Shown here: in pieces, positions 1 to 64,000 of the stretch
Numbering within the stretch: position 1 is the first letter of the stretch
How the letters are laid out: every line of letters starts with the position of its first letter
Assembly: GCA_963779415.1 (NCBI GenBank)
Contig: CAVZYA010000002.1
Location: 704,001-768,000, forward strand
Direction of reading: 5' to 3'
Source: an uncultured Acidobacteriota bacterium
Lineage (GTDB): Bacteria; Acidobacteriota; Thermoanaerobaculia; UBA5066
Length of the DNA stretch: 64,000 nucleotides
Notes under the pieces: model-generated
What the model was told of the DNA's origin: nothing
Database searches by the model: none
What the model saw: the letters and a program-made list of their open reading frames with translations, nothing else
Program-made: the position numbers and the translations under genes

Positions 1-277
1 CTCCGTTCGGGGGGCCGAGGAGGACCCACTGCCCGGCCCCCTCGCGGTGGACGTGTCCCGGGTCGATGCGGTGCGGGCCGCTCCGGGCGATCGAGGCTTC
101 CTCGTCCTCGAGCCGCGCGAGGCGCCGCTTCAGGTCGGCCTGGAGCTTCTCCGTCCCCTTGTGCTTCGGGATGACGGCGAGCATCTCGTGGAGCGCCTCG
201 ATCTTCCCGGCGTGGGAAGCCGCCGCCTTGAACCGCTCCTCGGCATCGTGGTACTGCGGGGTCAGATTCGCCGGCAC
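1..277 (-). CDS. DRG/RBG1-like OBG-family GTPase, N-terminal part (runs off window edge)
   Basis: Manual translation from GTG 277: MPANLTPQYHDAEERFKAA..IPKHKGTEKLQADLKRRLA..GAGQWVLLGPPNG (start of P-loop). Not in the ORF track. Confidence 0.8.
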   Translation of the reverse strand, partial: MPANLTPQYHDAEERFKAAASHAGKIEALHEMLAVIPKHKGTEKLQADLKRRLARLEDEEASIARSGPHRIDPGHVHREGAGQWVLLGPPNG

Positions 278-330
278 GCCTCCATTATGGCCGCGAGAAC
301 CGTCCGTCCGCGCGGGGCCATCGTATAGTC

Positions 331-1176
331 GTGAGAGGTCGCACGACGGTGTCCGAGGGAACGCGCATCCGGATCTCCCTGATCGACTACGTCAACACGT
401 GGCCGCTGACGTGGGGTTTCCTCAAGGGGGCCGTGGAGCGGATCGAGCTGTTCCACGACACTCCGGCGGCCTGTGCGGCCCGCCTGGCCCGCGGGGAGGT
501 GGACGCCGGCCTGATCCCCGCCGTGGAGGCGGCGCGGATCCCCGGGGTGCGGCTCGTCCGCGGCGTCGGGATCGCGGCGCGAGAGCGGGTCCGGAGCGTC
601 GTGCTCGTGTCGCGGCGCCCTTTCGGAGAAAAGACGTCCCCGCTCCGGTCCGTGGCACTCGACGTCTCGTCGCGCTCCTCGGCGGCGATGGTCCGGATCC
701 TCCTCGAAGAGCTTTACCGGCTCCGGCCGGAGTACCACGAGGCGGTGCCCGACCTTTCCGAGATGCTGCGCCACCACGATGCCGCGCTCCTCATCGGAGA
801 CCCGGCGCTGACGGCGGATCTCCAGGGGCTTTTCGTCCTCGACCTCGCGGAGGGATGGCGTCGGCTGACCGGACTCCCCTTCGTCTTCGCCGTCTGGGCC
901 GTCCGTCCCTCGGTCCCGCCGGAGCCCTTCCTCTGGTCGAGGGACTACGCCCAGCGGCACTTCGGGGAGCTGGTCGACGCGGCGACCGCGCGGACCAATC
1001 TTCCGCGCGAGATCGTCTCCGGGTACCTCGACGGAAATCTCCACCACGATCTCGACGCCGACGACGAGAAGGGGCTCGCCGAGTTCTACCGCCGGGCGTT
1101 CGGGCACGGGCTCATCCCGTCTCCCGACGTTCCCCCCTTCTCGGGCGTGCCGCTGGTTCCCCACCGGGAAATCTGA
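331..1176 (+). CDS. mqnA: Chorismate dehydratase (futalosine menaquinone pathway)
   Basis: IDYVNTWPL, VRSV, SSRSS, LLIGDPAL, DLAEGW..TGLPFVFAVW motifs; adjacent to mqnC. Start may be GTG 349. Confidence 0.9.
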   Translation: MRGRTTVSEGTRIRISLIDYVNTWPLTWGFLKGAVERIELFHDTPAACAARLARGEVDAGLIPAVEAARIPGVRLVRGVGIAARERVRSVVLVSRRPFGEKTSPLRSVALDVSSRSSAAMVRILLEELYRLRPEYHEAVPDLSEMLRHHDAALLIGDPALTADLQGLFVLDLAEGWRRLTGLPFVFAVWAVRPSVPPEPFLWSRDYAQRHFGELVDAATARTNLPREIVSGYLDGNLHHDLDADDEKGLAEFYRRAFGHGLIPSPDVPPFSGVPLVPHREI

Positions 1177-1209
1177 CTCGCGGCGTCGATCGGGTAGAGT
1201 TCGCTTTTC

Positions 1210-2397
1210 ATGCCGGTCGCCGAAGCTCCCGAGACGACGCTCCTCCCGACCCCCCCGGCCCCCGGCCTCGGGGGCTCCCCCCGCGTCGAGGCGATCCTCG
1301 GGCGCGTGGCCCTCGGGGAGCGGCTCTCGTTCGACGACACCCTCGTCCTCTTCCGCGAGGCGACCCTCCTCGAACTCGGCGAGGCGGCGCACGCCGTCCG
1401 CTGCCGGATGCAGCCGCCGGGGCGCGCCACCTACCAGGTCGACCGGAACATCAACTACACGAACGTCTGCATCTACCGCTGCACCTTCTGCGCCTTCTAC
1501 CGGAAGGCGGGGGATGCCGAGGCGTACGTCCTTTCCCTCCCCGAGATCGGGCGGAAGGTGGAGGAGACGATCGCCCTCGGGGGGACCGGTATTCTCCTGC
1601 AGGGGGGGGTCCACGCGGAGCTTCCGTTCTCCTTCTACGAGGAGCTGCTCGGGTTCCTCCGGGAGCGCTATCCCGGCGTCCACCGGCACGCCTTCTCCGC
1701 GCCGGAGATCTATTTCCTCGCGAAGAAGGAGCGCTGGACGGTGGCCGAGACGCTTCGGCGCCTGAGGGACGCGGGCCTGATGTCGGTTCCCGGCGGCGGG
1801 GCGGAGATCCTCGACGACGAGGTCCGCAAGCGGATCTGGGCCCTGACGAAATCGCCGACGCCGAAGTGGGCCGAGGTCCACCGCGAGGCGCATCGCCTCG
1901 GGATGCCGACGACGGCCACGATGATGTTCGGCGTGGCGGAGACGTACGAGCAGCGCCTGAACCACTTCGACGTCGTCCGGAGGCTTCAGGACGAGTCGCT
2001 CGCCGAAGGCGCCGGCTCGTTCACCGCGTTCATCCCCTGGACCTTCCAGGAGGAGAACACGGCCCTCGAGCGCGAGGTCGAGACGGCCGGGGGGTACGAC
2101 TACCTCCGGACGCTCGCCCTCTCCCGCCTCTACCTCGACAACGTCCCGCACGTCCAGGGCTCGTGGGTGACCCAGGGGAAGAAGATCGGGCAGCTCTCGC
2201 TCGCCTTCGGGGCCGACGACCTCGGGTCGATCATGATCGAGGAGAACGTCGTCGCGGCGGCCGGAGCGCACAACCGGATGACGCGCGGGGAGATGACGGC
2301 CCTGATCCGCGACGCGGGCTTTTCGCCGGTCCAGCGCGGCTCGGTCTACGAGCGGTGCCGGGAGGCCTGCTGCGCCGCCCTGAACAGGGAGGCGTGA
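1210..2397 (+). CDS. mqnC: Cyclic dehypoxanthine futalosine synthase (radical SAM)
   Basis: DRNINYTNVCIYRCTFCAF radical SAM motif, PGGGAEIL, TATMMFG, FIPWTFQ, QGSWVTQG, GSIMIEENVV. Confidence 0.92.
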   Translation: MPVAEAPETTLLPTPPAPGLGGSPRVEAILGRVALGERLSFDDTLVLFREATLLELGEAAHAVRCRMQPPGRATYQVDRNINYTNVCIYRCTFCAFYRKAGDAEAYVLSLPEIGRKVEETIALGGTGILLQGGVHAELPFSFYEELLGFLRERYPGVHRHAFSAPEIYFLAKKERWTVAETLRRLRDAGLMSVPGGGAEILDDEVRKRIWALTKSPTPKWAEVHREAHRLGMPTTATMMFGVAETYEQRLNHFDVVRRLQDESLAEGAGSFTAFIPWTFQEENTALEREVETAGGYDYLRTLALSRLYLDNVPHVQGSWVTQGKKIGQLSLAFGADDLGSIMIEENVVAAAGAHNRMTRGEMTALIRDAGFSPVQRGSVYERCREACCAALNREA

Positions 2398-3090
2398 GGG
2401 AGTCGTGGGGCCGGACTCGCTCGAACGCCGTCTTCCCGATGAGGTCGCGGGACTCTGCCTCGGCGTTCGAGCGATCGCCGGACGCCGTCTTCGTGACGGA
2501 CCGGCGCAACCGGGTCGTCTTCTCGAACCGCGCGGCCGAGACTCTGCTCGGATTCTCCGACCGGCGAGACCGTCGGCCTTTCGTGCGAAGCGGTCCTCAA
2601 GGGGCGCGACGTCTTCGACAACCGCTATTGCGCGCTGAATTGCCCGGTGATGCAGATGGCGTCCCGCGGCGAGAGCGTGCGGGACTTCCGTCTCACGATT
2701 CAGGCCCGGGACGGCCGCGAGGTGACCGTGGAGCTGAGCGTCCTCCAGCTCGTCGTCGCGCCGCCGGATCATTACTACCTCGCCCACGTCCTCAAGCTCG
2801 TCGAGAGGACCGGTCGCGTGCCGGCCCCTCCCGACGTCGAGACGCAGCCTCCCCGGTCATCCCTCGAGATCGTCCGGGAGTCCACGGACGTGCGGGTCCG
2901 ACGGCTGACGACGCGGGAGGTCGAAGTCCTCGGAATGCTGGCGGCGGGCCGGACGACGCCGGAGATCTCGGCCCGGCTCTGCATCTCGGCTCTGACGGTA
3001 CGGAACCACATCCAGAACATCCTCGAGAAGCTCGAGGTTCACTCCAAGAGCGAGGCCATCGCCTTCGCGTTCCAGAAGAGGCTGATTTAG
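2394..3090 (+). CDS. PAS domain + LuxR HTH transcriptional regulator, frameshifted near 2560
   Basis: PAS start (FERSPDAVFVTDRRNRVVFSNRAAETLLGF) in one frame, continuing in the +1 frame (CEAVLKGRDVFDNRYCALNCP...LTTREVEVL..ISALTVRNHIQNILEKL). Start is GTG 2394 overlapping the mqnC stop, or ATG 2439. Confidence 0.8.
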
Positions 3091-3259
3091 GCTCTTCCGT
3101 CCGGTCCTGGTGTGTATTCACCAGACACAATGGTGCGGGATCGGGATTGGGAATCACTTCCTCCGGGCGCACCTTGCCTTCCGATACCAGGACGATGAAG
3201 AAACCCTGCGCGAAGACGCCCCGTTCCACGGGAGCGAACCCGGACTCAAGGAGACGGTC

Positions 3260-4612
3260 ATGAAGAGGCTCCTTTCGTTTTTCTCCGTCGCCTTCGGGCT
3301 CTTTGCCCTCTCGGTCCTGCGGGAGACGCCCGCCGCCGCGGTCCCCAGCTTCGCGCGTCAGACCGGACTCGCGTGCAACGGGTGCCACACGACCCCCCCG
3401 GAGCTCAATGCGGCCGGACGCCGGTTCAAGCTGACGGGGTACACGGACCGGGCGGACGACACCGCGACGGTCAACAACGAGCCGGGGAAGAAGCACGCGG
3501 GCCTCGATCTCCTGAAATCGCTTCCGGTGTCGGCCATGCTCGACGCGTCGTTCACGGCGGTGAAGACCCCGGAGCCGGACAGCAAGAGCACCACCTTCCA
3601 GTTTCCGCAGGACGTCTCGCTCTTCCTCGCCGGAGGGTGGTCCTCGCACGTCGGCAGCTTCATCCAGATCACCTACAGCACGCAGGACGATCATTTCGGC
3701 ATCGACAACACGGACATCCGGTACGCGGACAAGACGACGCTCGGCGGCAAGGAGCTCGTCTGGGGCCTGACGCTCAACAACAACCCGACCGTCGAAGACC
3801 TCTGGAACACGACCCCGGCCTGGGGATTCCCGTGGATCGGAAGCGACTGGGCGCCCGCGCCGGCCGCCGCCCCGCTGCTCGCGGGCGCCCTCGGGCAGGA
3901 TGTCGCCGGGCTCGGCGCGTACGCGATGTGGAACGAGCACCTCTACGTGGCCACGGCGTTCTATGCCACGAATCACGTAGGGGACTCGCAGCCGAATACG
4001 GGGACCAATTACTCGATGAACATCAGCGGCGTTGCGCCGTACTGGAGGGTCGCCTGGCAGCAGTCGCTCGACGCGGACAGCACCCTCGAGGTCGGCACCT
4101 ATGGAATCCGGGTGAACTCGACTCCGAACGGGATCAGCGGTCTCAGGAACGGTTACACGGACTGGGGCTTCGACCTCCAGTACGACCGGACGGTCTTCGT
4201 CCGAGACGTCGTCTCGGTCCGCGTCACCTACATCCGTGAGACGTCCACGCTGGACGCGACGTACGACCAGGGCGGTGCGACCCAGGCCGCGAACAACCTC
4301 GGGATGTTCCGCGCCAATGTCGGGTACCACTTCGGCAACGTCTTCTCCCTGACGGCGGGCCTGCAGGATGTGATCGGCACCGGCGACTCCCTTATCTGGA
4401 CGCCGGCGCCCGTGACCGGCAGCGCGACCGGCAGCCCGAACAGCATGTCGTATCTCCTGAGCCTCTCGTGGTGGCCGGTCCAGAACGTCCAGATTGCTGG
4501 CCAGTACACGGCGTATACGAACTTCAACGGCGGGAACTCGAACTACGACGGATCCGGCCGAAATGCGAGCGACAACAACACGATCTATCTGCTCGCGCGG
4601 TTCATCTTCTGA
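3260..4612 (+). CDS. cyc2: Cyc2-type fused monoheme cytochrome c / outer-membrane beta-barrel
   Basis: SD AAGGAG and signal peptide, then VPSFARQTGLACNGCHTTPPELNAAGRRFKLTGY (Cyc2 N-terminal signature). Followed by about 390 aa of amphipathic beta-strands ending in Phe. Confidence 0.85.
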   Translation: MKRLLSFFSVAFGLFALSVLRETPAAAVPSFARQTGLACNGCHTTPPELNAAGRRFKLTGYTDRADDTATVNNEPGKKHAGLDLLKSLPVSAMLDASFTAVKTPEPDSKSTTFQFPQDVSLFLAGGWSSHVGSFIQITYSTQDDHFGIDNTDIRYADKTTLGGKELVWGLTLNNNPTVEDLWNTTPAWGFPWIGSDWAPAPAAAPLLAGALGQDVAGLGAYAMWNEHLYVATAFYATNHVGDSQPNTGTNYSMNISGVAPYWRVAWQQSLDADSTLEVGTYGIRVNSTPNGISGLRNGYTDWGFDLQYDRTVFVRDVVSVRVTYIRETSTLDATYDQGGATQAANNLGMFRANVGYHFGNVFSLTAGLQDVIGTGDSLIWTPAPVTGSATGSPNSMSYLLSLSWWPVQNVQIAGQYTAYTNFNGGNSNYDGSGRNASDNNTIYLLARFIF

Positions 4613-4654
4613 AACCCGTGGTCCTCAGGACCGCGTTCCGAAGGAGGGAAGACC

Positions 4655-5233
4655 ATGAAGGGAATGCTCGTCCTCGTCTTTTCCGCGGCCGTGGCCCTGC
4701 CGCTCGCGGCCGGGGAGATCCATGGCAAGGTCGTCTGCAAGGGAGTACGCAACAGCAGCGACGCGGTCGTCTACGTGGAGGGCGTTCCGGGAAAGAGCTT
4801 CCCGCCGCCCACGGAGCACGCGAAAGTCAACCAGTTGAACCTCACGTTCGTTCCCCACGTCCTTCCGGTCCTCATCGGGACGACGGTTGACTTCTACAAC
4901 TCCGACGCCGTCCTCCACAACGTCTTCTCGCCCGACGCCTGTGCCGAGAAGTTCAACCTGGGGACATGGCCGAAGGGACAGTTCCGGAGCTACACCTTCA
5001 AGAAGGATTGCGTGGCGACTCTCCTCTGCAAGGTACATCCGGAGATGGAGGCGTTCGTCGTGGCCGTCCCGACCCCTTACTTCGCCGTGACGAAGCCCGA
5101 CGGCTCGTACAAGATCACGGAGGTTCCCGACGGCTCCTACACGCTGAAGGTCTGGCACCCGAAGCTGAAAGGAACCCAGAAGACGGTGCAGGTCGCCGGG
5201 GCGGCGGCAGCGGATTTCGAGATCTCGAAGTAG
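4655..5233 (+). CDS. Periplasmic cupredoxin-domain (type-1 copper) protein with flanking beta-sandwich
   Basis: Signal peptide; FVPHVLPV..GTTVDFYNSD..HNVFS and CKVHPEM give a His/Cys/His/Met ligand set. Confidence 0.75.
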   Translation: MKGMLVLVFSAAVALPLAAGEIHGKVVCKGVRNSSDAVVYVEGVPGKSFPPPTEHAKVNQLNLTFVPHVLPVLIGTTVDFYNSDAVLHNVFSPDACAEKFNLGTWPKGQFRSYTFKKDCVATLLCKVHPEMEAFVVAVPTPYFAVTKPDGSYKITEVPDGSYTLKVWHPKLKGTQKTVQVAGAAAADFEISK

Positions 5234-5243
5234 GCCGGACGGC

Positions 5244-7073
5244 GTGGCCGACTTCAGCCGCGACTGGCTCGAGCGGAACTTCCCCTGCAAGGAAGCGTGC
5301 CCGGTCCACACTGAGGCCGGCAAGTACGTCACGCTCATCGCCGAGGGGCGGTACCGCGAGGCCTACGCCGTGGCCCGCAAGCCGAATCCGCTCGCGTCCA
5401 TCTGCGGGCGGATCTGCGCGGCCCCGTGCGAAAGCGTCTGCCGCCGGGGGGAGCTGGACGCCCCGATCTCGATCCGGGCCCTGAAGCGGTTCGTCACGGA
5501 GCGGTTCGGCGTGGAGAGCATGATCGACCTCTCCGTCCTGGCCGAGATCTACGGCCAACGCACCGGTCGGTATCCCGAGCGCGTGGCGGTGATCGGCTCG
5601 GGTCCGGCCGGCCTGGCGTGCGCCCACGACCTCGCCCTGATGGGCTATCCGGTCACGATCTTCGAAGCCGCGCCGGTTGCCGGCGGGATGCTGCGGCTCG
5701 GCGTGCCGGAATACCGGCTGCCCCGGGCTCTCATCCAGCTCGAGATCAACGCGATCCTCTCGCTCGGAGTGGAGCTGGTGACGAACACGCGCCTCGGGCG
5801 CGACGTCACTCTCGCCGACCTGAGGCGCCAGGGATTCGCGGCGATCTTCCTCGGCATCGGCGCGACGCGGAGCCGGGATCTCGCCGTTCCGGGCATGGAG
5901 CTCGACGGCGTCCTCCGCGGGATCGACTACCTCCTCAACGTGAACCTCGGCTACAAGGTCGAGATGGGGCAGAGCGTCGTCGTGATCGGCGGCGGAAACG
6001 TGGCCTTGGACGTGGCGCGCACGGCCGCGCGCGGCGGCGAGCAGGAAAACCTCCAGCGAAATCTCTCCATCGTCGCGGCGCTCGACGTGGCACGCAGCGC
6101 CGTCCGCTTCGGGGCGCGTCAGGTGACCGTCTGCTGCCTGGAGTCCGAGGCCGAGATGCCGGCGTCCCCCGAGGAGGTCGAGGAAGCGCTCCGCGAGGGG
6201 ATCCGGTTCCGCCACCGAGTCGGCCCGAACCGGATCGTGGGCGAGAACGGGACCGCGACGGGCGTCGAGCTCCGGGCCGTCTCTCGAGTCTTCGACGAGG
6301 GCGGGCGCTTCGCGCCGGAGTTCGTTCCCGGCTCGGAGACGCTCCTTGCGGCGGACACTCTCATCGTCTCGATCGGACAGACCGCCGATCTCTCCTTCCT
6401 CCGGCCGGAGGACGGCATCGAGTCGGCGCGGGGGAGGATCACCATCGACCCCGAGACGCTCGCGACGTCCGCCCCGGGCGTCTACTCCGGCGGCGACGCG
6501 GCCTTCGGGCCGCGGATCGCCATCAACGCCATCGCCGACGGCAAGCGGGCGGCGCGCTCGATCGACACGCATCTCCGCGGCCGGCCCCGGCCGGAGGCCG
6601 AAACCGAGGTCGAGATCGAGATCCACGACCGCTACGAGCGCCCGTGGGACTACGAGGGAATCCCGCGGCAGAAGCCGCCGAGCCGTCCGATCTCGCGGCG
6701 GATCGGGATCGCCGAGGTGGAGGAGTGCTTCGGCGAGCGCGAGGCCCGCCTCGAAGGAAGTCGCTGCCTCCACTGCTGGACGAACACGATCTTCGAAGAG
6801 AGCGCGGCGGAGGGGACGGAGTGCCTCCTCTGCGGCGGCTGCCAGGACATCTGCCCGGAGGACTGCATCGAGATCCTTCCCTCGGCCGGGGTCGAGGAGC
6901 TTCCGCCGGGCGCCCGGGAGCTGGCCCCGCTCCTCGTCGAAGGCCGGCTCGAGGGTTCCATCCTGATCAAGGACGAGGAGACCTGCATCCGGTGCGGACT
7001 CTGCGCCGCTCGCTGTCCGGCGGGCACGATCACGATGCAGAGCTTCGAAACGAGGGAGGCTGCCCGTGCCTGA
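5244..7073 (+). CDS. GltD/NfnB-like FAD/NAD(P)-dependent oxidoreductase with N-terminal Fe-S and C-terminal 2x[4Fe-4S] domain
   Basis: CKEACP, CGRICAAPCESVCRR, GSGPAG, GGGNVALDVAR, CLLCGGCQDICP, CIRCGLCAARCP; no signal peptide. Confidence 0.88.
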   Translation: MADFSRDWLERNFPCKEACPVHTEAGKYVTLIAEGRYREAYAVARKPNPLASICGRICAAPCESVCRRGELDAPISIRALKRFVTERFGVESMIDLSVLAEIYGQRTGRYPERVAVIGSGPAGLACAHDLALMGYPVTIFEAAPVAGGMLRLGVPEYRLPRALIQLEINAILSLGVELVTNTRLGRDVTLADLRRQGFAAIFLGIGATRSRDLAVPGMELDGVLRGIDYLLNVNLGYKVEMGQSVVVIGGGNVALDVARTAARGGEQENLQRNLSIVAALDVARSAVRFGARQVTVCCLESEAEMPASPEEVEEALREGIRFRHRVGPNRIVGENGTATGVELRAVSRVFDEGGRFAPEFVPGSETLLAADTLIVSIGQTADLSFLRPEDGIESARGRITIDPETLATSAPGVYSGGDAAFGPRIAINAIADGKRAARSIDTHLRGRPRPEAETEVEIEIHDRYERPWDYEGIPRQKPPSRPISRRIGIAEVEECFGEREARLEGSRCLHCWTNTIFEESAAEGTECLLCGGCQDICPEDCIEILPSAGVEELPPGARELAPLLVEGRLEGSILIKDEETCIRCGLCAARCPAGTITMQSFETREAARA

Positions 7074-7566
7074 ACCGCCCGTGGATCCCCGGACGAACTC
7101 CCTGCCGGAGGCCGGTGAGCCGAACCGGCGCGACGTCCTGACGCGGATCGGGGTCGGCGCCTGCGCGGTGGCCGCCGTCGGCTCGGGCGCCGTCACCCTA
7201 GACTTCCTGAAGCCGAAGGTTCTCTTCGAGCCCGCGACGACCTTCCGCGCCGGGAGTCCGCTCGACTACCCCGAGGGGACGGTCCGTTTCGACCGGGAGA
7301 GAAAAGCCTACGTCATCGGCGGGGACGGTGGGGTCTACGCGATGTCGGCCGTCTGCACCCACCTCGGATGCATCACCCGGTACGTCTCGGATGAGAGCGC
7401 CATCGCCTGCCCCTGTCATGGGAGCCGGTTCGACCTCGAGGGAAACGTCACCCACGGACCGGCCCCACGCCCCCTGCCATGGCTCGAGGTGAGGCTCGAC
7501 GACAAGGGAAACCTCGTCGTGGATACCAGCGTGGTCATTCCGCGCGGAAAGGTGCTGAAAGCATGA
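7066..7566 (+). CDS. Rieske [2Fe-2S] subunit of Rieske/cytochrome b complex
   Basis: Tat-like NRRDVL plus TM helix; CTHLGC and CPCHGSRF boxes; GPAPRPL. Confidence 0.93.
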
Positions 7567-8336
7567 GCGCCCGCTTCGAGACCGCTCTCTTCGACCGCCT
7601 TCGCGCCACGTCCGTCTGGCGTTCCATCGTCCGCCACGGCGTCGACGGGACGAACCGGAACAGCTCGCTCGTCATCTTCGAGAACCTCTTCCTGCACGTC
7701 CACCCGGTGAAGGTGCGGGAGAAGACCCTCCGGTTCACCCACACGTTCTGGCTCGGAGGGGTGACGCTCGTCGCGGCGGTCGTCCTGATCGCCACGGGAA
7801 TCCTCCTGATGTTCTACTACCACCCCTCCGTCCCGCAGGCCTACCGCGACATGAAGGAGTTGGCGTTCGTCGTCGACAACGGCCTCTTCCTCAGGAATCT
7901 TCACCGGTGGGCCGCCCACCTGATGGTCTTCTCGGCGTTGCTTCACATGCTGCGCGTCTTCTACCACCGCGCCTACCGGCCCCCGCGTCAGTTCAACTGG
8001 GTCGTCGGCGTCGTCCTCCTCATCCTGACGCTCCTCCTCTCGTACACGGGCTATCTCCTACCGTGGGACCAGCTCGCGTTCTGGGGCGTCTCCGTCGGGA
8101 CGAACATGGCCCGGACGGCGCCGATCGTCGGCGAGAAGCTCCGATTCCTCCTCCTCGGGGGGAACGTCGTCTCCGCGAACGCCCTCCTCCGCTTCTACGT
8201 CCTCCATTGCGTCGTCCTCCCGGTCGCCCTCGTCCTTTTCATCGCCGTGCACGTCTGGCGGATCCGCAAGGATGGCGGCGTGCAGGGTCCCCTCGAGGAG
8301 ACCGGGGACTCCGCGGAGCCGGAGGTCCGCCCATGA
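7563..8336 (+). CDS. Cytochrome b, N-terminal (b6-like) subunit
   Basis: [38 protein letters not shown]...[14 protein letters not shown] overlaps the Rieske stop. Confidence 0.92.
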
Positions 8337-9043
8337 CGACCGGAATCCCCCTCAAGGTCACGGAATCGAACGACCCCGTCGCCGTGCCTCGCCGTGTCGC
8401 CCTCGTCCGGCCGGACATCCGGCCGGCGGTCCGCCGCCGCGAGGAAAAGTGGGTGATGACGTTTCCGCACCTGATCGTCCGGGAGGTCATCCTCTTCCAG
8501 GTCGTCGTGATCGCCCTTTCGCTCGTGGCGCTCTTCGTCGACGCGCCTCTCGAGGGGATCGCGAATCCCGTCGAGACTCCCAATCCGGCCAAGGCGCCCT
8601 GGTATTTCCTCGGCCTCCAGGAGCTGCTTCACTACTTCCCGCCCGTCGTCGCGGGAGTTCTCCTGCCGGGCCTCGTCGTCCTCGCACTCGTCGTCATTCC
8701 GTACGCGCGGATCAACCTCGCCGCCGGGCCGCTCTGGGCCCGGCCCACCCCGAGGCAGACGCCGGCCGTCGCGGCCGCCGTCGTCGCGGTCGTCCTCCTC
8801 TTCGCGGCCTTCCGGTGCTGGCCGATCGTGATTCCGACGATCGCGATCGGAGGCGCCATGTTCGCCGCACGGGGCGGCGGGAACGCCGGAGCCTTCCGGC
8901 GGCTCCTGGCACGGGTCACGCTCCCCGAGTGGATCATGACCTGGTTCGTCGTCATCGCTGCCCTCCTCACGATCATCGGAACCTTCTTCCGCGGACCGGG
9001 CTGGTCCTTCGTCCTGCCCTGGTCTCCGGGAGCGACCTTCTGA
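8333..9043 (+). CDS. Cytochrome b subunit IV (PetD-like)
   Basis: [32 protein letters not shown] (PEWY-equivalent), several TM helices. ATGA overlap with cytochrome b. Confidence 0.88.
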
Positions 9044-9048
9044 AGAGA

Positions 9049-11079
9049 ATGGCCGTGCCGATCAAGCGCCTCTTTGCAGTCTCGAGCCTCCTCTTCCTCT
9101 TCGTCCTCGCGGTCTCGCCTGCCAAGAACGCCCTTCGCCCGTACCGGTCCTTCCAGCGGCGGTTCGCCCGGCTGGGGGCCGAACGCGCGAAGAGCCAGAA
9201 GGCGGCAGGCGACTACGAGAGCCGGCCGATTGCCATCCACCAGATCTGGCTGCGGAACTTTGACGATCGCGTCGACCGCTGTACGACGTGCCACCTCGGC
9301 GTGGCCGATCCGCTCATGGGGGACGCGCCGGAGCCGTTCCGGACTCACCCGAGGACCGAGCACACGCCGGACGGATTCGAGCAGATCGGGTGTACCTCGT
9401 GCCATGGCGGCCAGGGCCTCGCCACCTCGGAGTCGGAAGCCCACGGAACGGCGAAGGACGCGGGGCCGCCGATGACGCCGGCGGCTTACCTCGAGGGGGG
9501 GTGCGGGCGCTGCCACGGCGGGGAGATCGTGCCCGAAGCGCCGCGCCTCTCCCGCGGACGCGCCCTCATGACGCGCTTCAGTTGCTATGCGTGCCACGTC
9601 GTCCGGGGTCAGGAGACGTTTCGGTCGGAGGCACCTCCCATCGAGACCGTCTCCCTGAAGACAGGGGGCGAATGGGTCCGGCGATGGCTGAAGAACCCGC
9701 GCTCGGTCGACCCGAACGCGACGATGCCCAACTTCCAGCTCTCGGATACGGAGATCGACGAGCTGGCGAACGCCCTCTTCGCGCGGGCCGTCCCGGACGA
9801 GCTCGCGCGCGCGATTCGCGGGGCGTCGGACGAGCCGCCCGGAAACGCCGCCAGCGGCAAGAAGATTTTCTCGGAGTCCCGCTGCATCAGCTGCCACACC
9901 GTCGAGGGAAAAGGGAACGGCTCGGCGCCGGAGCTCTCGAAGGTCGCCTCTTCCGCCACGCGCGGCTGGCTTCTCGCGTTCCTTCGATCTCCCCACTCCT
10001 TCAACCCGAAGACGCGGATGCCCGAGTACGGCTTCTCGGAGACGGAGTCGCGCGACGTCGTGGCCTATCTCGAGGAGGAGTTTCGCGACTTCGACGCGCC
10101 GAAGGAGATCCTCGACCCGATCCGGCCCAACCAGACGGTCGCCGAGCGGGGCGAGAAGCTCTTCCGGCGGTTTGGCTGTTTCGCCTGCCACGGGCCGCTC
10201 CCGGCCTCCGAAACGGAGAGGTTCGGTCCGACGCTCGACGGCATCGGGGACAAGAAGCCCGCCTCCCTCGACTTCGGAAAGCGGAACGACCTGCCGCCCA
10301 CGCTGCCGGCCTGGCTCGCCGCCAAACTGGAGGCCCCGCGCTCCTTCGCGCAGGGGCTCCGGATGCCGTCGTTCGGCTTCTCGCCGGAGGAGACAAAAGC
10401 GATCGTGACGGCGCTCCTCGCCATGGGAGCTGACCCCGTCCCGGAAACCTACCGGTACACGCCGATACGGCCGCCCGCCGTCCTCCCGGGCGGAGAGACG
10501 GGCAAGCTCATCGACCGGTACCGGTGTCTCTCCTGCCACGAGATCGGCGACCGCGGGGGCGACATCTCGACGGCCCCGCTCACGCACGAAGGAAGCAAGG
10601 TCCGGCGCGACTGGCTCGTCGGGTACCTTCTCGTCTCCACGTCGATCCGACCGGTCCTGGAGGAACGGATGCCGATCTTCCGGATGTCCCCCGGCGACGC
10701 AACCCGGTTGACCGACGCCATCGAGAGCTTCTGGGTCGACGCGGCGATCCCGGAGGACCCGTTCGCCGGAAAGCCTGCCGCGGACGCCGATCCGCGCGAA
10801 GGCGAGCGTCTCTACACGGAGCTGGGGTGCCGTGGCTGCCACCTGATCGGCAACGCCGGAGGGGGCTACTACGGGCCTCCGCTGACCGACACGGCGACGC
10901 GCCTGAAGCCGGGCTGGGTCTTCTATTGGCTGAAGGGGCCGCAGCGCTGGCGCGCCGACGTCCGCTGTCCGGACTACGGCCTGCGCGACACCGATGCCCT
11001 GCGCCTGACGGCCTATCTCGAGACGCTCAAGGCCCCCCCCGAGACGAACACAGCCAGAACGGCGGGAGGTGCAAAGTGA
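9049..11079 (+). CDS. Membrane-anchored octaheme cytochrome c
   Basis: N-terminal hydrophobic helix; eight CxxCH motifs (CTTCH, CTSCH, CGRCH, CYACH, CISCH, CFACH, CLSCH, CRGCH). Confidence 0.9.
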   Translation: MAVPIKRLFAVSSLLFLFVLAVSPAKNALRPYRSFQRRFARLGAERAKSQKAAGDYESRPIAIHQIWLRNFDDRVDRCTTCHLGVADPLMGDAPEPFRTHPRTEHTPDGFEQIGCTSCHGGQGLATSESEAHGTAKDAGPPMTPAAYLEGGCGRCHGGEIVPEAPRLSRGRALMTRFSCYACHVVRGQETFRSEAPPIETVSLKTGGEWVRRWLKNPRSVDPNATMPNFQLSDTEIDELANALFARAVPDELARAIRGASDEPPGNAASGKKIFSESRCISCHTVEGKGNGSAPELSKVASSATRGWLLAFLRSPHSFNPKTRMPEYGFSETESRDVVAYLEEEFRDFDAPKEILDPIRPNQTVAERGEKLFRRFGCFACHGPLPASETERFGPTLDGIGDKKPASLDFGKRNDLPPTLPAWLAAKLEAPRSFAQGLRMPSFGFSPEETKAIVTALLAMGADPVPETYRYTPIRPPAVLPGGETGKLIDRYRCLSCHEIGDRGGDISTAPLTHEGSKVRRDWLVGYLLVSTSIRPVLEERMPIFRMSPGDATRLTDAIESFWVDAAIPEDPFAGKPAADADPREGERLYTELGCRGCHLIGNAGGGYYGPPLTDTATRLKPGWVFYWLKGPQRWRADVRCPDYGLRDTDALRLTAYLETLKAPPETNTARTAGGAK

Positions 11080-11483
11080 CGGCGCAGGCCGCCCGGCGGC
11101 TCACCGCCGTTTTCGTACTCTTCGCGGCCGCCGGCTGTTCCAGGAAGCCGGGCGCGGTCCCGCAGGCGGCCGCCCCAGCCGAGCCTTCGTACGAGATGCG
11201 GCTGGGCCGGGGAATCTACCGCCACTATTGCCAGACCTGCCACGGGGAGACGGGAGCCGGCGACGGCTTCAATGCCTTCAATCTCGATCCCCGCCCGCGC
11301 GATCTCTCAGACCCCGTCTTTCAGAAAAAGAAGAGCGACGCCGAGCTCGCGGACGCCATCCGGCGCGGGGGATCGGGAGTCGGGCTGTCGCCTCTCATGC
11401 CGCCGTGGGGCCGGACGCTCTCGGCACAGCAGATCGACCAGGCCGTCCTCTACATCCGGTCGCTGAAGAAGACTTCACCCTGA
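11076..11483 (+). CDS. Monoheme cytochrome c lipoprotein
   Basis: Lipobox-like FAAAGC; CQTCHGETGAGDG; distal Met in LMPPWG. GTGA overlap. Confidence 0.85.
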   Translation: MTAQAARRLTAVFVLFAAAGCSRKPGAVPQAAAPAEPSYEMRLGRGIYRHYCQTCHGETGAGDGFNAFNLDPRPRDLSDPVFQKKKSDAELADAIRRGGSGVGLSPLMPPWGRTLSAQQIDQAVLYIRSLKKTSP

Positions 11484-11490
11484 AGCCTCG

Positions 11491-13047
11491 CTACTTGTTG
11501 AGGAGTTTCTCAGAAATCGACTTGGCCTGGAGGAAGAGGCCGAGGTAGTCGCGCCCGCCGGCTTTGCTGTCGGTTCCGGACATGTTGAAGCCGCCGAAGG
11601 GGTGGACGCCGACGAGCGCCCCGGTGCACTTCCGGTTGATGTAGAGATTTCCGCAGAAGAGACGGCGCTTCGCCTCCGCGATCCGGTACCGGTCGCGCCC
11701 GAAGTAAGACCCCGTCAGGCCGTATTCGCTCTCGTTCGCGAGCCGGATCGCGTGGTCGAAATCGCGCGCCTCGGTGATCGCAAGGACAGGCCCGAAGATC
11801 TCCTCCCGGAAGATCCGGTGCGTGGCCTTGACGTCGTAGAAGACGGTCGGCGCGACGAAGTGGCCGGTCTTCCCGCTCCAGGTCCCTCCAGCACCCAATT
11901 TGGCTTCGCGCCGGCCGATCCGGATGTAATCCGAGACCGTCTTGAGCTGCCGCGCGGAGGCGACGGGACCGACGTTCGTCTTCGGGTCGCGCGAGGGGCC
12001 GAGAACGAGCTTCTTCGTCCGGGCGACGACCGCATCGACGAAGCGCCGGTAGAGCCGCCGGTGGACGATGGCGCGCGAGCAGGCCGAGCATTTCTGCCCC
12101 TGGAAGCCGAATGCCGACGCCACGACCTGCGCCACGGCGAAATCGAAATCGGCGTCCTCGTCGACGACGATGAAGTCCTTTCCCCCCATCTCCAGGATCG
12201 TCCGCTTGATGAAGATCTGGCCCGGCGCTTGCTGGGCGGCCTTCTGGCTGATCCGGAGGCCCACTTCCTTCGAGCCCGTGAAGGCGATGAAGCGGGTGAG
12301 AGGATGCTCGACGATGACGTCGCCGATCTCGGCTCCCGAACCGGGGAGGTAGTTGAGGACCCCCGCGGGAGCGCCCGCCTCCTCGAGGAGCGTGAAGACC
12401 TTCCACGCGACGAGCGGCGTGTCCGAGGCGGGCTTGAGGACGACGGAGTTTCCCGACACGACCGCGGCGGTCGTCATCCCCGTCAGGATCGCGATGGGGA
12501 AGTTCCACGGCGGGATGACGGCGCCCGTCCCGAGCGGGACGTAGAGGGTCTCCGGGTACTCGCCCCGGTAGGGCGTGACAGGGATCTCGCCGCCCCAGCG
12601 GAGGATCTCCCGCGCGTAGAACTCGAGGAAGTCGATCGCCTCGGCCGTCTCGACGTCGGCCTCCGGCCACGTCTTGCCGATCTCGAGAACCATCGTCGCG
12701 GAGAACTCGTGCTTGCGCTCGCGCATTCTCGCGGCGGCGCGCAGGAGGACGCTCGCCCGTTCGCGCGGCGGGAGGGCGGCCCATGCCGCCTGGGCGCGGA
12801 CGCCCGCCTCGATCGCCCGGACGGCCGTGGTGCGGTCGGCGAGGTGGTGGCGGGAAAGGACCTGCGCGTGGTCGGACGGGTTCGTGTTGTCGAGGAGCGA
12901 CCGGCCGCGCACGCGGCGTCCCGCGACGACGACGGGAATCTCGGCTCCCGCCGCCCGCTCGACACGGGCGAGGGCGGCCTCGAAAAAGGAACGGTTTTCG
13001 GCGCTGCTGAAATCGGTAAAGGGCTCGTTGCGAAAGTCTTCAAGCAT
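11491..13047 (-). CDS. pruA: 1-pyrroline-5-carboxylate dehydrogenase
   Basis: FRNEPFTDF, EAIDFLEFY, PWNFP, FTGS, EMGGKD, FQGQKCSAC, EEIFGP, PFGGFNMSGTDSKAGG. Confidence 0.92.
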   Translation of the reverse strand: MLEDFRNEPFTDFSSAENRSFFEAALARVERAAGAEIPVVVAGRRVRGRSLLDNTNPSDHAQVLSRHHLADRTTAVRAIEAGVRAQAAWAALPPRERASVLLRAAARMRERKHEFSATMVLEIGKTWPEADVETAEAIDFLEFYAREILRWGGEIPVTPYRGEYPETLYVPLGTGAVIPPWNFPIAILTGMTTAAVVSGNSVVLKPASDTPLVAWKVFTLLEEAGAPAGVLNYLPGSGAEIGDVIVEHPLTRFIAFTGSKEVGLRISQKAAQQAPGQIFIKRTILEMGGKDFIVVDEDADFDFAVAQVVASAFGFQGQKCSACSRAIVHRRLYRRFVDAVVARTKKLVLGPSRDPKTNVGPVASARQLKTVSDYIRIGRREAKLGAGGTWSGKTGHFVAPTVFYDVKATHRIFREEIFGPVLAITEARDFDHAIRLANESEYGLTGSYFGRDRYRIAEAKRRLFCGNLYINRKCTGALVGVHPFGGFNMSGTDSKAGGRDYLGLFLQAKSISEKLLNK

Positions 13048-13142
13048 GGCCGCTTATCATAGCTCTGTTCGCCAATATTGATTTTTGGTGAATTTTCTGT
13101 TGGTATGGCGTCGCTCGGGCGGGTCCTCGTCCGAGGGAAAGG

Positions 13143-13703
13143 GTGATCAAGATGGCGGAGCAACCGGAGAAGGTCCGTGAGTTCGTGACGGATCTCCTGA
13201 AGAAGAACAAAGCGCTGACGGAGCGCGAAGTGAAGTCGAAGATCGGCAAGGCTTTCAAGCTGAATCCGAAAAGCATAAGCGCCGGCGTGATCCGCGAGGT
13301 GCGAGCCGCGCTCGGAATCGACCGGCCGGGCGCCCTCGCCTTTGCACGGAAGATGCTGACCGAGAAGCCGACGCTCGAGGCGAAGAAGGTGATCGGGGCG
13401 ATCGCCGCGAAGTTCGGCATTCGTCTCGGTCCTCCGGACGTCTCCCGGCTCCGGCCACGCCGGGCCGGCGCCGCGCCGGCGCCGCGCCGCGGGCGTCCCC
13501 CGAAGGCGGCAAAGCGCGCTGCGGGCCGGCTGCCGAAGGCCGCGAAGCGCAGGCGGGGCCGGCCGCCGAAGGCGGCAGCCGCAGCCGTCGCGCGGAGCGT
13601 CCGCGCCCTCCCTGCCAAGCGGGGCGGAGCCATCACGGTGACCTACCAGGGGACCGGCTCGCCGGAGGCGCTGGCGGCCTTCTTCCGCTCGCTCTCCTCG
13701 TAG
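13143..13703 (+). CDS. Basic hypothetical protein with AT-hook-like RGRP motifs
   Basis: Lys/Arg/Ala-rich 186 aa; RRGRPPK twice; fills the gap between pruA and the tRNA. Start may be ATG 13152. Confidence 0.7.
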   Translation: MIKMAEQPEKVREFVTDLLKKNKALTEREVKSKIGKAFKLNPKSISAGVIREVRAALGIDRPGALAFARKMLTEKPTLEAKKVIGAIAAKFGIRLGPPDVSRLRPRRAGAAPAPRRGRPPKAAKRAAGRLPKAAKRRRGRPPKAAAAAVARSVRALPAKRGGAITVTYQGTGSPEALAAFFRSLSS

Positions 13704-13712
13704 AACGGCGGA

Positions 13713-13741
13713 TTGACGGGGTCTGGCGGGACACCCATAAT
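13713..13741 (+). promoter_or_regulatory. sigma70-type promoter of tRNA-Gln
   Basis: TTGACG-17 nt-CATAAT, ending 21 nt before the tRNA. Confidence 0.8.
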
Positions 13742-13762
13742 CCCGCCTCCCTGAAGGCCCGC

Positions 13763-13836
13763 TGGGGGGTCGTCCAACGGTAGGACTCCAGACTCTGGAT
13801 CTGGCTATCGGGGTTCGAATCCCTGCCCCCCAGCCA
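13763..13836 (+). tRNA. tRNA-Gln(CUG)
   Basis: Acceptor stem TGGGGGG/CCCCCCA, anticodon arm CCAGA-ctCTGga-TCTGG, GGTTCGAATCC T-loop, encoded CCA. Confidence 0.96.
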
Positions 13837-13903
13837 GTTTTCGCCGGCGTAGCCGGCGAGCGCGCTTTCAGCGCGCGGAAAACTGGCTTGTAACATGGTC
13901 TCA

Positions 13904-13925
13904 GGGAACCCGCGCCCGGGTTCCC
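13904..13925. terminator. Hairpin between convergent tRNA and vanZ-like gene
   Basis: GGGAACCCG-cgcc-CGGGTTCCC perfect 9-bp stem; no clear U-tract. Confidence 0.4.
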
Positions 13926-13952
13926 CGAACCCTTCCACGGCCCAAAGACCCC

Positions 13953-14345
13953 TTAGCGAATCGTGCGGTCCAATCCTGTCCTTCTAAGAAGTCTCTCTCC
14001 GAAAACTACGGCGAGGGCGACGCCGGCCGTGTCGGCGGCGACGTCCCCGATCTCGACGCTCCGCATGGGGACCCAGGACTGATGGATTTCGTCGAGGCAT
14101 CCCCAGAGGACGGCGGAGAGAATCAGGAAGAGAGCCGTCTTGCCGCGGCTCCAGCGCTCGCCGAATCGGGCGGCGCGCACGGCCGCAAGGCCGGTCAGGA
14201 AGAAGAAGCCCGCATGCTCGATCTTGTCGAGGCCGGAGAACGTGAAACCGATTTCCGGGAGCCGGGATTGCGACGAGAGATAGACCTCGAAGCCGAGAAG
14301 GAGAGCGACCGGCGCCCAGAGGAGAAATCGGGCCCTTCCGCTCAC
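13953..14345 (-). CDS. VanZ-family membrane protein
   Basis: [33 protein letters not shown] overlaps the glnS stop. Confidence 0.85.
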
Positions 14346-16060
14346 GCTCCCACGCGGCTCCTCTTTTCGATCCGGGCCCACGTGTCGCGCAGCGAGACGG
14401 AGCGGTTGAAGACGAGAGCGCCCGACGCGGCGTCCGGATCGACGGTGAAGTAGCCGAGCCGCTCGAGCTGGAAGAACTCGAGAGACTTTCTTCGGGCGAG
14501 GGCGGGCTCCACGCGGCAGTCTTGCTTCACGACGAGCGAGTCGGGATTGAGGTTGGAAAGGAAGGTCTTCCCCTCGGGCGCTTCGTCGGGGTCCGCGTTG
14601 ACAAAGAGCCGATCGTAGAGACGAACCTCGGCCGGGAGGGACCCGGCCGCCGAGACCCAGTGGATCGTCCCCTTGACCTTCCGTCCCGGCGCCTCGCCGC
14701 CGCGCGTGGCGGGGTCGTACGAGGCGCGAAGCTCCACGACCGCGCCGGTCGCGGCGTCCTTCACGACCTCCTCGCACCGTATGATGTAGCCCCAGCGGAG
14801 GCGAACTTCCGTCCCGGGCGAAAGCCGGTGGTACTTGGGAGGAGGCACCTCGCGGAAGTCGTCCCGCTCGATCAGTATCTCGCGCGAGAACGGGACCTTG
14901 CGCGTTCCGGCCGCGGGGTCCTCCGGGTTGTTCACCGCGTCGAGCTCCTCGACGCGCCCTTCCGGGAAATTGGTGATGACGACGCGGAGCGGGTCGAGGA
15001 CCCCCATGAAGCGCGGCGCGCGCCGGTTCAGGTCCTCGCGCAGGCAGTGCTCGAGAAGGGCGACGTCCACGACGCTGTCCCGCTTGGCGAGGCCGATCCG
15101 GTCGCAGAAATCGCGAATCGCCTCCGGGGTGAAGCCGCGGCGGCGCAGGCCCGCGATCGTCGGCATCCGGGGATCGTCCCAGCCCCGGACGTGGCCTCCC
15201 GTCACGAGGTGGAGGAGCTTGCGCTTGGAGAGGAGCGTGTAGGTGAGGTTCAGACGGGCGAACTCGATCTGCCGGGGACGGTTCGGGAGGTCGAGTGCCT
15301 CGAGGCACCAGTCGTAGAGCGGCCGGTGATCCTCGAACTCCAGCGTGCAGAGCGAGTGCGTGATCCCCTCGATCCAGTCGGAGATCGCGTGTGCGTAGTC
15401 GTACATCGGGTAGAGGCACCAGGCATCGCCCGTCCGGTGGTGCGTCGCCTTCCGGATCCGGAAGAGCGCCGGGTCGCGCAGGTTGATGTTGGGCGAGGCC
15501 ATGTCGATCTTCGCCCGGAGCGTCCGCGAGCCGTCCGGAAACTCTCCGGCGCGCATCCGGCGGAAGAGGTCGAGGCTCTCCTCGGCGGACCGGCCACGGT
15601 ACGGGCTGTTCTTTCCCGGCTCCGTCAGCGTTCCACGGGTCTTCCGGACCTCCTCGGCCGAGAGGTCGCAGACGAAGGCTCTTCCGGTCCGGATCAGCGC
15701 CTCCCCGAACTCGTAGAGCCTCTCGAAGTAATCCGAGGCGTAGAAGATCCGATTCTCCCAATCGAAGCCGAGCCAGTGAACGTCTTCCTGGATCGAGTCG
15801 ACGTACTCGACGTCCTCCTTGAGGGGGTTTGTGTCGTCGAAGCGGAGATTGCAGGTGCCGTGATACTCGAGGGCGACGCCGAAGTTGAGACAGATCGACT
15901 TCGCGTGGCCGATGTGGAGGTAGCCGTTCGGCTCGGGGGGGAAGCGGGTCGCCACCTTGCCTGCGTGCTTTCCGGTCCGCTGATCCTCGTCGATGATCTC
16001 GCGGATGAAGTCGCGGGGCGTCGATCCGGGTGCGGGGGGAGGAGGGGAGGCGTCGGGCAT
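14342..16060 (-). CDS. glnS: Glutamine--tRNA ligase
   Basis: [49 protein letters not shown]. Confidence 0.96.
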
Positions 16061-16069
16061 GGATCTCCT

Positions 16070-17491
16070 TCAGGAAGCCGTGGGGACGGGAGCGATCCGG
16101 TCGGCGAAGGCGAGCGCCCGGCGGCGGAACGTCTCCCGTCCGAGAACCTCGACCAGCTCGAAGAGCGGCGGAGAAGCGAGCGACCCGGTTAGGGCGAGAC
16201 GCGCCGGCTGCGCCAGGTCGCCCAGCTTGAGACTTCTTTCGGCGGCGAGGAGGCGCGCGGCCTCCTCGAGCGCGACATGCTCGAACGGCTCGACGGCGAG
16301 AAGCCGGTCGGCGAGTGCGCGCAGGTTCTCCGCCGCGGCTCTCGTCCCGAACTTCGAAAGGCCGGCGGGGTCGAACGCCGCGGGGTCCGCGCCGTAGAGG
16401 GCGAGCGCGCTCGAGAGCTCGCGGAGGGTCCGGGCCCGCGACCGGTGGAGCGCTACGGCGCGGTCGAGCGTCGTCGGATCGCAGGCCGGAAGTCCGAACG
16501 GGGCGAGCCGCGCGAGAAGCGCGTCCGCCGGCAGCCCCTGCAGGTACTGGCCGTTCAGCCAGAGGAGCTTCTCGTGATCGAAGCGCGACGGGGAAGGGCC
16601 GATCCGCTCGAGCGAGAAGGCGGAGACCATCTCGTCGATCGTCATCTTCTCCCGGTCCTCCCCTGGCGACCATCCGAGGAGGGCGAGGAAGTTGAAGAGC
16701 GCCTCCGGGAGGAAACCCTGTTCGCGGAACTCCTCCACACCCGCCGCCCCATGCCGCTTCGAAAGCTTTTTCCCGTCCGGCCCGAGGATCATCCCGAGGT
16801 GGGCGAAGACCGGGACCGGGGCGCCCAGCGCGCGAAAGAGCGCGACGTGCTTCGGCGTGTTCGGAAGATGGTCGACGCCGCGGACGACGTGGGTGATCCG
16901 CATCGCCACGTCGTCCACGACGACGCTGAAGTGGTAGAGGGGGCGCCCGTCGGAGCGGAGAAGGACGAAGTCGTCGAGGACGCCGGGCGGGAATTCGGCC
17001 CGCCCCTGGACGATGTCGTCCACGACGATGGGGTCGTCCGGCATCTTCAGCCGGACGACGAACTTCTCCCCGGCGGCGGCGCGGCGGCCCGACTCTTCCC
17101 TCGGGATCGCCCGTGCGGCGCCCGAGTAGCGGAAGGCCGAGCCCGAGGCCTCGGCAGCCTTCTTTCCGGTCTCCAGCTCCTCGGGCGTCTCGAAGGCGCG
17201 GTACGCCTTTCCCTCGGCGAGCAGACGCTCCGCCGCCTCGACGTAGAGGCCGTGCCGCTCGCTCTGAAAAAGAGGTCCTTCATCCCACGTCAGGCCGAGC
17301 CATGACATCGCTTCCTGGATCTGCTGCGTCAGCTCGGGCCGGCTCCGCGAGGCGTCCGTGTCCTCGATCCGGAGGATGAAGGTCCCGCCGTGCCGTCGGG
17401 CGAAGAGCCAGTTGTAGAGCGCCGTCCGCGCCCCGCCGACGTGGAGCGAGCCCGTGGGGGAGGGCGCGAAGCGGACGCGGGGAGCCGCCAT
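16070..17491 (-). CDS. gltX: Glutamate--tRNA ligase
   Basis: RFAPSPTGSLHVGGAR, LRIEDTD, KLSKR, LLGWS. Confidence 0.95.
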   Translation of the reverse strand: MAAPRVRFAPSPTGSLHVGGARTALYNWLFARRHGGTFILRIEDTDASRSRPELTQQIQEAMSWLGLTWDEGPLFQSERHGLYVEAAERLLAEGKAYRAFETPEELETGKKAAEASGSAFRYSGAARAIPREESGRRAAAGEKFVVRLKMPDDPIVVDDIVQGRAEFPPGVLDDFVLLRSDGRPLYHFSVVVDDVAMRITHVVRGVDHLPNTPKHVALFRALGAPVPVFAHLGMILGPDGKKLSKRHGAAGVEEFREQGFLPEALFNFLALLGWSPGEDREKMTIDEMVSAFSLERIGPSPSRFDHEKLLWLNGQYLQGLPADALLARLAPFGLPACDPTTLDRAVALHRSRARTLRELSSALALYGADPAAFDPAGLSKFGTRAAAENLRALADRLLAVEPFEHVALEEAARLLAAERSLKLGDLAQPARLALTGSLASPPLFELVEVLGRETFRRRALAFADRIAPVPTAS

Positions 17492-17532
17492 GGCCGCGGG
17501 ATGTTACGGCATCCCCGTATCATCGCCGCCCC

Positions 17533-18447
17533 ATGACGCCCCCGCCCTCGCGCCGTGAAGCGCTCCGCGCCGATGCCGTTCTCGTCGGCGTCACGGTGAT
17601 CTGGGGATCCACCTTCGTCGCCAACCGGCTCGTCGTCACCGGAGAGATGCCGCCGCTTCTCTTTCTCCTGCTCCGATTCACCCTCGCGGGCGTCGTTCTC
17701 TTCCTCCTCGCGCGCGGCCGGCCGCGGACGCCGGGCCTCTGGGCCGACAGTCTCGCCGTGGGCGGGCTGACGGCCGTCGGCATCGCCTTTCAGCTGGCCG
17801 GGCAGGTCTACACGACCGCCTCGAAGGCGGCCTTCATCACGGGGCTCTCGGTGCCGCTCACCGCGCCGGTGGCGTATCTCGTCACGAGGAGGCGGCCTTC
17901 CTCGGAGAACCTCGCGGGACTGGCGATCGCCACGGCGGGATTCGGCGTCATGGCCTGGCCCCGGGAGGTCTCGGGGATCAACAGCGGCGACCTCCTCGTT
18001 CTCGTCACGGCCCTGGCCTATGCCTACGTCGTCGTCCGGCTCTCGGAGTCGAGCGGGCGGCACGACGTGAGGCGCTTCGCGGCGGGACAGATCGCCTTCG
18101 CGGCGGCGACGACCCTCCTTCTCCGGCTCGCCGTGCAGCCGTTTCTCGGGCGGCCCGAGTCCGTCTTTCGCGCGGAAGCGCGTCCGCTCGTGATCGACCC
18201 GAAGCTCGTCGGGCTTCTTCTCTGGATGGCGCTCGCCGCCACCGTCGTCACGTTCCTCCTGATGACCTGGGCGCAGGCACGGATGTCGGCCACGCACGCG
18301 GCCGTGATCTACGCCCTCGAGCCGGTCTTCGCGGCGCTTCTCGCGGCACCGATTCTCGGCGAGCGGCTTTCGGGACGCGAACTCTGGGGCGGCGGTCTCG
18401 TCCTCGCCGGGATCCTCGTCTCGGAGCTGCCTCTCTCGAGGAAGTAG
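17533..18447 (+). CDS. DMT/EamA family transporter
   Basis: IWGSTF, TTASKAAFIT, LEPVFA; about 10 TM helices. Confidence 0.88.
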   Translation: MTPPPSRREALRADAVLVGVTVIWGSTFVANRLVVTGEMPPLLFLLLRFTLAGVVLFLLARGRPRTPGLWADSLAVGGLTAVGIAFQLAGQVYTTASKAAFITGLSVPLTAPVAYLVTRRRPSSENLAGLAIATAGFGVMAWPREVSGINSGDLLVLVTALAYAYVVVRLSESSGRHDVRRFAAGQIAFAAATTLLLRLAVQPFLGRPESVFRAEARPLVIDPKLVGLLLWMALAATVVTFLLMTWAQARMSATHAAVIYALEPVFAALLAAPILGERLSGRELWGGGLVLAGILVSELPLSRK

Positions 18448-18450
18448 CCG

Positions 18451-19785
18451 CTACGGGAGGCCGAAGGTCAGCGTGTAGCCGTATCCGCCCCGGACGACGA
18501 CCATCACGAGGCTGTTTCGCCCGAAGCCGCCCTCGATGGCGCGGGAGAGGTCGTCGAGATTTCCGATCCGCTGGTTGTGGACGCTGTAGATCCGGTCGCC
18601 GCGCTCGATCCCCTTCCGGTCGGCGGGGGAGTTCACGGCGACGCCGGTAATGACGGCGCCGGAGCGGTCCTCGCGGACCGAGAGTCCGATCTCGCGGCGG
18701 AGAAGCGTCAGGCCGAGATCCCTCGGGGCGCGCGCCGTCGTGACGTGCACGGTCCGTTCGCGGCCGTCCCGCAGGAGCTCGACCGTGAGGCTCTTGCCGG
18801 GACCGAGAGAGGTGATCGCCGTGTCGAAGTCCTCGCGCGAGTCGACCCGCCGTCCGTTCGCCGAGACGACGACGTCGCCTTCGGAGACGCCGGCCTCGTC
18901 GGCAGGGGATCCGGGCCAGACCGACTTGACACGGAGCCCCTTCCCGCGGGCCGAGGGGCGGTCCTCGTCCACGATGGTCGTCCCGCGGACGCCGATCCAG
19001 ACCGGCTTGACCTCGCCGAAGGAGAGGAGCTCGCCGGTGATCCGACGGGCGCGCTCCACCGGGATCGCGAAGCCGATCGTGTTCGCCCCCCCGACGATGG
19101 CGGTGTTGATTCCGATGAGCTCTCCGAGGATGTTGGCGAGCGCCCCGCCGGAGTTTCCCGGATTGATGGCGGCGTCGGTCTGGATGAAGTCCGTGTAGGT
19201 CCGCCCCGCCTCCCCGCGAACGGTCCGCTGGACGGCCGAGACGATGCCGGTCGTGACGCTGTTCGCGAGGCCGAACGGGTTTCCGACGGCGATGACCGTT
19301 TCCCCGATCATCAGATCCGACGTCCTTCCCAGTCGTGCAGCCTTCAGCCCTTTCGCGTTCACGGAGAGGACGGCGAGATCGTTGTCGGCGTCCGCTCCCT
19401 TCACCTCCGCCTCGTACTCCTTCCCGTCCGCGGTCGTCACGACGATTCGCGAGGCCCCCTGGACGACGTGGTCGTTCGTGACGACGACGCCGTCCGGATC
19501 GATCACGACGCCCGAGCCGAGCGACTCGGTCCTCATGCCGCGTTCGCGGCGGTTCGGAAAGCCGAACGAAAAGAACTGCTCGAGCGGATCGGCGCGTCGG
19601 CGGACGATCCGTTCGGCGGAAATGTTCACGACGGCGGGGCCGATCTTCTCGACCGCCGCCACGACGGGCGTCCGCCGGGCCTCTGCCGGCGACGGGACCG
19701 GGGCCCCGGTCTGTGGCGGCGCGGCCGTCCCGGAGAGCGCCAGGGGGAGCAGAATGAGGGCCGGAGCGATGCGTTGAAACGACAT
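18451..19785 (-). CDS. HtrA/DegP-family serine protease with two PDZ domains
   Basis: Signal peptide, GSGVVI, TNDHVV, QTDAAINPGNSGG. Confidence 0.92.
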   Translation of the reverse strand: MSFQRIAPALILLPLALSGTAAPPQTGAPVPSPAEARRTPVVAAVEKIGPAVVNISAERIVRRRADPLEQFFSFGFPNRRERGMRTESLGSGVVIDPDGVVVTNDHVVQGASRIVVTTADGKEYEAEVKGADADNDLAVLSVNAKGLKAARLGRTSDLMIGETVIAVGNPFGLANSVTTGIVSAVQRTVRGEAGRTYTDFIQTDAAINPGNSGGALANILGELIGINTAIVGGANTIGFAIPVERARRITGELLSFGEVKPVWIGVRGTTIVDEDRPSARGKGLRVKSVWPGSPADEAGVSEGDVVVSANGRRVDSREDFDTAITSLGPGKSLTVELLRDGRERTVHVTTARAPRDLGLTLLRREIGLSVREDRSGAVITGVAVNSPADRKGIERGDRIYSVHNQRIGNLDDLSRAIEGGFGRNSLVMVVVRGGYGYTLTFGLP

Positions 19786-19890
19786 CCGCGGAAAGTTCCT
19801 TCCCGGAGTGTAATCAGGGCGCCGGGTGGGGCAACGTGGCGCCCCCTCGGGTCCGTGTAGCAAAGGCCCTGCCTGGAATCGGAGGATCGG

Positions 19891-20853
19891 ATGCGAATTG
19901 CCGCCGACATCACGAAGCTCATCGGCAACACGCCGCTCGTCCGGCTGAACCGCGTGACCGCCGGGATCGCCCCCGGGGCGACGGTGGCCGCAAAACTGGA
20001 GTTCTTCAACCCGGCGCACTCGGTCAAGGACCGGATCGGGGTCGCGATGATCGAGGCGATGGAGAAGGCGGGGAAGATCGAGGCGCACAAGACCGTTCTC
20101 GTCGAGCCGACCTCCGGGAACACCGGGATCGGGCTCGCCTTCGCCGCGGCCGCAAAGGGATACCGCCTCGTTCTGACGATGCCCGAGACGATGTCGGTCG
20201 AACGCCGGAAGGTGCTCAAGCTCCTCGGCGCCGAGGTCGTCCTGACGCCGGGCCCGCTCGGGATGAAGGGGGCCATCGCGAAGGCGAACGAGATCGTCGC
20301 GGAGCACGGGCCGAATGCGGTCATTCCGCAGCAGTTCGAGAACCCGGCGAACCCGGCCATCCACGAAGCGACGACGGCGGTCGAGCTCTGGAAGGACACC
20401 GACGGCAGCATGGACATTTTCGTGGTCGGCGTCGGGACGGGCGGGACGCTCACGGGCGTCGGACGGTACTGGAAGCCGAAACGCCCCGGCCTGAAGATCG
20501 TGGCCGTCGAGCCGACGAATTCGGCCGTCCTCTCCGGCGGCGCTCCCGGCCCGCACAAGATCCAGGGACTCGGCGCCGGCTTCATCCCGGCGAACCTCGA
20601 GGTCCGGTTCATGGACGAGGTCTTCCAGGTCTCGAACGAACAGGCCTTCGCGATGGCGCGCCGGCTGCCGCGGGAGGAGGGAATCCTCGGAGGGATCTCC
20701 TCGGGCGCGGCGGCGTACGCGGCGGTCGAGATCGCCAGGCGCCCGACGAGCGCCGGGAAGCTGATCGTCTTCGTCGTGCCGTCGACGTCGGAACGCTACA
20801 TTTCGACCGACTTGTTCAAGGAAGACGAACTGACCGGAACAGCGACCATCTGA
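19891..20853 (+). CDS. cysK: Cysteine synthase A
   Basis: [38 protein letters not shown]. Confidence 0.94.
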
Positions 20854-20859
20854 GCTTCG

Positions 20860-21342
20860 CTATTTCTTTTTCACCTCGAGCGCGGGCTTCGGCGCACCGG
20901 CCTCGATCCTGATCTGCTTCGGCTTGGTCTCCTCGCGCTTCGGAAGGTCGACGGTGAGAACGCCGCTCGAGAAGCTCGCGGCGATCTTGTCCCCCTGGAC
21001 GCCCGCGGGGATGGCGAAGGAGCGGACGAACTTCCCGTAGCTCCGCTCCACGCGGTGGTAGTTCTCGTCTCCGCTCTCCTTCTCGAACTTCCGCTCCCCC
21101 TCGATCGTCAGGACACCGTCCTCGAAGCGGAGGTTGATCTGCTTCTCGTCGAAGCCCGGGAGCTCGGCCTTGAGCGTGATCTTGTCCTTGGTCTCGTAGA
21201 TGTCGACGGGGGGAACCCACGTCCCGGTGAAGAGTTCCTCCTCGCTCCGTGTGCGGGTGAGGGTCCCCTCGAACATCCGGTTCATCCGGTCCTGAAGGGC
21301 GGCGAGTTCACGGAAGGGGTCGTTCCAGCGAATGATGGCCAT
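20860..21342 (-). CDS. Hsp20 small heat-shock protein
   Basis: WVPPVDIYE, AELPG, ERSYGKFVRSF, GVLTVDLPK. Confidence 0.93.
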   Translation of the reverse strand: MAIIRWNDPFRELAALQDRMNRMFEGTLTRTRSEEELFTGTWVPPVDIYETKDKITLKAELPGFDEKQINLRFEDGVLTIEGERKFEKESGDENYHRVERSYGKFVRSFAIPAGVQGDKIAASFSSGVLTVDLPKREETKPKQIRIEAGAPKPALEVKKK

Positions 21343-21394
21343 CGGGTCCTCCTGGATCTCCGCGCCATCGTCGGCGCGGGGTATGAAAGCGGTC

Positions 21395-24022
21395 TTACGT
21401 CTTCTTTTTCTTCGTGGCGGCCGGCGTCTCCGCGCTGCGCAGCGCGAGCCGGCCGTCCTCGAGATCGAGGGTCAAGGACGCGCCGTCGCCGATCTCGCCG
21501 GCGAGGAGCTTCAGCGCCAGCGGGTCCTGGACGAGCTTCTGAAGGTTGCGCTTGAGCGGGCGGGCGCCGTAGACGGGGTCGTACGACTCGCGGGCGAGGA
21601 ACGTCCGCGCCGGCTCGGACCAGTCGAGGCGGACGCCCCGCGTGGCGACGATCTCGGCGACCCGCCGGAGCTGGATGTCGACGATCTTCTCCACGTCGGA
21701 GAGCGCGAGGCGGTGGAAGACGACGATGTCGTCGATCCGGTTGAGGAACTCGGGGCGGAAGTGGGCGCGCAGCGCCTCCTCGAGGATCCGCTTCTCCTCG
21801 CCGGGGCTGCGGGAAGACGAATCCGCGCCCGCCGAGATGAGGTCGCTCCCGACGTTCGACGTCATGATGACGACGGTGTTCTTGAAATCGACCGCGCGCC
21901 CCTTGCCGTCCGTCAGCCGGCCGTCGTCGAGCACCTGAAGAAGCGTCGACCAGACGTCCGGGTGCGCCTTCTCGACCTCGTCGAAGAGGATGACGGAATA
22001 GGGGTGACGGCGGACGGCCTCGGTCAGCTGGCCCCCCTCCTCGTATCCGACGTACCCCGGCGGGGCACCGATCATCCGGGAGATGGAGTGCTTCTCCTGG
22101 TACTCGGACATGTCGAGGCGGACCATCGCGTTCTCGTCGTCGAAGAGGAAATCGGCGAGAGCGCGCGCGAGCTCCGTCTTTCCGACGCCCGTGGGCCCGA
22201 GAAAGAGAAACGAGCCGACCGGGCGCTTCGGGTCCTTCATCCCCGCCCGGGCGCGCCGGACGGCGGCGGAGACGGCGTCCACGGCCTCGTCCTGCCCGAC
22301 GACGCGCCGCCTCAGGCGTTCGTCCATCTTCAGGAGCTTCTGCGTCTCCCCCTCGACCATCTTCGACACGGGGATTCCGGTCCACTTCGAGACGATCTGG
22401 GCAATGTCCTCCTCGTCCACCTTCTCGCGGAGGACGGCACCCCCCTTCTGGAGCTCCTCGAGACGGGCCGAGGCGGCGTCCAGATCCTTCTGGAGCTTCA
22501 GGAGCGTGCCGTAGCGAAGCTCGGCCGCCCGGCTCAGGTCTCCTCGGCGCTCGGCCTGCTCGGCGGCCAACTTCGTCTCGTCGACCGTCTTCTTCAGAGC
22601 GCGGATCGACGCAAGGGCGTCCTTTTCCGCCTTCCAGCGCGCCTTCATCGCGCCGGAGCGCTCCTTCATCTCGGCGAGCGTCTTCTCGACGGCCCGGAGG
22701 CGCTCCCTCGCGGGGCGCGCGTCGTCCTTCTCCAAGGCCTTCTTCTCGATCTCGGCCTGGAGGATCCTCCGCTCCACCTCGTCGATCTCGGTCGGAAGCG
22801 AGTCGATCTCCATCTTCAGCTTCGAGGCCGCCTCGTCGACGAGGTCGATGGCCTTGTCGGGGAGGAAGCGGTCGGAGATGTAGCGGTCCGAGAGGGTGGC
22901 CGCCGCGACGAGGGCGGCGTCGGTGATCTTGACGCCGTGGTGCAGCTCGTACCGTTCTGCGAGGCCGCGAAGGATGGCGATCGTGTCCTCGACCGAGGGC
23001 TCGCCGACGAGAACTGGCTGGAACCGGCGCTCGAGGGCGGGATCCTTCTCGACGTACTTGCGGTACTCGCCGACGGTGGTCGCGCCGATGGCGCGCAGCT
23101 CACCCCGCGCAAGGGCGGGCTTCAGCATGTTTCCGGCGTCCATTGCCCCTTCGGCCGCGCCGGCCCCGATGAGAGTGTGAAGCTCGTCGATGAAGAGGAT
23201 GACGCTCCCCTCCGACTCCTCGACTTCCTTCAGGACGGCCTTGAGTCGCTCCTCGAACTCGCCGCGGAATTTCGCGCCGGCCACCATGGCGCCGAGATCG
23301 AGCGCGACGACGCGCTTGTCCTTCAGGGTATCGGGGACATCCCCGGCCACGATGCGCCGGGCCAGCCCTTCGACGATGGCGGTCTTGCCGACGCCCGGAT
23401 CGCCGATCAGGACCGGGTTGTTCTTCGTCCGCCGCGTGAGGACCTGCATGATCCGGCGGATCTCGTCGTCGCGGCCGATGACGGGGTCGAGCTTCCCTCG
23501 GCGAGCGAGCTCGGTCAGGTCGCGCGCGTAGCGCTTGAGCGCCTGGTATTTCTCATCGGAGGCCGGGTCGGTCACGCGGGCCGAGCCGCGGACCTCCTTG
23601 AGGGCCGAAAGGAGCGAGGCTTCCGAGAGTCCGTGCTTCACGAAGAGCTTCGCCGCGGCCGACCTTCCGTCCCGGACGAGCGCGAGGAAAAGATGCTCGG
23701 CGGCGACGTAGTCGTCGCGGAACTCGCGGGCGATTTTCTCGGCGAGATCGACGAGCTTCACAAGAGGCGGCGAGAGCCGCGGTTCGTTTCCATCGCCCGT
23801 GACGCGCGGGAGCCTGGCGAGCGCGGCTTCGAGGTCTGCCGCGACGGCCGGGGCTGCGACGCCGATCCGGCCGAGAATGGCCGGCACTGTCCCCCCCTCC
23901 TGCTCGACGAGGGCGAGTGCAAGGTGCTCGGACGTCAGCTCGGGATGACCTTCCTCACGCCCCAGCTGGGCCGCTCGCTGAATGGCTTCCTGCGCCTTCA
24001 AGGTGAACCGGTCGAGGTTCAT
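21395..24022 (-). CDS. clpB: ATP-dependent chaperone ClpB
   Basis: [18 protein letters not shown], coiled-coil M domain, [16 protein letters not shown]. Confidence 0.96.
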
Positions 24023-24030
24023 ACGTCGAC

Positions 24031-24059
24031 AATCTAGAATCTTATGTCATCATTGTCAA
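24031..24059 (-). promoter_or_regulatory. sigma70-type promoter of clpB-hsp20
   Basis: Minus strand TTGACA-17 nt-TAGATT, 8 nt before the ATG. Confidence 0.8.
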
Positions 24060-24136
24060 GTAGTTTTCTACATCTGCGATGTAGATATTTCTAAGATATA
24101 TGAAAACTAATATCTTATTAAAGAGATAAGAGGCCC

Positions 24137-24967
24137 CTACTTGATCTCTTTCTTTCTTCCCCACAGAGAATCGATCTCTCCTGCCTCTCGGAAGCCCTTC
24201 TCCCGAAGGAGACACGAGTCGCAAGCACCGCAGGGGGTGCCGTTCGTCGCCGGGTCGTAACAGGAGGAGGTGAGGGAAGTGTCGAGACCGAGGGCGCATG
24301 CGAGCCTCACGATCTCCGCCTTCGTCATCCGGAGGAGGGGCGCACGGATCGAGAGAGACCGCCCTTCCGCGCCGGCTTTCGTCCCGAGCCTCGCCGTTCT
24401 CTCGAACGCTCGGAGGAACGGCGGCCGGCAATCGGGATAACCGGAGGTGTCGAGAGCATTCGCCCCGATGACGATCTCCGTCGCCCCGGTCCTCTCGGCC
24501 ACGGCGAGGGCGAACGAGAGAAAGAGCGTGTTTCGCGCCGGGACGTACGTGACGGGGATCGCCGTCCTCCCGAGCCTGTTTTTCGGGACGGCGATTCGCC
24601 GGTCGGTCAGGGCCGAGCCGCCGATCGCTCCGAGATCGGGAAGGTGAAGGACACGGTGCGAAGCGGCGCGATATGTCCGGGCCAGCCGCTTCGCCGCGCG
24701 AAGCTCGACGCGGTGCCGCTGGCCGTAATCGAACGAGACGGCGTGAACGGTCCAGCCCCAGCGCGAAAGAAGCGCGAGGCAGGTGCCGCTGTCGAGCCCG
24801 CCGGAGAGAAGCAGCACGGCCGTCCTCGGACCCCCGACCGGCACAGAGGAGATCGCCGCACCGGGTCTTCTCTGAAGGTGAACAGGGTGGGAGCTGCTCG
24901 AACGCGAGGCGTCGCGTGAGGCGCCTGCTCTCCTTCCTTTCGAAGAACTCTTCGGTCTCTTTCTCAT
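24137..24967 (-). CDS. queC: 7-cyano-7-deazaguanine synthase
   Basis: LLSGGLDS, FDYGQRH, TYVPARN, GYPDCR, SCY..CGACDSC; exact start uncertain. Confidence 0.93.
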   Translation of the reverse strand: MRKRPKSSSKGRRAGASRDASRSSSSHPVHLQRRPGAAISSVPVGGPRTAVLLLSGGLDSGTCLALLSRWGWTVHAVSFDYGQRHRVELRAAKRLARTYRAASHRVLHLPDLGAIGGSALTDRRIAVPKNRLGRTAIPVTYVPARNTLFLSFALAVAERTGATEIVIGANALDTSGYPDCRPPFLRAFERTARLGTKAGAEGRSLSIRAPLLRMTKAEIVRLACALGLDTSLTSSCYDPATNGTPCGACDSCLLREKGFREAGEIDSLWGRKKEIK

Positions 24968-25632
24968 GTTCCGGGTTTGTCTCCCCAGAGGAGCTTGTGG
25001 ATCTGGAGATTGAGCCTGAGCTTTCTGTCGGAGTCCCGCACCCACTCGGCGACCCTGGCGGCGACAGAGGATCGGTCGCCTTCGAAGACGGGGGAGATGA
25101 GGACGGTGTGCTTCTCGTCGAGGCCATGCCGCGTGACGAGGTCGAGCGCGAAGTCGAAATCGCGCCGGTCGGCCACGACGAACTTCACCTCGTCGCGCGG
25201 CCCGAGCCGCGAGAGGTTTGAAAGATCGTTCGCGGCCGCCATCCCCGAGCCAGGGCACTTCACGTCGAGGATCTTCACGACGCGCGGATCGACGCGGTCG
25301 ACCGGGACGTGGCCGCCCGTCTCGACGAGGACCGTGTAGCCGCGTTCGCAGAGGGCGGTGGCGAGGGGGTAGAACCCTTCCTGCTCGAGCGGCTCGCCGC
25401 CCGTGATCTCGACGAGGGAGACGCGGAGGGCGGCGACTTCCTCGAGAACGGCGTCGATGGAAAGGCCGGTCCCGCCGGAGAAGGTGTAGGCCGAGTCGCA
25501 CCAGACGCACCGGAGGGCGCAGCCCGTCAGCCGGACGAACGTGCAGGGGAGGCCGGACCATGTCGACTCCCCCTGGAGGCTCCGGAAGATCTCCGTCACG
25601 ACAACGCCGGCTTCTGCAGTCCGATCCGCCAT
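24964..25632 (-). CDS. queE: 7-carboxy-7-deazaguanine synthase (radical SAM)
   Basis: EIFRSLQGE, RLTGCALRCVWCDS, TGGEPL, LQIHK. Confidence 0.93.
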   Translation of the reverse strand: MADRTAEAGVVVTEIFRSLQGESTWSGLPCTFVRLTGCALRCVWCDSAYTFSGGTGLSIDAVLEEVAALRVSLVEITGGEPLEQEGFYPLATALCERGYTVLVETGGHVPVDRVDPRVVKILDVKCPGSGMAAANDLSNLSRLGPRDEVKFVVADRRDFDFALDLVTRHGLDEKHTVLISPVFEGDRSSVAARVAEWVRDSDRKLRLNLQIHKLLWGDKPGT

Positions 25633-25668
25633 TCAAAGAGAGTACGACGGGGCATCGATAATGGCCTC

Positions 25669-26442
25669 GTGCGAATCCGGCTCGACCTCGCCTATCTCGG
25701 GACCTTCTTCGAAGGGTGGCAGGCTCAGGAGACCCTGCGGGACGGCGTAAGGCCGCGGACGGTTCAGGGCGTCCTGGAAGGTTCTCTGAGGGAGATTCTG
25801 AAGGCGGACGTCCGCGTCCACGGAGCGGGGCGCACCGACTCCGGCGTGCATGCCGAAGCCCAGGTCGCCCATTTCGACCTGCCCGAGGGGGCGCCCCTCC
25901 TCCCTTCCGGAAATCTCTCTCGGGCCCTGAACACGAAGCTCCCCTGGGACGTGCGGGTCCTCTCGGTCTCGGAAGTCGCTTCGGACTTCCACGCCCGCCG
26001 CCGGGCGACCGGAAAGATCTACGTCTACCGGGTTCGGCGGGGCGGGTTCCTTCCGCCGCACGCGGGCCTCGTGGAAGCGCTCGCGAGAGAGCCGCTCGAC
26101 GTCTTGGCGATGCGCGAGGCCGCGCGTCTCCTCGTCGGGCGCCGCGACTTCGCGCCGTTCTCGATCACGGGCTCCGATCCGGGAACGACCGTCCGGACCC
26201 TGGCCCGGCTCGACGTGGCCGAGGAGGGAGATCTCCTCGTCGTCACGGCCGTCGGCGACGGATTTCTTCGCGGGATGGTGCGGCGGCTCGTCGGGACGCT
26301 GCGCGAGGTCGGTCGGGGGAAGATCGCGCCCGGCGAGGCGCCGGAGCGGCCGGGCCCGACGGCGGAAGCGCGGGGGCTGACGCTCGTGCGCGTCCTCTAC
26401 CCGCCCGAGCGGCTCCCGGACGGGGCCGCGGGGCCGGGATAG
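25669..26442 (+). CDS. truA: tRNA pseudouridine(38-40) synthase
   Basis: GWQAQ, GAGRTDSGVHA, FHAR, FLRGMVR. Confidence 0.93.
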   Translation: MRIRLDLAYLGTFFEGWQAQETLRDGVRPRTVQGVLEGSLREILKADVRVHGAGRTDSGVHAEAQVAHFDLPEGAPLLPSGNLSRALNTKLPWDVRVLSVSEVASDFHARRRATGKIYVYRVRRGGFLPPHAGLVEALAREPLDVLAMREAARLLVGRRDFAPFSITGSDPGTTVRTLARLDVAEEGDLLVVTAVGDGFLRGMVRRLVGTLREVGRGKIAPGEAPERPGPTAEARGLTLVRVLYPPERLPDGAAGPG

Positions 26443-26451
26443 AATCATCGG

Positions 26452-27313
26452 ATGGGCCTTTCCGGCGTCCGGGAGCCGCGTGACGCGATGATCGACAAGG
26501 ATCTCCTCGCCTCGCCCGGCACGCCGGAGCGCGCGATCCTCGAAGGGCTCGACCTCGCCCGCCTCCCTCGCCACGTCGCCGTCATCATGGACGGAAACGG
26601 CCGCTGGGCGCAGCAGCGCCGGCTTCCACGCGTCGAAGGGCACCGCTCCGGAATCCACTCCGTCCGGGAGACGGTCGAGACGGCGGCGCGCCTCGGGCTC
26701 GAGGCCCTGACGCTCTACGCCTTCTCGACGGAGAACTGGAAGCGGCCCCGCCTCGAGGTCGCGACGCTGATGGCCCTCCTGAAGGAGTGGCTCGCGCGCG
26801 AGCTCGACACGCTTCTCGAGAACGACATCCGGTTCCGCGTCGTCGGGCGGATGGAGGGCCTCGACGTCTCCGTCGTCCGCGAGCTGAGGAAGGCGCTCGA
26901 CGCGACGTCGCGGTGCCGGGGGATGGTCTTCAACATCGCGCTCAACTATTCGGGACGGGCCGAACTCGCCGACGCGATGCGCGCGCTCGCCGAGGACGTG
27001 GCCTCGGCGACGACTCCGCCCGTCCGAGATCGACGAGGCGGCCGTGGAGGCGAAGCTCTACACGGCCGGCCTGCCCGACCCCGACCTCCTGATCCGGACG
27101 AGCGGCGAGATGCGGGTCTCGAACTTCCTTCTCTGGCAGATCGCTTACTCGGAGATCCACGTCACGCCGGTACTCTGGCCCGACTTTCGAGCCCGCCATT
27201 TCTTCGAGGCGATCGCCGACTACCAGAAGCGCGAGCGCCGCTACGGAGGCGTCCTCGAGCCCGAGCCCACGGAAGCGCCGGCCCTCGCGCCGCCCGCGGC
27301 GGCGTCGCGGTGA
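26452..27313 (+). CDS. uppS: Isoprenyl (undecaprenyl diphosphate) synthase, frameshifted near 27010
   Basis: [31 protein letters not shown] in the first frame; [22 protein letters not shown] in the next frame. Confidence 0.9.
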
Positions 27314-27338
27314 CGGCGCGCTCGGCCGGAGCGCCGGC

Positions 27339-28147
27339 TTGAGGTATACGCGGGAACTGACGGCGGCCGTCCTGATCCCGGCGGTCCTCGCGATCCTCGT
27401 CTTCGCGCCCCTCTGGGCCTGGGCGCTCCTCGTCGCCGTCGCCGCGGGGCTTGCGCTCGCGGAGTTCTACCGGCTCCTCCGGGCGGCAGGATGGGTGGTC
27501 CCCGAGGCCGCGGGCTTCGCCGTCTTCGCCGCGATCGCGGCGTCCGCATGGCTCCGGTCGGTCCCGGGGCTCGTGGGAGGCGCGGCTGCCGGGCTCGTCC
27601 TCCTCCCGACGCTCGTGATGTTCTCGTCGCCGCCGGCCGGCGTCCTTCTCGCCTCCTCGGCGTCGTCGGTCTTCTCGACGCTCTACGTCGCCCTCGGCGC
27701 GGCCTCCGTGATCGTCCTTAGGAGCCTGAGCTGGCGCCCCGTCCTCTTCCTTCTCGCGGTCGTCTGGGCGAGCGACTCGGCGGCCTACTACGTGGGACGT
27801 CGCTTCGGCCGGCGGAAGCTCGCGCCCGTCGTCAGCCCGAAGAAGACGATCGAGGGGCTCTGGGGCCAGCTCGGCGCGGGAATCGTCGTCGGGACTCCTC
27901 GCCCCGGTCCTTCTCTTTCCTTCCGGAAACCCGCTCTTCCTCGCGCTTCTCGGACTCGCCGTCGCGGGGCTCGCGGTCGTAGGCGACCTTCTCGAGTCGA
28001 CGCTTCAAGCGGAGCTGCGACGTGAAGGATTCGGGAGGCCTCCTTCCCGGCCACGGCGGGCTCCTCGACCGGCTCGATTCGCTTCTCTATGTCGCGCCTC
28101 CGGCCCTTGCCGTCGCGCTCTACCTGCCAGAGGTCCTGCCTTCGTGA
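27339..28147 (+). CDS. cdsA: Phosphatidate cytidylyltransferase, frameshifted in 27895-28010
   Basis: [19 protein letters not shown] in one frame; [20 protein letters not shown] in another frame, ending at TGA 28147. Confidence 0.88.
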
Positions 28148-29346
28148 CGGCGGTGAAGAAACGGATCGCCCTCATGGGAGCAACGGGGTCGATCGGAGAC
28201 TCCGCTCTCTCGGTCGTGTCTCACTTTCCCGACCGGTTCGAGATCGTCTCGATGGCCGCGGGCTCGCGGATCGAGAAGCTCCTTCCCGCCATCGCGGCGC
28301 ACCGGCCGAAGGTGGTCTCGGTCCGGACGAGGGAGGACGCATCGCGTCTTCGCGCCGAGTTTCCCGGGATCGCGGTCGGCTGGGGAGCGCAGGGGCTCGT
28401 CGACGTCGCGACGCACCCGGAGGCCGACGTCGTCCTCGGCGCGCTCGTCGGGTCGGTCGGCCTCGCGTCGTCCTACGCGGCCGCGAGGCTCGGCAAGCGG
28501 CTCGCCCTCGCGAACAAGGAGACGCTGGTCGTCGCTGGGGAGCTGGTCATGGCCGCCGCGCGCGCCTCGGGCGGCGAGGTGATCCCGGTCGACTCCGAGC
28601 ACTGCGCCCTCCATCAGGCGCTCCGGTGCGGGACCGCGCTCGAGGTCTCGAAGCTGATCCTGACGGCCTCGGGCGGGCCGTTCCGGACCCGTCCTCTCGG
28701 GACGTTCGGGGCCATCTCCGTCGAGGACGCCCTCGCCCACCCGACCTGGAAGATGGGACCGAAGATCACGATCGACTCGGCCACGATGATGAACAAGGGG
28801 CTCGAGGTGATCGAGGCCCGCTGGCTCTTCGACGTCCCGGCCGAGCGGATCGAGGTGCTCCTCCACCCGCAGTCGATCGTCCACTCGATCGTGGAGTGGG
28901 TGGACGGCTCCCTCATCGCGCAGATGTCGCCGAACGACATGCGCTTCCCGGTCCTCTACGCCCTCACCTTCCCGGAGCGCGTCCCGACGCCGCTTGCGAA
29001 GCTGGATCTTCCGGCGCTCCGGACCCTGGAGTTCCACCGGGCGGAGACGGAGCGTTACCCCGCGCTGGCCCTCGCTTACGAAGCGATCGCGACAGGGGGC
29101 TCGGCGCCCGCGATCCTGAACGCCGCCAACGAAGTGGCCGTCGAGGCCTTCCTCGAAGGGCGGATCCCGTTTCCGGCGATCGTCGAGACGACGGCCCGGG
29201 TCCTCTCGCGCCACGCCCCCGCCCCGCCCCGGAGCGTCGAGGAGGCGCTGGAGGTCGATGACTGGGCGCGGAAGGCCGCCCGTGAGATCCTTCCCGCCCT
29301 CGGGCGGCCGTCTCCGGCGGGAACCGGCGGCGCCGCCCGGTCGTAG
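28144..29346 (+). CDS. dxr: 1-deoxy-D-xylulose 5-phosphate reductoisomerase
   Basis: [41 protein letters not shown]. Confidence 0.95.
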
Positions 29347-29367
29347 AGTGAAGGGGCCTCCCGACGC

Positions 29368-30699
29368 ATGAACATCCCGATCAACATCCTCGCCCTCATC
29401 TTCGTCCTCTCCGTCCTGATCGTCGTCCACGAGTTCGGGCACTACGCCGTGGCGAAGGGCTTCCGGTTCCCGGTGGAGGTCTTCTCCCTCGGCTTCGGAA
29501 AGAGGCTCTTCGGCTGGAAGCGGAAGGAGACGGACTACCGCGTCTCCGTGATCCCGCTCGGCGGGTACGTCAAGGTCGTCGGTCTCGGTCCGGACGAGAG
29601 CGACGTGGTCGCCGGGCAGGAGCCCGCCGCGCCCCTCGGGCCGCGCTGGCAGCGGCTCCTCGTCCTCGTCGCCGGGCCCGCGATGAATTTCGTCCTCGCC
29701 CTCCTCCTGACGACGGCGGCCTTCGTCATCGGGATGGAGGTCCTGAAGTACCAGGACGAGCCGCCTCTCGTGAAGCACGTCGAGGCCCGGAGCCCGGCGG
29801 AGCGGGCGGGCGTGAAGGTGGACGACCTCATCGTCGCGATCGGCGGCAAGCCCGTCACGACCTGGCGCGAGGTGGAGATGGACCTCGGTCTCGCGCCGCG
29901 GGAGAACATCCCTGTCGATCTGAAGCGGGGAGCCGAGACGGTCCATGTGACGCTTCGCCCCGAGCCGGACCGGAAGTACGACATCGGGTACACGGGGCTG
30001 AATCCGTATCTCGCCCCCATCGTCGGCGGCCTCGTGAAGAACTACCCGGCCGAGAAGGCGGGTTTGAAGACGGGTGACCGGATCGTCTCCGTCGGCGGCA
30101 GCGAGGTGACGGGGTACTACGACGTCGTCCGGGCGATCCGCGAGGCCGCGGCGGCCGGCGGTGCGGGCGGACCGAAGCCGATCGAGTTCGTCGTCGAGCG
30201 GGACAGCCGGCGTCTGACGATCCCGATCACGCCGCGCGAGGATTCCGGCTCGTGGCGGATCGGATTCGCGCCGAGGTACGAGACGGTGATCAAGCGGCTC
30301 GGCCTCGTCGATGCGGTCGCCGCCGCCGTGGGCGAGCTCGTCCGCCAGACGCAGATGACCGGCGTCACCGTCGTCCGGCTCTTCCGGGGCACCAGCTCGA
30401 TGCGGCAGCTCTCCGGGCCCATCGACATCGCGAAGTTCTCCGGCGAGGCCGCGCGGAGCGGGCCCTCGGCCCTCCTCGGCCTGATGGGAATCCTCTCGCT
30501 GCAGCTCGGCCTCCTGAACCTCCTTCCGATCCCGCTCCTCGACGGCGGGCAGATCTTCGTCACGCTTCTCGAAGCCGTCGCCCGCCGCGATTTCCCGCTC
30601 AAGCTGAAGGAGCGGCTCCTCCAGGCGGGCTTCGTCTTTCTCGTCCTCGTGATGGTGACCGTTCTCTACTTCGACGTCCTCAAGAACGTCAGCTTCTGA
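29368..30699 (+). CDS. rseP: RIP metalloprotease RseP
   Basis: HEFGH, two PDZ domains, [11 protein letters not shown]. Confidence 0.94.
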
Positions 30700-30703
30700 T
30701 CCG

Positions 30704-31960
30704 ATGGCCGCTTCCCGCTCACGCCACGCGACCGTACCGGTGAAGGTCGGGAAGGTCACCGTCGGAGGAGGGCAGCCCGTCGTCGTCCAGTCGATGACGA
30801 TGACGGACACGGCGGACGTCGCCGCGACCGCACGGCAGTGCCTCGAGCTCTGGAAGGCCGGCTCGGAGCTGGTCCGCGTCACCGTGAACGTCCCGGAGGC
30901 GGCCGCGGCCGTCCCGGAGATAAGGCATCGGCTCCGGGACGAGGGATGCGACGTTCCCCTGATCGGCGACTTCCACTACAACGGGCACCTTCTCCTGACG
31001 AAGTTCCCCCTCTGTGCGGAAGCCCTCGACAAGTACCGGATCAATCCCGGGAACGTCGGGACGGGGCGCCTCAGGGACGAGCAGTTCTCGACGATCTGCA
31101 AGGTGGCCGTGGACCACGGCAAGCCGGTCCGGATCGGCGTCAACGGCGGCTCCCTGAACCAGGAGCTCGTCATGCGGAAAATGCAGGAGAACACCGACCG
31201 GGACCTCGGGAAGTCGTCCGAGGTGATCGTCGGCGAGTGCATGGTCCTCTCGGCGCTCGAGTCGACGGAGTTGGCGCTCGAAAGCGGCCTCGTGAAGAAC
31301 CGGATCATCATCTCCTGCAAGGTCTCGAAGCCGCAGGACCTGATCGCCGTCTACCGGGAGCTCGCCCGCCGCACGGACCAGCCGCTCCATCTCGGGCTGA
31401 CGGAAGCCGGGATGGGAACCAAGGGGCTGGTCTGGTCCTCGGCGGCGATGGGCGTCCTGCTTCAGGAAGGAATCGGCGACACGATCCGCGTCTCCCTGAC
31501 GCCGCGCCCCGGCGGGGACCGCCGCGAGGAGGTCTATGCCGCGTGCGAGCTTCTCCAGTCGCTCGGCCTCCGCTCCTTCGCCCCGTCGGTGACGGCCTGC
31601 CCGGGCTGCGGCCGGACGACCTCCGCGACGTTCCAGGAGCTGGCCGAGCGGATCCAGGGCTACGTCCGCGAAAGGATGCCCGAGTGGAAGCGCGAGTACG
31701 ACGGCGTCGAGACGATGACGCTCGCCGTGATGGGGTGCATCGTCAACGGTCCGGGGGAGTCGAAGGCCGCGAACATCGGGATCTCGCTTCCCGGCACGGG
31801 CGAGGCGCCGAGCTGCCCCGTCTACGTCGACGGCCAGAAGTTCACGACGCTCAAAGGGAACTACGACGAGCTTTCGATCGCCTTCCGGGCCCTCATCGAC
31901 GACTACGTGGCTACGAAGTACCCCAAGAAGTACCCGAAGAAGGAGACCGCGCGGGGCTGA
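30704..31960 (+). CDS. ispG: HMBPP synthase
   Basis: [47 protein letters not shown]. Confidence 0.95.
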
Positions 31961-31964
31961 GACC

Positions 31965-32843
31965 TCAGGCGGCCCCCGCCAGCCGGCGGAGGGCGGCGAG
32001 GCCCTCGCGGTCCCAGTCGCCGCTCTCGTCCTTCGGCGTCTCGAGGATCTTCGGGACCCTCGCGAAGACGGGCTCGGTCATCAGGTTCGCAAAGCCGGCT
32101 TCGCCGATCGTTCCGAGACCGATCCGCTCGTGCCGGTCGACACGGCAGCCCCGCCCCTTCTTCGAGTCGTTCGCGTGGATGACCGAGACGCGCGAGAGCC
32201 CGATCGTCCGGTCGGCCTCGTCCAGCATCGAGCGCCAGCCGTCCTTCGTCACGACGTCGTACCCTGCCGCCCAGACGTGGCAGGTGTCGAGGCAGAAGGC
32301 GATCCGAGCCTTCGACGCGGCGCGCGCACGCATCCCGGCGAGCTGGGCGAACGTGTGTCCGAGACAGGCTCCCTGCCCCGCGGCCGTCTCGAGGAGGATC
32401 GTCGTCTTTGCGCCGGGCGTCTTCTTCGACGCCTCGTCGAGTCCCCGCGAGATCCGGTCGACACCGGTCTCTTCGCCGTCGCCGCCGTGAGAGCCGGGAT
32501 GGAGGACGAGGAAGGGGATCCCGGCCGCGTCGCACCGCCGGATCTCGTCCACGAGGGCGGCGAGCGAGCGGCGGCGCGTCGCGGCGTCGGGAGAGGCGAG
32601 ATTGATGAGGTAGGCGGCATGCGAGACGACGGGCTCGATCCCGGCCGCCTTCGCCGCCACGCGGAGCGTGGAGGAGTCCTCGGGGTCGAGCGCCTTGCCC
32701 GCCCACTGGTTGGAGTTCTTGGTGAAGAGCTGCAGGGCGCGGCAGCCGACGCCCACGGCCCGCTCGACGGCCTTCGCGAGGCCCCCCGCCGCGCTCATGT
32801 GCGCCCCGACGAGGGGCTCCTCCGGGCGGCGGGAGGCCGTCAC
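31965..32843 (-). CDS. nfo: Endonuclease IV (in frame with the upstream PHP ORF in this assembly)
   Basis: GAHMSAAGG, SHAAYLIN, LHPGS, LLETAAGQG, DTCH, HANDSK, DRHE, ILETP. Confidence 0.9.
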   Translation of the reverse strand: MTASRRPEEPLVGAHMSAAGGLAKAVERAVGVGCRALQLFTKNSNQWAGKALDPEDSSTLRVAAKAAGIEPVVSHAAYLINLASPDAATRRRSLAALVDEIRRCDAAGIPFLVLHPGSHGGDGEETGVDRISRGLDEASKKTPGAKTTILLETAAGQGACLGHTFAQLAGMRARAASKARIAFCLDTCHVWAAGYDVVTKDGWRSMLDEADRTIGLSRVSVIHANDSKKGRGCRVDRHERIGLGTIGEAGFANLMTEPVFARVPKILETPKDESGDWDREGLAALRRLAGAA

Positions 32844-33821
32844 GCGCGGAGGGACGCCGCGGCGGCGGAAGCGGGATTTCAGGCTCCGCGTCAGGGCGAG
32901 CTGCTTGGCGTAGTTGAGGGAATAGATGGCCGCGGGGACCCCGGCCACGTTGAAGGGGAGCGAGGCCGCGGCGATGACGAAGTGACGCGTCTTCTCCGCG
33001 GTCGTGTACTCCGGGTTCCGGAAGCGCGTGACCGACCGGTAGTACTTGCCGAGGTTCTCGTAGACGTCACCGAGGACGTTCCGGAAGCCCATCTCGGTCC
33101 CCCACGCGAGGCAGCGCCCCTGCCGGACCGCGGCGAGAAACTCCTTCCACGTCTTCCCGGGAGCGAGGGTGAAGACCGACGCGATCGGGGGATACGTGTG
33201 CGCATCCGACCCGCCGACGAGGGAGAGCGACCCCCGTTTCTGCCGGGCGACCTCGAGGAGGTCCGCCACGAGGGCGTTGTGCTGGTACGCCATCGAGCCG
33301 TTCTTCACCTCGAAGACGTCGAAGAGAGTCAGCATCGTCGTGACGAAGTCTTCCGGCGCCTGCCGCATCCGGTACGACTGGAAGAGGTGGTTCGCCGAGT
33401 AGAGGAGGCCCTCGGAGCGGAGGTAGTCGACGAGGTCGAAGATGTTCCGGCGCTTCTTCGAGATCACCTGGTGCTGGGCGAGCGTCAGGTCGAAGACGTT
33501 CACGTGGATCCGCTGGCCGGTCTTCGGGAAGAAGGTCTCGACCTCCTCGGAGACGAAGAAGTCGGGGAGGTCGGGGTGGCGGTCGAGGAACCGAAGGCAC
33601 CCGTCCACCGTGTCGTGGTCCGAGAACGTGACGAAATCCATCCCCCGGGCCTTCGCGAGGCGGTACGTTTCGTCCGGGTCGTTGTACGAGTCGCGCGTGT
33701 TTCCCGCCTTGAAGTACTTGAAGATCGAGGCCTCCGTGTGGAGATGGAGGTCGGCCCGGGAGAGCGGCAGCTCTGCGGGGGAGAGGGCGGGCGCGTGGCG
33801 CGCGAGGCGGGTTCCCGTCAC
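32840..33821 (-). CDS. PHP-domain metallo-phosphoesterase
   Basis: DLHLHT, TFSDHDT, NH, GGSDAH motifs; 3' boundary uncertain (see findings). Confidence 0.8.
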
Positions 33822-33900
33822 GGGAGGAGGAGTCTCGGTCCCGCGGGACCCCGAGTCAAATGACCAAGGCGCCGGGAGGGCTGGTAGAGTCGGATATGCG

Positions 33901-34626
33901 ATGGGCGGTGTCTTTCTCCGGGTGCTCTACGCGCTTTTTCTCGCCGGAGTCCTCGCCGTCGCGGCGTGGGTCTCCTTCTCCCGGTTCGTCGCCGGAAAAT
34001 CGACGCTCGTCCCCAATCTTCGGGAGATGACGGTGGAGGAGGCGACCGCAAGGGCGGCGGAGCTCGGGCTCGCTGCGGAGGTGGATCCGGCGCGGGACGA
34101 TTGGGACGAGAGTGTCCCGTCGGGGCGGATCCGCGCGCAGGAGCCGACGGCCGACATGGCCGTCAAGGAAGGGCAGACGATCCGGCTCTTCCTCTCGCTC
34201 GGACCGAAGCAGCTCCGGATGCCCGACCTCACCGGGCAGTCCCCGAGAGCCGCCGCGGCCGCGCTCGTCCGCCTCGGATTCCCCGAGCCGGTTCTCGCCG
34301 CGGTCCGGCTCCCCGGTCCGACCGGCGTCGTCGCCCAGAGCGCGTCGCCCGGAGCCGTCGTCGCGCCGGGCGCTCCGGCAGGGCTTCTCGTCAACCGCGG
34401 CCTCCCCGAGGCCGCGTGGGTCATGCCCGACCTGATCGGACGGGACGTGGAGAAGGTGCGCCTCGCCTTCGAGGCGCGCGGATTCCGCGTCGGCAGCGTC
34501 CGGAGACAGGCATACGAGGGAACGGCGGCGGGGACGATTCTCCGCCAGTTTCCGCAGGCAGGCTTCCCGGTCTCGCGCAAGGACGTCCTCTCCTTCGTCA
34601 TCGCTTCGGGCGAGGGGGTCTCGTGA
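33901..34626 (+). CDS. PASTA-domain membrane protein
   Basis: N-terminal TM helix; three repeats starting VPNL/MPDL/MPDL; upstream of rpe. Confidence 0.85.
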   Translation: MGGVFLRVLYALFLAGVLAVAAWVSFSRFVAGKSTLVPNLREMTVEEATARAAELGLAAEVDPARDDWDESVPSGRIRAQEPTADMAVKEGQTIRLFLSLGPKQLRMPDLTGQSPRAAAAALVRLGFPEPVLAAVRLPGPTGVVAQSASPGAVVAPGAPAGLLVNRGLPEAAWVMPDLIGRDVEKVRLAFEARGFRVGSVRRQAYEGTAAGTILRQFPQAGFPVSRKDVLSFVIASGEGVS

Positions 34627-35303
34627 CGGGCGCACCCGTCCGGATCGCCCCGTCGCTCCTCTCCGCGGATTTCGGGCGGCTGGCCGACGCGGTCTCCGCC
34701 TGCGAGGGGGCGGGGGCCGAATGGATCCATTTCGACGTGATGGACGGCCGTTTCGTCCCGAATCTCACGGTCGGGCCGGTCGTCCTGAAGGCCCTCCGCG
34801 GGGCGACGAGGCTGCCGTTCGATGTCCACCTGATGATCGAGGAGCCGCTCCGGACCGCCGAACAGTACCTGGACGCCGGTGCCGCGCGACTGGCGGTCCA
34901 CGTGGAGGCCGAAGCGCACCTCCACCGTTTCGCCCAGCTCGTCCGGTCCCGCGGCGCCTCACCGGGCATCGCGATCAATCCCGGGACGTCGCTCCTCCTT
35001 CTCGACGAGGCCGTCCGGTTCGTCGATTTCGTCCTCGTCATGACGGTCAATCCCGGATGGGGCGGACAGTCCTTCCTTCCCGGGTCGGTCGCGCGCGTCC
35101 GGGAGCTTTCGGATCTGATCCGATCGCGCGGCGCGCCGTGCGAGATCGCCGTGGACGGCGGTGTCGCGCCCGTGAACGCGGGCGCCCTCGTCTCCGCCGG
35201 GGCCGGACACCTCGTGGCGGGCTCCTCGGTCTTCGGAAGCGGCGACGTCGCGGCAGGCGTCGCCGCGCTTCGGGACGCGGCCTCGGAGCTCCGCGCGGTG
35301 TAA
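34623..35303 (+). CDS. rpe: Ribulose-phosphate 3-epimerase
   Basis: IAPSLLSADF, HFDVMDGRFVPN, DVHLMI, MTVNPGWGGQ, VDGG. Confidence 0.95.
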   Translation: MTGAPVRIAPSLLSADFGRLADAVSACEGAGAEWIHFDVMDGRFVPNLTVGPVVLKALRGATRLPFDVHLMIEEPLRTAEQYLDAGAARLAVHVEAEAHLHRFAQLVRSRGASPGIAINPGTSLLLLDEAVRFVDFVLVMTVNPGWGGQSFLPGSVARVRELSDLIRSRGAPCEIAVDGGVAPVNAGALVSAGAGHLVAGSSVFGSGDVAAGVAALRDAASELRAV

Positions 35304-35317
35304 TCTCCGACGTTCCC

Positions 35318-36145
35318 ATGCGGCTCCGTCCCGTCGTCGTCCCGCTCCTCTTCCTCGCCATCGCGCTCTCGGCCTGCTCGTCGGGAGACAACTCGGCGAA
35401 GCTGACGCGAGAGCTCCTCACGATGCCGAAGGAGGAGGCCTACGCCAAGGGCGAGCAGCTGATCGCGAAGAAGAAGTGGGACCTCGGCCGGCAGTACCTC
35501 CGGTTCGTGGCGGAGAACTACGCGAACGACCCGATCGGGCGTCAGGCCGCCCTGAAGCTCGCGGACTCGTATTTCGACGAGGGGACACCGTTGTCCTATC
35601 TCGAGGCGCAGGCCCGGTACAAGGACTTCCGGAATCGCTACCCTTCCAGCCCGCGGGCCGACTACGCCCTCTTCCGCCTGGCGCAGACGGCCGACAAGGA
35701 AGCCGAGAAGCCGGACCGCGAGCAGACGAACACACGGCTCGCCGCCTCGAGCTACCGGGAGCTGATCGTCGGCTACCCGGACTCGCCGTACCTTACGGAG
35801 GCGCGCGTCCGCCTCCAGCGGATCCGGAACCTCCTCGCGGAGCACGAGTACCTCGTCGGGCGCTACTACTATCGGCGAAAGGGGTGGACGGCGGCGAAAG
35901 GGCGTTTCGAGACGATTCTCGCAGCCTACCCGGACTATACGAGCCTGGATCGCGTCCTCTACGAGGTCGGTCTCGTGCAGCGGAAGCTCGGGAACGAGGA
36001 GAAGGCCCGCGAGAGCTGGCAGCGCCTGACGCACGATTTTCCGGCGAGCCCCTACGCCAAGAAGATCCCGGCCCAAAAGAGCGAGCCGAAGCCTGCCCAG
36101 AAGGCCGCGACTCTCCGCTTTGACCCCGAGCCCCGGATGCGGTAA
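35318..36145 (+). CDS. bamD: Outer membrane protein assembly factor BamD
   Basis: Lipobox LSAC, TPR helices, RYPSSP, LAEHEYLVGRYY. Confidence 0.88.
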   Translation: MRLRPVVVPLLFLAIALSACSSGDNSAKLTRELLTMPKEEAYAKGEQLIAKKKWDLGRQYLRFVAENYANDPIGRQAALKLADSYFDEGTPLSYLEAQARYKDFRNRYPSSPRADYALFRLAQTADKEAEKPDREQTNTRLAASSYRELIVGYPDSPYLTEARVRLQRIRNLLAEHEYLVGRYYYRRKGWTAAKGRFETILAAYPDYTSLDRVLYEVGLVQRKLGNEEKARESWQRLTHDFPASPYAKKIPAQKSEPKPAQKAATLRFDPEPRMR

Positions 36146-36223
36146 CTTGGTGCGCTTCGAAAGTCTGCGCCCCTGAGGCCCGCGTTCAGGGTCGAAATGC
36201 CGGGAAACGGCGGGAGGTCGCCG

Positions 36224-37081
36224 ATGCGTAAGCCCCTTCCGGTTCTCCTCTTCGCTGCGGCCCTTCTGGGGCCGGGCGGTCGTGGAGCGGCCGCGGACAA
36301 TCCGCCCGCTCCGGCGCCCGCCTCCCACGGGGCGATCTCGCCCCCGCTTCCGATCGGCGTCGAGGCGGATGTCTACTGCTCGGGGTGGATCGGGGATGTC
36401 GACGACACGTTCCCGGCCTCGATCTTCAGCGCCGAGCTGATCAACTCGAAGCAGGGCTTCCTGGAAGGCGACATCGTCTACATCAACGCGGGGACGAAAG
36501 AGGGAATCACGGCCGGCCAGGAGTACTGGATCGTCCGCCCGGATCGGACCGTCTACAGGTTTGGTTCGGTCCTCGACGTCGTCGGCCAGATGTACCTGAC
36601 GCCGGGCAGGGCGCGGATTCTCTGCGCCCAGGACGATACGGCCATCGCCGAGATCGTTCTCTCGTGCTCGGACATCAACATCGGCGACCTGCTACTCCCC
36701 TTCGAGCCGATTCCGGTCCCGCTCGTCCGCCGGACGGTGCCCCTCTCCTCGTGCGACCCGACCACGGGGAAGGTCAGCGGCCACATCGTGGACGACCGCG
36801 ACCACATAACGCCGATTGCGACGAACAGCGTCGTCTTCCTCGACCTCGGAGAGGATGATGGCCTGATGCCCGGCGACTTCTTCGCGGTCTATCGCCTGCC
36901 GGTGGAGAACGCGGACCTGGCGAACATCAACGTCGGAGAGCTGGAGAACCAGACGAACCGGGGCGTCCGGATCATCCTGGGGGAGGCTTCGATCCTCACG
37001 ACGCGAAAGAAGACCTCGGTGGCGATCATCACCTCGATGCGGGACACGATGTACGTGGGCGACCGCGTCGAGATGAAGTAG
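36224..37081 (+). CDS. Secreted hypothetical protein with two similar beta domains (TsaP/FlgT-C-like)
   Basis: SD GGGAGG, signal peptide, repeated VYINAG..GITAGQEY / VFLDLGEDDGLMPGDFF pattern. Confidence 0.65.
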   Translation: MRKPLPVLLFAAALLGPGGRGAAADNPPAPAPASHGAISPPLPIGVEADVYCSGWIGDVDDTFPASIFSAELINSKQGFLEGDIVYINAGTKEGITAGQEYWIVRPDRTVYRFGSVLDVVGQMYLTPGRARILCAQDDTAIAEIVLSCSDINIGDLLLPFEPIPVPLVRRTVPLSSCDPTTGKVSGHIVDDRDHITPIATNSVVFLDLGEDDGLMPGDFFAVYRLPVENADLANINVGELENQTNRGVRIILGEASILTTRKKTSVAIITSMRDTMYVGDRVEMK

Positions 37082-37214
37082 CCGCGCGCGGTTCCCAGGT
37101 TCCCCTCCATGATACCGGCGGGCCCTTCCCGCCCGCGACCCGGCGTGATAGCGTCTCCGGCGCTCAAGAGAAAAACGCGAACGGACAACAGGCGTCGGGT
37201 AGGAGAGGCTTCTC

Positions 37215-37448
37215 GTGACGATCGACGGACAGCTGCAGCGGATCATCGACGAGCTCGTTTCCAAGGGAATCCCGCTGGAGGCCGCGAAGAGGGAATTCGA
37301 ACGGAAGTACGTGACGGCGGCCGTCACGAAGGCCGACGGCAACATGGGCCGTGCGGCGAAGTCGCTCGGCATTCACCGCAACACCCTTCGCGCGAAGATC
37401 TCGCTTCTCTCCGTCAGGACCTCGCGGCGTCATACCGACAATTCGTAA
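37215..37448 (+). CDS. Small Fis-type HTH protein
   Basis: FERKYV..GNMGRAAKSLGIHRNTLRAKI. Confidence 0.85.
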   Translation: MTIDGQLQRIIDELVSKGIPLEAAKREFERKYVTAAVTKADGNMGRAAKSLGIHRNTLRAKISLLSVRTSRRHTDNS

Positions 37449-37481
37449 AGGGGCGAGAGGGAACCCGTCTCCGGGCTCTAC

Positions 37482-37667
37482 CTACTTCGGGGTGTTCTTC
37501 GTCTCGTCTTTCTTCTCGTCGCCCTTCTGCCCGTCCCGCATCGCGTCCCTGAAGTTCTTGATCCCCTCGCCGAGTCCCTTCCCGAGCTGAGGGATCTTCC
37601 CGGCGCCGAAGATCAGGACGACGATGACCAGGATGACGAGAAGTTCGGGGAGTCCGAGGTTACCCAC
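37482..37667 (-). CDS. tatA: Twin-arginine translocase TatA/E
   Basis: [32 protein letters not shown]; SD AAGGAGG. Confidence 0.93.
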
Positions 37668-37691
37668 GCGCGCCTCCTTGACGAGCCGGAA

Positions 37692-38654
37692 TCATACCCT
37701 CCCGGATGTCGGTACCATGAATCGGAGCAGCTCCGCCCATGGTCCTGCGGGCGTCGTCCGCGTCCGGAGAACGCGTCTCGCGCGGTCCCGGTGAGGAAGG
37801 TAGATCTGCCGACCGAGGGCGAGCATCTTCTCGAAGGTCCCGAGCACTTTCCACGCCCGCTGGAGGAGGACCGCTTCGGCATATGCGGCCGGGTCCGACG
37901 GGACGCTCTCGCCCGCCCGCTCGAAGCGGAGGGAGACCGGGTCGTAGTCCGGCGGCCCGAGGCGGAGGTCCTGGAAGTCGATCAGGGCGAGCCGTCCGTC
38001 CGGCGCGCGCATGAGGTTGTTGGCGTGGAAGTCGCGGTGTGTCGGGACAGGATCACCCGTTGCGTCCGGATCGGCGGCGGCGCGGGCGAGCTCTCCCGCG
38101 AGGCGGTCCCAGGCGGCTCCGTCCGGGCGGGAGAGGGGGGACGCGCCCCCGCGCTCGAGCGCCCAGTGTCGCGTATGGGAAAGCTCGCGGAGGAAGAACT
38201 CCGCGTCAAACGGCGGGTTCCGGCGCGAGACGGCCCGGTCGAGCGTCCGGAGAGCGACGAGAAGATCCTCGGCCTCGTCGAGGAAGCGGGCGCGCTCCCC
38301 GGGCGGCGCCGCCTCGATCTCGGCCGCGAGGTCGCGGTCCCCGAGGTCCTCCACGAGCGCGCTGCCGAGGTCGGGCGCGTCCCCTAAGAGGGCGGGGACG
38401 CGAAGGCCCGCCGCGGTCAGGGCCGCGCCGATCGCCGCCCAGTTCCCCTGCGCGGCCGAGGCGGGTTCCGGATAGAGGACGACGAGGACGCTGGCCCCTC
38501 CGGGAGTCGCCCGGCGGAAGTAGCGGCGGGCACCGGCGTCGCCGGCGAGGGGCGAAAAAACGCCTCCGGGCGCCAGCGCGAATCGCTTCGCGGCCGCGGC
38601 GAGACGCTCTTCTTCCGCGGGCGCCAGCGGCGGCGCGAACGGGGGCGGGGTCAC
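37692..38654 (-). CDS. APH-family phosphotransferase (AmgK-like sugar kinase)
   Basis: LAGDAGARRYFR, EDLGD, HRDFHANNLM, LIDFQD. Confidence 0.8.
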   Translation of the reverse strand: MTPPPFAPPLAPAEEERLAAAAKRFALAPGGVFSPLAGDAGARRYFRRATPGGASVLVVLYPEPASAAQGNWAAIGAALTAAGLRVPALLGDAPDLGSALVEDLGDRDLAAEIEAAPPGERARFLDEAEDLLVALRTLDRAVSRRNPPFDAEFFLRELSHTRHWALERGGASPLSRPDGAAWDRLAGELARAAADPDATGDPVPTHRDFHANNLMRAPDGRLALIDFQDLRLGPPDYDPVSLRFERAGESVPSDPAAYAEAVLLQRAWKVLGTFEKMLALGRQIYLPHRDRARRVLRTRTTPAGPWAELLRFMVPTSGRV

Positions 38655-38661
38655 GCGGCGG

Positions 38662-39342
38662 TCAGTTCTTGGCGGGAGCCGCCGGCTCGTCCACGAGCTC
38701 TACCTTGAGGAGCTTCTGGAGGTTCCTCGGCTTTCCGGCCCCGCCGCTCGAGGGATCGTAGTTCGACGCGGTGACGATCTTGTCCACGACATCCATCCCG
38801 CTCACGACCTCGCCGAATGCCGTGTACTGGCGGTCGAGGAAAGGGGAGTCCTTCACGCCGATGAAGAACTGCGAGGAGGCCGAGTCCGGGTTCGAGGCCC
38901 GAGCCATCGAGAGAATCCCGCGGCGGTGGGCCGTGTCGTTGAACTCGGCCTTCAGGTTGACGGGTTTTCCCTCCGCGTCCTTGTTGCCGCCGGTGCCGTA
39001 GCGCGTCTCGGGTGTCTCGGGCTTTTTCGTGTTCGGGTCGCCTCCCTGGATCATGAACTCCGGGATGACGCGGTGGAACGCCGTCCCGTCGTAGAAGCCC
39101 TTCGCCGCAAGGTCGATGAAGTTCTTCACGTGGTTCGGCGCCTTGTCGTGGAAGAACCGGAGCGTCACGTCCCCTTGCGACGTCTTGAGGACCGCGAGCG
39201 TGTGGGCGTAATCACGGGTCTTGCTCACCTTCGTCTCCTTCTTCGGGGCCTTCGGGGCGGAGGTCTGGGCGGCGAGGGGGAGCGAGAGGGAAAGGGCCGC
39301 CACGGCGAGGAGCCGTCCGGGGACGCTCGGGATTCGGTTCAA
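38662..39342 (-). CDS. Periplasmic cyclophilin-type peptidyl-prolyl isomerase
   Basis: FYDGTAFHRVIPEFMIQGGDP, SMAR, SQFFI, YTAFGEV. Confidence 0.92.
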   Translation of the reverse strand: MNRIPSVPGRLLAVAALSLSLPLAAQTSAPKAPKKETKVSKTRDYAHTLAVLKTSQGDVTLRFFHDKAPNHVKNFIDLAAKGFYDGTAFHRVIPEFMIQGGDPNTKKPETPETRYGTGGNKDAEGKPVNLKAEFNDTAHRRGILSMARASNPDSASSQFFIGVKDSPFLDRQYTAFGEVVSGMDVVDKIVTASNYDPSSGGAGKPRNLQKLLKVELVDEPAAPAKN

Positions 39343-39436
39343 GGGAGCCTCCTTTGGAAGGCAGAATTACCCCGGCGCCTTGTCGGGCCGGCGGCGCCGA
39401 CGGATGATAGACCGAAGACGACGGGGAGGGCAGTTC

Positions 39437-40033
39437 ATGCTGGCCGAGACGTTTCTCACGCTGGTCCGGAAGGCGACGCGCGAGCTGGACCTCGAGGAGA
39501 TCCGGGCCGAGGTGATCGCCTTTTCTGCGCGAACCCCCGACCTCTCGACCCGCGAGAAAGGGGAGCGGATGATCCGCCGCACGGCGCGGCGGGCGGCCGC
39601 GATCGGCGCCCTCGCGAGCCTCCCGCCGGGGTGGGCTTCCGTCGCGGCGATGGCGCCCGAGCTCTCCGCCCTCATCGTCCTCCAGAGCCGGCTCATCGTC
39701 GGCCTCCACATCCTCTACGGCGGCACGCCCGAGCCCGAGGAGCGGGCCCTCGAGGTCCTCGCCGGCATCGCGGCGGGCGCGGGCGTCAACGTCTCGCGGC
39801 GCCTGACGGCGCGGGCTGCCGAGGAGCTTGTAGGACGCCTGGCGATCCGGATTGCGGGGCGCGAAGCGGTGCACCTCGTTCCGCTCGCGGGGGCGGCGGC
39901 CTCGGCCGCGCTGAACTTCGCCGCCGTCCGTGCCGTCGGACGCGCGGCGCTCGCGCGTGTCGAGCAGCTCTACGGTCCTCCCGAGGTCCCGGGAAAAGGA
40001 TCGATCGTCGACGCGAGAGGGGAGGTCTCGTGA
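39437..40033 (+). CDS. EcsC-like hypothetical protein
   Basis: SD GGGGAGG; Ala/Gly-rich helices, VPLAGAAASAALN motif. Confidence 0.6.
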   Translation: MLAETFLTLVRKATRELDLEEIRAEVIAFSARTPDLSTREKGERMIRRTARRAAAIGALASLPPGWASVAAMAPELSALIVLQSRLIVGLHILYGGTPEPEERALEVLAGIAAGAGVNVSRRLTARAAEELVGRLAIRIAGREAVHLVPLAGAAASAALNFAAVRAVGRAALARVEQLYGPPEVPGKGSIVDARGEVS

Positions 40034-41178
40034 GCCTCGGGGCCGGCGCCGAGCGGGGACCGCGACGCGCCGACGTCGTCGTCCTCGGTGCCGGCCTGAC
40101 GGGCCTCTCCCTCGGCCTCGCCCTCGCCCGGCGCGGCGTCGAGACGGCCGTTCTCGACCTCGGCGACGCTGACGGCCCCTTCGCCGTGGCGCCGTCCTTC
40201 CCGTCCGGCGCCGTAGAGGCACAGTCCCGTCCCGACACCGCGCCGGAACCGCTTCGCGATCTCTCGCTTCTCTCCCGCCACCTCTTCGGCGACTGGATCG
40301 AGGCGCTCGAGGAGGAGACCGGGCTCGCGTGCGAGTACGACGTCCGCGGCGGCCTCGCCGCGGCGCTCACCGAAGGGGAGGAAGTACTTCTCGACCGCGC
40401 GCTCGACTGGCAGAGGGCGCGCGCCCTTCCGTTCGAGGTCCTCCCGGCCGAGGAGGCGCGGGCGAGAGAGCCTGCACTTTCGGCCGCGGTCCGGGCGGCG
40501 TTCTCCTTTCCGGGAGACGGTCAGCTCTCTCCGCCGCGTCTCGCCCGGGCGCTCCTTCTCGCGGCCCGGCGGGCGGGCGCCCTCGTGACGGGTCCCGCCG
40601 CCATCCCGGCGCTTCACGTCGAGGCGGGGTGTGTCGCGGGGGTCGAGACGCCGCAGGGGCTCTTTCGGGCAGACGCCGTCGTCGTCGCGGCCGGGCCGGC
40701 GACGTCGCGTGTCGCGGGGCTCCCGGCGCTTCCCGCAAAGGCAAATCGGACTCCCCATCTCCTCCTCGATGCGGCAGGTGACGCCGACCGGCTGACGCGG
40801 TTCGTTCACGGGGCCCACGCCGTTCTCGTCCCGCGAAGGGACGGGACGCTCGTCGTCGCGGGGGTGCCGGCGGAGGGGCTCTCGCCGCGAGTCTCCGCCG
40901 GAGAGGCGGCCGACCTCGTGGCGGCGGCCGCGGCTCTCGTTCCGGAGGTCGTCGGCTATCCGCTCGTTGGTTCCTGGATTTTTCACGCCTCGGTATCTCC
41001 GGACGGCGGGCCGATCCTCGGCGAGACGGCACTCCCGGGGCTCTTCGTGGCGGCCGGCGACGGAGCGGCCGCCCTGCTTCTCGCGCCGGCCATCGCGCTC
41101 CTCCTCGCCGACCTCCTGACGGGGCAGACGCCGCCCCTTCCGGCCGCCCCGTTTTCACCGGCCCGGTTCGGCCTTTAG
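40030..41178 (+). CDS. FAD-dependent oxidoreductase (DAO/glycine oxidase-like)
   Basis: VVVLGAGLTG, VVVAAG, SPDGGPILG, FSPARF. GTGA overlap. Confidence 0.8.
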   Translation: MSLGAGAERGPRRADVVVLGAGLTGLSLGLALARRGVETAVLDLGDADGPFAVAPSFPSGAVEAQSRPDTAPEPLRDLSLLSRHLFGDWIEALEEETGLACEYDVRGGLAAALTEGEEVLLDRALDWQRARALPFEVLPAEEARAREPALSAAVRAAFSFPGDGQLSPPRLARALLLAARRAGALVTGPAAIPALHVEAGCVAGVETPQGLFRADAVVVAAGPATSRVAGLPALPAKANRTPHLLLDAAGDADRLTRFVHGAHAVLVPRRDGTLVVAGVPAEGLSPRVSAGEAADLVAAAAALVPEVVGYPLVGSWIFHASVSPDGGPILGETALPGLFVAAGDGAAALLLAPAIALLLADLLTGQTPPLPAAPFSPARFGL

Positions 41179-41303
41179 AATCCGCCGCTCGGCGAGAGGA
41201 CGTCTGATCTCTCATGTTAATGTCAGTGTCCTCCCGGGGCCAGAAGAGGGAGCGACGCGTGCCTCGGGAAGAGCATCCACAGGGAGACACGGGAGACGGA
41301 GGC

Positions 41304-43178
41304 ATGAGGCAGACTCTCTATAGGGCGGTCCGGACGGCGGCGAGCGCGGCGTGGAACGGGTTCCAGTGGGTGAACCGGCGTGTACCGGCCCGCTCGTTCC
41401 AGCCGGCGTGGTCGCCGGAGCCGCTTCCGAAGAGCTGGGAGCGGACGAAGCCCCCCCTCGGCTTTCCCCGTCGGACCGATTCCCTCTGCCCGACCTGCAC
41501 GAAGGAAGTTCGCGACGACATCCTGAGCGGAAAGCGCGAGCTTCGGGACCTGGTCGACGGGCGACCCGGCGAAATCCCCGCTGACATCATTCAACGCGGG
41601 AAGGAAATCTGGATGGTCAAGACGTGCCCGAAGCACGGCACGTTCGAGGACCTGATGTCGACCGACGCCGCCTTCTTCGCCCGGCTGGAGGAGAACTTCT
41701 TCGGCCGCGACGTGAAGATCGCGAAGGACACCCTGCACGACCACGGCTCGTCGTCGATGCGCCACGGCCGCGGGGCCGTCCTCACCGTCGACCTGACGAA
41801 CCGCTGCAACATGATGTGCAACCCCTGCTTCATGGACGCGAACCAGGTGGGATACGTCCACGAGCTGACGTGGGAAGACATCAAGGAGATCCTCGACAAC
41901 GCGGCCTCCATCAAGCCGCGGCGGCAGATGTCCGTCCAGTTCTCCGGCGGCGAGCCGACTCTCTCGCCGCATTTCCTTCCGGCGATCCGGTATGCCCGCG
42001 ATCTGGGGTACTTCTCCGTCCAGTGCGCGACGAACGGCGTCCGTTTCGCCCAGGAGCCCGGATTCGCGAAAGCCGCGGCCGAGGCAGGCCTCCGCCTCGC
42101 GTATCTTCAGTTCGACGGCATCGGGAACGAGCAAAACGACCATCGCGGCGTCTCGAACCTCTTCGACGTGAAGCTGGCGGCCCTCGACGCGCTCAAGGCG
42201 GCCGGGATCGACGCGACGCTGGTGATCACCATCGTCAACGGCGTGAACGACGACCAGGTGGGCGAGATCATCCGGTTCGCCGTCCGGAACGTCGACAAGA
42301 TCAACGCCCTCTCCTTCCAGCCGGTCTCCTTCACGGGGCGGGACGAAGAGATCGACGACGAGACGCGGAAGAAGCAGCGCTATACCCTCTCCCACCTCGC
42401 CCACGACGTGAAGAGACAGGCGGGGGTCGGCGAGCCGATGCGGGACTGGTTCCCCCTTTCGGCCTCCGGCCCCTTCAGCGACTTGCGCGACCTCCTCGGA
42501 GGGCTCGAGGCCGACTGGGGCTCGCTCAAGTGCGGCTGCCACCCGAACTGCGGCATCGCGACGATGGTCCTCGTCCGTCCCGAGACCGGGCAGGCGATCC
42601 CCGTGACGCAGGTTCTCGACGCCGACCGGCTCCTCCGCGATCTGACCGCCATCACCGACTCGGCGCGTGGAAGGTTCCTGACGATCTTTCAGACGGCGCT
42701 CGCCGTCGCCCGGAACATCCGCCCGGACGGCGTGCCGGGAAACCTCGGCCTCCTCGAGACGCTCAAGGTCCTCGACGGCCACACGGGGAAGTCAATGGGG
42801 ATCTCGAAATCGGGCCGGCATCCGTGGCGCGTCCTTCTCGTCGCCGGGATGTGGTTCCAGGACCTCTTCAACTACGATTTCCGGCGGACGGAGATGTGCA
42901 TCATTCCGTACGGCACGCAGCTCGGCGAAATCTCCTTCTGCGCCTACAACACGGGGGCCGGCTGGCGGAAGATCGTCGAGGAGATGCACCAGAGCGCGAC
43001 GCTCGCCCAGTGGTACAAGGAAAAGGGACGGCACCCGGTCTACGCCGGGGGCGCGCGGATCCCGCTCCCGGCCTACAGCCCGTCGGCGCCTCCCGTGGAG
43101 CTTCCCGTCGCCGCGCGCTCGGCAAACCCCTCGCCGCTGACGATGCTCCCCGCGCTCGCCCCGGCCACGGGAAAATAG
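41304..43178 (+). CDS. tes: Tetraether lipid synthase (Tes/MJ0619)-like radical SAM protein
   Basis: N-terminal SLCPTC..KTCPKHG, DLTNRCNMMCNPCF, SGGEPT, YLQFDG, FQPVSFTGR, CHPNCG, MWFQDLFNYDFRR..CIIPY..ISFCAYN; SD GGAGG. Confidence 0.8.
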   Translation: MRQTLYRAVRTAASAAWNGFQWVNRRVPARSFQPAWSPEPLPKSWERTKPPLGFPRRTDSLCPTCTKEVRDDILSGKRELRDLVDGRPGEIPADIIQRGKEIWMVKTCPKHGTFEDLMSTDAAFFARLEENFFGRDVKIAKDTLHDHGSSSMRHGRGAVLTVDLTNRCNMMCNPCFMDANQVGYVHELTWEDIKEILDNAASIKPRRQMSVQFSGGEPTLSPHFLPAIRYARDLGYFSVQCATNGVRFAQEPGFAKAAAEAGLRLAYLQFDGIGNEQNDHRGVSNLFDVKLAALDALKAAGIDATLVITIVNGVNDDQVGEIIRFAVRNVDKINALSFQPVSFTGRDEEIDDETRKKQRYTLSHLAHDVKRQAGVGEPMRDWFPLSASGPFSDLRDLLGGLEADWGSLKCGCHPNCGIATMVLVRPETGQAIPVTQVLDADRLLRDLTAITDSARGRFLTIFQTALAVARNIRPDGVPGNLGLLETLKVLDGHTGKSMGISKSGRHPWRVLLVAGMWFQDLFNYDFRRTEMCIIPYGTQLGEISFCAYNTGAGWRKIVEEMHQSATLAQWYKEKGRHPVYAGGARIPLPAYSPSAPPVELPVAARSANPSPLTMLPALAPATGK

Positions 43179-43185
43179 CGGAGTC

Positions 43186-43968
43186 CTAAGCCCTCTTTGC
43201 GAGGTCCGCGATCGCGGAGGCGACTTCTCCCGGCTGCTCCAGCGGTGCCATGTGTCCCGCCTCCGGCACGGTGAAGAGGCGGACGAACGGAGCGTTCGGG
43301 CAGGCGGCGGCCATCGCCTCGGCGTCGGTAATCGGGGTGATGGCGTCGTCTTCCCCGCAAACGACCAGCACCGGCCGGTCGAATCCCCCGAGCACGTCGA
43401 AGGCGTCGCTCCGCATGGCGAGGCCCGCGAGGTCGGCCATGGCCGTCGCGGGAGGTGTCCCGAGAATCATCTCGCGGACGAGCGTCGCGGAGGGCGTCCC
43501 CTTCGACGTCGCCGAGAGAAGCTTCGGAGCCATCGCCTCGAATGCCGAGTCGATGCCGTTCTTCCTGATTGCCGCTATCGCCTCCTTCCTCTTCGCCCGG
43601 GTCGTCTCGTCGTCCGCCGCGGCCTTCGTGTCGCAGAGAACGAGGCCTTTCAGCCGGTTTCGCATCCGCGCCCCATGGCGACGGAGGAACTCGAACGAGA
43701 CGTAGCCTCCCATCGAGAGCCCACAGAGAAAAAACGGCGCGTCGCCGGGAACGAGCGACGGGAGGTCGGCGGCGAGGTCGTCCGCAAAGAGCGACATGGG
43801 GTGAACGTCGGCCGCGGGGCGCTTCGACGACCCGCGCCCGCGGAGATCCGGTGCCGCAACGCGAGTTACGCCGCCCGTTGCGCCTCGTTCGACTAACGTG
43901 GCGAGGGCCCCCCACATCCGACGGTCGAGCGGATAGCCGTGTATGCAGAGAAGAAAGAGCTCGCTCAT
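43186..43968 (-). CDS. Alpha/beta hydrolase
   Basis: HGYP, PDLRGRG, GLSMGG nucleophile elbow, GEDD, AGHMAPLE. Confidence 0.88.
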   Translation of the reverse strand: MSELFLLCIHGYPLDRRMWGALATLVERGATGGVTRVAAPDLRGRGSSKRPAADVHPMSLFADDLAADLPSLVPGDAPFFLCGLSMGGYVSFEFLRRHGARMRNRLKGLVLCDTKAAADDETTRAKRKEAIAAIRKNGIDSAFEAMAPKLLSATSKGTPSATLVREMILGTPPATAMADLAGLAMRSDAFDVLGGFDRPVLVVCGEDDAITPITDAEAMAAACPNAPFVRLFTVPEAGHMAPLEQPGEVASAIADLAKRA

Positions 43969-44339
43969 GGCTTGTACGTCGCGCTATTGCGCGTTCCTTC
44001 CCACACCGTCACCTCTTCGAGCCGGACGCCGTCCTTCAGGAGGCCGGCCTTCCCGATCTCGTCCGCCACCCAGAGGGCGACGTTCTCGGCGCTCGGGTTC
44101 TTCCGGTCGAAGGGGGGGATCGTGTTGAGGTCCCGGTTCTGGAGGCGCGAGGCGAGATCCCTCACGAGCGCCTCCGTCGGGACGAAGTCGACGGAGAGGT
44201 CGTACGCGCCGAGCTTCTCGACGCCGAGGGCGACCTCGATCTTCCACGAATGCCCGTGGACCGGCTCGGGCCCGCCGACGTAGTCGACGAGGTGGTGCGC
44301 CGCCTCGAAGGTGGCGTGGCAGCGGACGGTCCAGCCCAT
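43965..44339 (-). CDS. queD: 6-carboxytetrahydropterin synthase
   Basis: FEAAHHL, HGHSW, NPSAEN, VWE. Confidence 0.85.
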   Translation of the reverse strand: MGWTVRCHATFEAAHHLVDYVGGPEPVHGHSWKIEVALGVEKLGAYDLSVDFVPTEALVRDLASRLQNRDLNTIPPFDRKNPSAENVALWVADEIGKAGLLKDGVRLEEVTVWEGTRNSATYKP

Positions 44340-44348
44340 GCGCCGAGT

Positions 44349-44891
44349 CTAAGCCGTGAGGACGGTTTCTTCCCGGACGACCCGGATGGCGTGCTGGTCT
44401 TCCGGGGCGAGGCCGTACGCCGCCTCGAGGAATCGCTTCGGCGTCGTCGCGCCGTCGCCCGCGATCCGGAGCCGCTCGACGCGCGTCTCGCCGTCCGGGA
44501 GGACGAAACGGTAGACGGCCTCCTTCGCCGTTTTCCCGAGCGAAGGGGCGCCTTTCGGAAGCTCCGACCAGCCCGTGATCCGGACACCTTCGGGAAGGCG
44601 CGCGTTCACGGCGGCGAGGTGCCCGTCCGAAAGGGCGTCGAGGGTGTCGACGTCGAACAGCTCGTGCCTCGATTCCAGACCGAGCGGAAGCGCCGGCCCC
44701 ATCGACATCCGGATGTGCGGGTTGTACCCCTCGGTGTAGCGGATCGGCGCCCGGGCGGCGCGGAAGGCACGCTCGAGGAGATCCATGACGTTCCGGTGCG
44801 AGAGATATCGCGCATCGCGGAGCTTCTCGAACGAGACCCGGTACGTTCGAGCGGTCGCGGGCACAGGAGCCGCACGGCCGTCGCCGACCAT
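44349..44891 (-). CDS. DUF2344 / TIGR03936 radical-SAM-associated domain (probably the C-terminus of the upstream gene)
   Basis: FEKLRDARYLSHRN..RAFRAA..YTEGYNPHIRMSMGPALPLGLES. Confidence 0.8.
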   Translation of the reverse strand: MVGDGRAAPVPATARTYRVSFEKLRDARYLSHRNVMDLLERAFRAARAPIRYTEGYNPHIRMSMGPALPLGLESRHELFDVDTLDALSDGHLAAVNARLPEGVRITGWSELPKGAPSLGKTAKEAVYRFVLPDGETRVERLRIAGDGATTPKRFLEAAYGLAPEDQHAIRVVREETVLTA

Positions 44892-44965
44892 GCGGCGTGA
44901 CGCCAGGGAAGGAAGATCTGGCAGGGATTTCTTCTTATATGCGGCGGCTGCTGGTGCAGCCGCCG

Positions 44966-46924
44966 CTAGAAGCGAATCTGCCGCTCCGGCGGCCGGTGAA
45001 GGGCGCGCCTGCGCACCGCTTTGCGGTCCGGACCCTGACCGGCTGCGGAGTGGACGTTCTTCGATCCGAAGGAGAAGCCCTCGGGCAGCGGGCTGGCCAG
45101 CACCGTGTCCTCGCCGTCGCCGGGGACGCCGCAGGCGTAGCAGTGTCCCCACTTGCAGTCGTCGGTTTCCATCTCCTTCAGTGCCTTCTTCCACTCGACG
45201 ACGAGGAACGGCTTCCGGATGAAGGCGTCGACGACGTCCCACGGAAGGGTCTCCTTCTGGTCTTTCTGGCGAAGGTGGCGCTCCTTCGGAATCCCGGCCG
45301 CCGCGAGCGCCTCGTTCCACCGCTCCCACGAGAAGTGCTCCGACCAGCCGTCGAACCGCCCCCCGCGCCGAAAGACCTCCAGAATGGCTCGCGACATTCG
45401 TCGGTCTCCAAGAGAGAGCAGCGCCTCGATCTCGGCCTCCTTCGGCGCGTGCCACTTCAGCTTCGCGCCTCTTACGGAGCGGAACTTCTCCTTCAGGCAG
45501 GAGAGCTTCCTTTCGAGAGTCTCGACGCCGTCGAACGGGGACCACTGGAACGGCGTGAAGCTCTTCGGGACGAAGGAGCCGATCGAGACGTGGACGGTGG
45601 GGCGGATCCCGTGCTTCCGCCCCTCGGCGAGGAGATTTCTCACGAGCGTCACGAGCTCGTCGAGGTCCGCGTCCGTCTCGGTCGGCAGGCCGATCATCGT
45701 GTAGACCTTGATCAGGTCCCAGCCGCGCCCGAAGGCGACGTCGGCGGCCTTCACCATGTCGGCGTTCGTAAAGGTCTTGTTGATGACGCGGCGAAGGCGG
45801 TCGGAGCCGGTTTCGGGGGCGAAGGTGAAGCCCGACTTCCGGACCTCCGACACGGCGTCGGCGAGGGCGACCGAAAACGCCTCGGCCCGGAGCGACGGGA
45901 GCGAGATGGAGACCTTCGTCTTCGCAAGTTCCGGCGCGAGGCAGGCGACGAGCGGCTCGATCTGGGAATAGTCGGCCGAGGAGAGCGAGAGGAGGCCCAC
46001 CTCGCTCCATCCCGCCTCGTCGATGAAGGCCTTCGTGGCCCGGGCGACGTCGGCCGGGTCCAGCTCGCGAACCGGGCGATACCAGTAGCCGGCCTGACAG
46101 AAACGGCACCCCTGCGTGCAGCCGCGCATGATCTCGAGGCCGAGCCGGTCCTGGACGATCTCGACGGACGGGACCATCGGCTTTGCGGCGTAGACCTCTG
46201 CGGAGAGCCTCTCGACCCAGACGCGCGAGGCGCGCGCGGGAACGCCGGGAGCGATCGGACGGTACGAGACGACCCGGTCGCCGTCGTACTCGACGTCGTA
46301 GAGCGACGGGACGTAGAGCCCGGGAATCGCCGCGAAGCGGAGGAGGCGCTCGTGGCGGGGTAGCCCTTTCGTCCGCTCGATCTCCTCGAGGAAGCGCGGA
46401 AAGGCCTCCTCGCCGTCGCCGATCAGGAAGAGGTCGAAGAAGTCCGCTACCGGCTCCGGGTTCGCGACGCAGGGCCCACCGCCGATGATCAGCGGGTCTT
46501 CGTCCGTGCGGTCTTCGGCGAGGACCGGTATCCCGGAGAGATCGAGGAGGTTCGGGACGTTCGTGTAGTTCAGCTCGCTCTGGAGCGAGAAGCCGACGAC
46601 GTCGAAGTCTTGGACGGGAGCGGACGACTCGACGGCAAAGAGCGGGATCCCCTCGCGACGGAGGACGGCTTCGAAGTCGACCCACGGCGCGTAGGTCCGC
46701 TCGCAGGCCCACGCCTCTCTCCGGTTCACGATCTCGTAGAGGATCTTCGTCCCCGTGTGGCTCATCCCGATCTCGTAGGTGTCGGGAAAGGCGAGGCAGA
46801 CCGTCACGGCGCGCGAAGCGAGCTCCTTTTGCGTCACGTTTCGCTCGAGGCCCAGATAACGCCCCGGCCGCTCCACCGAGAGGAGGAACGGCTCGAACCG
46901 GGGACGGAGGGAGGCGTAGCGCAT
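44966..46924 (-). CDS. TIGR03960-family B12-binding radical SAM protein
   Basis: VERPGRYLG, FPDTYEIGMSH, EIMRGCTQGCRFCQAG, LSLSSADY, TFAPETG, FDGWSEHF, CYACGV. Confidence 0.88.
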   Translation of the reverse strand: MRYASLRPRFEPFLLSVERPGRYLGLERNVTQKELASRAVTVCLAFPDTYEIGMSHTGTKILYEIVNRREAWACERTYAPWVDFEAVLRREGIPLFAVESSAPVQDFDVVGFSLQSELNYTNVPNLLDLSGIPVLAEDRTDEDPLIIGGGPCVANPEPVADFFDLFLIGDGEEAFPRFLEEIERTKGLPRHERLLRFAAIPGLYVPSLYDVEYDGDRVVSYRPIAPGVPARASRVWVERLSAEVYAAKPMVPSVEIVQDRLGLEIMRGCTQGCRFCQAGYWYRPVRELDPADVARATKAFIDEAGWSEVGLLSLSSADYSQIEPLVACLAPELAKTKVSISLPSLRAEAFSVALADAVSEVRKSGFTFAPETGSDRLRRVINKTFTNADMVKAADVAFGRGWDLIKVYTMIGLPTETDADLDELVTLVRNLLAEGRKHGIRPTVHVSIGSFVPKSFTPFQWSPFDGVETLERKLSCLKEKFRSVRGAKLKWHAPKEAEIEALLSLGDRRMSRAILEVFRRGGRFDGWSEHFSWERWNEALAAAGIPKERHLRQKDQKETLPWDVVDAFIRKPFLVVEWKKALKEMETDDCKWGHCYACGVPGDGEDTVLASPLPEGFSFGSKNVHSAAGQGPDRKAVRRRALHRPPERQIRF

Positions 46925-46979
46925 CGCGGCGGAACCGGCCCTCCAGTCTAGACGCGTTCTCAGGATCGGGCCAGCCCCG

Positions 46980-49769
46980 TCACGGCCCTTTCGGAGCGGG
47001 GGGAAGGTGGTTCCAGTTCAGGAGCGCGTTCCAGACGAGGCGGAAGGCCGCCGCCGTCTGATATCGGTGGATCGGGTCGAAGTCGAAGGCGAGGACACGT
47101 CCCGCACCCGTCGGGATCTCGAAGATCGCTCCCTTCCCGGCGAGGTCCTTTCCCCCCTTGATCCCGCCGCTCACGACGAGCGGCGGCTCGTCGGGCTTCT
47201 TCTCTTTCGCGCCGCCGTTCTCTTTCGCGTCATCCTCCCCTTCGAGCGCCGGATCCACGAGGGGTTTCGTCCCGTAGGCAAGGACGATCCGTCCGCGGTC
47301 GGCCCTCCGGACGTCGTACACGGGGAGCTTCTCCCGGAAGATGACGGTCGTCTCCTTGTATCCCCAGCCGATCGGGTCTCCGGGATGCGAGAAACGCGCG
47401 CGGAGGTGGCTTCCCGGGGTCTCGAGGTCCTTCACCCGCGCGCGGCGGACGTCGCGGGCGATGCCGCCGTCGAGAGGGAGCGTCGAGGCTCCCCCCAACG
47501 TGACGAGGAGACCCCCTTTTCGAACGAACTCCTCGATGTTTCCGACGCCGCGCCACGTGAGTCCCCCCGTGATGTCGGGCGAAGAGGTGGGCGTCCCGAG
47601 CGATGGAGTCGCCGCCGTCTTCGTGTAGGGGAGCGGCGACCACTTCGGGTCGATTCCGCCGACGAGCCCCTTCAGGTCGAGATGCGTGTGCGGAACGAGG
47701 AGAACGTCGAACCGCTCGTTCAGCTTCCCGGCCCTCGCGTCTTCGTCCATGACGAGGGTGTAAGGGATCCGCTCCTCGTCGAAGAGCATCCGGACCCAGC
47801 CGGGGGACTGCGTGTCGGCCCACGTCTGGAGGAGGCCGACGCGCGGAAGGTCGAGCGGGTGGCGCGGCCCTTCGGGAAGGGACGGCGCCGACGCGAACTC
47901 GAGGCCCAGCTCCTTCGCGACGACGTCGAGGGCCGCGGCGAGCCCGTTCTGCGGCGGCAGGACCCACGAGCCCGGCGGGTAGGTCACGCCGCCGGCGGCG
48001 AACGGCGCCTCGGCCGCTTCGACGCGAAAGCGGGCGAGCCGGACGCGCGCCGCGAGCACCGCTTCCTCTCCCGTCTCCCGGAGGAGAAAGACCGGCCCGC
48101 TTCCGACGACGCGGCCGGGAAAGACGACGTCGGCCGAGACCGGCTCGGTCGCCACCGCCTTGACGGCCGGGTCGGCGATCGTCTTCGCGGTCACCCCGAA
48201 GCTCGGCGGGAGCGACCAGCTGACGTCGTCGTAGGGCTCCCACGACGTCTTCTCGATCGGAAACTTCTGCGGCAGGAGAAGGTCGAGCGCGAAGCCGCGA
48301 TAGGGCTGCGCCATCCTGACGACGAACGTCCCGGCGGGGAACTCTCCCTCCTTCACGCGGAACGGAGCCTTCGATCGGCTCACTTCGATTCCGTGCGCCC
48401 GGAGGAGGTTCACGAGGGTCGCGAGGAGGCGCTTGTCGTCCTGTGCCTCGGGGAGGACGACGGCGTACGGCGCTTCGGTATCGCCCTTCGCGACGGCGTT
48501 CCGTCCCCGCCGCCAGAAGTTCCGGAGAAGCTCCTCGCGGCCGCGGGCGGCGTATTGGAGCGCGACGAGAACGCCGGTCTCCATGTAGTTCGTGTTGTCG
48601 CGGAGCGACCACTTGAAGGGCTTCTTCGGCGCCGGGAGGGCGCGGTACCAGTCGGTCTCCGTGACGGACTTCCCCGCGAACCGGTTCCGCTCGGGGTCGA
48701 GCCAGCGCTCCACGGTCTCCGCCGTCGCGTTTCCGAACGTCTCGTAGCCGCGCCCGATGGCGTTGTGGTTCGTCGCGACGGAATCGGCGTAGAACTGCGA
48801 CCACCCCTCCGTGAAGCCCCATGTCCAGACGCCCGGCATCCCGAAGGCGGTGAGAGCGGTCACCTCGTTCAGGGCGAAGGCCTGGATCTCGACGGCCGTG
48901 ATCGGGTCCACGTTCGCGTTGTAGGGGCCGGTCCCGGTCCAGATCGTCATCAGCGGGATCGATTCGTGGAGGTCGTGGACGACGACGGGATGCCAGGCGA
49001 GGAAGGCGTCCTGCGTGGCGCGGGTGAGCGCGAGCTTCCGCTGGATGCCGTCCCGGTTGTTGTCGTGCTTTACGTAACGGCCCCAATAGGGGGGCGAGAG
49101 AGGGGGGAGCGCGTCGAAGTCGGTCTTCCCCTTCAGGAACCGGGTGAACCACTCGACCTCGCGGTCGCGCCCGTCCGGCTCGGCGACCGGGTTGATCAGG
49201 ACGACGAGGTTTTCGCGGATCTCCTTGACGTGTGGCTCGTTCGAGACGGCGAGCCGGTAGGCGAGTTCCATCAGCATCTCGGGGCTGCCGGTCTCCGTGG
49301 AATGGAGGCCGCCGTGGAGCATGTAGAAAGGAACCGTCTCACCGACGATGCGCTCCATCGCCGCCTCGTCCGTCCGCCGCGGGTCGGCGAGCGCCGCCAT
49401 CGACTCTTTCAGGGCCGCGAGGCGGGCGAGGTTCCGCTCGCCGCCGACGGCGACGAGGAGAATCTCCCGCCCTTCCTCGCTCTTCCCGATCGCCTCGACG
49501 CGAACGCGCGGCGTCGCGGCGGCGAGGGCCCGGTAGTAGGCGTAGATCCTTGCCGTCCCGGTCAGCTCGCCGGGCGCTCCGGCCACGTGTCCGAGGAACA
49601 CCGTCGGCGACGGGACGACGGGAGAGGCCGGAACATCCGCGACCCACGGCGAGAGGAAGCGCGTTTCGGTCGTCGCGGCGGCGATCGCTTCGCGCGAGCC
49701 CGGCTCCGGGACGTCCGGCCTCCCGGGGGGGGCGGCGAGCGCGAGAGCGAGAAGAGCGGGGACGAGCAT
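46980..49769 (-). CDS. Secreted M14-family zinc carboxypeptidase
   Basis: Signal peptide, LHSTE, EPDG, DNNRD, DLHE; C-terminal GATase-like region. Confidence 0.85.
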   Translation of the reverse strand: MLVPALLALALAAPPGRPDVPEPGSREAIAAATTETRFLSPWVADVPASPVVPSPTVFLGHVAGAPGELTGTARIYAYYRALAAATPRVRVEAIGKSEEGREILLVAVGGERNLARLAALKESMAALADPRRTDEAAMERIVGETVPFYMLHGGLHSTETGSPEMLMELAYRLAVSNEPHVKEIRENLVVLINPVAEPDGRDREVEWFTRFLKGKTDFDALPPLSPPYWGRYVKHDNNRDGIQRKLALTRATQDAFLAWHPVVVHDLHESIPLMTIWTGTGPYNANVDPITAVEIQAFALNEVTALTAFGMPGVWTWGFTEGWSQFYADSVATNHNAIGRGYETFGNATAETVERWLDPERNRFAGKSVTETDWYRALPAPKKPFKWSLRDNTNYMETGVLVALQYAARGREELLRNFWRRGRNAVAKGDTEAPYAVVLPEAQDDKRLLATLVNLLRAHGIEVSRSKAPFRVKEGEFPAGTFVVRMAQPYRGFALDLLLPQKFPIEKTSWEPYDDVSWSLPPSFGVTAKTIADPAVKAVATEPVSADVVFPGRVVGSGPVFLLRETGEEAVLAARVRLARFRVEAAEAPFAAGGVTYPPGSWVLPPQNGLAAALDVVAKELGLEFASAPSLPEGPRHPLDLPRVGLLQTWADTQSPGWVRMLFDEERIPYTLVMDEDARAGKLNERFDVLLVPHTHLDLKGLVGGIDPKWSPLPYTKTAATPSLGTPTSSPDITGGLTWRGVGNIEEFVRKGGLLVTLGGASTLPLDGGIARDVRRARVKDLETPGSHLRARFSHPGDPIGWGYKETTVIFREKLPVYDVRRADRGRIVLAYGTKPLVDPALEGEDDAKENGGAKEKKPDEPPLVVSGGIKGGKDLAGKGAIFEIPTGAGRVLAFDFDPIHRYQTAAAFRLVWNALLNWNHLPPAPKGP

Positions 49770-49930
49770 GTGCGGCCTCCTCGTGCCGGAAGGAAGGCTA
49801 CCAGCCCTCTTCGAGCCCTCTCATGCCCGGATCGGAATCGCCGGAAGCGGGACCGGCATTTTTTGGGGCGCGGATTCTACGCTTCTCCCGCCGGGAGGGA
49901 ACAGGTCCCGCCGCTTTCTCCGCGACCGGT

Positions 49931-49960
49931 TTGACTCGCTCGCGGGGACGGTCCTAGAGT
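49931..49960 (+). promoter_or_regulatory. sigma70-type promoter
   Basis: TTGACT-18 nt-TAGAGT, 9 nt before ATG 49970. Confidence 0.6.
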
Positions 49961-49969
49961 GCCGTAGAG

Positions 49970-50338
49970 ATGGCCCTCGACGACAGAGTCCGCGCGCACC
50001 TGAAGGACCTCGGCTCCGCGCTGAACGAGGCGGTCTCCGCGTCGTCGAAGGTCCACGAGATCCTCGGGAAGGTGAAGGCCGAGGGGTACGAGCCGTACCT
50101 CGTCCTCGATGCGACGGTGGCTCTCGACCGGCGCGGACGCCGCTCCTCCGCGGCGCTCCCCTCCATCCGTCGCGGGACGCCGACACGTGGCGACGGCGAA
50201 GGGACAACGTTCCAGATCAACGTCAAGGACCTGAACCTCCTTCGTTCGCTCGGCATCGACCCGACGCGCCCGGTGCGTTCAGGGCGCCGATCTGCGGCCA
50301 CGGTCACGATCCGTTCCACGGTCTCGCGCAAGGGCTGA
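49970..50338 (+). CDS. Small hypothetical protein
   Basis: Own promoter; protein-like composition (LKDLGSALNEAV..EGYEPYLVLDATV..DLNLLRSLGI). Confidence 0.7.
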   Translation: MALDDRVRAHLKDLGSALNEAVSASSKVHEILGKVKAEGYEPYLVLDATVALDRRGRRSSAALPSIRRGTPTRGDGEGTTFQINVKDLNLLRSLGIDPTRPVRSGRRSAATVTIRSTVSRKG

Positions 50339-50366
50339 GCGCCCGGCGCACCGGGCGGCGACCTCG

Positions 50367-51464
50367 ATGGATCTCCTCGGCCTTCCGGCTGCCGATCTCG
50401 CCCGCCTCCTCCGCGACGCGGCACCCGAGGCGTACCGTGCGGCCCAGATCCAGCGCTGGATCTGGGACCGCCGAGCCTCCTCGTTTTCGGAGATGACCGA
50501 CCTGCCCAGGGAGATGCGCGCGGCGCTCGCGGAGCGGTTCACGATCGGCCTGCCGAGGGTCGTCTCCCGCTCGCCGGCCGAGGACGGCGCGGAGAAGTTC
50601 CTCCTCGAATTCGCCGACGGCGTCCGTGTCGAAGCGGTCTTCATGATCGACTCGAAGCGCCGTCCGGCCGCGGAGGCCTCCGAAAGCTCTCCCGGGACGC
50701 GGATCACGATCTGCCTCTCCTCGCAGGCCGGCTGCGCGATCGACTGCGCCTTCTGCGTCACGGGGCGGATGGGGGCGGGGCGGAACCTGACGGCGGGGGA
50801 GATCGTCGGCCAGTACCTCGTCCTCGCGCGCGAGAAGCGCGTGGCCCCTCGCGGGGCGAACGTCGTCTTCATGGGAATGGGGGAGCCGCTCCTGAACGTC
50901 GCGAACGTCTCGGTGGCGCTCGACCTCCTCTCGCGCGAGGTCTCGCCGCGGCGGACGACGGTCTCGACGGCCGGCATCGTCCCCGGAATCGAGGCGCTCG
51001 CCCTCCGGCCGCACCGGCCGAACCTCGCCGTCTCGCTCTCGGCGGCCGACGACGCGACACGGAGCCGGCTGGTGCCGGTCAACCGGATCCACCCGCTCGC
51101 GGAGCTCTTCGCGGCCCTGAGGAAATGGCCCCTCGAGAAGGGACGGCGAATCACCTTCGAGTGGGTCCTCATCGCGGGGGTGAACGACTCGCCCGAGATG
51201 GCGAAGCGGCTCGCGGCTCTCTCACGCCAACTCCCCTCCAAGGTGAATCTCATCCCTCTCAACGAGTCGGCAAAATGGCTTCCCGGGATGAAGCGGCCGT
51301 CGCCCGCCGCCATCGACGCCTTCGCGCGCGCTCTCGCCGCCGCGAACGTGGACGTGACGGTCCGGTGGTCGAAGGGACTGCAGGCCGACGCGGCCTGCGG
51401 GCAGCTCAAGGGACGCGAGACTCCGCGGCGAGGGGGCGGGGCGCGGGAGCCCGCCGGAAGCTGA
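50367..51464 (+). CDS. rlmN: 23S rRNA/tRNA m2A methyltransferase
   Basis: CLSSQAGCAIDCAFC, FMGMGEP, VNLIPLN, AACGQL. Confidence 0.93.
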   Translation: MDLLGLPAADLARLLRDAAPEAYRAAQIQRWIWDRRASSFSEMTDLPREMRAALAERFTIGLPRVVSRSPAEDGAEKFLLEFADGVRVEAVFMIDSKRRPAAEASESSPGTRITICLSSQAGCAIDCAFCVTGRMGAGRNLTAGEIVGQYLVLAREKRVAPRGANVVFMGMGEPLLNVANVSVALDLLSREVSPRRTTVSTAGIVPGIEALALRPHRPNLAVSLSAADDATRSRLVPVNRIHPLAELFAALRKWPLEKGRRITFEWVLIAGVNDSPEMAKRLAALSRQLPSKVNLIPLNESAKWLPGMKRPSPAAIDAFARALAAANVDVTVRWSKGLQADAACGQLKGRETPRRGGGAREPAGS

Positions 51465-53118
51465 GGAGGACCGTCCCCGGCCAGAAGCGCCGGACGCTCT
51501 CGGGAGCGAAGCCGAGCGACGCGAGAGTCCGCTCCAGGAACAGTTGTGTCACGGGAAACGGCGTCCCATCGGGATCCGCGAGAGCGACGACGCGGTCGAC
51601 GGGGAAGCGTTCGACGAGCGCCGCCAGGCGCGAAGGAAAGTCCTCGGCCGTCCACCGCTCCGTCTCGTCGCCGCGCGGCAGGCCGATGTAGACGGAAAAC
51701 GACCCCGCCCCGGGCCAGCGCTCGGCCCCGGCCCGGAGCATTCGGGCGAGAGGTCCGGGGAGCCGTTCCGCGGATCCGGCGAGGCGGAGCTCGCTCGCCG
51801 TCCGAAGCGCCGCCGCGCCGTCGAGAGGGATCGCTCCTTCCGAGACGAGAGCGAAATCACAGGTGGCGGGGGAAACGAGCGCGTTCTCCGACGCGACGAA
51901 CACGGACCGGCCGCCCCGGCTCATCTCCGCGACGACCGCGGCGCGGACGGCGTCTCCACGGCGCGGCGTTGCGGGAGTGAGACAGGCAAGAAGCGCCGGA
52001 ATCTGGAACGCAAGGAGGAGCGCGAAGACGCCGGCCATCGCTCTCCGAAGAAACGTGCCACGGCGCGTCCGGAGGTCCTCGACGAGAGCGCCGAGCAGAA
52101 AGGGGAAGAGAACGGCGAGCGGAAGGATGTGGCGGTTCAGCTTCGTGTGGGAAAGCTCGGCGAGGACGATCTGGAGGAGGGCGAGGAAGGCGACGAGCCG
52201 GACGCTTCGGTCGCGAAGCGCGCGCCGTGAAAGGGAGAGGACGAGCGCCGCCATGTAGAGCGCGAGAAGCGGTCCCGAACCCGCCAGCGTCACGGCCGCG
52301 CGCGGATAGTAGAGAAAACCTTCGACGCTGAAGGTCGAAGGACCGGTCTGAAGGTTCACGAGCGCGGCGAGCGTGTGCGCGATCTTCGGCGGGTACGCGA
52401 ACCAGAGCGCGAGCGGCACGGCGAGCGCCGCGAGGGCCTTCCGGGCGTTGCTCCGCACGCCTCTCCGCGGATCGTCGGCGGCCAATCGGCGGCCGATCGC
52501 CCCGTCGACGGCGAAGGCGGCCGCGAGAGCGAGCGCGAGGAGGACGCCGTAGTTCGTCCGTGTCAGGTACGTCGCGAAGACGGAGAGGCCGAGGAGAACG
52601 GGACGCCGTCCCTCGACGTAGAGAAGGATCGTGAGCGAAAAGAGCGCGAGGGCCGGCAGCTCGAGGAGAGCCGTCCCCGCGAGCTTCGCGGCGAGCGGCG
52701 AAAGGAGGAAACCGAGACCCGCGACGAGGGCCGCGGCGGCGCCGCGCGCGCGGAGTGCGGCGAGAGCGAGAAGGCCCGCAGTCGCGACGTACGCGGCGAG
52801 GCTGCTCGTCCGGGCAGTCTCCGCCGTGGCTCCGAAGAGCAGGAAGAAGAAACCGCTGTAGAGCGCATGGAGCGGAGGCCAGTAGACCGAACGGTAGGCG
52901 TCGTACGCGACCCGGAGAAACTCCCCCGCGCGAAGCTCCAGCGCCACCCGGAGGCCGTAGAGCGCGTGAAACCCCTCGTCCCAGTCGAGCGGCCCGGCCG
53001 GGGCGATCACCCGCGAGCGGATCACGAACGCGAGCGCGACCGCCGCCGCGAGGACGCCGAGAAGCGCCGAAGCGCCCCCCCGGGAGCGGCGGTTCGGAGG
53101 AACGGGAAGCTCGCTCAT
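51406..53118 (-). CDS. GT-C fold (ArnT/PMT-like) membrane glycosyltransferase
   Basis: WDEGFH, YWPPL, many TM helices; ATG overlaps the pgeF stop. Confidence 0.7.
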   Translation of the reverse strand: MSELPVPPNRRSRGGASALLGVLAAAVALAFVIRSRVIAPAGPLDWDEGFHALYGLRVALELRAGEFLRVAYDAYRSVYWPPLHALYSGFFFLLFGATAETARTSSLAAYVATAGLLALAALRARGAAAALVAGLGFLLSPLAAKLAGTALLELPALALFSLTILLYVEGRRPVLLGLSVFATYLTRTNYGVLLALALAAAFAVDGAIGRRLAADDPRRGVRSNARKALAALAVPLALWFAYPPKIAHTLAALVNLQTGPSTFSVEGFLYYPRAAVTLAGSGPLLALYMAALVLSLSRRALRDRSVRLVAFLALLQIVLAELSHTKLNRHILPLAVLFPFLLGALVEDLRTRRGTFLRRAMAGVFALLLAFQIPALLACLTPATPRRGDAVRAAVVAEMSRGGRSVFVASENALVSPATCDFALVSEGAIPLDGAAALRTASELRLAGSAERLPGPLARMLRAGAERWPGAGSFSVYIGLPRGDETERWTAEDFPSRLAALVERFPVDRVVALADPDGTPFPVTQLFLERTLASLGFAPESVRRFWPGTVLLSFRRAPAPRPLAAESRVP

Positions 53119-53891
53119 CGGAGCGGTCGTTTTCTGACGATCCCCGTCACGATCCGCCCCGTCCCCTTTCCGTCGCGGCGGTAGGACGGAAAGAGATCCG
53201 GGCAGCCGGCCGTGCAGAGAGCGGCATCTAGGATCGATCCCGCAAGGACGCCGCGGCCGACGAGGAGAGCCCTGTTGAAGGCGGCGACGTCGACGTGGTA
53301 CCGGTCCTGGCGGCCGGGGCGAATGGCGCCCGCGGGGACGTCGATTTGGGTGTGGTTCTTCCGAAGGGCCTCGACGACGTCGGGGCCGACCTCGTACCGC
53401 CCCTGCGAGATGCAGGGGCCGATCGCGGCGACGAGGCGCGAGGCGGGGACGCCTTCCTTCTCGAGCCGGTCGAGGACGGCGTCGAGAATCCGAGCCGCCG
53501 TCCCGCGCCAGCCGGCGTGCACGGCCGCGATCCATGGCCCTCCCGTGTCGGCGAGGAGTATCGGAACGCAGTCGGCCGACTGGATGCCGAGAAGGACTCT
53601 TACCTCTCGCGTCATCAGCGCGTCGCCGGTGCCGGCCATGCCGCTCCCCGAAAGATCTCCCGCGGCATCGATGATCAGAACGCCCCGGCCGTGGACCTGC
53701 CGGGCGAGGGCGATCCGGGCCGAGGGCGCGCCGAGGGCCGCCGCGAGGTCCCGGGCGAGCCGTGGCACCTCCTCGCGCCCTCGGTTCGTTCCGGTCGTGA
53801 AGCCGGCCGAGACGCCGTCGGGAAGCCCCCGGAGGAGCCCGTATTCCCCTTCGAAGGAGATGCAGCCCTCTGCCGGTTCCACAGGTGTCAT
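53115..53891 (-). CDS. pgeF: Peptidoglycan editing factor / YfiH family
   Basis: QVHG, SADCVPILL, HAGWRG, IGPCI, YEVG, CT, FPSYRR; start may be GTG 53882. Confidence 0.9.
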   Translation of the reverse strand: MTPVEPAEGCISFEGEYGLLRGLPDGVSAGFTTGTNRGREEVPRLARDLAAALGAPSARIALARQVHGRGVLIIDAAGDLSGSGMAGTGDALMTREVRVLLGIQSADCVPILLADTGGPWIAAVHAGWRGTAARILDAVLDRLEKEGVPASRLVAAIGPCISQGRYEVGPDVVEALRKNHTQIDVPAGAIRPGRQDRYHVDVAAFNRALLVGRGVLAGSILDAALCTAGCPDLFPSYRRDGKGTGRIVTGIVRKRPLR

Positions 53892-53922
53892 TCTAGGGAG
53901 GCATCTAGAATCCCCGCCATTC

Positions 53923-54615
53923 ATGGCGAAGCCGAAGACCGGTCGAGAGAGCGGCCCGCGGCGCGGATGGTCTGCCGCGGAACGGCGGATTCTCGCGAAG
54001 CTGTCGACGCCGGAAGCGATCCAGCGCTTCCTCGACGAGGAGGTCGGCTACAACCACGAGAGAGACGGCGAGACCTGCCGGTCCCCGCGCGCCGTCCTTC
54101 GCGACCGGATCGCTCACTGCGGCGAGGGCTCCATCTTCGCGGCGGCCGCCCTCCGTTTCCACGGACGGAGGCCTCTCGTGATCCAGCTACGGGCGGTCCG
54201 GGACACCGATCACGTTCTCGCCCTCTTCACGGGGCCGGACGGCCGGGGCGGGTGGGCGTGGGGGGCCGTGGCGAAGTCGAACTACGCCGGGCTTCGCTAT
54301 CGGTCCGCCGTCTACCGCACCGTTCGCGAGCTCGTCCTGAGCTACTTCGAGGACTACTACAGCCCGTCCGGCGAGCGGACCCTCCGCACCTTCACCCGGC
54401 CGGTGGACCTGTCGCGGTTCGACGCGAGGGGGTGGGAGACGGCCGAGGGGAACATCTGCGACGTGGCCGACTGGGTCGCGACGCGGCGTTTTCATGCCCT
54501 CCTGACCCGTGTGCAGGCGCGAGGCCTGTCCCGCGTCGATAAGCGCCTCTACCTTTCGGGGCTCGTCGGCTCGTCGAATCTGGAGCCTGAGGGACCCTAC
54601 CGGAAGAAGCGCTGA
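53923..54615 (+). CDS. Transglutaminase-like (vasohibin-like) cysteine peptidase
   Basis: AHCGEGSIFAAA, DHVLALF, WGAVAKSN, YRTVRELVLSY. Confidence 0.65.
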   Translation: MAKPKTGRESGPRRGWSAAERRILAKLSTPEAIQRFLDEEVGYNHERDGETCRSPRAVLRDRIAHCGEGSIFAAAALRFHGRRPLVIQLRAVRDTDHVLALFTGPDGRGGWAWGAVAKSNYAGLRYRSAVYRTVRELVLSYFEDYYSPSGERTLRTFTRPVDLSRFDARGWETAEGNICDVADWVATRRFHALLTRVQARGLSRVDKRLYLSGLVGSSNLEPEGPYRKKR

Positions 54616-54626
54616 CCAGGAGCGCG

Positions 54627-55805
54627 TCAGAGCCCACGGGCGAGGCGCGCCACGCCCTCGGCGAAGAGATCCGGCTGCGGCAGAAGGCTGAGGACGAGGA
54701 AACTCTCCGACGGGAAGTCGAAGAAGTAGCCGGGGTGGACGAGAAGGTCGTGGTCAGAGAGGAGACGAAGGACGAGCTCCTCCTCGGCCTCGACGGCCGG
54801 GACGCGAAGGACGGCCGACCAGCCGCCGCGAAGCGGCTCGGCGGCGGCGGGCGCCCCCGGCGGGAAAGCGCGGACGAGCGTGGCATGGTTCGTCCGGAGG
54901 CGCTCGCGGATCGCGGCGGCGGCCGTCTCGCCCCACGAGAGGAGCTCCGGGAGCGCGAGCTGCACCGGCGTTCCGACCGAGAGGTAGGTGTCGGCGATCC
55001 ATTCGAGACGGGCGAGCGCCTCGCGCGCGAGCTCCTCCGGTCCCCCGACGAGCAGCCATCCGAGTTTCATCTGCGGGAGAGCGGCGGATTTCGAGAGCCC
55101 TCCGAGTGAGACGGCGAGAGCGCCGCCGTCAGCCGCGCACTCGGCGGCGACGGGAACGTCGTCCGCTCCCGGAGCGAAGCGGTAGTCGAGGAAGACCTCG
55201 TCGGAGACGACGGCGAATCCGTGGCGCTTCGCCGAAGCCAGGAGGGAGAGAAGCTCGCCACGCGCCACCCCGGAGCCGGTCGGGTTGTTCGGGGAGACGA
55301 GAACGACGGCTCCGACGCGGCGGTCCGAACCGGCGAACCGCTCGACCTCGCGTTCGACGCTCGCGGCCTGAAAAGTCCACCCCCCGTCGGGGTCGAGCGG
55401 GTAGCGCTCGACGCGGACGCTCTCCAGGCCGGCGAGGGCGTCGAGGAGCGGGTAGCTCGGAGCGGGGACGAGAACGGTGTTTCCGGGATCGCAGAGGAGC
55501 CTGAAGAGCCAGCCGTACGCTTCGCTCGAGGAAGCCGCGAGGACGATTCGCGAAGGATCGGCCGCGACGGCGCGGCGGCCGTAGTACTCCGCCACGGCTT
55601 GCCGCGCGGCGAGGATTCCTGCCGGTTCCGGAGCGTAGAAGCGTCCGCGGGGGTCCGCGAGCGGGGCGAGGGGATCGCCGGGAACGTCGAGCCCTACGGC
55701 GGTCGGGTTCGAGACGGTCAGGTCGAGCGGAGGCACGGCGCGCCCCGCGAGGGCCCGCGACATCCGGTTCGTCGCGTGGATCTTCGGCGTCCGCCCGGAG
55801 AACAA
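54627..55805 (-). CDS. PLP-dependent aminotransferase class I/II
   Basis: PSYP, SPNNPTG, SDEVF, GLSK. Confidence 0.88.
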   Translation of the reverse strand: MFSGRTPKIHATNRMSRALAGRAVPPLDLTVSNPTAVGLDVPGDPLAPLADPRGRFYAPEPAGILAARQAVAEYYGRRAVAADPSRIVLAASSSEAYGWLFRLLCDPGNTVLVPAPSYPLLDALAGLESVRVERYPLDPDGGWTFQAASVEREVERFAGSDRRVGAVVLVSPNNPTGSGVARGELLSLLASAKRHGFAVVSDEVFLDYRFAPGADDVPVAAECAADGGALAVSLGGLSKSAALPQMKLGWLLVGGPEELAREALARLEWIADTYLSVGTPVQLALPELLSWGETAAAAIRERLRTNHATLVRAFPPGAPAAAEPLRGGWSAVLRVPAVEAEEELVLRLLSDHDLLVHPGYFFDFPSESFLVLSLLPQPDLFAEGVARLARGL

Positions 55806-55809
55806 CGCC

Positions 55810-57933
55810 TTACTTCTTTTCGGGCGCGGCGTCCCAGACCTTCCCGGCCGCCATCGCCTTCGGATCCCACGGCGACGGGTCGCCGCCGAGAAAGCGGTGG
55901 AACCAATCGAGGTGCGCAGCGTAGTAGAGCGCCATCTCCTGCCATGAGGGCCAGTGTCCCGCCTTCTCGAAGACGACGAGGCGGGAAGGGACCTTCATTC
56001 TCTGCAGGTCGGTGAAGAACATGAGCGACTGCGTATACGGCACGCGGAAATCGCGCTCGCCGGTCAGGACGAGCGTCGGGGTCCTGAAGTTCTTAACGTA
56101 CTCCGACGGCGTCTGCTTCCGGTACCCTTCGGGGTTCTGCCACGGGGTCCCCTTGAGATCCCATTCCGGGAACCAGAGTTCCTCCGTCGCGCTGTACATC
56201 GACCGGAGGTCGTAGACCCCCATCATCGAAGCGGCGGCCTTGTAGCGCGTCGTCTGCCCGACGAGCCACATCACGGCGTATCCCCCCCACGACCACCCCA
56301 TGACGCCGATCCGCTCCTTGTCGACGTACGGGAGCTTCTCGAGCGCGTCAGTCACCTTCGCGACGTCCTCCATCACCTTGCCGTCCCAGTCGCCGGAGAT
56401 GGCCGACGTATAGGCCTGGCCGAAGCCGGTCGAGCCGTGCGGGTTCGGAAAGGCCTCGATGTAACCGGCCCCCGGGTAGACCTGCCAGTCGCCGCGAAAC
56501 GCGTCGGCCCACTGCGACTGGGGCCCGCCGTGGATGTTCAGGATGAGCGGGTATTTCTTCGCGGGGTCGAAGCCGTGCGGCGTCACGATCCACGTCTGGA
56601 CCGGCTTTCCCTCGGCGCCGGGGAAGAAACGCTCCTCGGCGGGCCGGATGTCGACCTCGGCCCCGAGGGACACGTTGTGCGTCGTCAGACGCGTCCCTTC
56701 GGGGTTCGGCTTCGGAGAGAAGTCGATCCGCCAGAGCTCAGGCGGCTGCCCGATCCGCCGGCGCGCCACGACGGCGAAGGAGGCGTCCTTCGCCGTGACG
56801 AAGGCATCGAGCGTCCCGACGTCCGAGAGGACGCGGATCCTCCCGGTCGCGACTTCGAGCTCATGGAGCGGCGTCCGCCCCTTCACGTCTGCGGTGAAAT
56901 AGATCCTTCGGGAGTCGGCGGACCAGCCGATGTCGCCGATCGTGTTGTCGAAGGCGTCGGTGAGGCTCCGTTCGGAGAGGGTCGCCCGGTCGAGAAGGAC
57001 GATCCGGAACCGGTCCGCCTCGTATCGGGGCGTCACCTGCCGCCGGAAGGCGAGCCACTTCCCGTCGGGTGAGTAGCGCGGCGTCCCGTCCCAGCCGAGG
57101 TTCTTCGCCGTGAGGTTCTTCGGCGACTTCAGGGCGTCGGCACCGCCGTCGAGGCGGACGACGAAGAGGTCGGCGTTCGTGGAGTCGGCCGGCTCCGGCG
57201 TCCGGTTCGACGCGAAGGCCAGCTCCTTTCCGTCGGGGGAGAGATCGAAGCCACGCGAGCCGCCGAGCGTGAAGACCGGCGAGTCGAAGTCGCCGGGCGT
57301 CAGATCCGTGGTCGTCCCGGCCGCGAGGTCGAGGCGGAGGAGATGCGTCCGGCGCCCCTCTTTCCACGAGTCCCAGTGCCGGTAGAGAAGCGCGTCCTCG
57401 ACCTGCGCCTTCAGCTTGTTCTTCTCGCGCGCCTCGATCGAGGCCTTGTTGCAGGCGGCGTCGGCGCCGCAGGCGGGATCGACCTCGGCGGCGAAGACGA
57501 GGGCCGTCCCGTCGGCGGAGAAAATCGGGTCGGAGATCCCCCCGGGGACGTCGGTCTTCTTCTCGGCTTCGCCGCCGGCAAGCGGCAGGAGGAAGAGCTG
57601 CGGGTCGCCCGACCGCGTCGAAACGAATGCGAGCGACTTTCCGTCCGGCGAGAAGAGCGGGTGCATGTCGCGGGCGTCGGAAAAGGTGAGACGGCGGGCG
57701 CCCGTCCCGTCCACGCCGACCCGCCAGAGAGCGGTCGTCCGCTTTCCCGCCTTCACGTCGCCTGTCGTGACGGCGTAGACGATCGTCTTTCCGTCCGGCG
57801 AAAGGGCCGGCTCGCCGACGCCGGCGACTCGATAGAAATCGGGGAGGGTGAACGCTCGCTTCTCCGTCGTTTGCGGAGAAGCCGGAAGGGCCGCCAGGGA
57901 GAGGAAGAGGAGACTCCGGAGGACTCGTCGCAT
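55810..57933 (-). CDS. S9-family (prolyl oligopeptidase-like) peptidase
   Basis: Signal peptide, PD40-like repeats, HGGP, GWSWGG, DFRV, GHW. Confidence 0.92.
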   Translation of the reverse strand: MRRVLRSLLFLSLAALPASPQTTEKRAFTLPDFYRVAGVGEPALSPDGKTIVYAVTTGDVKAGKRTTALWRVGVDGTGARRLTFSDARDMHPLFSPDGKSLAFVSTRSGDPQLFLLPLAGGEAEKKTDVPGGISDPIFSADGTALVFAAEVDPACGADAACNKASIEAREKNKLKAQVEDALLYRHWDSWKEGRRTHLLRLDLAAGTTTDLTPGDFDSPVFTLGGSRGFDLSPDGKELAFASNRTPEPADSTNADLFVVRLDGGADALKSPKNLTAKNLGWDGTPRYSPDGKWLAFRRQVTPRYEADRFRIVLLDRATLSERSLTDAFDNTIGDIGWSADSRRIYFTADVKGRTPLHELEVATGRIRVLSDVGTLDAFVTAKDASFAVVARRRIGQPPELWRIDFSPKPNPEGTRLTTHNVSLGAEVDIRPAEERFFPGAEGKPVQTWIVTPHGFDPAKKYPLILNIHGGPQSQWADAFRGDWQVYPGAGYIEAFPNPHGSTGFGQAYTSAISGDWDGKVMEDVAKVTDALEKLPYVDKERIGVMGWSWGGYAVMWLVGQTTRYKAAASMMGVYDLRSMYSATEELWFPEWDLKGTPWQNPEGYRKQTPSEYVKNFRTPTLVLTGERDFRVPYTQSLMFFTDLQRMKVPSRLVVFEKAGHWPSWQEMALYYAAHLDWFHRFLGGDPSPWDPKAMAAGKVWDAAPEKK

Positions 57934-57982
57934 GGGCGGGAAGGTTACTCCGGGAATCCCGTCCTGTTACATTCCACGCCCC

Positions 57983-59662
57983 ATGGCTCCGCAGTACATC
58001 TTCACCATGCAGAACCTCCGGAAGGTCGTCCCGCCCCAGCGGGAGATCCTCCGGGGGATCTACCTCTCGTTCTTTCCCGGCGCCAAGATCGGCATCCTCG
58101 GCCTGAACGGGGCGGGGAAGTCGACGGTTCTCCGGATCATGGCGGGCGTCGAGAAGGAGTTCACCGGCGAGGCGTATCCGGCCGAGGGGACACGGATCGG
58201 CTTCCTTCCGCAGGACCCGCGGCTCGATCCGAAGAAGAGCGTCCTCGAAAACGTCGAGGAGGGAGTCGCCCCCGTCAAGGCGCTCCTGAACCGCTTCGAC
58301 GAGCTCTCCGGGAAGATGGGAGAGTCCCTCCCGGACGACGAGATGGAGAAGGTGATGGCCGAGTACGGCCGCGTCCAGGACGCCATCGAGGCGGCCGGCG
58401 GCTGGGAGCTGGACCGGACGCTCGAGACGGCGATGGATGCGCTCCGCTGCCCGCCCCCCGACGCGGACGTGACGAAGATCTCCGGCGGCGAGAAGCGGCG
58501 CGTCGCCCTCTGCCGGATCCTTCTTCAGCGCCCCGATCTCCTCCTCCTCGACGAGCCGACGAACCATCTCGACGCCGAGTCGGTCGCCTGGCTCGAACAG
58601 CACCTGAAGGACTACCCGGGGACGGTCGTGGCGGTCACCCACGACCGGTACTTCCTCGACAACGTCGCGGGGTGGATCCTCGAGCTGGACCGCGGCGCCG
58701 GGATCCCGTGGAAGGGGAACTACTCCTCGTGGCTCGAGCAGAAGCAGGCCCGTCTCGCGCAGGAGGAGAAGGCCGAATCGGCGCGGCAGCGGACCCTCAA
58801 GCACGAGCTGGAGTGGGTCCGGATGGCCCCGCGCGCGCGGCAGGCCAAGAGCAAGGCTCGCCTGCAGGCCTACGAGCAGCTCCTCTCGGAATCGGGCGTC
58901 GAGGGGCGCGGCGAGACGAACGAGATCTACATCCCGCCCGGCCCGCGGCTCGGGGACGTCGTCGTCCGCGCGGAGAGGGTCCGGAAGGGGTACGAGGACC
59001 GGCTCCTCTTCGAGGGCCTGAACTTCGACCTGCCGCGCGGCGGCATCGTCGGCGTCATCGGACCGAACGGCGCGGGGAAGACGACGCTCTTCCGGATGAT
59101 CATGGGGCTCGAGAAGCCCGACGGCGGGACGCTCCGGGTTGGCGAGACGGTCGTCCCGAGCTACGTGGACCAGAACCGCGACCGTCCGAACGCGAAGAAA
59201 AGCGTTCACGACGAGCTGTCGGAAGGACAGGACCTCGTGATGTTGGGAAAGCGCGAGATCCCCAGCCGCGCCTTCTGCGCCATGTACAACTTCAAGGGAG
59301 CCGACCAGCAGAAACTCGTGCAGGACCTCTCGGGGGGCGAGATGAACCGCCTTCACCTCGCGCGGACCCTGAAGAAGGGGGGGAACCTCCTCCTTCTCGA
59401 CGAGCCGACGAACGATCTCGACGTCGACACCCTCCGGGCCCTCGAGGACGCGCTCCTCGCCTTCGGCGGCTGCGCCGTCGTCATCTCGCACGACCGCTGG
59501 TTCCTCGACCGGATCGCCACGCACATCCTCGCCTTCGAGGGGGACTCGAAGACCGTCTGGTACGAGGGGAACTATCAGGATTACGAGGCCGACCGGCACC
59601 GCCGCCTCGGTGCGGCGGCCGACATGCCGCACCGGATCCGATACCGGAAGCTGACGGGATAA
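57983..59662 (+). CDS. ettA: Energy-dependent translational throttle ABC-F protein
   Basis: LSFFPGAKIG, two ABC domains, ELEWVR, ARQAKSKARL, HILAFEGDS. Confidence 0.95.
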   Translation: MAPQYIFTMQNLRKVVPPQREILRGIYLSFFPGAKIGILGLNGAGKSTVLRIMAGVEKEFTGEAYPAEGTRIGFLPQDPRLDPKKSVLENVEEGVAPVKALLNRFDELSGKMGESLPDDEMEKVMAEYGRVQDAIEAAGGWELDRTLETAMDALRCPPPDADVTKISGGEKRRVALCRILLQRPDLLLLDEPTNHLDAESVAWLEQHLKDYPGTVVAVTHDRYFLDNVAGWILELDRGAGIPWKGNYSSWLEQKQARLAQEEKAESARQRTLKHELEWVRMAPRARQAKSKARLQAYEQLLSESGVEGRGETNEIYIPPGPRLGDVVVRAERVRKGYEDRLLFEGLNFDLPRGGIVGVIGPNGAGKTTLFRMIMGLEKPDGGTLRVGETVVPSYVDQNRDRPNAKKSVHDELSEGQDLVMLGKREIPSRAFCAMYNFKGADQQKLVQDLSGGEMNRLHLARTLKKGGNLLLLDEPTNDLDVDTLRALEDALLAFGGCAVVISHDRWFLDRIATHILAFEGDSKTVWYEGNYQDYEADRHRRLGAAADMPHRIRYRKLTG

Positions 59663-59699
59663 GGCTTCCCCGGGGCCCGCCGCTTTGTAGACTCCGATC

Positions 59700-62600
59700 A
59701 TGAATCGGGCAGGCCGGGGCGTTCTGGCGGCGGGGGCACTGCTCCTCTTCGTGGCCCGCGCCGCCGGCGCCGACGAGCCGGCGGGCGCGGCTCGTCTCTT
59801 CGAGGGCCGCCTCGTCTTTGCGACCTACGGGCGAGACGACGGGCTCGAGGACCTGAACGTCGAGGCGATTCTCCAGGATCGGACGGGCTTTCTCTGGCTG
59901 GGGACGGGCAACGGTCTCTACCGGTTCGACGGCCGCCGCTTCGTCCGCATGGGAGCGAACCTCGCGTCGCTCGACACGCGCGTCACGGCCCTCCACGAGG
60001 CGCCGGACGGTGTCCTCTACGTCGGGACGGGCGCCGGCCTCGCCCGGCGCGAGAAGGAGCCGTTCGTCGCGCTCGGCAGGGAGTCGGGGCTTCCGGCTTC
60101 CGAGATCCTCGCGGGCCTGATCGCGACGGACCCCGGCGGAAGGCTCCTCGTCGGGACGCGACAGGGTCTCTACAGGGAAGAGGGCGGGCGATTCGTCCCC
60201 GTCCCCCGTCCGGACGGGGGTCCGGAGAGCCGGATCACGGCGCTTCACGTCGATTCCGCGGGGGCGGTCTGGACGGCGCGCGGACGCTCGCTCGTCGTGT
60301 CGGACAAGGAGGGATGGCACGACCTCGGCGCGAATCTTCCGATCCCGGCCGGCGAGCAGATCGACCGGATCGTGACCGATGGCGCCGGGCGCGTTTTCCT
60401 CCGAACGCTCCGGACGCTCTGGGTGCGCGAGCGGGGGACGATCACCTTCGTCCGCGACGACGACGGACTCCCGGCATCGAGCGAGTTCGGGAGGCTTGCG
60501 CTCGGGAGAGACGGCGAGATCCTCGTGCCGACGATCCGCGGTCTCGCTCGGAAGAGGGGGGGCGTCTGGACCCTGATCGGAAAGAGGGAAGGGCTCCCCG
60601 GTCCGGCGGCGAATGCCGCCCTCGTGGACCGGGAAGGCTCTCTCTGGGTCGGACTCGCCGGAGAAGGGCTCGCGCGTCGGCTGGGCGAGGGCGTTTTCAC
60701 CGGAGCGGGCGAGGACGAAGGGCTCGCTCACAACCTGGTCTGGGCGATCGCGCGGGAGGAATCGGGAGGAGTCCGGGGCGCGCTCTGGGTCGGGACGGAG
60801 GAGGGGCTGAACCGGATCGACCCGCGCGACGGCTCGATCGCGACGTTTCGCCGGAAGGACGGGCTCGGCGGAGACGCGGTCCAGGCGCTCGCGGCCTTTC
60901 CGGACGGCCGGCTCTACGCGGGGCACTGGCCGGGAGGCATCACGCGGATCGGGCCCGGGCAGGAGGCCTTTCGACGGTGCCGGTTCGAAGGAGCCGATCC
61001 GTTGGGCCTTCGGGTCGTCTCGCTCTTCCGGACACGGGGGGGCGAACTTTTCGCGGGGACGAACCGGGGCGTCTTCCGTCTCCCGGAAGGGGAAAGGGAC
61101 TCGTTCGTTCCGGTCGCCGTGCCGGAGCCGACGGCCGGATGGCGGATGTTCGCCTTCGGCGAGGACGCGGAGGGAATCGTCTGGGCGGCCGGCGAGGGAG
61201 GGCTCTACCGGATGACGGGTCCCAGGCCGCGGCGATTCGGCCCGGAAGACGGCTTTCGCGCACGTGATCTCTCGGGTCTCGTCGTCCTCGACGACGGGAG
61301 CTTCGCGGTCGGATATCGCGATGTCACCGGCGTCGACCGGGTGTCTGTCCGCGGCGACAGGCTGACGATGACGCCGCTTTCCCCGCCCGCCGGAGGGGCA
61401 CCGGGGAAGAGCGTCTTCCTCGGCCGCAACGCGTCCGGGGCTCTCTGGTCGGGGACGGAGGTCGGCCTCGACGTCTATCCGGCGAAAGGTCCGGCGGTCC
61501 ACTACGGCCGATCGGACGGCCTCCTGACCGACGACATGAACCAGAACGCGTTTCTCGCGGAGCCGGACGGGACGGTCTGGATCGGAACGAGCCGCGGCCT
61601 CGTCCGTTACCGGTCGGGCGAGGCTTCCCGGAGGCGGTGGCCGCCTCGCATCGTCCTTCTCGAGGCGTGGGCCGGGCGCCGGCCGCTCGACCTCGCCGCT
61701 CCGGTGCGGCTCTCGCGAGGAGAGAGGGACCTTCGACTTTCGTGGGCGGCGCTCACCTTCGTCGATCCCCGGCGCGTCCACTATTTCTATCGCCTCGCGG
61801 GCCTCGAGGACGCCCCCATCGAGACGACGCTCCCGGAAGTCCGGTACTCCGCCCTTCCCTCGGGGCACTATCGGTTCGAGGTCTCGGCCATCACGGCTGC
61901 GGGCATCCCGAGCGAGGGATCCGCGGTGCTCGTCGTCTCGGTGGCGCCGGCCTGGTGGGAGGAATCATGGGCGTGGATCCTCGGCGGCCTCGTCCTCGGC
62001 CTCGGCGTGGCCGGTATCACGATGTGGCGAACGAGGGCGCTCGAGACCGAGCGACAGCGGCTCGAAGCGGCGGTCGCGGAGCGGAGCGCCGCCCTCGCGG
62101 CGTTGAATCGCGAGCTCGAGGAGGCCTCCCTCACGGACCCGCTCACCAGCCTCCGCAACCGGCGTTTCTTCTCGGCCGAGGTCGGCCGCGAGATCGCGAA
62201 CGTCCTAAGGGCCTTCCGGCCGTCGGGAGGCGGGTTCCCGCCGGAGGGGCGCGACATCGTCTTCTATCTGGTCGATCTCGACCACTTCAAGGAGATCAAC
62301 GACCTTTTCGGACACGACGTCGGGGACACCGTCCTCGTCGAGGTCGCCGTCCGGCTCGGCCGGGTCGTCCGGAAGGGAGACTGGCTGGTCCGCTGGGGAG
62401 GAGAAGAGTTCCTCATCGTCCTCCGGGAGGGAGGCCGCGATCAGGCCAGCATCCTCGCGGAGCGGATCCTTCTGGCCATCTCGCGCGAGCCCTTCGATCT
62501 CGGCAAGGGACGGAAGCTCTGGCGGACCTGCTCGGTCGGATGGGCGGTCTTCCCGAGCCTCCCCGCCTTCCCCGAGGCCGTGAGCTACGAGGACGTCCTG

Positions 62601-62783
62601 CGTCTCGCGGACCGGGCTCTTCTCTTCGCGAAGCGCTCGGGGCGCCACCAGTCGGTAGGCTTTCTCCTCGAGGAGGGGATGAGCGCCGAAGAGGCGCAGT
62701 CGGTGGTCCGCCGGTCGGCCGAGGACGGGGACGAGAAGGGGCTGCGGCTCGTCCGGTCCGAGGGGCCCGTCACGCCGGAGTGA
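59700..62783 (+). CDS. Diguanylate cyclase with periplasmic beta-propeller/Y_Y_Y sensor
   Basis: Reg_prop repeats (LWLGT..GL), TM helix, TDPLT, DLDHFKEIND, RKGD I-site, GGEEF. Confidence 0.92.
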   Translation: MNRAGRGVLAAGALLLFVARAAGADEPAGAARLFEGRLVFATYGRDDGLEDLNVEAILQDRTGFLWLGTGNGLYRFDGRRFVRMGANLASLDTRVTALHEAPDGVLYVGTGAGLARREKEPFVALGRESGLPASEILAGLIATDPGGRLLVGTRQGLYREEGGRFVPVPRPDGGPESRITALHVDSAGAVWTARGRSLVVSDKEGWHDLGANLPIPAGEQIDRIVTDGAGRVFLRTLRTLWVRERGTITFVRDDDGLPASSEFGRLALGRDGEILVPTIRGLARKRGGVWTLIGKREGLPGPAANAALVDREGSLWVGLAGEGLARRLGEGVFTGAGEDEGLAHNLVWAIAREESGGVRGALWVGTEEGLNRIDPRDGSIATFRRKDGLGGDAVQALAAFPDGRLYAGHWPGGITRIGPGQEAFRRCRFEGADPLGLRVVSLFRTRGGELFAGTNRGVFRLPEGERDSFVPVAVPEPTAGWRMFAFGEDAEGIVWAAGEGGLYRMTGPRPRRFGPEDGFRARDLSGLVVLDDGSFAVGYRDVTGVDRVSVRGDRLTMTPLSPPAGGAPGKSVFLGRNASGALWSGTEVGLDVYPAKGPAVHYGRSDGLLTDDMNQNAFLAEPDGTVWIGTSRGLVRYRSGEASRRRWPPRIVLLEAWAGRRPLDLAAPVRLSRGERDLRLSWAALTFVDPRRVHYFYRLAGLEDAPIETTLPEVRYSALPSGHYRFEVSAITAAGIPSEGSAVLVVSVAPAWWEESWAWILGGLVLGLGVAGITMWRTRALETERQRLEAAVAERSAALAALNRELEEASLTDPLTSLRNRRFFSAEVGREIANVLRAFRPSGGGFPPEGRDIVFYLVDLDHFKEINDLFGHDVGDTVLVEVAVRLGRVVRKGDWLVRWGGEEFLIVLREGGRDQASILAERILLAISREPFDLGKGRKLWRTCSVGWAVFPSLPAFPEAVSYEDVLRLADRALLFAKRSGRHQSVGFLLEEGMSAEEAQSVVRRSAEDGDEKGLRLVRSEGPVTPE

Positions 62784-62793
62784 GTCTCTCCCT

Positions 62794-63633
62794 TCACCCC
62801 CCGAGCGCGGCGTCGAGGGCGGAGCGTAGATCCGGATGGCGGAAAGAGAATCCGAGCGCGAGGGCCCGTTTCGGAACGGCCCGCTGACCGTCGAGAAGGA
62901 GCGTCGCCATCTCGCCGAAGACGAGGCGGAGCGCCGCGGCCGGGGCCGGGACGACCGCGGGGCGATGGAGCGCGGCGCCGAGCGCGGTCGCGAAGTCGCG
63001 GTTCCGTACGGGGGCGGGGGCCGTTCCGTTCAGGGCCCCCGCGGCGGCCTTGTTCCGAAGGGCGAAGAGAAAGAGCGAGACGAGGTCGTCCCGGTGGATC
63101 CATGACATCCACTGCAGGCCCGTCCCGACCCTTCCTCCCGCGAAGGCCTTGAAGGCCGGAAGCATCTTCGCGAGCGCTCCCCCGTCCGCGGCGAGTACGA
63201 CGCCGGTCCGGATCCGGACGACCCGAACTCCGAGAAGGAGAGCCGCGGCCGCCTCTCCCTCCCACCGGACGCAGAGGCGGGCGAGAAAGTCGTCGCCGGG
63301 AGGCGCTTCCTCGTCCAGCTCCTCGTCCCCTCTTGCCCCGTAGTAGCCGACGGCGGAGGCGGAGACGAGAACGGAGGGCCTCGCCTTCGCGGACGCGATC
63401 GCCGCGACGAGACGCCGCGTTCCCTCCGTCCGACTCCCTTCGATCCGGAGCCTCGCCGCGTCGGTCCAGCGCTGGGCGATCGGCTCCCCCGAGAGATTCA
63501 CGACGGCGTCGGCGGCCTCCACTCCGGAGATGTCGTCGCGCTGCGGGACGACGACGTCGTCCCCTTCCGCGCGGAGTCGCGCGGCGAGAGCCCGTCCGAT
63601 GAAGCCCGTTCCTCCCGTGACGACGACGCGCAT
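62794..63633 (-). CDS. TIGR01777/YfcH-family NAD-dependent epimerase
   Basis: VTGGTGFIG, SASAVGYYG, QWMSWIH. Confidence 0.9.
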   Translation of the reverse strand: MRVVVTGGTGFIGRALAARLRAEGDDVVVPQRDDISGVEAADAVVNLSGEPIAQRWTDAARLRIEGSRTEGTRRLVAAIASAKARPSVLVSASAVGYYGARGDEELDEEAPPGDDFLARLCVRWEGEAAAALLLGVRVVRIRTGVVLAADGGALAKMLPAFKAFAGGRVGTGLQWMSWIHRDDLVSLFLFALRNKAAAGALNGTAPAPVRNRDFATALGAALHRPAVVPAPAAALRLVFGEMATLLLDGQRAVPKRALALGFSFRHPDLRSALDAALGG

Positions 63634-63682
63634 GGACGCCTCCATGAACCATCGTATCCGCCGCACGCCGTATAGTGAACGG

Positions 63683-64000
63683 GTGCGATACGCGTCCCGG
63701 CGCCGGAAGGGGCTTCTCCTCGCGGTGGCCCTCGCCATCGTCTCCGGGCTCGCCGCGGCTGGTGCGCGGTCGGCCCCCACGGCGCCCCCCGTCGATCCGG
63801 AGGAGATCGCCCGTCGCGTCGCCAGCAACCAGCGCCTGATGGAGAAGCGGTGGAGCGGCGCGACGTACGACTTTCTCGACGTCCGGACGACGTACGACAA
63901 GAACGGGCGCCCGAAGGAGATTCACCGCCGCCTCTTCTACGTCCTCGCCGGAGAGGGGGGACATCCGGACTCACGCGAGCTGGTCGATGTGGACGGGCGG
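63683..64000 (+). CDS. Secreted hypothetical protein, partial (runs off window)
   Basis: GTG 6 nt after TATAGT; basic plus hydrophobic signal peptide; open to the window end. Confidence 0.6.
   Translation, partial: MRYASRRRKGLLLAVALAIVSGLAAAGARSAPTAPPVDPEEIARRVASNQRLMEKRWSGATYDFLDVRTTYDKNGRPKEIHRRLFYVLAGEGGHPDSRELVDVDGR

Follow-up and report, generated by a model that had tools for sequence, protein, structure and literature searches.

Does a single operon in an Acidobacteriota genome join an outer-membrane cytochrome-porin to the quinone pool and NAD(H), and in which direction would its electrons run? The locus lies in a window of 64,000 nucleotides and combines a Cyc2 module with an NAD-linked Rieske/cytochrome b module, each of which is already known separately. 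The earlier note knew of no account of the two as one unit, and we found none in the literature that was searched. The operon bears on the role of Cyc2 outside known iron oxidizers, on whether a Rieske/cytochrome b complex makes NAD(P)H by quinol bifurcation, as proposed for slow-growing anammox bacteria, and on how Acidobacteria reduce Fe(III). The cyc2 gene is used to recognize Fe(II) oxidation, and the authors of this marker, in the available text, call clusters 2 and 3 uncertain. In a study of peat Acidobacteria, as far as its available text goes, known metal-reduction genes were reported absent from the genomes, one of which carries the operon. The operon is presented here as a candidate route by which electrons could be exchanged among extracellular iron, quinones and NADH, a proposal that is testable but unproven.

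Operon organization and genomic context

Re-derivation of the coordinates yielded eight co-directional open reading frames on the + strand, with intergenic distances of 42, 10, -8, -4, -4, 5 and -4 nt in order, which confirmed the layout described in the earlier note (gaps of 42 nt or less). The gene identities given there were also upheld, by Pfam/NCBIfam for the flavoprotein, the Rieske protein, the N- and C-terminal parts of cytochrome b and the c cytochromes, and by motif, model and atlas clusters for Cyc2 and the cupredoxin. CxxCH motifs number one in Cyc2, eight in the octahaem cytochrome and one in the monohaem cytochrome. In line with the previous description, the operon contains no terminal oxidase, and the gene 3′ of it (11491-13047, - strand) encodes pyrroline-5-carboxylate dehydrogenase. 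We infer that the eight genes are co-transcribed. A promoter and terminator scan, which carries little information, found no sigma-70-like site and two terminator-like sites versus 4.8 expected. A PAS-LuxR protein (2439..3090, +) is the probable regulator of the operon. It was recovered in two frames by tblastn with an intact 224-aa relative, in which PAS and GerE domains were found, and a frameshift between 2558 and 2566 breaks its gene in this assembly. The PAS domain has three conserved Cys residues, and at 20 of 88 loci a member of the regulator family is a neighbor of the operon.

The host belongs to the Acidobacteriota, as had been surmised. Its genome (92% complete) contains menaquinone genes, complex I subunits, dsrAB and a bd oxidase, and RuBisCO had no match in it. 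Elsewhere, the genome encodes ACIII with a haem-copper oxidase, a second COX1-family protein and a separate OmcA/MtrC-family decahaem cytochrome.

Cyc2 and its two types

The first gene (3260..4612, +) encodes a fused monohaem cytochrome-porin of 450 aa, referred to here as type A. In the available text of its definition, Cyc2 carries AXPXFAR[Q/K][T/Y] before a single CXXCH and PXL four residues later, fused to a 16-strand porin, with a length of at least 365 aa (10.1101/228056). The operon protein has AxPxFARQT, one CxxCH (at residue 39), PEL, 16 modeled strands and the required length, so its identification as Cyc2 stands by both motif and fold. Three residues separate the end of the motif from the first Cys, or five when counted from the Arg, the same as in two named plasmid homologues. 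The alignment-based AlphaFold model, in which the 16 strands were counted, has a pLDDT of 79 (29 with single-sequence input) that falls below 50 in the haem segment, and its Foldseek matches are porins, including OprP/OprO (2o4v, 4rjx). Pfam and NCBIfam gave no match at E 0.001. Features of a possible signal peptide (a basic start, a hydrophobic stretch and AAA ahead of the motif) were recognized by eye at the N-terminus and were not flagged by the hydropathy scan. Together, motif and model identify a predicted haem-binding, Cyc2-type outer-membrane porin.

Full-length relatives of type A were found in Acidobacteriota at 53-66% identity, and on plasmids of Ralstonia, Caballeronia, Methylocystis and Acidiphilium at 31-37%; these sequences suggest a placement in cluster 2. 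A second type of Cyc2 (type B), which is about 20% identical to type A, carries the motif PxFARKY, like the N-terminus of Cyt572, which suggests a placement in cluster 3. Its crude strand count differs weakly from that of shuffled sequences (6.9 vs 5.2). The operon Cyc2 has the motif, the single CxxCH, PxL, the 16-strand barrel and a length above 365 aa in common with A. ferrooxidans Cyc2, Mariprofundus Cyc2PV-1 and Leptospirillum Cyt572, as described in the available texts (10.1101/228056, PMC7029218, PMC13741234), although neither type is close to any tested Cyc2 enzyme. The biochemically tested Cyc2 proteins in the literature surveyed, as far as the available texts go, are all Fe(II) oxidases.

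Rieske/cytochrome b complex and flavoprotein

The Rieske [2Fe-2S] protein (7066..7566, +; PF00355) is of the Ser-x-Phe type. Both of its boxes are conserved in 89 aligned proteins, with Ser in all variants listed and Phe in most. The cytochrome b6-like subunit (7563..8336, +; PF00033), whose best PDB matches are cytochrome b6, retains the four haem b His residues (HHHH) in 92 of 94 sequences, and an extra N-side His, His45, is invariant in 58/58 flavoprotein-bearing operons. Subunit IV (8333..9043, +; PF00032) has four hydrophobic segments, one of which is long enough for two helices, and its Qo motif APWY is present in 82 of 86 sequences. The Rieske boxes, the four haem b His and APWY on subunit IV agree with the criteria for the APWY clade of Rieske/cytochrome b complexes. 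The haem ci/cN Cys (CxGG) is missing from the operon cytochrome b, which reads FWLGG at this position; the Cys occurs in only 3/94 sequences, all from distant loci without Cyc2.

The flavoprotein (5244..7073, +; PF07992, PF14691, PF12838) is an NfnA/GltD-like NAD(P) oxidoreductase of 609 aa with FAD and four Fe-S clusters, and has no signal or membrane segment. Its best PDB matches are 9bov/9bp5 and NfnA 9n5u (E 1e-97). The cluster Cys residues are retained in 74-76 of 76 flavoproteins, nearly all of which have Leu-Glu in place of the Arg-Arg of NADPH enzymes, pointing to NAD rather than NADP as the substrate. All 76 also contain [LM]KR[FY], the Lys of which is also common to NfnA. Prediction of a complex of the cytochrome b dimer, the ferredoxin domain of the flavoprotein and four haems gave a score of 0.00 (mark, 0.32), which speaks neither for nor against an interaction. 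The flavoprotein gene lies directly upstream in 50 of the 51 metagenome loci that have more than 1.2 kb of upstream sequence. It was scored absent in five Cyc2-bearing loci of 88 (four truly, one by a contig cut), three of which retain the His45 equivalent, so the flavoprotein is dispensable and His45 is not strictly tied to it.

Periplasmic electron carriers

The second gene (4655..5233, +) encodes a type-1 copper protein (cupredoxin) of 192 aa with an N-terminal hydrophobic segment and a β-sandwich domain. The ligand set His...Cys-x2-His-x2-Met (His88/Cys125/His128/Met131) is retained in 107/107 aligned cupredoxins. In the closest atlas clusters, 53-87% of the members have PF00127; the operon protein itself had no match to this family, with Pfam giving β-sandwich families only, and its PDB matches to blue copper proteins are weak (best E 0.002). 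The membrane-anchored octahaem cytochrome c (9049..11079, +) has eight CxxCH motifs, with three haems in the N-terminal domain and five class I domains. Its Met226, Met324, Met439 and Met541 are retained in 79/79 aligned sequences, and haem 8 has Cys or Glu where Met is expected. The last gene (11076..11483, +; PF13442/PF00034) encodes a His/Met class I monohaem cytochrome c, whose Met108 is retained in 85 of 87 sequences and which is a probable lipoprotein, judging from a lipobox-like AAGC spotted by eye.

Conservation of the linkage

Synteny of cyc2 with the flavoprotein-Rieske-cytochrome b genes in relatives had been set beforehand as the refuting test, and it held: all seven partners were present at 50 of 80 Cyc2-anchored genome loci, so the arrangement is not due to chance. 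Cyc2 was found at 29 of 32 octahaem-anchored loci, the other three being cut by contig ends, and the linkage was present in 13/13 metagenome loci with both flanks. Among 88 loci, type A is first in 44 and last in 14, type B is first in 24, and Cyc2 is absent in six. The slot has been swapped between the two distant types at least five times, and this repeated refilling argues for selection on the link. Type A also occurs without the Rieske block, in 22 of 80 loci, 11 of which have at least 9.5 kb on both sides.

The operon is kept in many soil and peat Acidobacteria. Full-length octahaem was found in 32 of 401 sampled Acidobacteriota genomes from 14 families, and the module could therefore be of consequence for how iron and carbon cycle in soils and peat. 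When the Cyc2 of the window was used as the only query (12/401 genomes), most octahaem operons seemed to lack Cyc2; a motif and profile search found a distant Cyc2 in the slot. Octahaem had no match in plasmids, and its relatives carry the names Nitrospinota and Myxococcota among the 20 of 150 representatives looked up. Sulfate reduction was considered as the purpose of the operon because the host has dsrAB. The dsrA gene occurs in 8/32 operon genomes versus 29/369 others, a modest excess among related genomes and not an obligatory association, and this purpose was therefore rejected.

Comparison with known systems

The likeness to anammox NAD(P)-linked Rieske/cytochrome b clusters that the earlier note had pointed out was borne out. 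As described in the available text of PMC12954380, Kustd1480-1485 and Kuste4569-4574 of Kuenenia stuttgartiensis share with the operon a split b6 and subunit IV, a Ser-type Rieske protein, a cytoplasmic NfnA-like FAD/Fe-S NAD(P) oxidoreductase encoded in the cluster, and a multihaem (hexa/octahaem) cytochrome c replacing cytochrome f. Their cytochrome b also has an extra N-side His, which is predicted to bind an additional haem b and whose equivalence to His45 is suggested by its position, and a basic C-terminal patch, as here. The anammox complexes are further marked by a Lys near a three-Cys cluster, to which the Lys of [LM]KR[FY] may correspond by position, and by a five-helix subunit IV, which the four hydrophobic segments of the operon protein may or may not match. 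In contrast to these complexes as described there, the operon lacks the haem ci/cN Cys and an HAO-like octahaem, and adds Cyc2, the cupredoxin and the monohaem cytochrome; its hosts are heterotrophic Acidobacteriota rather than anammox bacteria. Quinol-driven NAD(P)+ reduction by the anammox complexes is described in that text as proposed and unproven (PMC12954380).

In the rus/pet operons of Acidithiobacillus, as given in the available texts (PMC10654088, PMC8790237), Cyc2, a blue copper carrier, c cytochromes and a bc complex likewise belong to one pathway, proposed to be bidirectional. However, cyc2 is clustered there with an aa3 oxidase, the bc1 genes form a separate operon, and the bc1 complex is proteobacterial (PPWY) and described without an NAD flavoprotein. 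The extHIJKLMNOPQS cluster of Geobacter, in the available text of PMC5877670, similarly combines an outer-membrane porin, multihaem cytochromes, a Rieske protein and a split cytochrome b, but is described with haem-free ExtI, a rhodanese and a selenoprotein, and without a cupredoxin or NAD flavoprotein. Assignment of the operon to Ext clusters was rejected, as the scores fell under the cut-offs (ExtP 266<290, reached by the operon cytochrome b, ExtQ 52<150, ExtS 81<100 and ExtM 19<800 bits), the porin has haem and there is no rhodanese. Members of the APWY clade, in the available text of PMC4122944, share the APWY Qo motif, split cytochrome b and medium-to-high-potential Rieske protein with the operon; one of them, from Geobacter, has been suggested to run in reverse, and most CxGG members have WCMGG. 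The Cyc2-linked family has lost the Cys of this motif.

Direction of electron flow

The earlier reading, in which electrons from metal pass via quinone to NAD(H) in one line, was not supported as worded, as Cyc2 and NAD are on opposite arms of quinol bifurcation: in Rieske/cytochrome b complexes, according to the available text of PMC12954380, a single quinol oxidation has two outputs, one through the Rieske protein and c haems and the other through the b haems and flavoprotein. NAD+ reduction would thus accompany electron export in the direction of Cyc2, and electrons taken up from Cyc2 would be paired with the oxidation of NADH. By itself, the complex could raise electrons from Fe(II) to the level of NAD+ only with a still functional N-side quinol site, and the haem ci Cys is missing.

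Among the directions, we tentatively and slightly favor export to high-potential acceptors via quinol bifurcation, with the complex acting as a Y-shaped junction. Menaquinol would be oxidized by the Rieske/b6/IV complex, and its two electrons would split at the APWY Qo site. The low-potential electron would be carried across the membrane by the b haems, with a His45-bound extra haem as a possible further step, and would reach NAD+ by way of the flavoprotein, through its Fe-S chain and FAD. The high-potential electron would pass from the Rieske protein through the octahaem cytochrome to the monohaem cytochrome and cupredoxin and then to Cyc2. From Cyc2, under scarce O2, it would leave for an extracellular acceptor with a potential of at least ~+300 mV (Fe(III) in acid-soluble or chelated form, Mn oxides); in the presence of O2, these carriers could supply an oxidase encoded elsewhere. 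We infer the contacts between the operon proteins, their potentials and the electron direction, and the overall reaction is near equilibrium and probably reversible.

Counting for export are the conserved linkage, the gene content of the host (menaquinone genes, complex I, dsrAB and bd oxidase, with no RuBisCO match), the missing haem ci Cys, which fits a loss of N-side quinone reduction, and the ligand alignments, in which every periplasmic carrier has the look of a high potential (Ser-type Rieske, His/Met haems, His-Cys-His-Met copper). Anammox Rieske proteins of like type were measured at +303 and +335 mV in the work that argues for the bifurcation model (available text of PMC12954380); a bc1-rusticyanin-Cyc2 route to Fe(III) has been proposed for Acidithiobacillus (available text of PMC8790237). 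In SbA1, transcripts of the bc genes of the same operon were present in 62-79% of the peat incubations kept anoxic (PMC6018796 Table S3a). In that dataset, which shows no significant differential expression and does not list cyc2, the ‘highest’ rank is set against the native rank, and the second complex III ranks equally high (128-194). Against export, the host has its own OmcA/MtrC-family decahaem and may not need Cyc2 for this purpose, the tested Cyc2 proteins oxidize Fe(II), some Cyc2 loci lack the flavoprotein or the whole Rieske block, and the need of a heterotroph for quinol-derived NADH is not obvious. Also against it, by simple arithmetic, the forward reaction requires an acceptor above +180 mV, or of +280 to +330 mV against the membrane potential, so ferrihydrite at pH 7 (~0 ± 100 mV) would be unsuitable. 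If bifurcation to Cyc2 is true, soil and peat Acidobacteriota would have in it their missing route of metal reduction, and a large part of Cyc2 clusters 2 and 3 would be no marker of iron oxidizers. That the operon is a so far undescribed widespread module, coupling quinol bifurcation directly to extracellular electron transfer with Cyc2 as terminal Fe(III)/Mn(IV) reductase or reversible redox valve, is conceivable and rather doubtful.

Flow in the opposite direction is possible but somewhat doubtful. Cyc2 would oxidize Fe(II) or reduced humics and load the cupredoxin/cytochrome c pool, a mixotrophic gain for heterotrophs living where oxic and anoxic zones meet. With the same reserve, most electrons might go to a caa3 oxidase or NO reductase encoded elsewhere and some to quinone by reverse Qo, with NADH giving the second electron via the flavoprotein (confurcation). 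The activity of characterized Cyc2 proteins, the Acidithiobacillus layout of Cyc2, blue copper protein and bc complex, and the ACIII, haem-copper oxidase and second COX1-family protein of the host are consistent with uptake, as is the cyc2-cupredoxin pair adjoining COX1/COX2 genes at locus L155; at neutral pH, the reverse reaction is also exergonic with donors whose potential is under about +200 to +300 mV. However, confurcation would consume NADH otherwise available for pumping by complex I, no recurring oxidase family was found among the neighbors listed for the 88 loci (by sequence, with Pfam on a subset), RuBisCO had no match in the host, and the bc-gene transcripts of the relative were present in anoxic incubations.

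It is unlikely that the flavoprotein acts as donor, passing NADH electrons to an N-side quinone site (cf. ferredoxin/FNR on cytochrome b6f) in a complex that works as NADH:cytochrome c oxidoreductase, going around complex I and sending electrons out via Cyc2. This would suit a heterotroph that has to dispose of NADH, agrees with the NAD-type pocket (Leu-Glu), and is raised as an option in the available text of PMC12954380. The same text calls it wasteful where NADH dehydrogenases exist, however; the host has complex I subunits, and the operon family lacks the haem ci Cys. Only this reading places NADH and the outside acceptor in series.

Least probable is that Cyc2 and the cupredoxin form a mobile module (acting as a sensor, a pore or a redox valve in its own right) whose only tie to a separate NAD-linked bc complex is joint regulation at low oxygen: the cyc2-cupredoxin pair does occur alone or near other modules (MtrC/MtrA-like cytochromes in L002, the oxidase in L155) and flavoprotein-Rieske-b clusters without Cyc2 at L159, L180 and L230, but loss would be tolerated more often under mere co-regulation, and the slot in the octahaem clade is filled in 29/29 assessable loci, refilled at least five times by distant Cyc2.

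Conservation of the operon

The eight plus-strand genes at 3260–11483 proved to have the order, strand and spacing reported in the earlier note (ORF calls and gap check), and a convergent dehydrogenase gene forms the downstream border, closing the unit. Linkage was examined from three anchors (Cyc2, the octahaem cytochrome and, in metagenomes, cytochrome b), and from each of them the proposed synteny of cyc2 with the flavoprotein, Rieske and cytochrome b genes was recovered in relatives. Of 169 genome loci with Cyc2, the best 80 were examined; all seven partners accompany Cyc2 in 50 of these, and the others hold a partial block (8 loci, six truncated by contig ends, one without the flavoprotein alone and one at a flank edge), the cupredoxin alone (16) or no partner (6). 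The octahaem cytochrome has matches at E 1e-40 in 46 of 401 sampled Acidobacteriota genomes and full-length matches at E <1e-100 in 32 of the 401 (14 families). Cyc2 is encoded at 29 of these 32 full-length loci (own genome excluded), and the other three are ended by contig breaks, one having an intact upstream side without cyc2. Cyc2 was absent from all five loci fetched of the 16 weaker octahaem places. With cytochrome b as anchor, Cyc2 was found in 13/13 metagenomic loci with two long-enough flanks, 10/22 with one long flank and 1/45 short loci; L180 and L230, two loci lacking Cyc2, resemble related clusters with different partners. The operon is real and conserved.

The porin and replacement of the Cyc2 slot

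The assignment of the porin to Cyc2 was likewise borne out. The protein has no Pfam or NCBIfam match, and it carries the family motif, a single CxxCH and PEL, in agreement with the definition of Keffer et al. (motif, one CxxCH and PxL; 10.1101/228056). Its AlphaFold model (120-row alignment) is a 16-strand barrel (pLDDT 79, pTM 0.80; pLDDT <50 over the first 20 residues), and the Foldseek matches of the model are outer-membrane porins, including OprP and OprO. Full-length homologues with 31–37% identity occur on 15 plasmid records (hosts Ralstonia, Caballeronia, Paraburkholderia, Ideonella, Methylocystis, Acidiphilium and others); because Li et al. put these taxa beside A. ferrooxidans Cyc2 (PMC10654088), the window Cyc2 likely belongs to cluster 2.

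Of the 29 octahaem-anchored loci with Cyc2, only 5 carry the window Cyc2 (type A), and in 24 the same slot is filled by a distant PxFARKY type (type B). The two types share ~29% identity across ~120 residues by BLAST, and 20% identity over 352 columns by profile comparison (probability 97.8%). In a pool of 88 loci, enriched for type A by how it was assembled, type A is first in 44 and last in 14, type B is first in 24, and 6 have neither. On a tree of cytochrome b and octahaem with 47 rows (24 of type B, 21 from the type A set and 2 outgroup), the types interleave, and well-supported branches force at least five changes. A single origin of type A operons was rejected on this tree (p-AU 3e-9, from a quick tree with labels assigned by motif and a test picked after viewing a first tree). 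The Cyc2 slot has thus evidently been refilled repeatedly, not merely inherited.

Redox components

The cupredoxin (192 aa) has the His-Cys-His-Met ligand set found in 107/107 aligned homologues. The nearest PDB chains to the flavoprotein are NfnA-type, and its cluster cysteines are conserved. In the alignment, Leu-Glu stands where NfnA-type NADPH enzymes carry Arg-Arg, a replacement which we take to point to NAD(H). This suggests NAD(H) as the cofactor, though the protein also has a GGGNVA loop of the NADP-type family. Behind the NAD-binding loop there is a helix duplication (residues ~254–292; gene at 5244–7073): an A-L-D-V-A-R-like motif occurs twice in 16/76 aligned flavoproteins, the window's included.

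Cytochrome b is b6-like (four haem His in 92/94 aligned) and carries an extra His45; the haem ci Cys is absent, and is present in 3/94, all from distant loci without Cyc2. Subunit IV has APWY, as do 82/86 aligned; no member of the APWY clade had been characterised when Kao and Hunte wrote (PMC4122944). The Rieske protein is of the Ser-x-Phe type, with a predicted potential of 200–260 mV (PMC3509893, PMC4122944); an anammox Ser/non-Tyr Rieske was measured at +335 mV (PMC12954380). Met ligands are conserved in the monohaem cytochrome and in four of the five octahaem class I domains. The entire periplasmic arm thus looks high-potential. Haem 8 of the octahaem (9049–11079) has Cys in the window lineage and Glu in Terriglobia-like sequences, the other four domains having Met; it is atypical, and possibly low-potential or catalytic.

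Proposed mechanism and direction of electron flow

In Rieske/cytochrome b complexes, the Rieske/c-haem arm receives one quinol electron, and the second passes through the b haems (PMC12954380). Cyc2 would be the terminus of the first arm and the flavoprotein that of the second; because they end opposite arms, quinol oxidation in the forward direction would couple NAD+ reduction to outward electron flow, and in reverse NADH and an electron from outside would reduce quinone. The computed switch point is +180 mV (menaquinone −70 mV, NAD −320 mV), or +280 to +330 mV with a membrane potential of 100–150 mV. Fe(III) that is chelated or in acid, and Mn oxides, lie above it. Ferrihydrite at pH 7 lies below it (10.1101/228056).

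From these components we infer mechanism and direction, and electron export is tentatively the likeliest role of the module. Uptake via Cyc2, either by confurcation or by passing the electrons on to an oxidase, is somewhat less probable; the host encodes ACIII with a haem-copper oxidase, plus a second COX1-family protein. The uphill case of the earlier note, a single linear route from Fe(II) to NAD+, is disfavoured: it would need a working N-side quinol site, which the missing haem ci makes less likely. An NADH-donor mode of the flavoprotein, a use of the suggested NAD(H) cofactor, is unlikely. That Cyc2 has been repeatedly replaced and relocated, yet not lost, argues most strongly for the porin working together with the complex. 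A functional link is well supported, and co-regulation only, with Cyc2 not wired to the complex, is the least probable explanation.

Relation to known systems and expression

The inner half of the operon matches anammox complexes (PMC12954380), which upholds the proposed likeness to their NAD(P)-linked clusters. Acidithiobacillus combines Cyc2, blue copper protein and bc complex by the same logic in a different gene layout (PMC8790237, PMC5566968, PMC13741234), and a known Geobacter cluster likewise joins a porin with Rieske/split b (PMC5877670). The accessible parts of the literature searched, mostly outside subscription journals and including PMC7029218, PMC13647500 and PMC10564751 (with its supplement), hold no description of Cyc2 and an NAD(P)-linked Rieske/cytochrome b complex in one operon. 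As one unit the operon is apparently undescribed; it brings two known kinds together in a new way, although supplements or trees of Cyc2 papers and PMC4122944 could already place its proteins or mention the cluster.

Locus L078 comes from the peat MAG SbA1 and agrees with SBA1_90050 and SBA1_90052 in contig number and in the lengths of cytochrome b and the octahaem. Hausmann et al. annotate SBA1_90049-52 as ordinary complex III, with transcripts detected in 62–79% of anoxic incubations (best ranks 137–411) and absent or at ranks 1348–1977 in native soil; no significant change is listed, and the curated SbA1 table omits cyc2, cupredoxin and flavoprotein (PMC6018796). This shows transcription of the bc genes without O2, not induction.

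Host genome and variant loci

As had been thought, the host is Acidobacteriota-like: the nearest named relatives by window Cyc2 are Acidobacteriota, Thermoanaerobaculia among them. Its genome (4.36 Mb, 92% complete) holds one Cyc2 motif, and the operon genes are single-copy by tblastn except flavoprotein, Rieske and cytochrome b; there are two further Rieske/cytochrome b clusters. The host also encodes bd oxidase, NiFe hydrogenase, complex I, dsrAB and 24 ORFs with at least three CxxCH, one an OmcA/MtrC-family decahaem; RuBisCO and MtrB had no match in the 92% complete genome. By inference, it is a facultatively anaerobic heterotroph. The dsrAB genes adjoin a DsrMKJOP-like run (G000:C1:698000-712600), and another cluster has a 22-CxxCH ORF without NCBIfam match (G000:C2:1601800-1607800).

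Directly upstream of the operon, on the same strand, lie mqnA and mqnC of the futalosine menaquinone pathway (331–2397), not seen among recurrent operon neighbours in other loci. An upstream PAS-LuxR gene (2439–3090) is frameshifted between 2558 and 2566, likely an assembly error, since bd oxidase and hydrogenase genes are also split in the host genome. In relatives it is intact and keeps three Cys in the PAS domain, and the protein with these Cys is a possible redox or metal sensor.

In L002 (10001–19452), the place of the Rieske block after type A cyc2 and cupredoxin is taken by genes for, in turn, a dihaem, two decahaems (the first MtrC-like), an unknown protein of 657 aa and a NapC-like tetrahaem. 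In L155 (5390–13313), a type A cyc2-cupredoxin pair adjoins COX1/COX2/cytochrome c genes, and a type B pair lies back to back with it. In L156 (9050–13708; also L116, L157 and L072), a type A-like cyc2 lies immediately 5′ of the Rieske gene, and cytochrome b is of a different, fused kind with four class I haems; this is a second, independent Cyc2-bc pairing. L230 (832–12807) has flavoprotein-Rieske-b-IV and a nine-haem cytochrome, then molybdopterin oxidoreductase and ferredoxin-type genes, so the inner module is the same and the output different. L043 (9995–16477; also L141, L148 and L149) keeps Cyc2, cupredoxin and bc genes and lacks the flavoprotein, L043 having lost the His45 motif too; these variants are natural controls for experiments.
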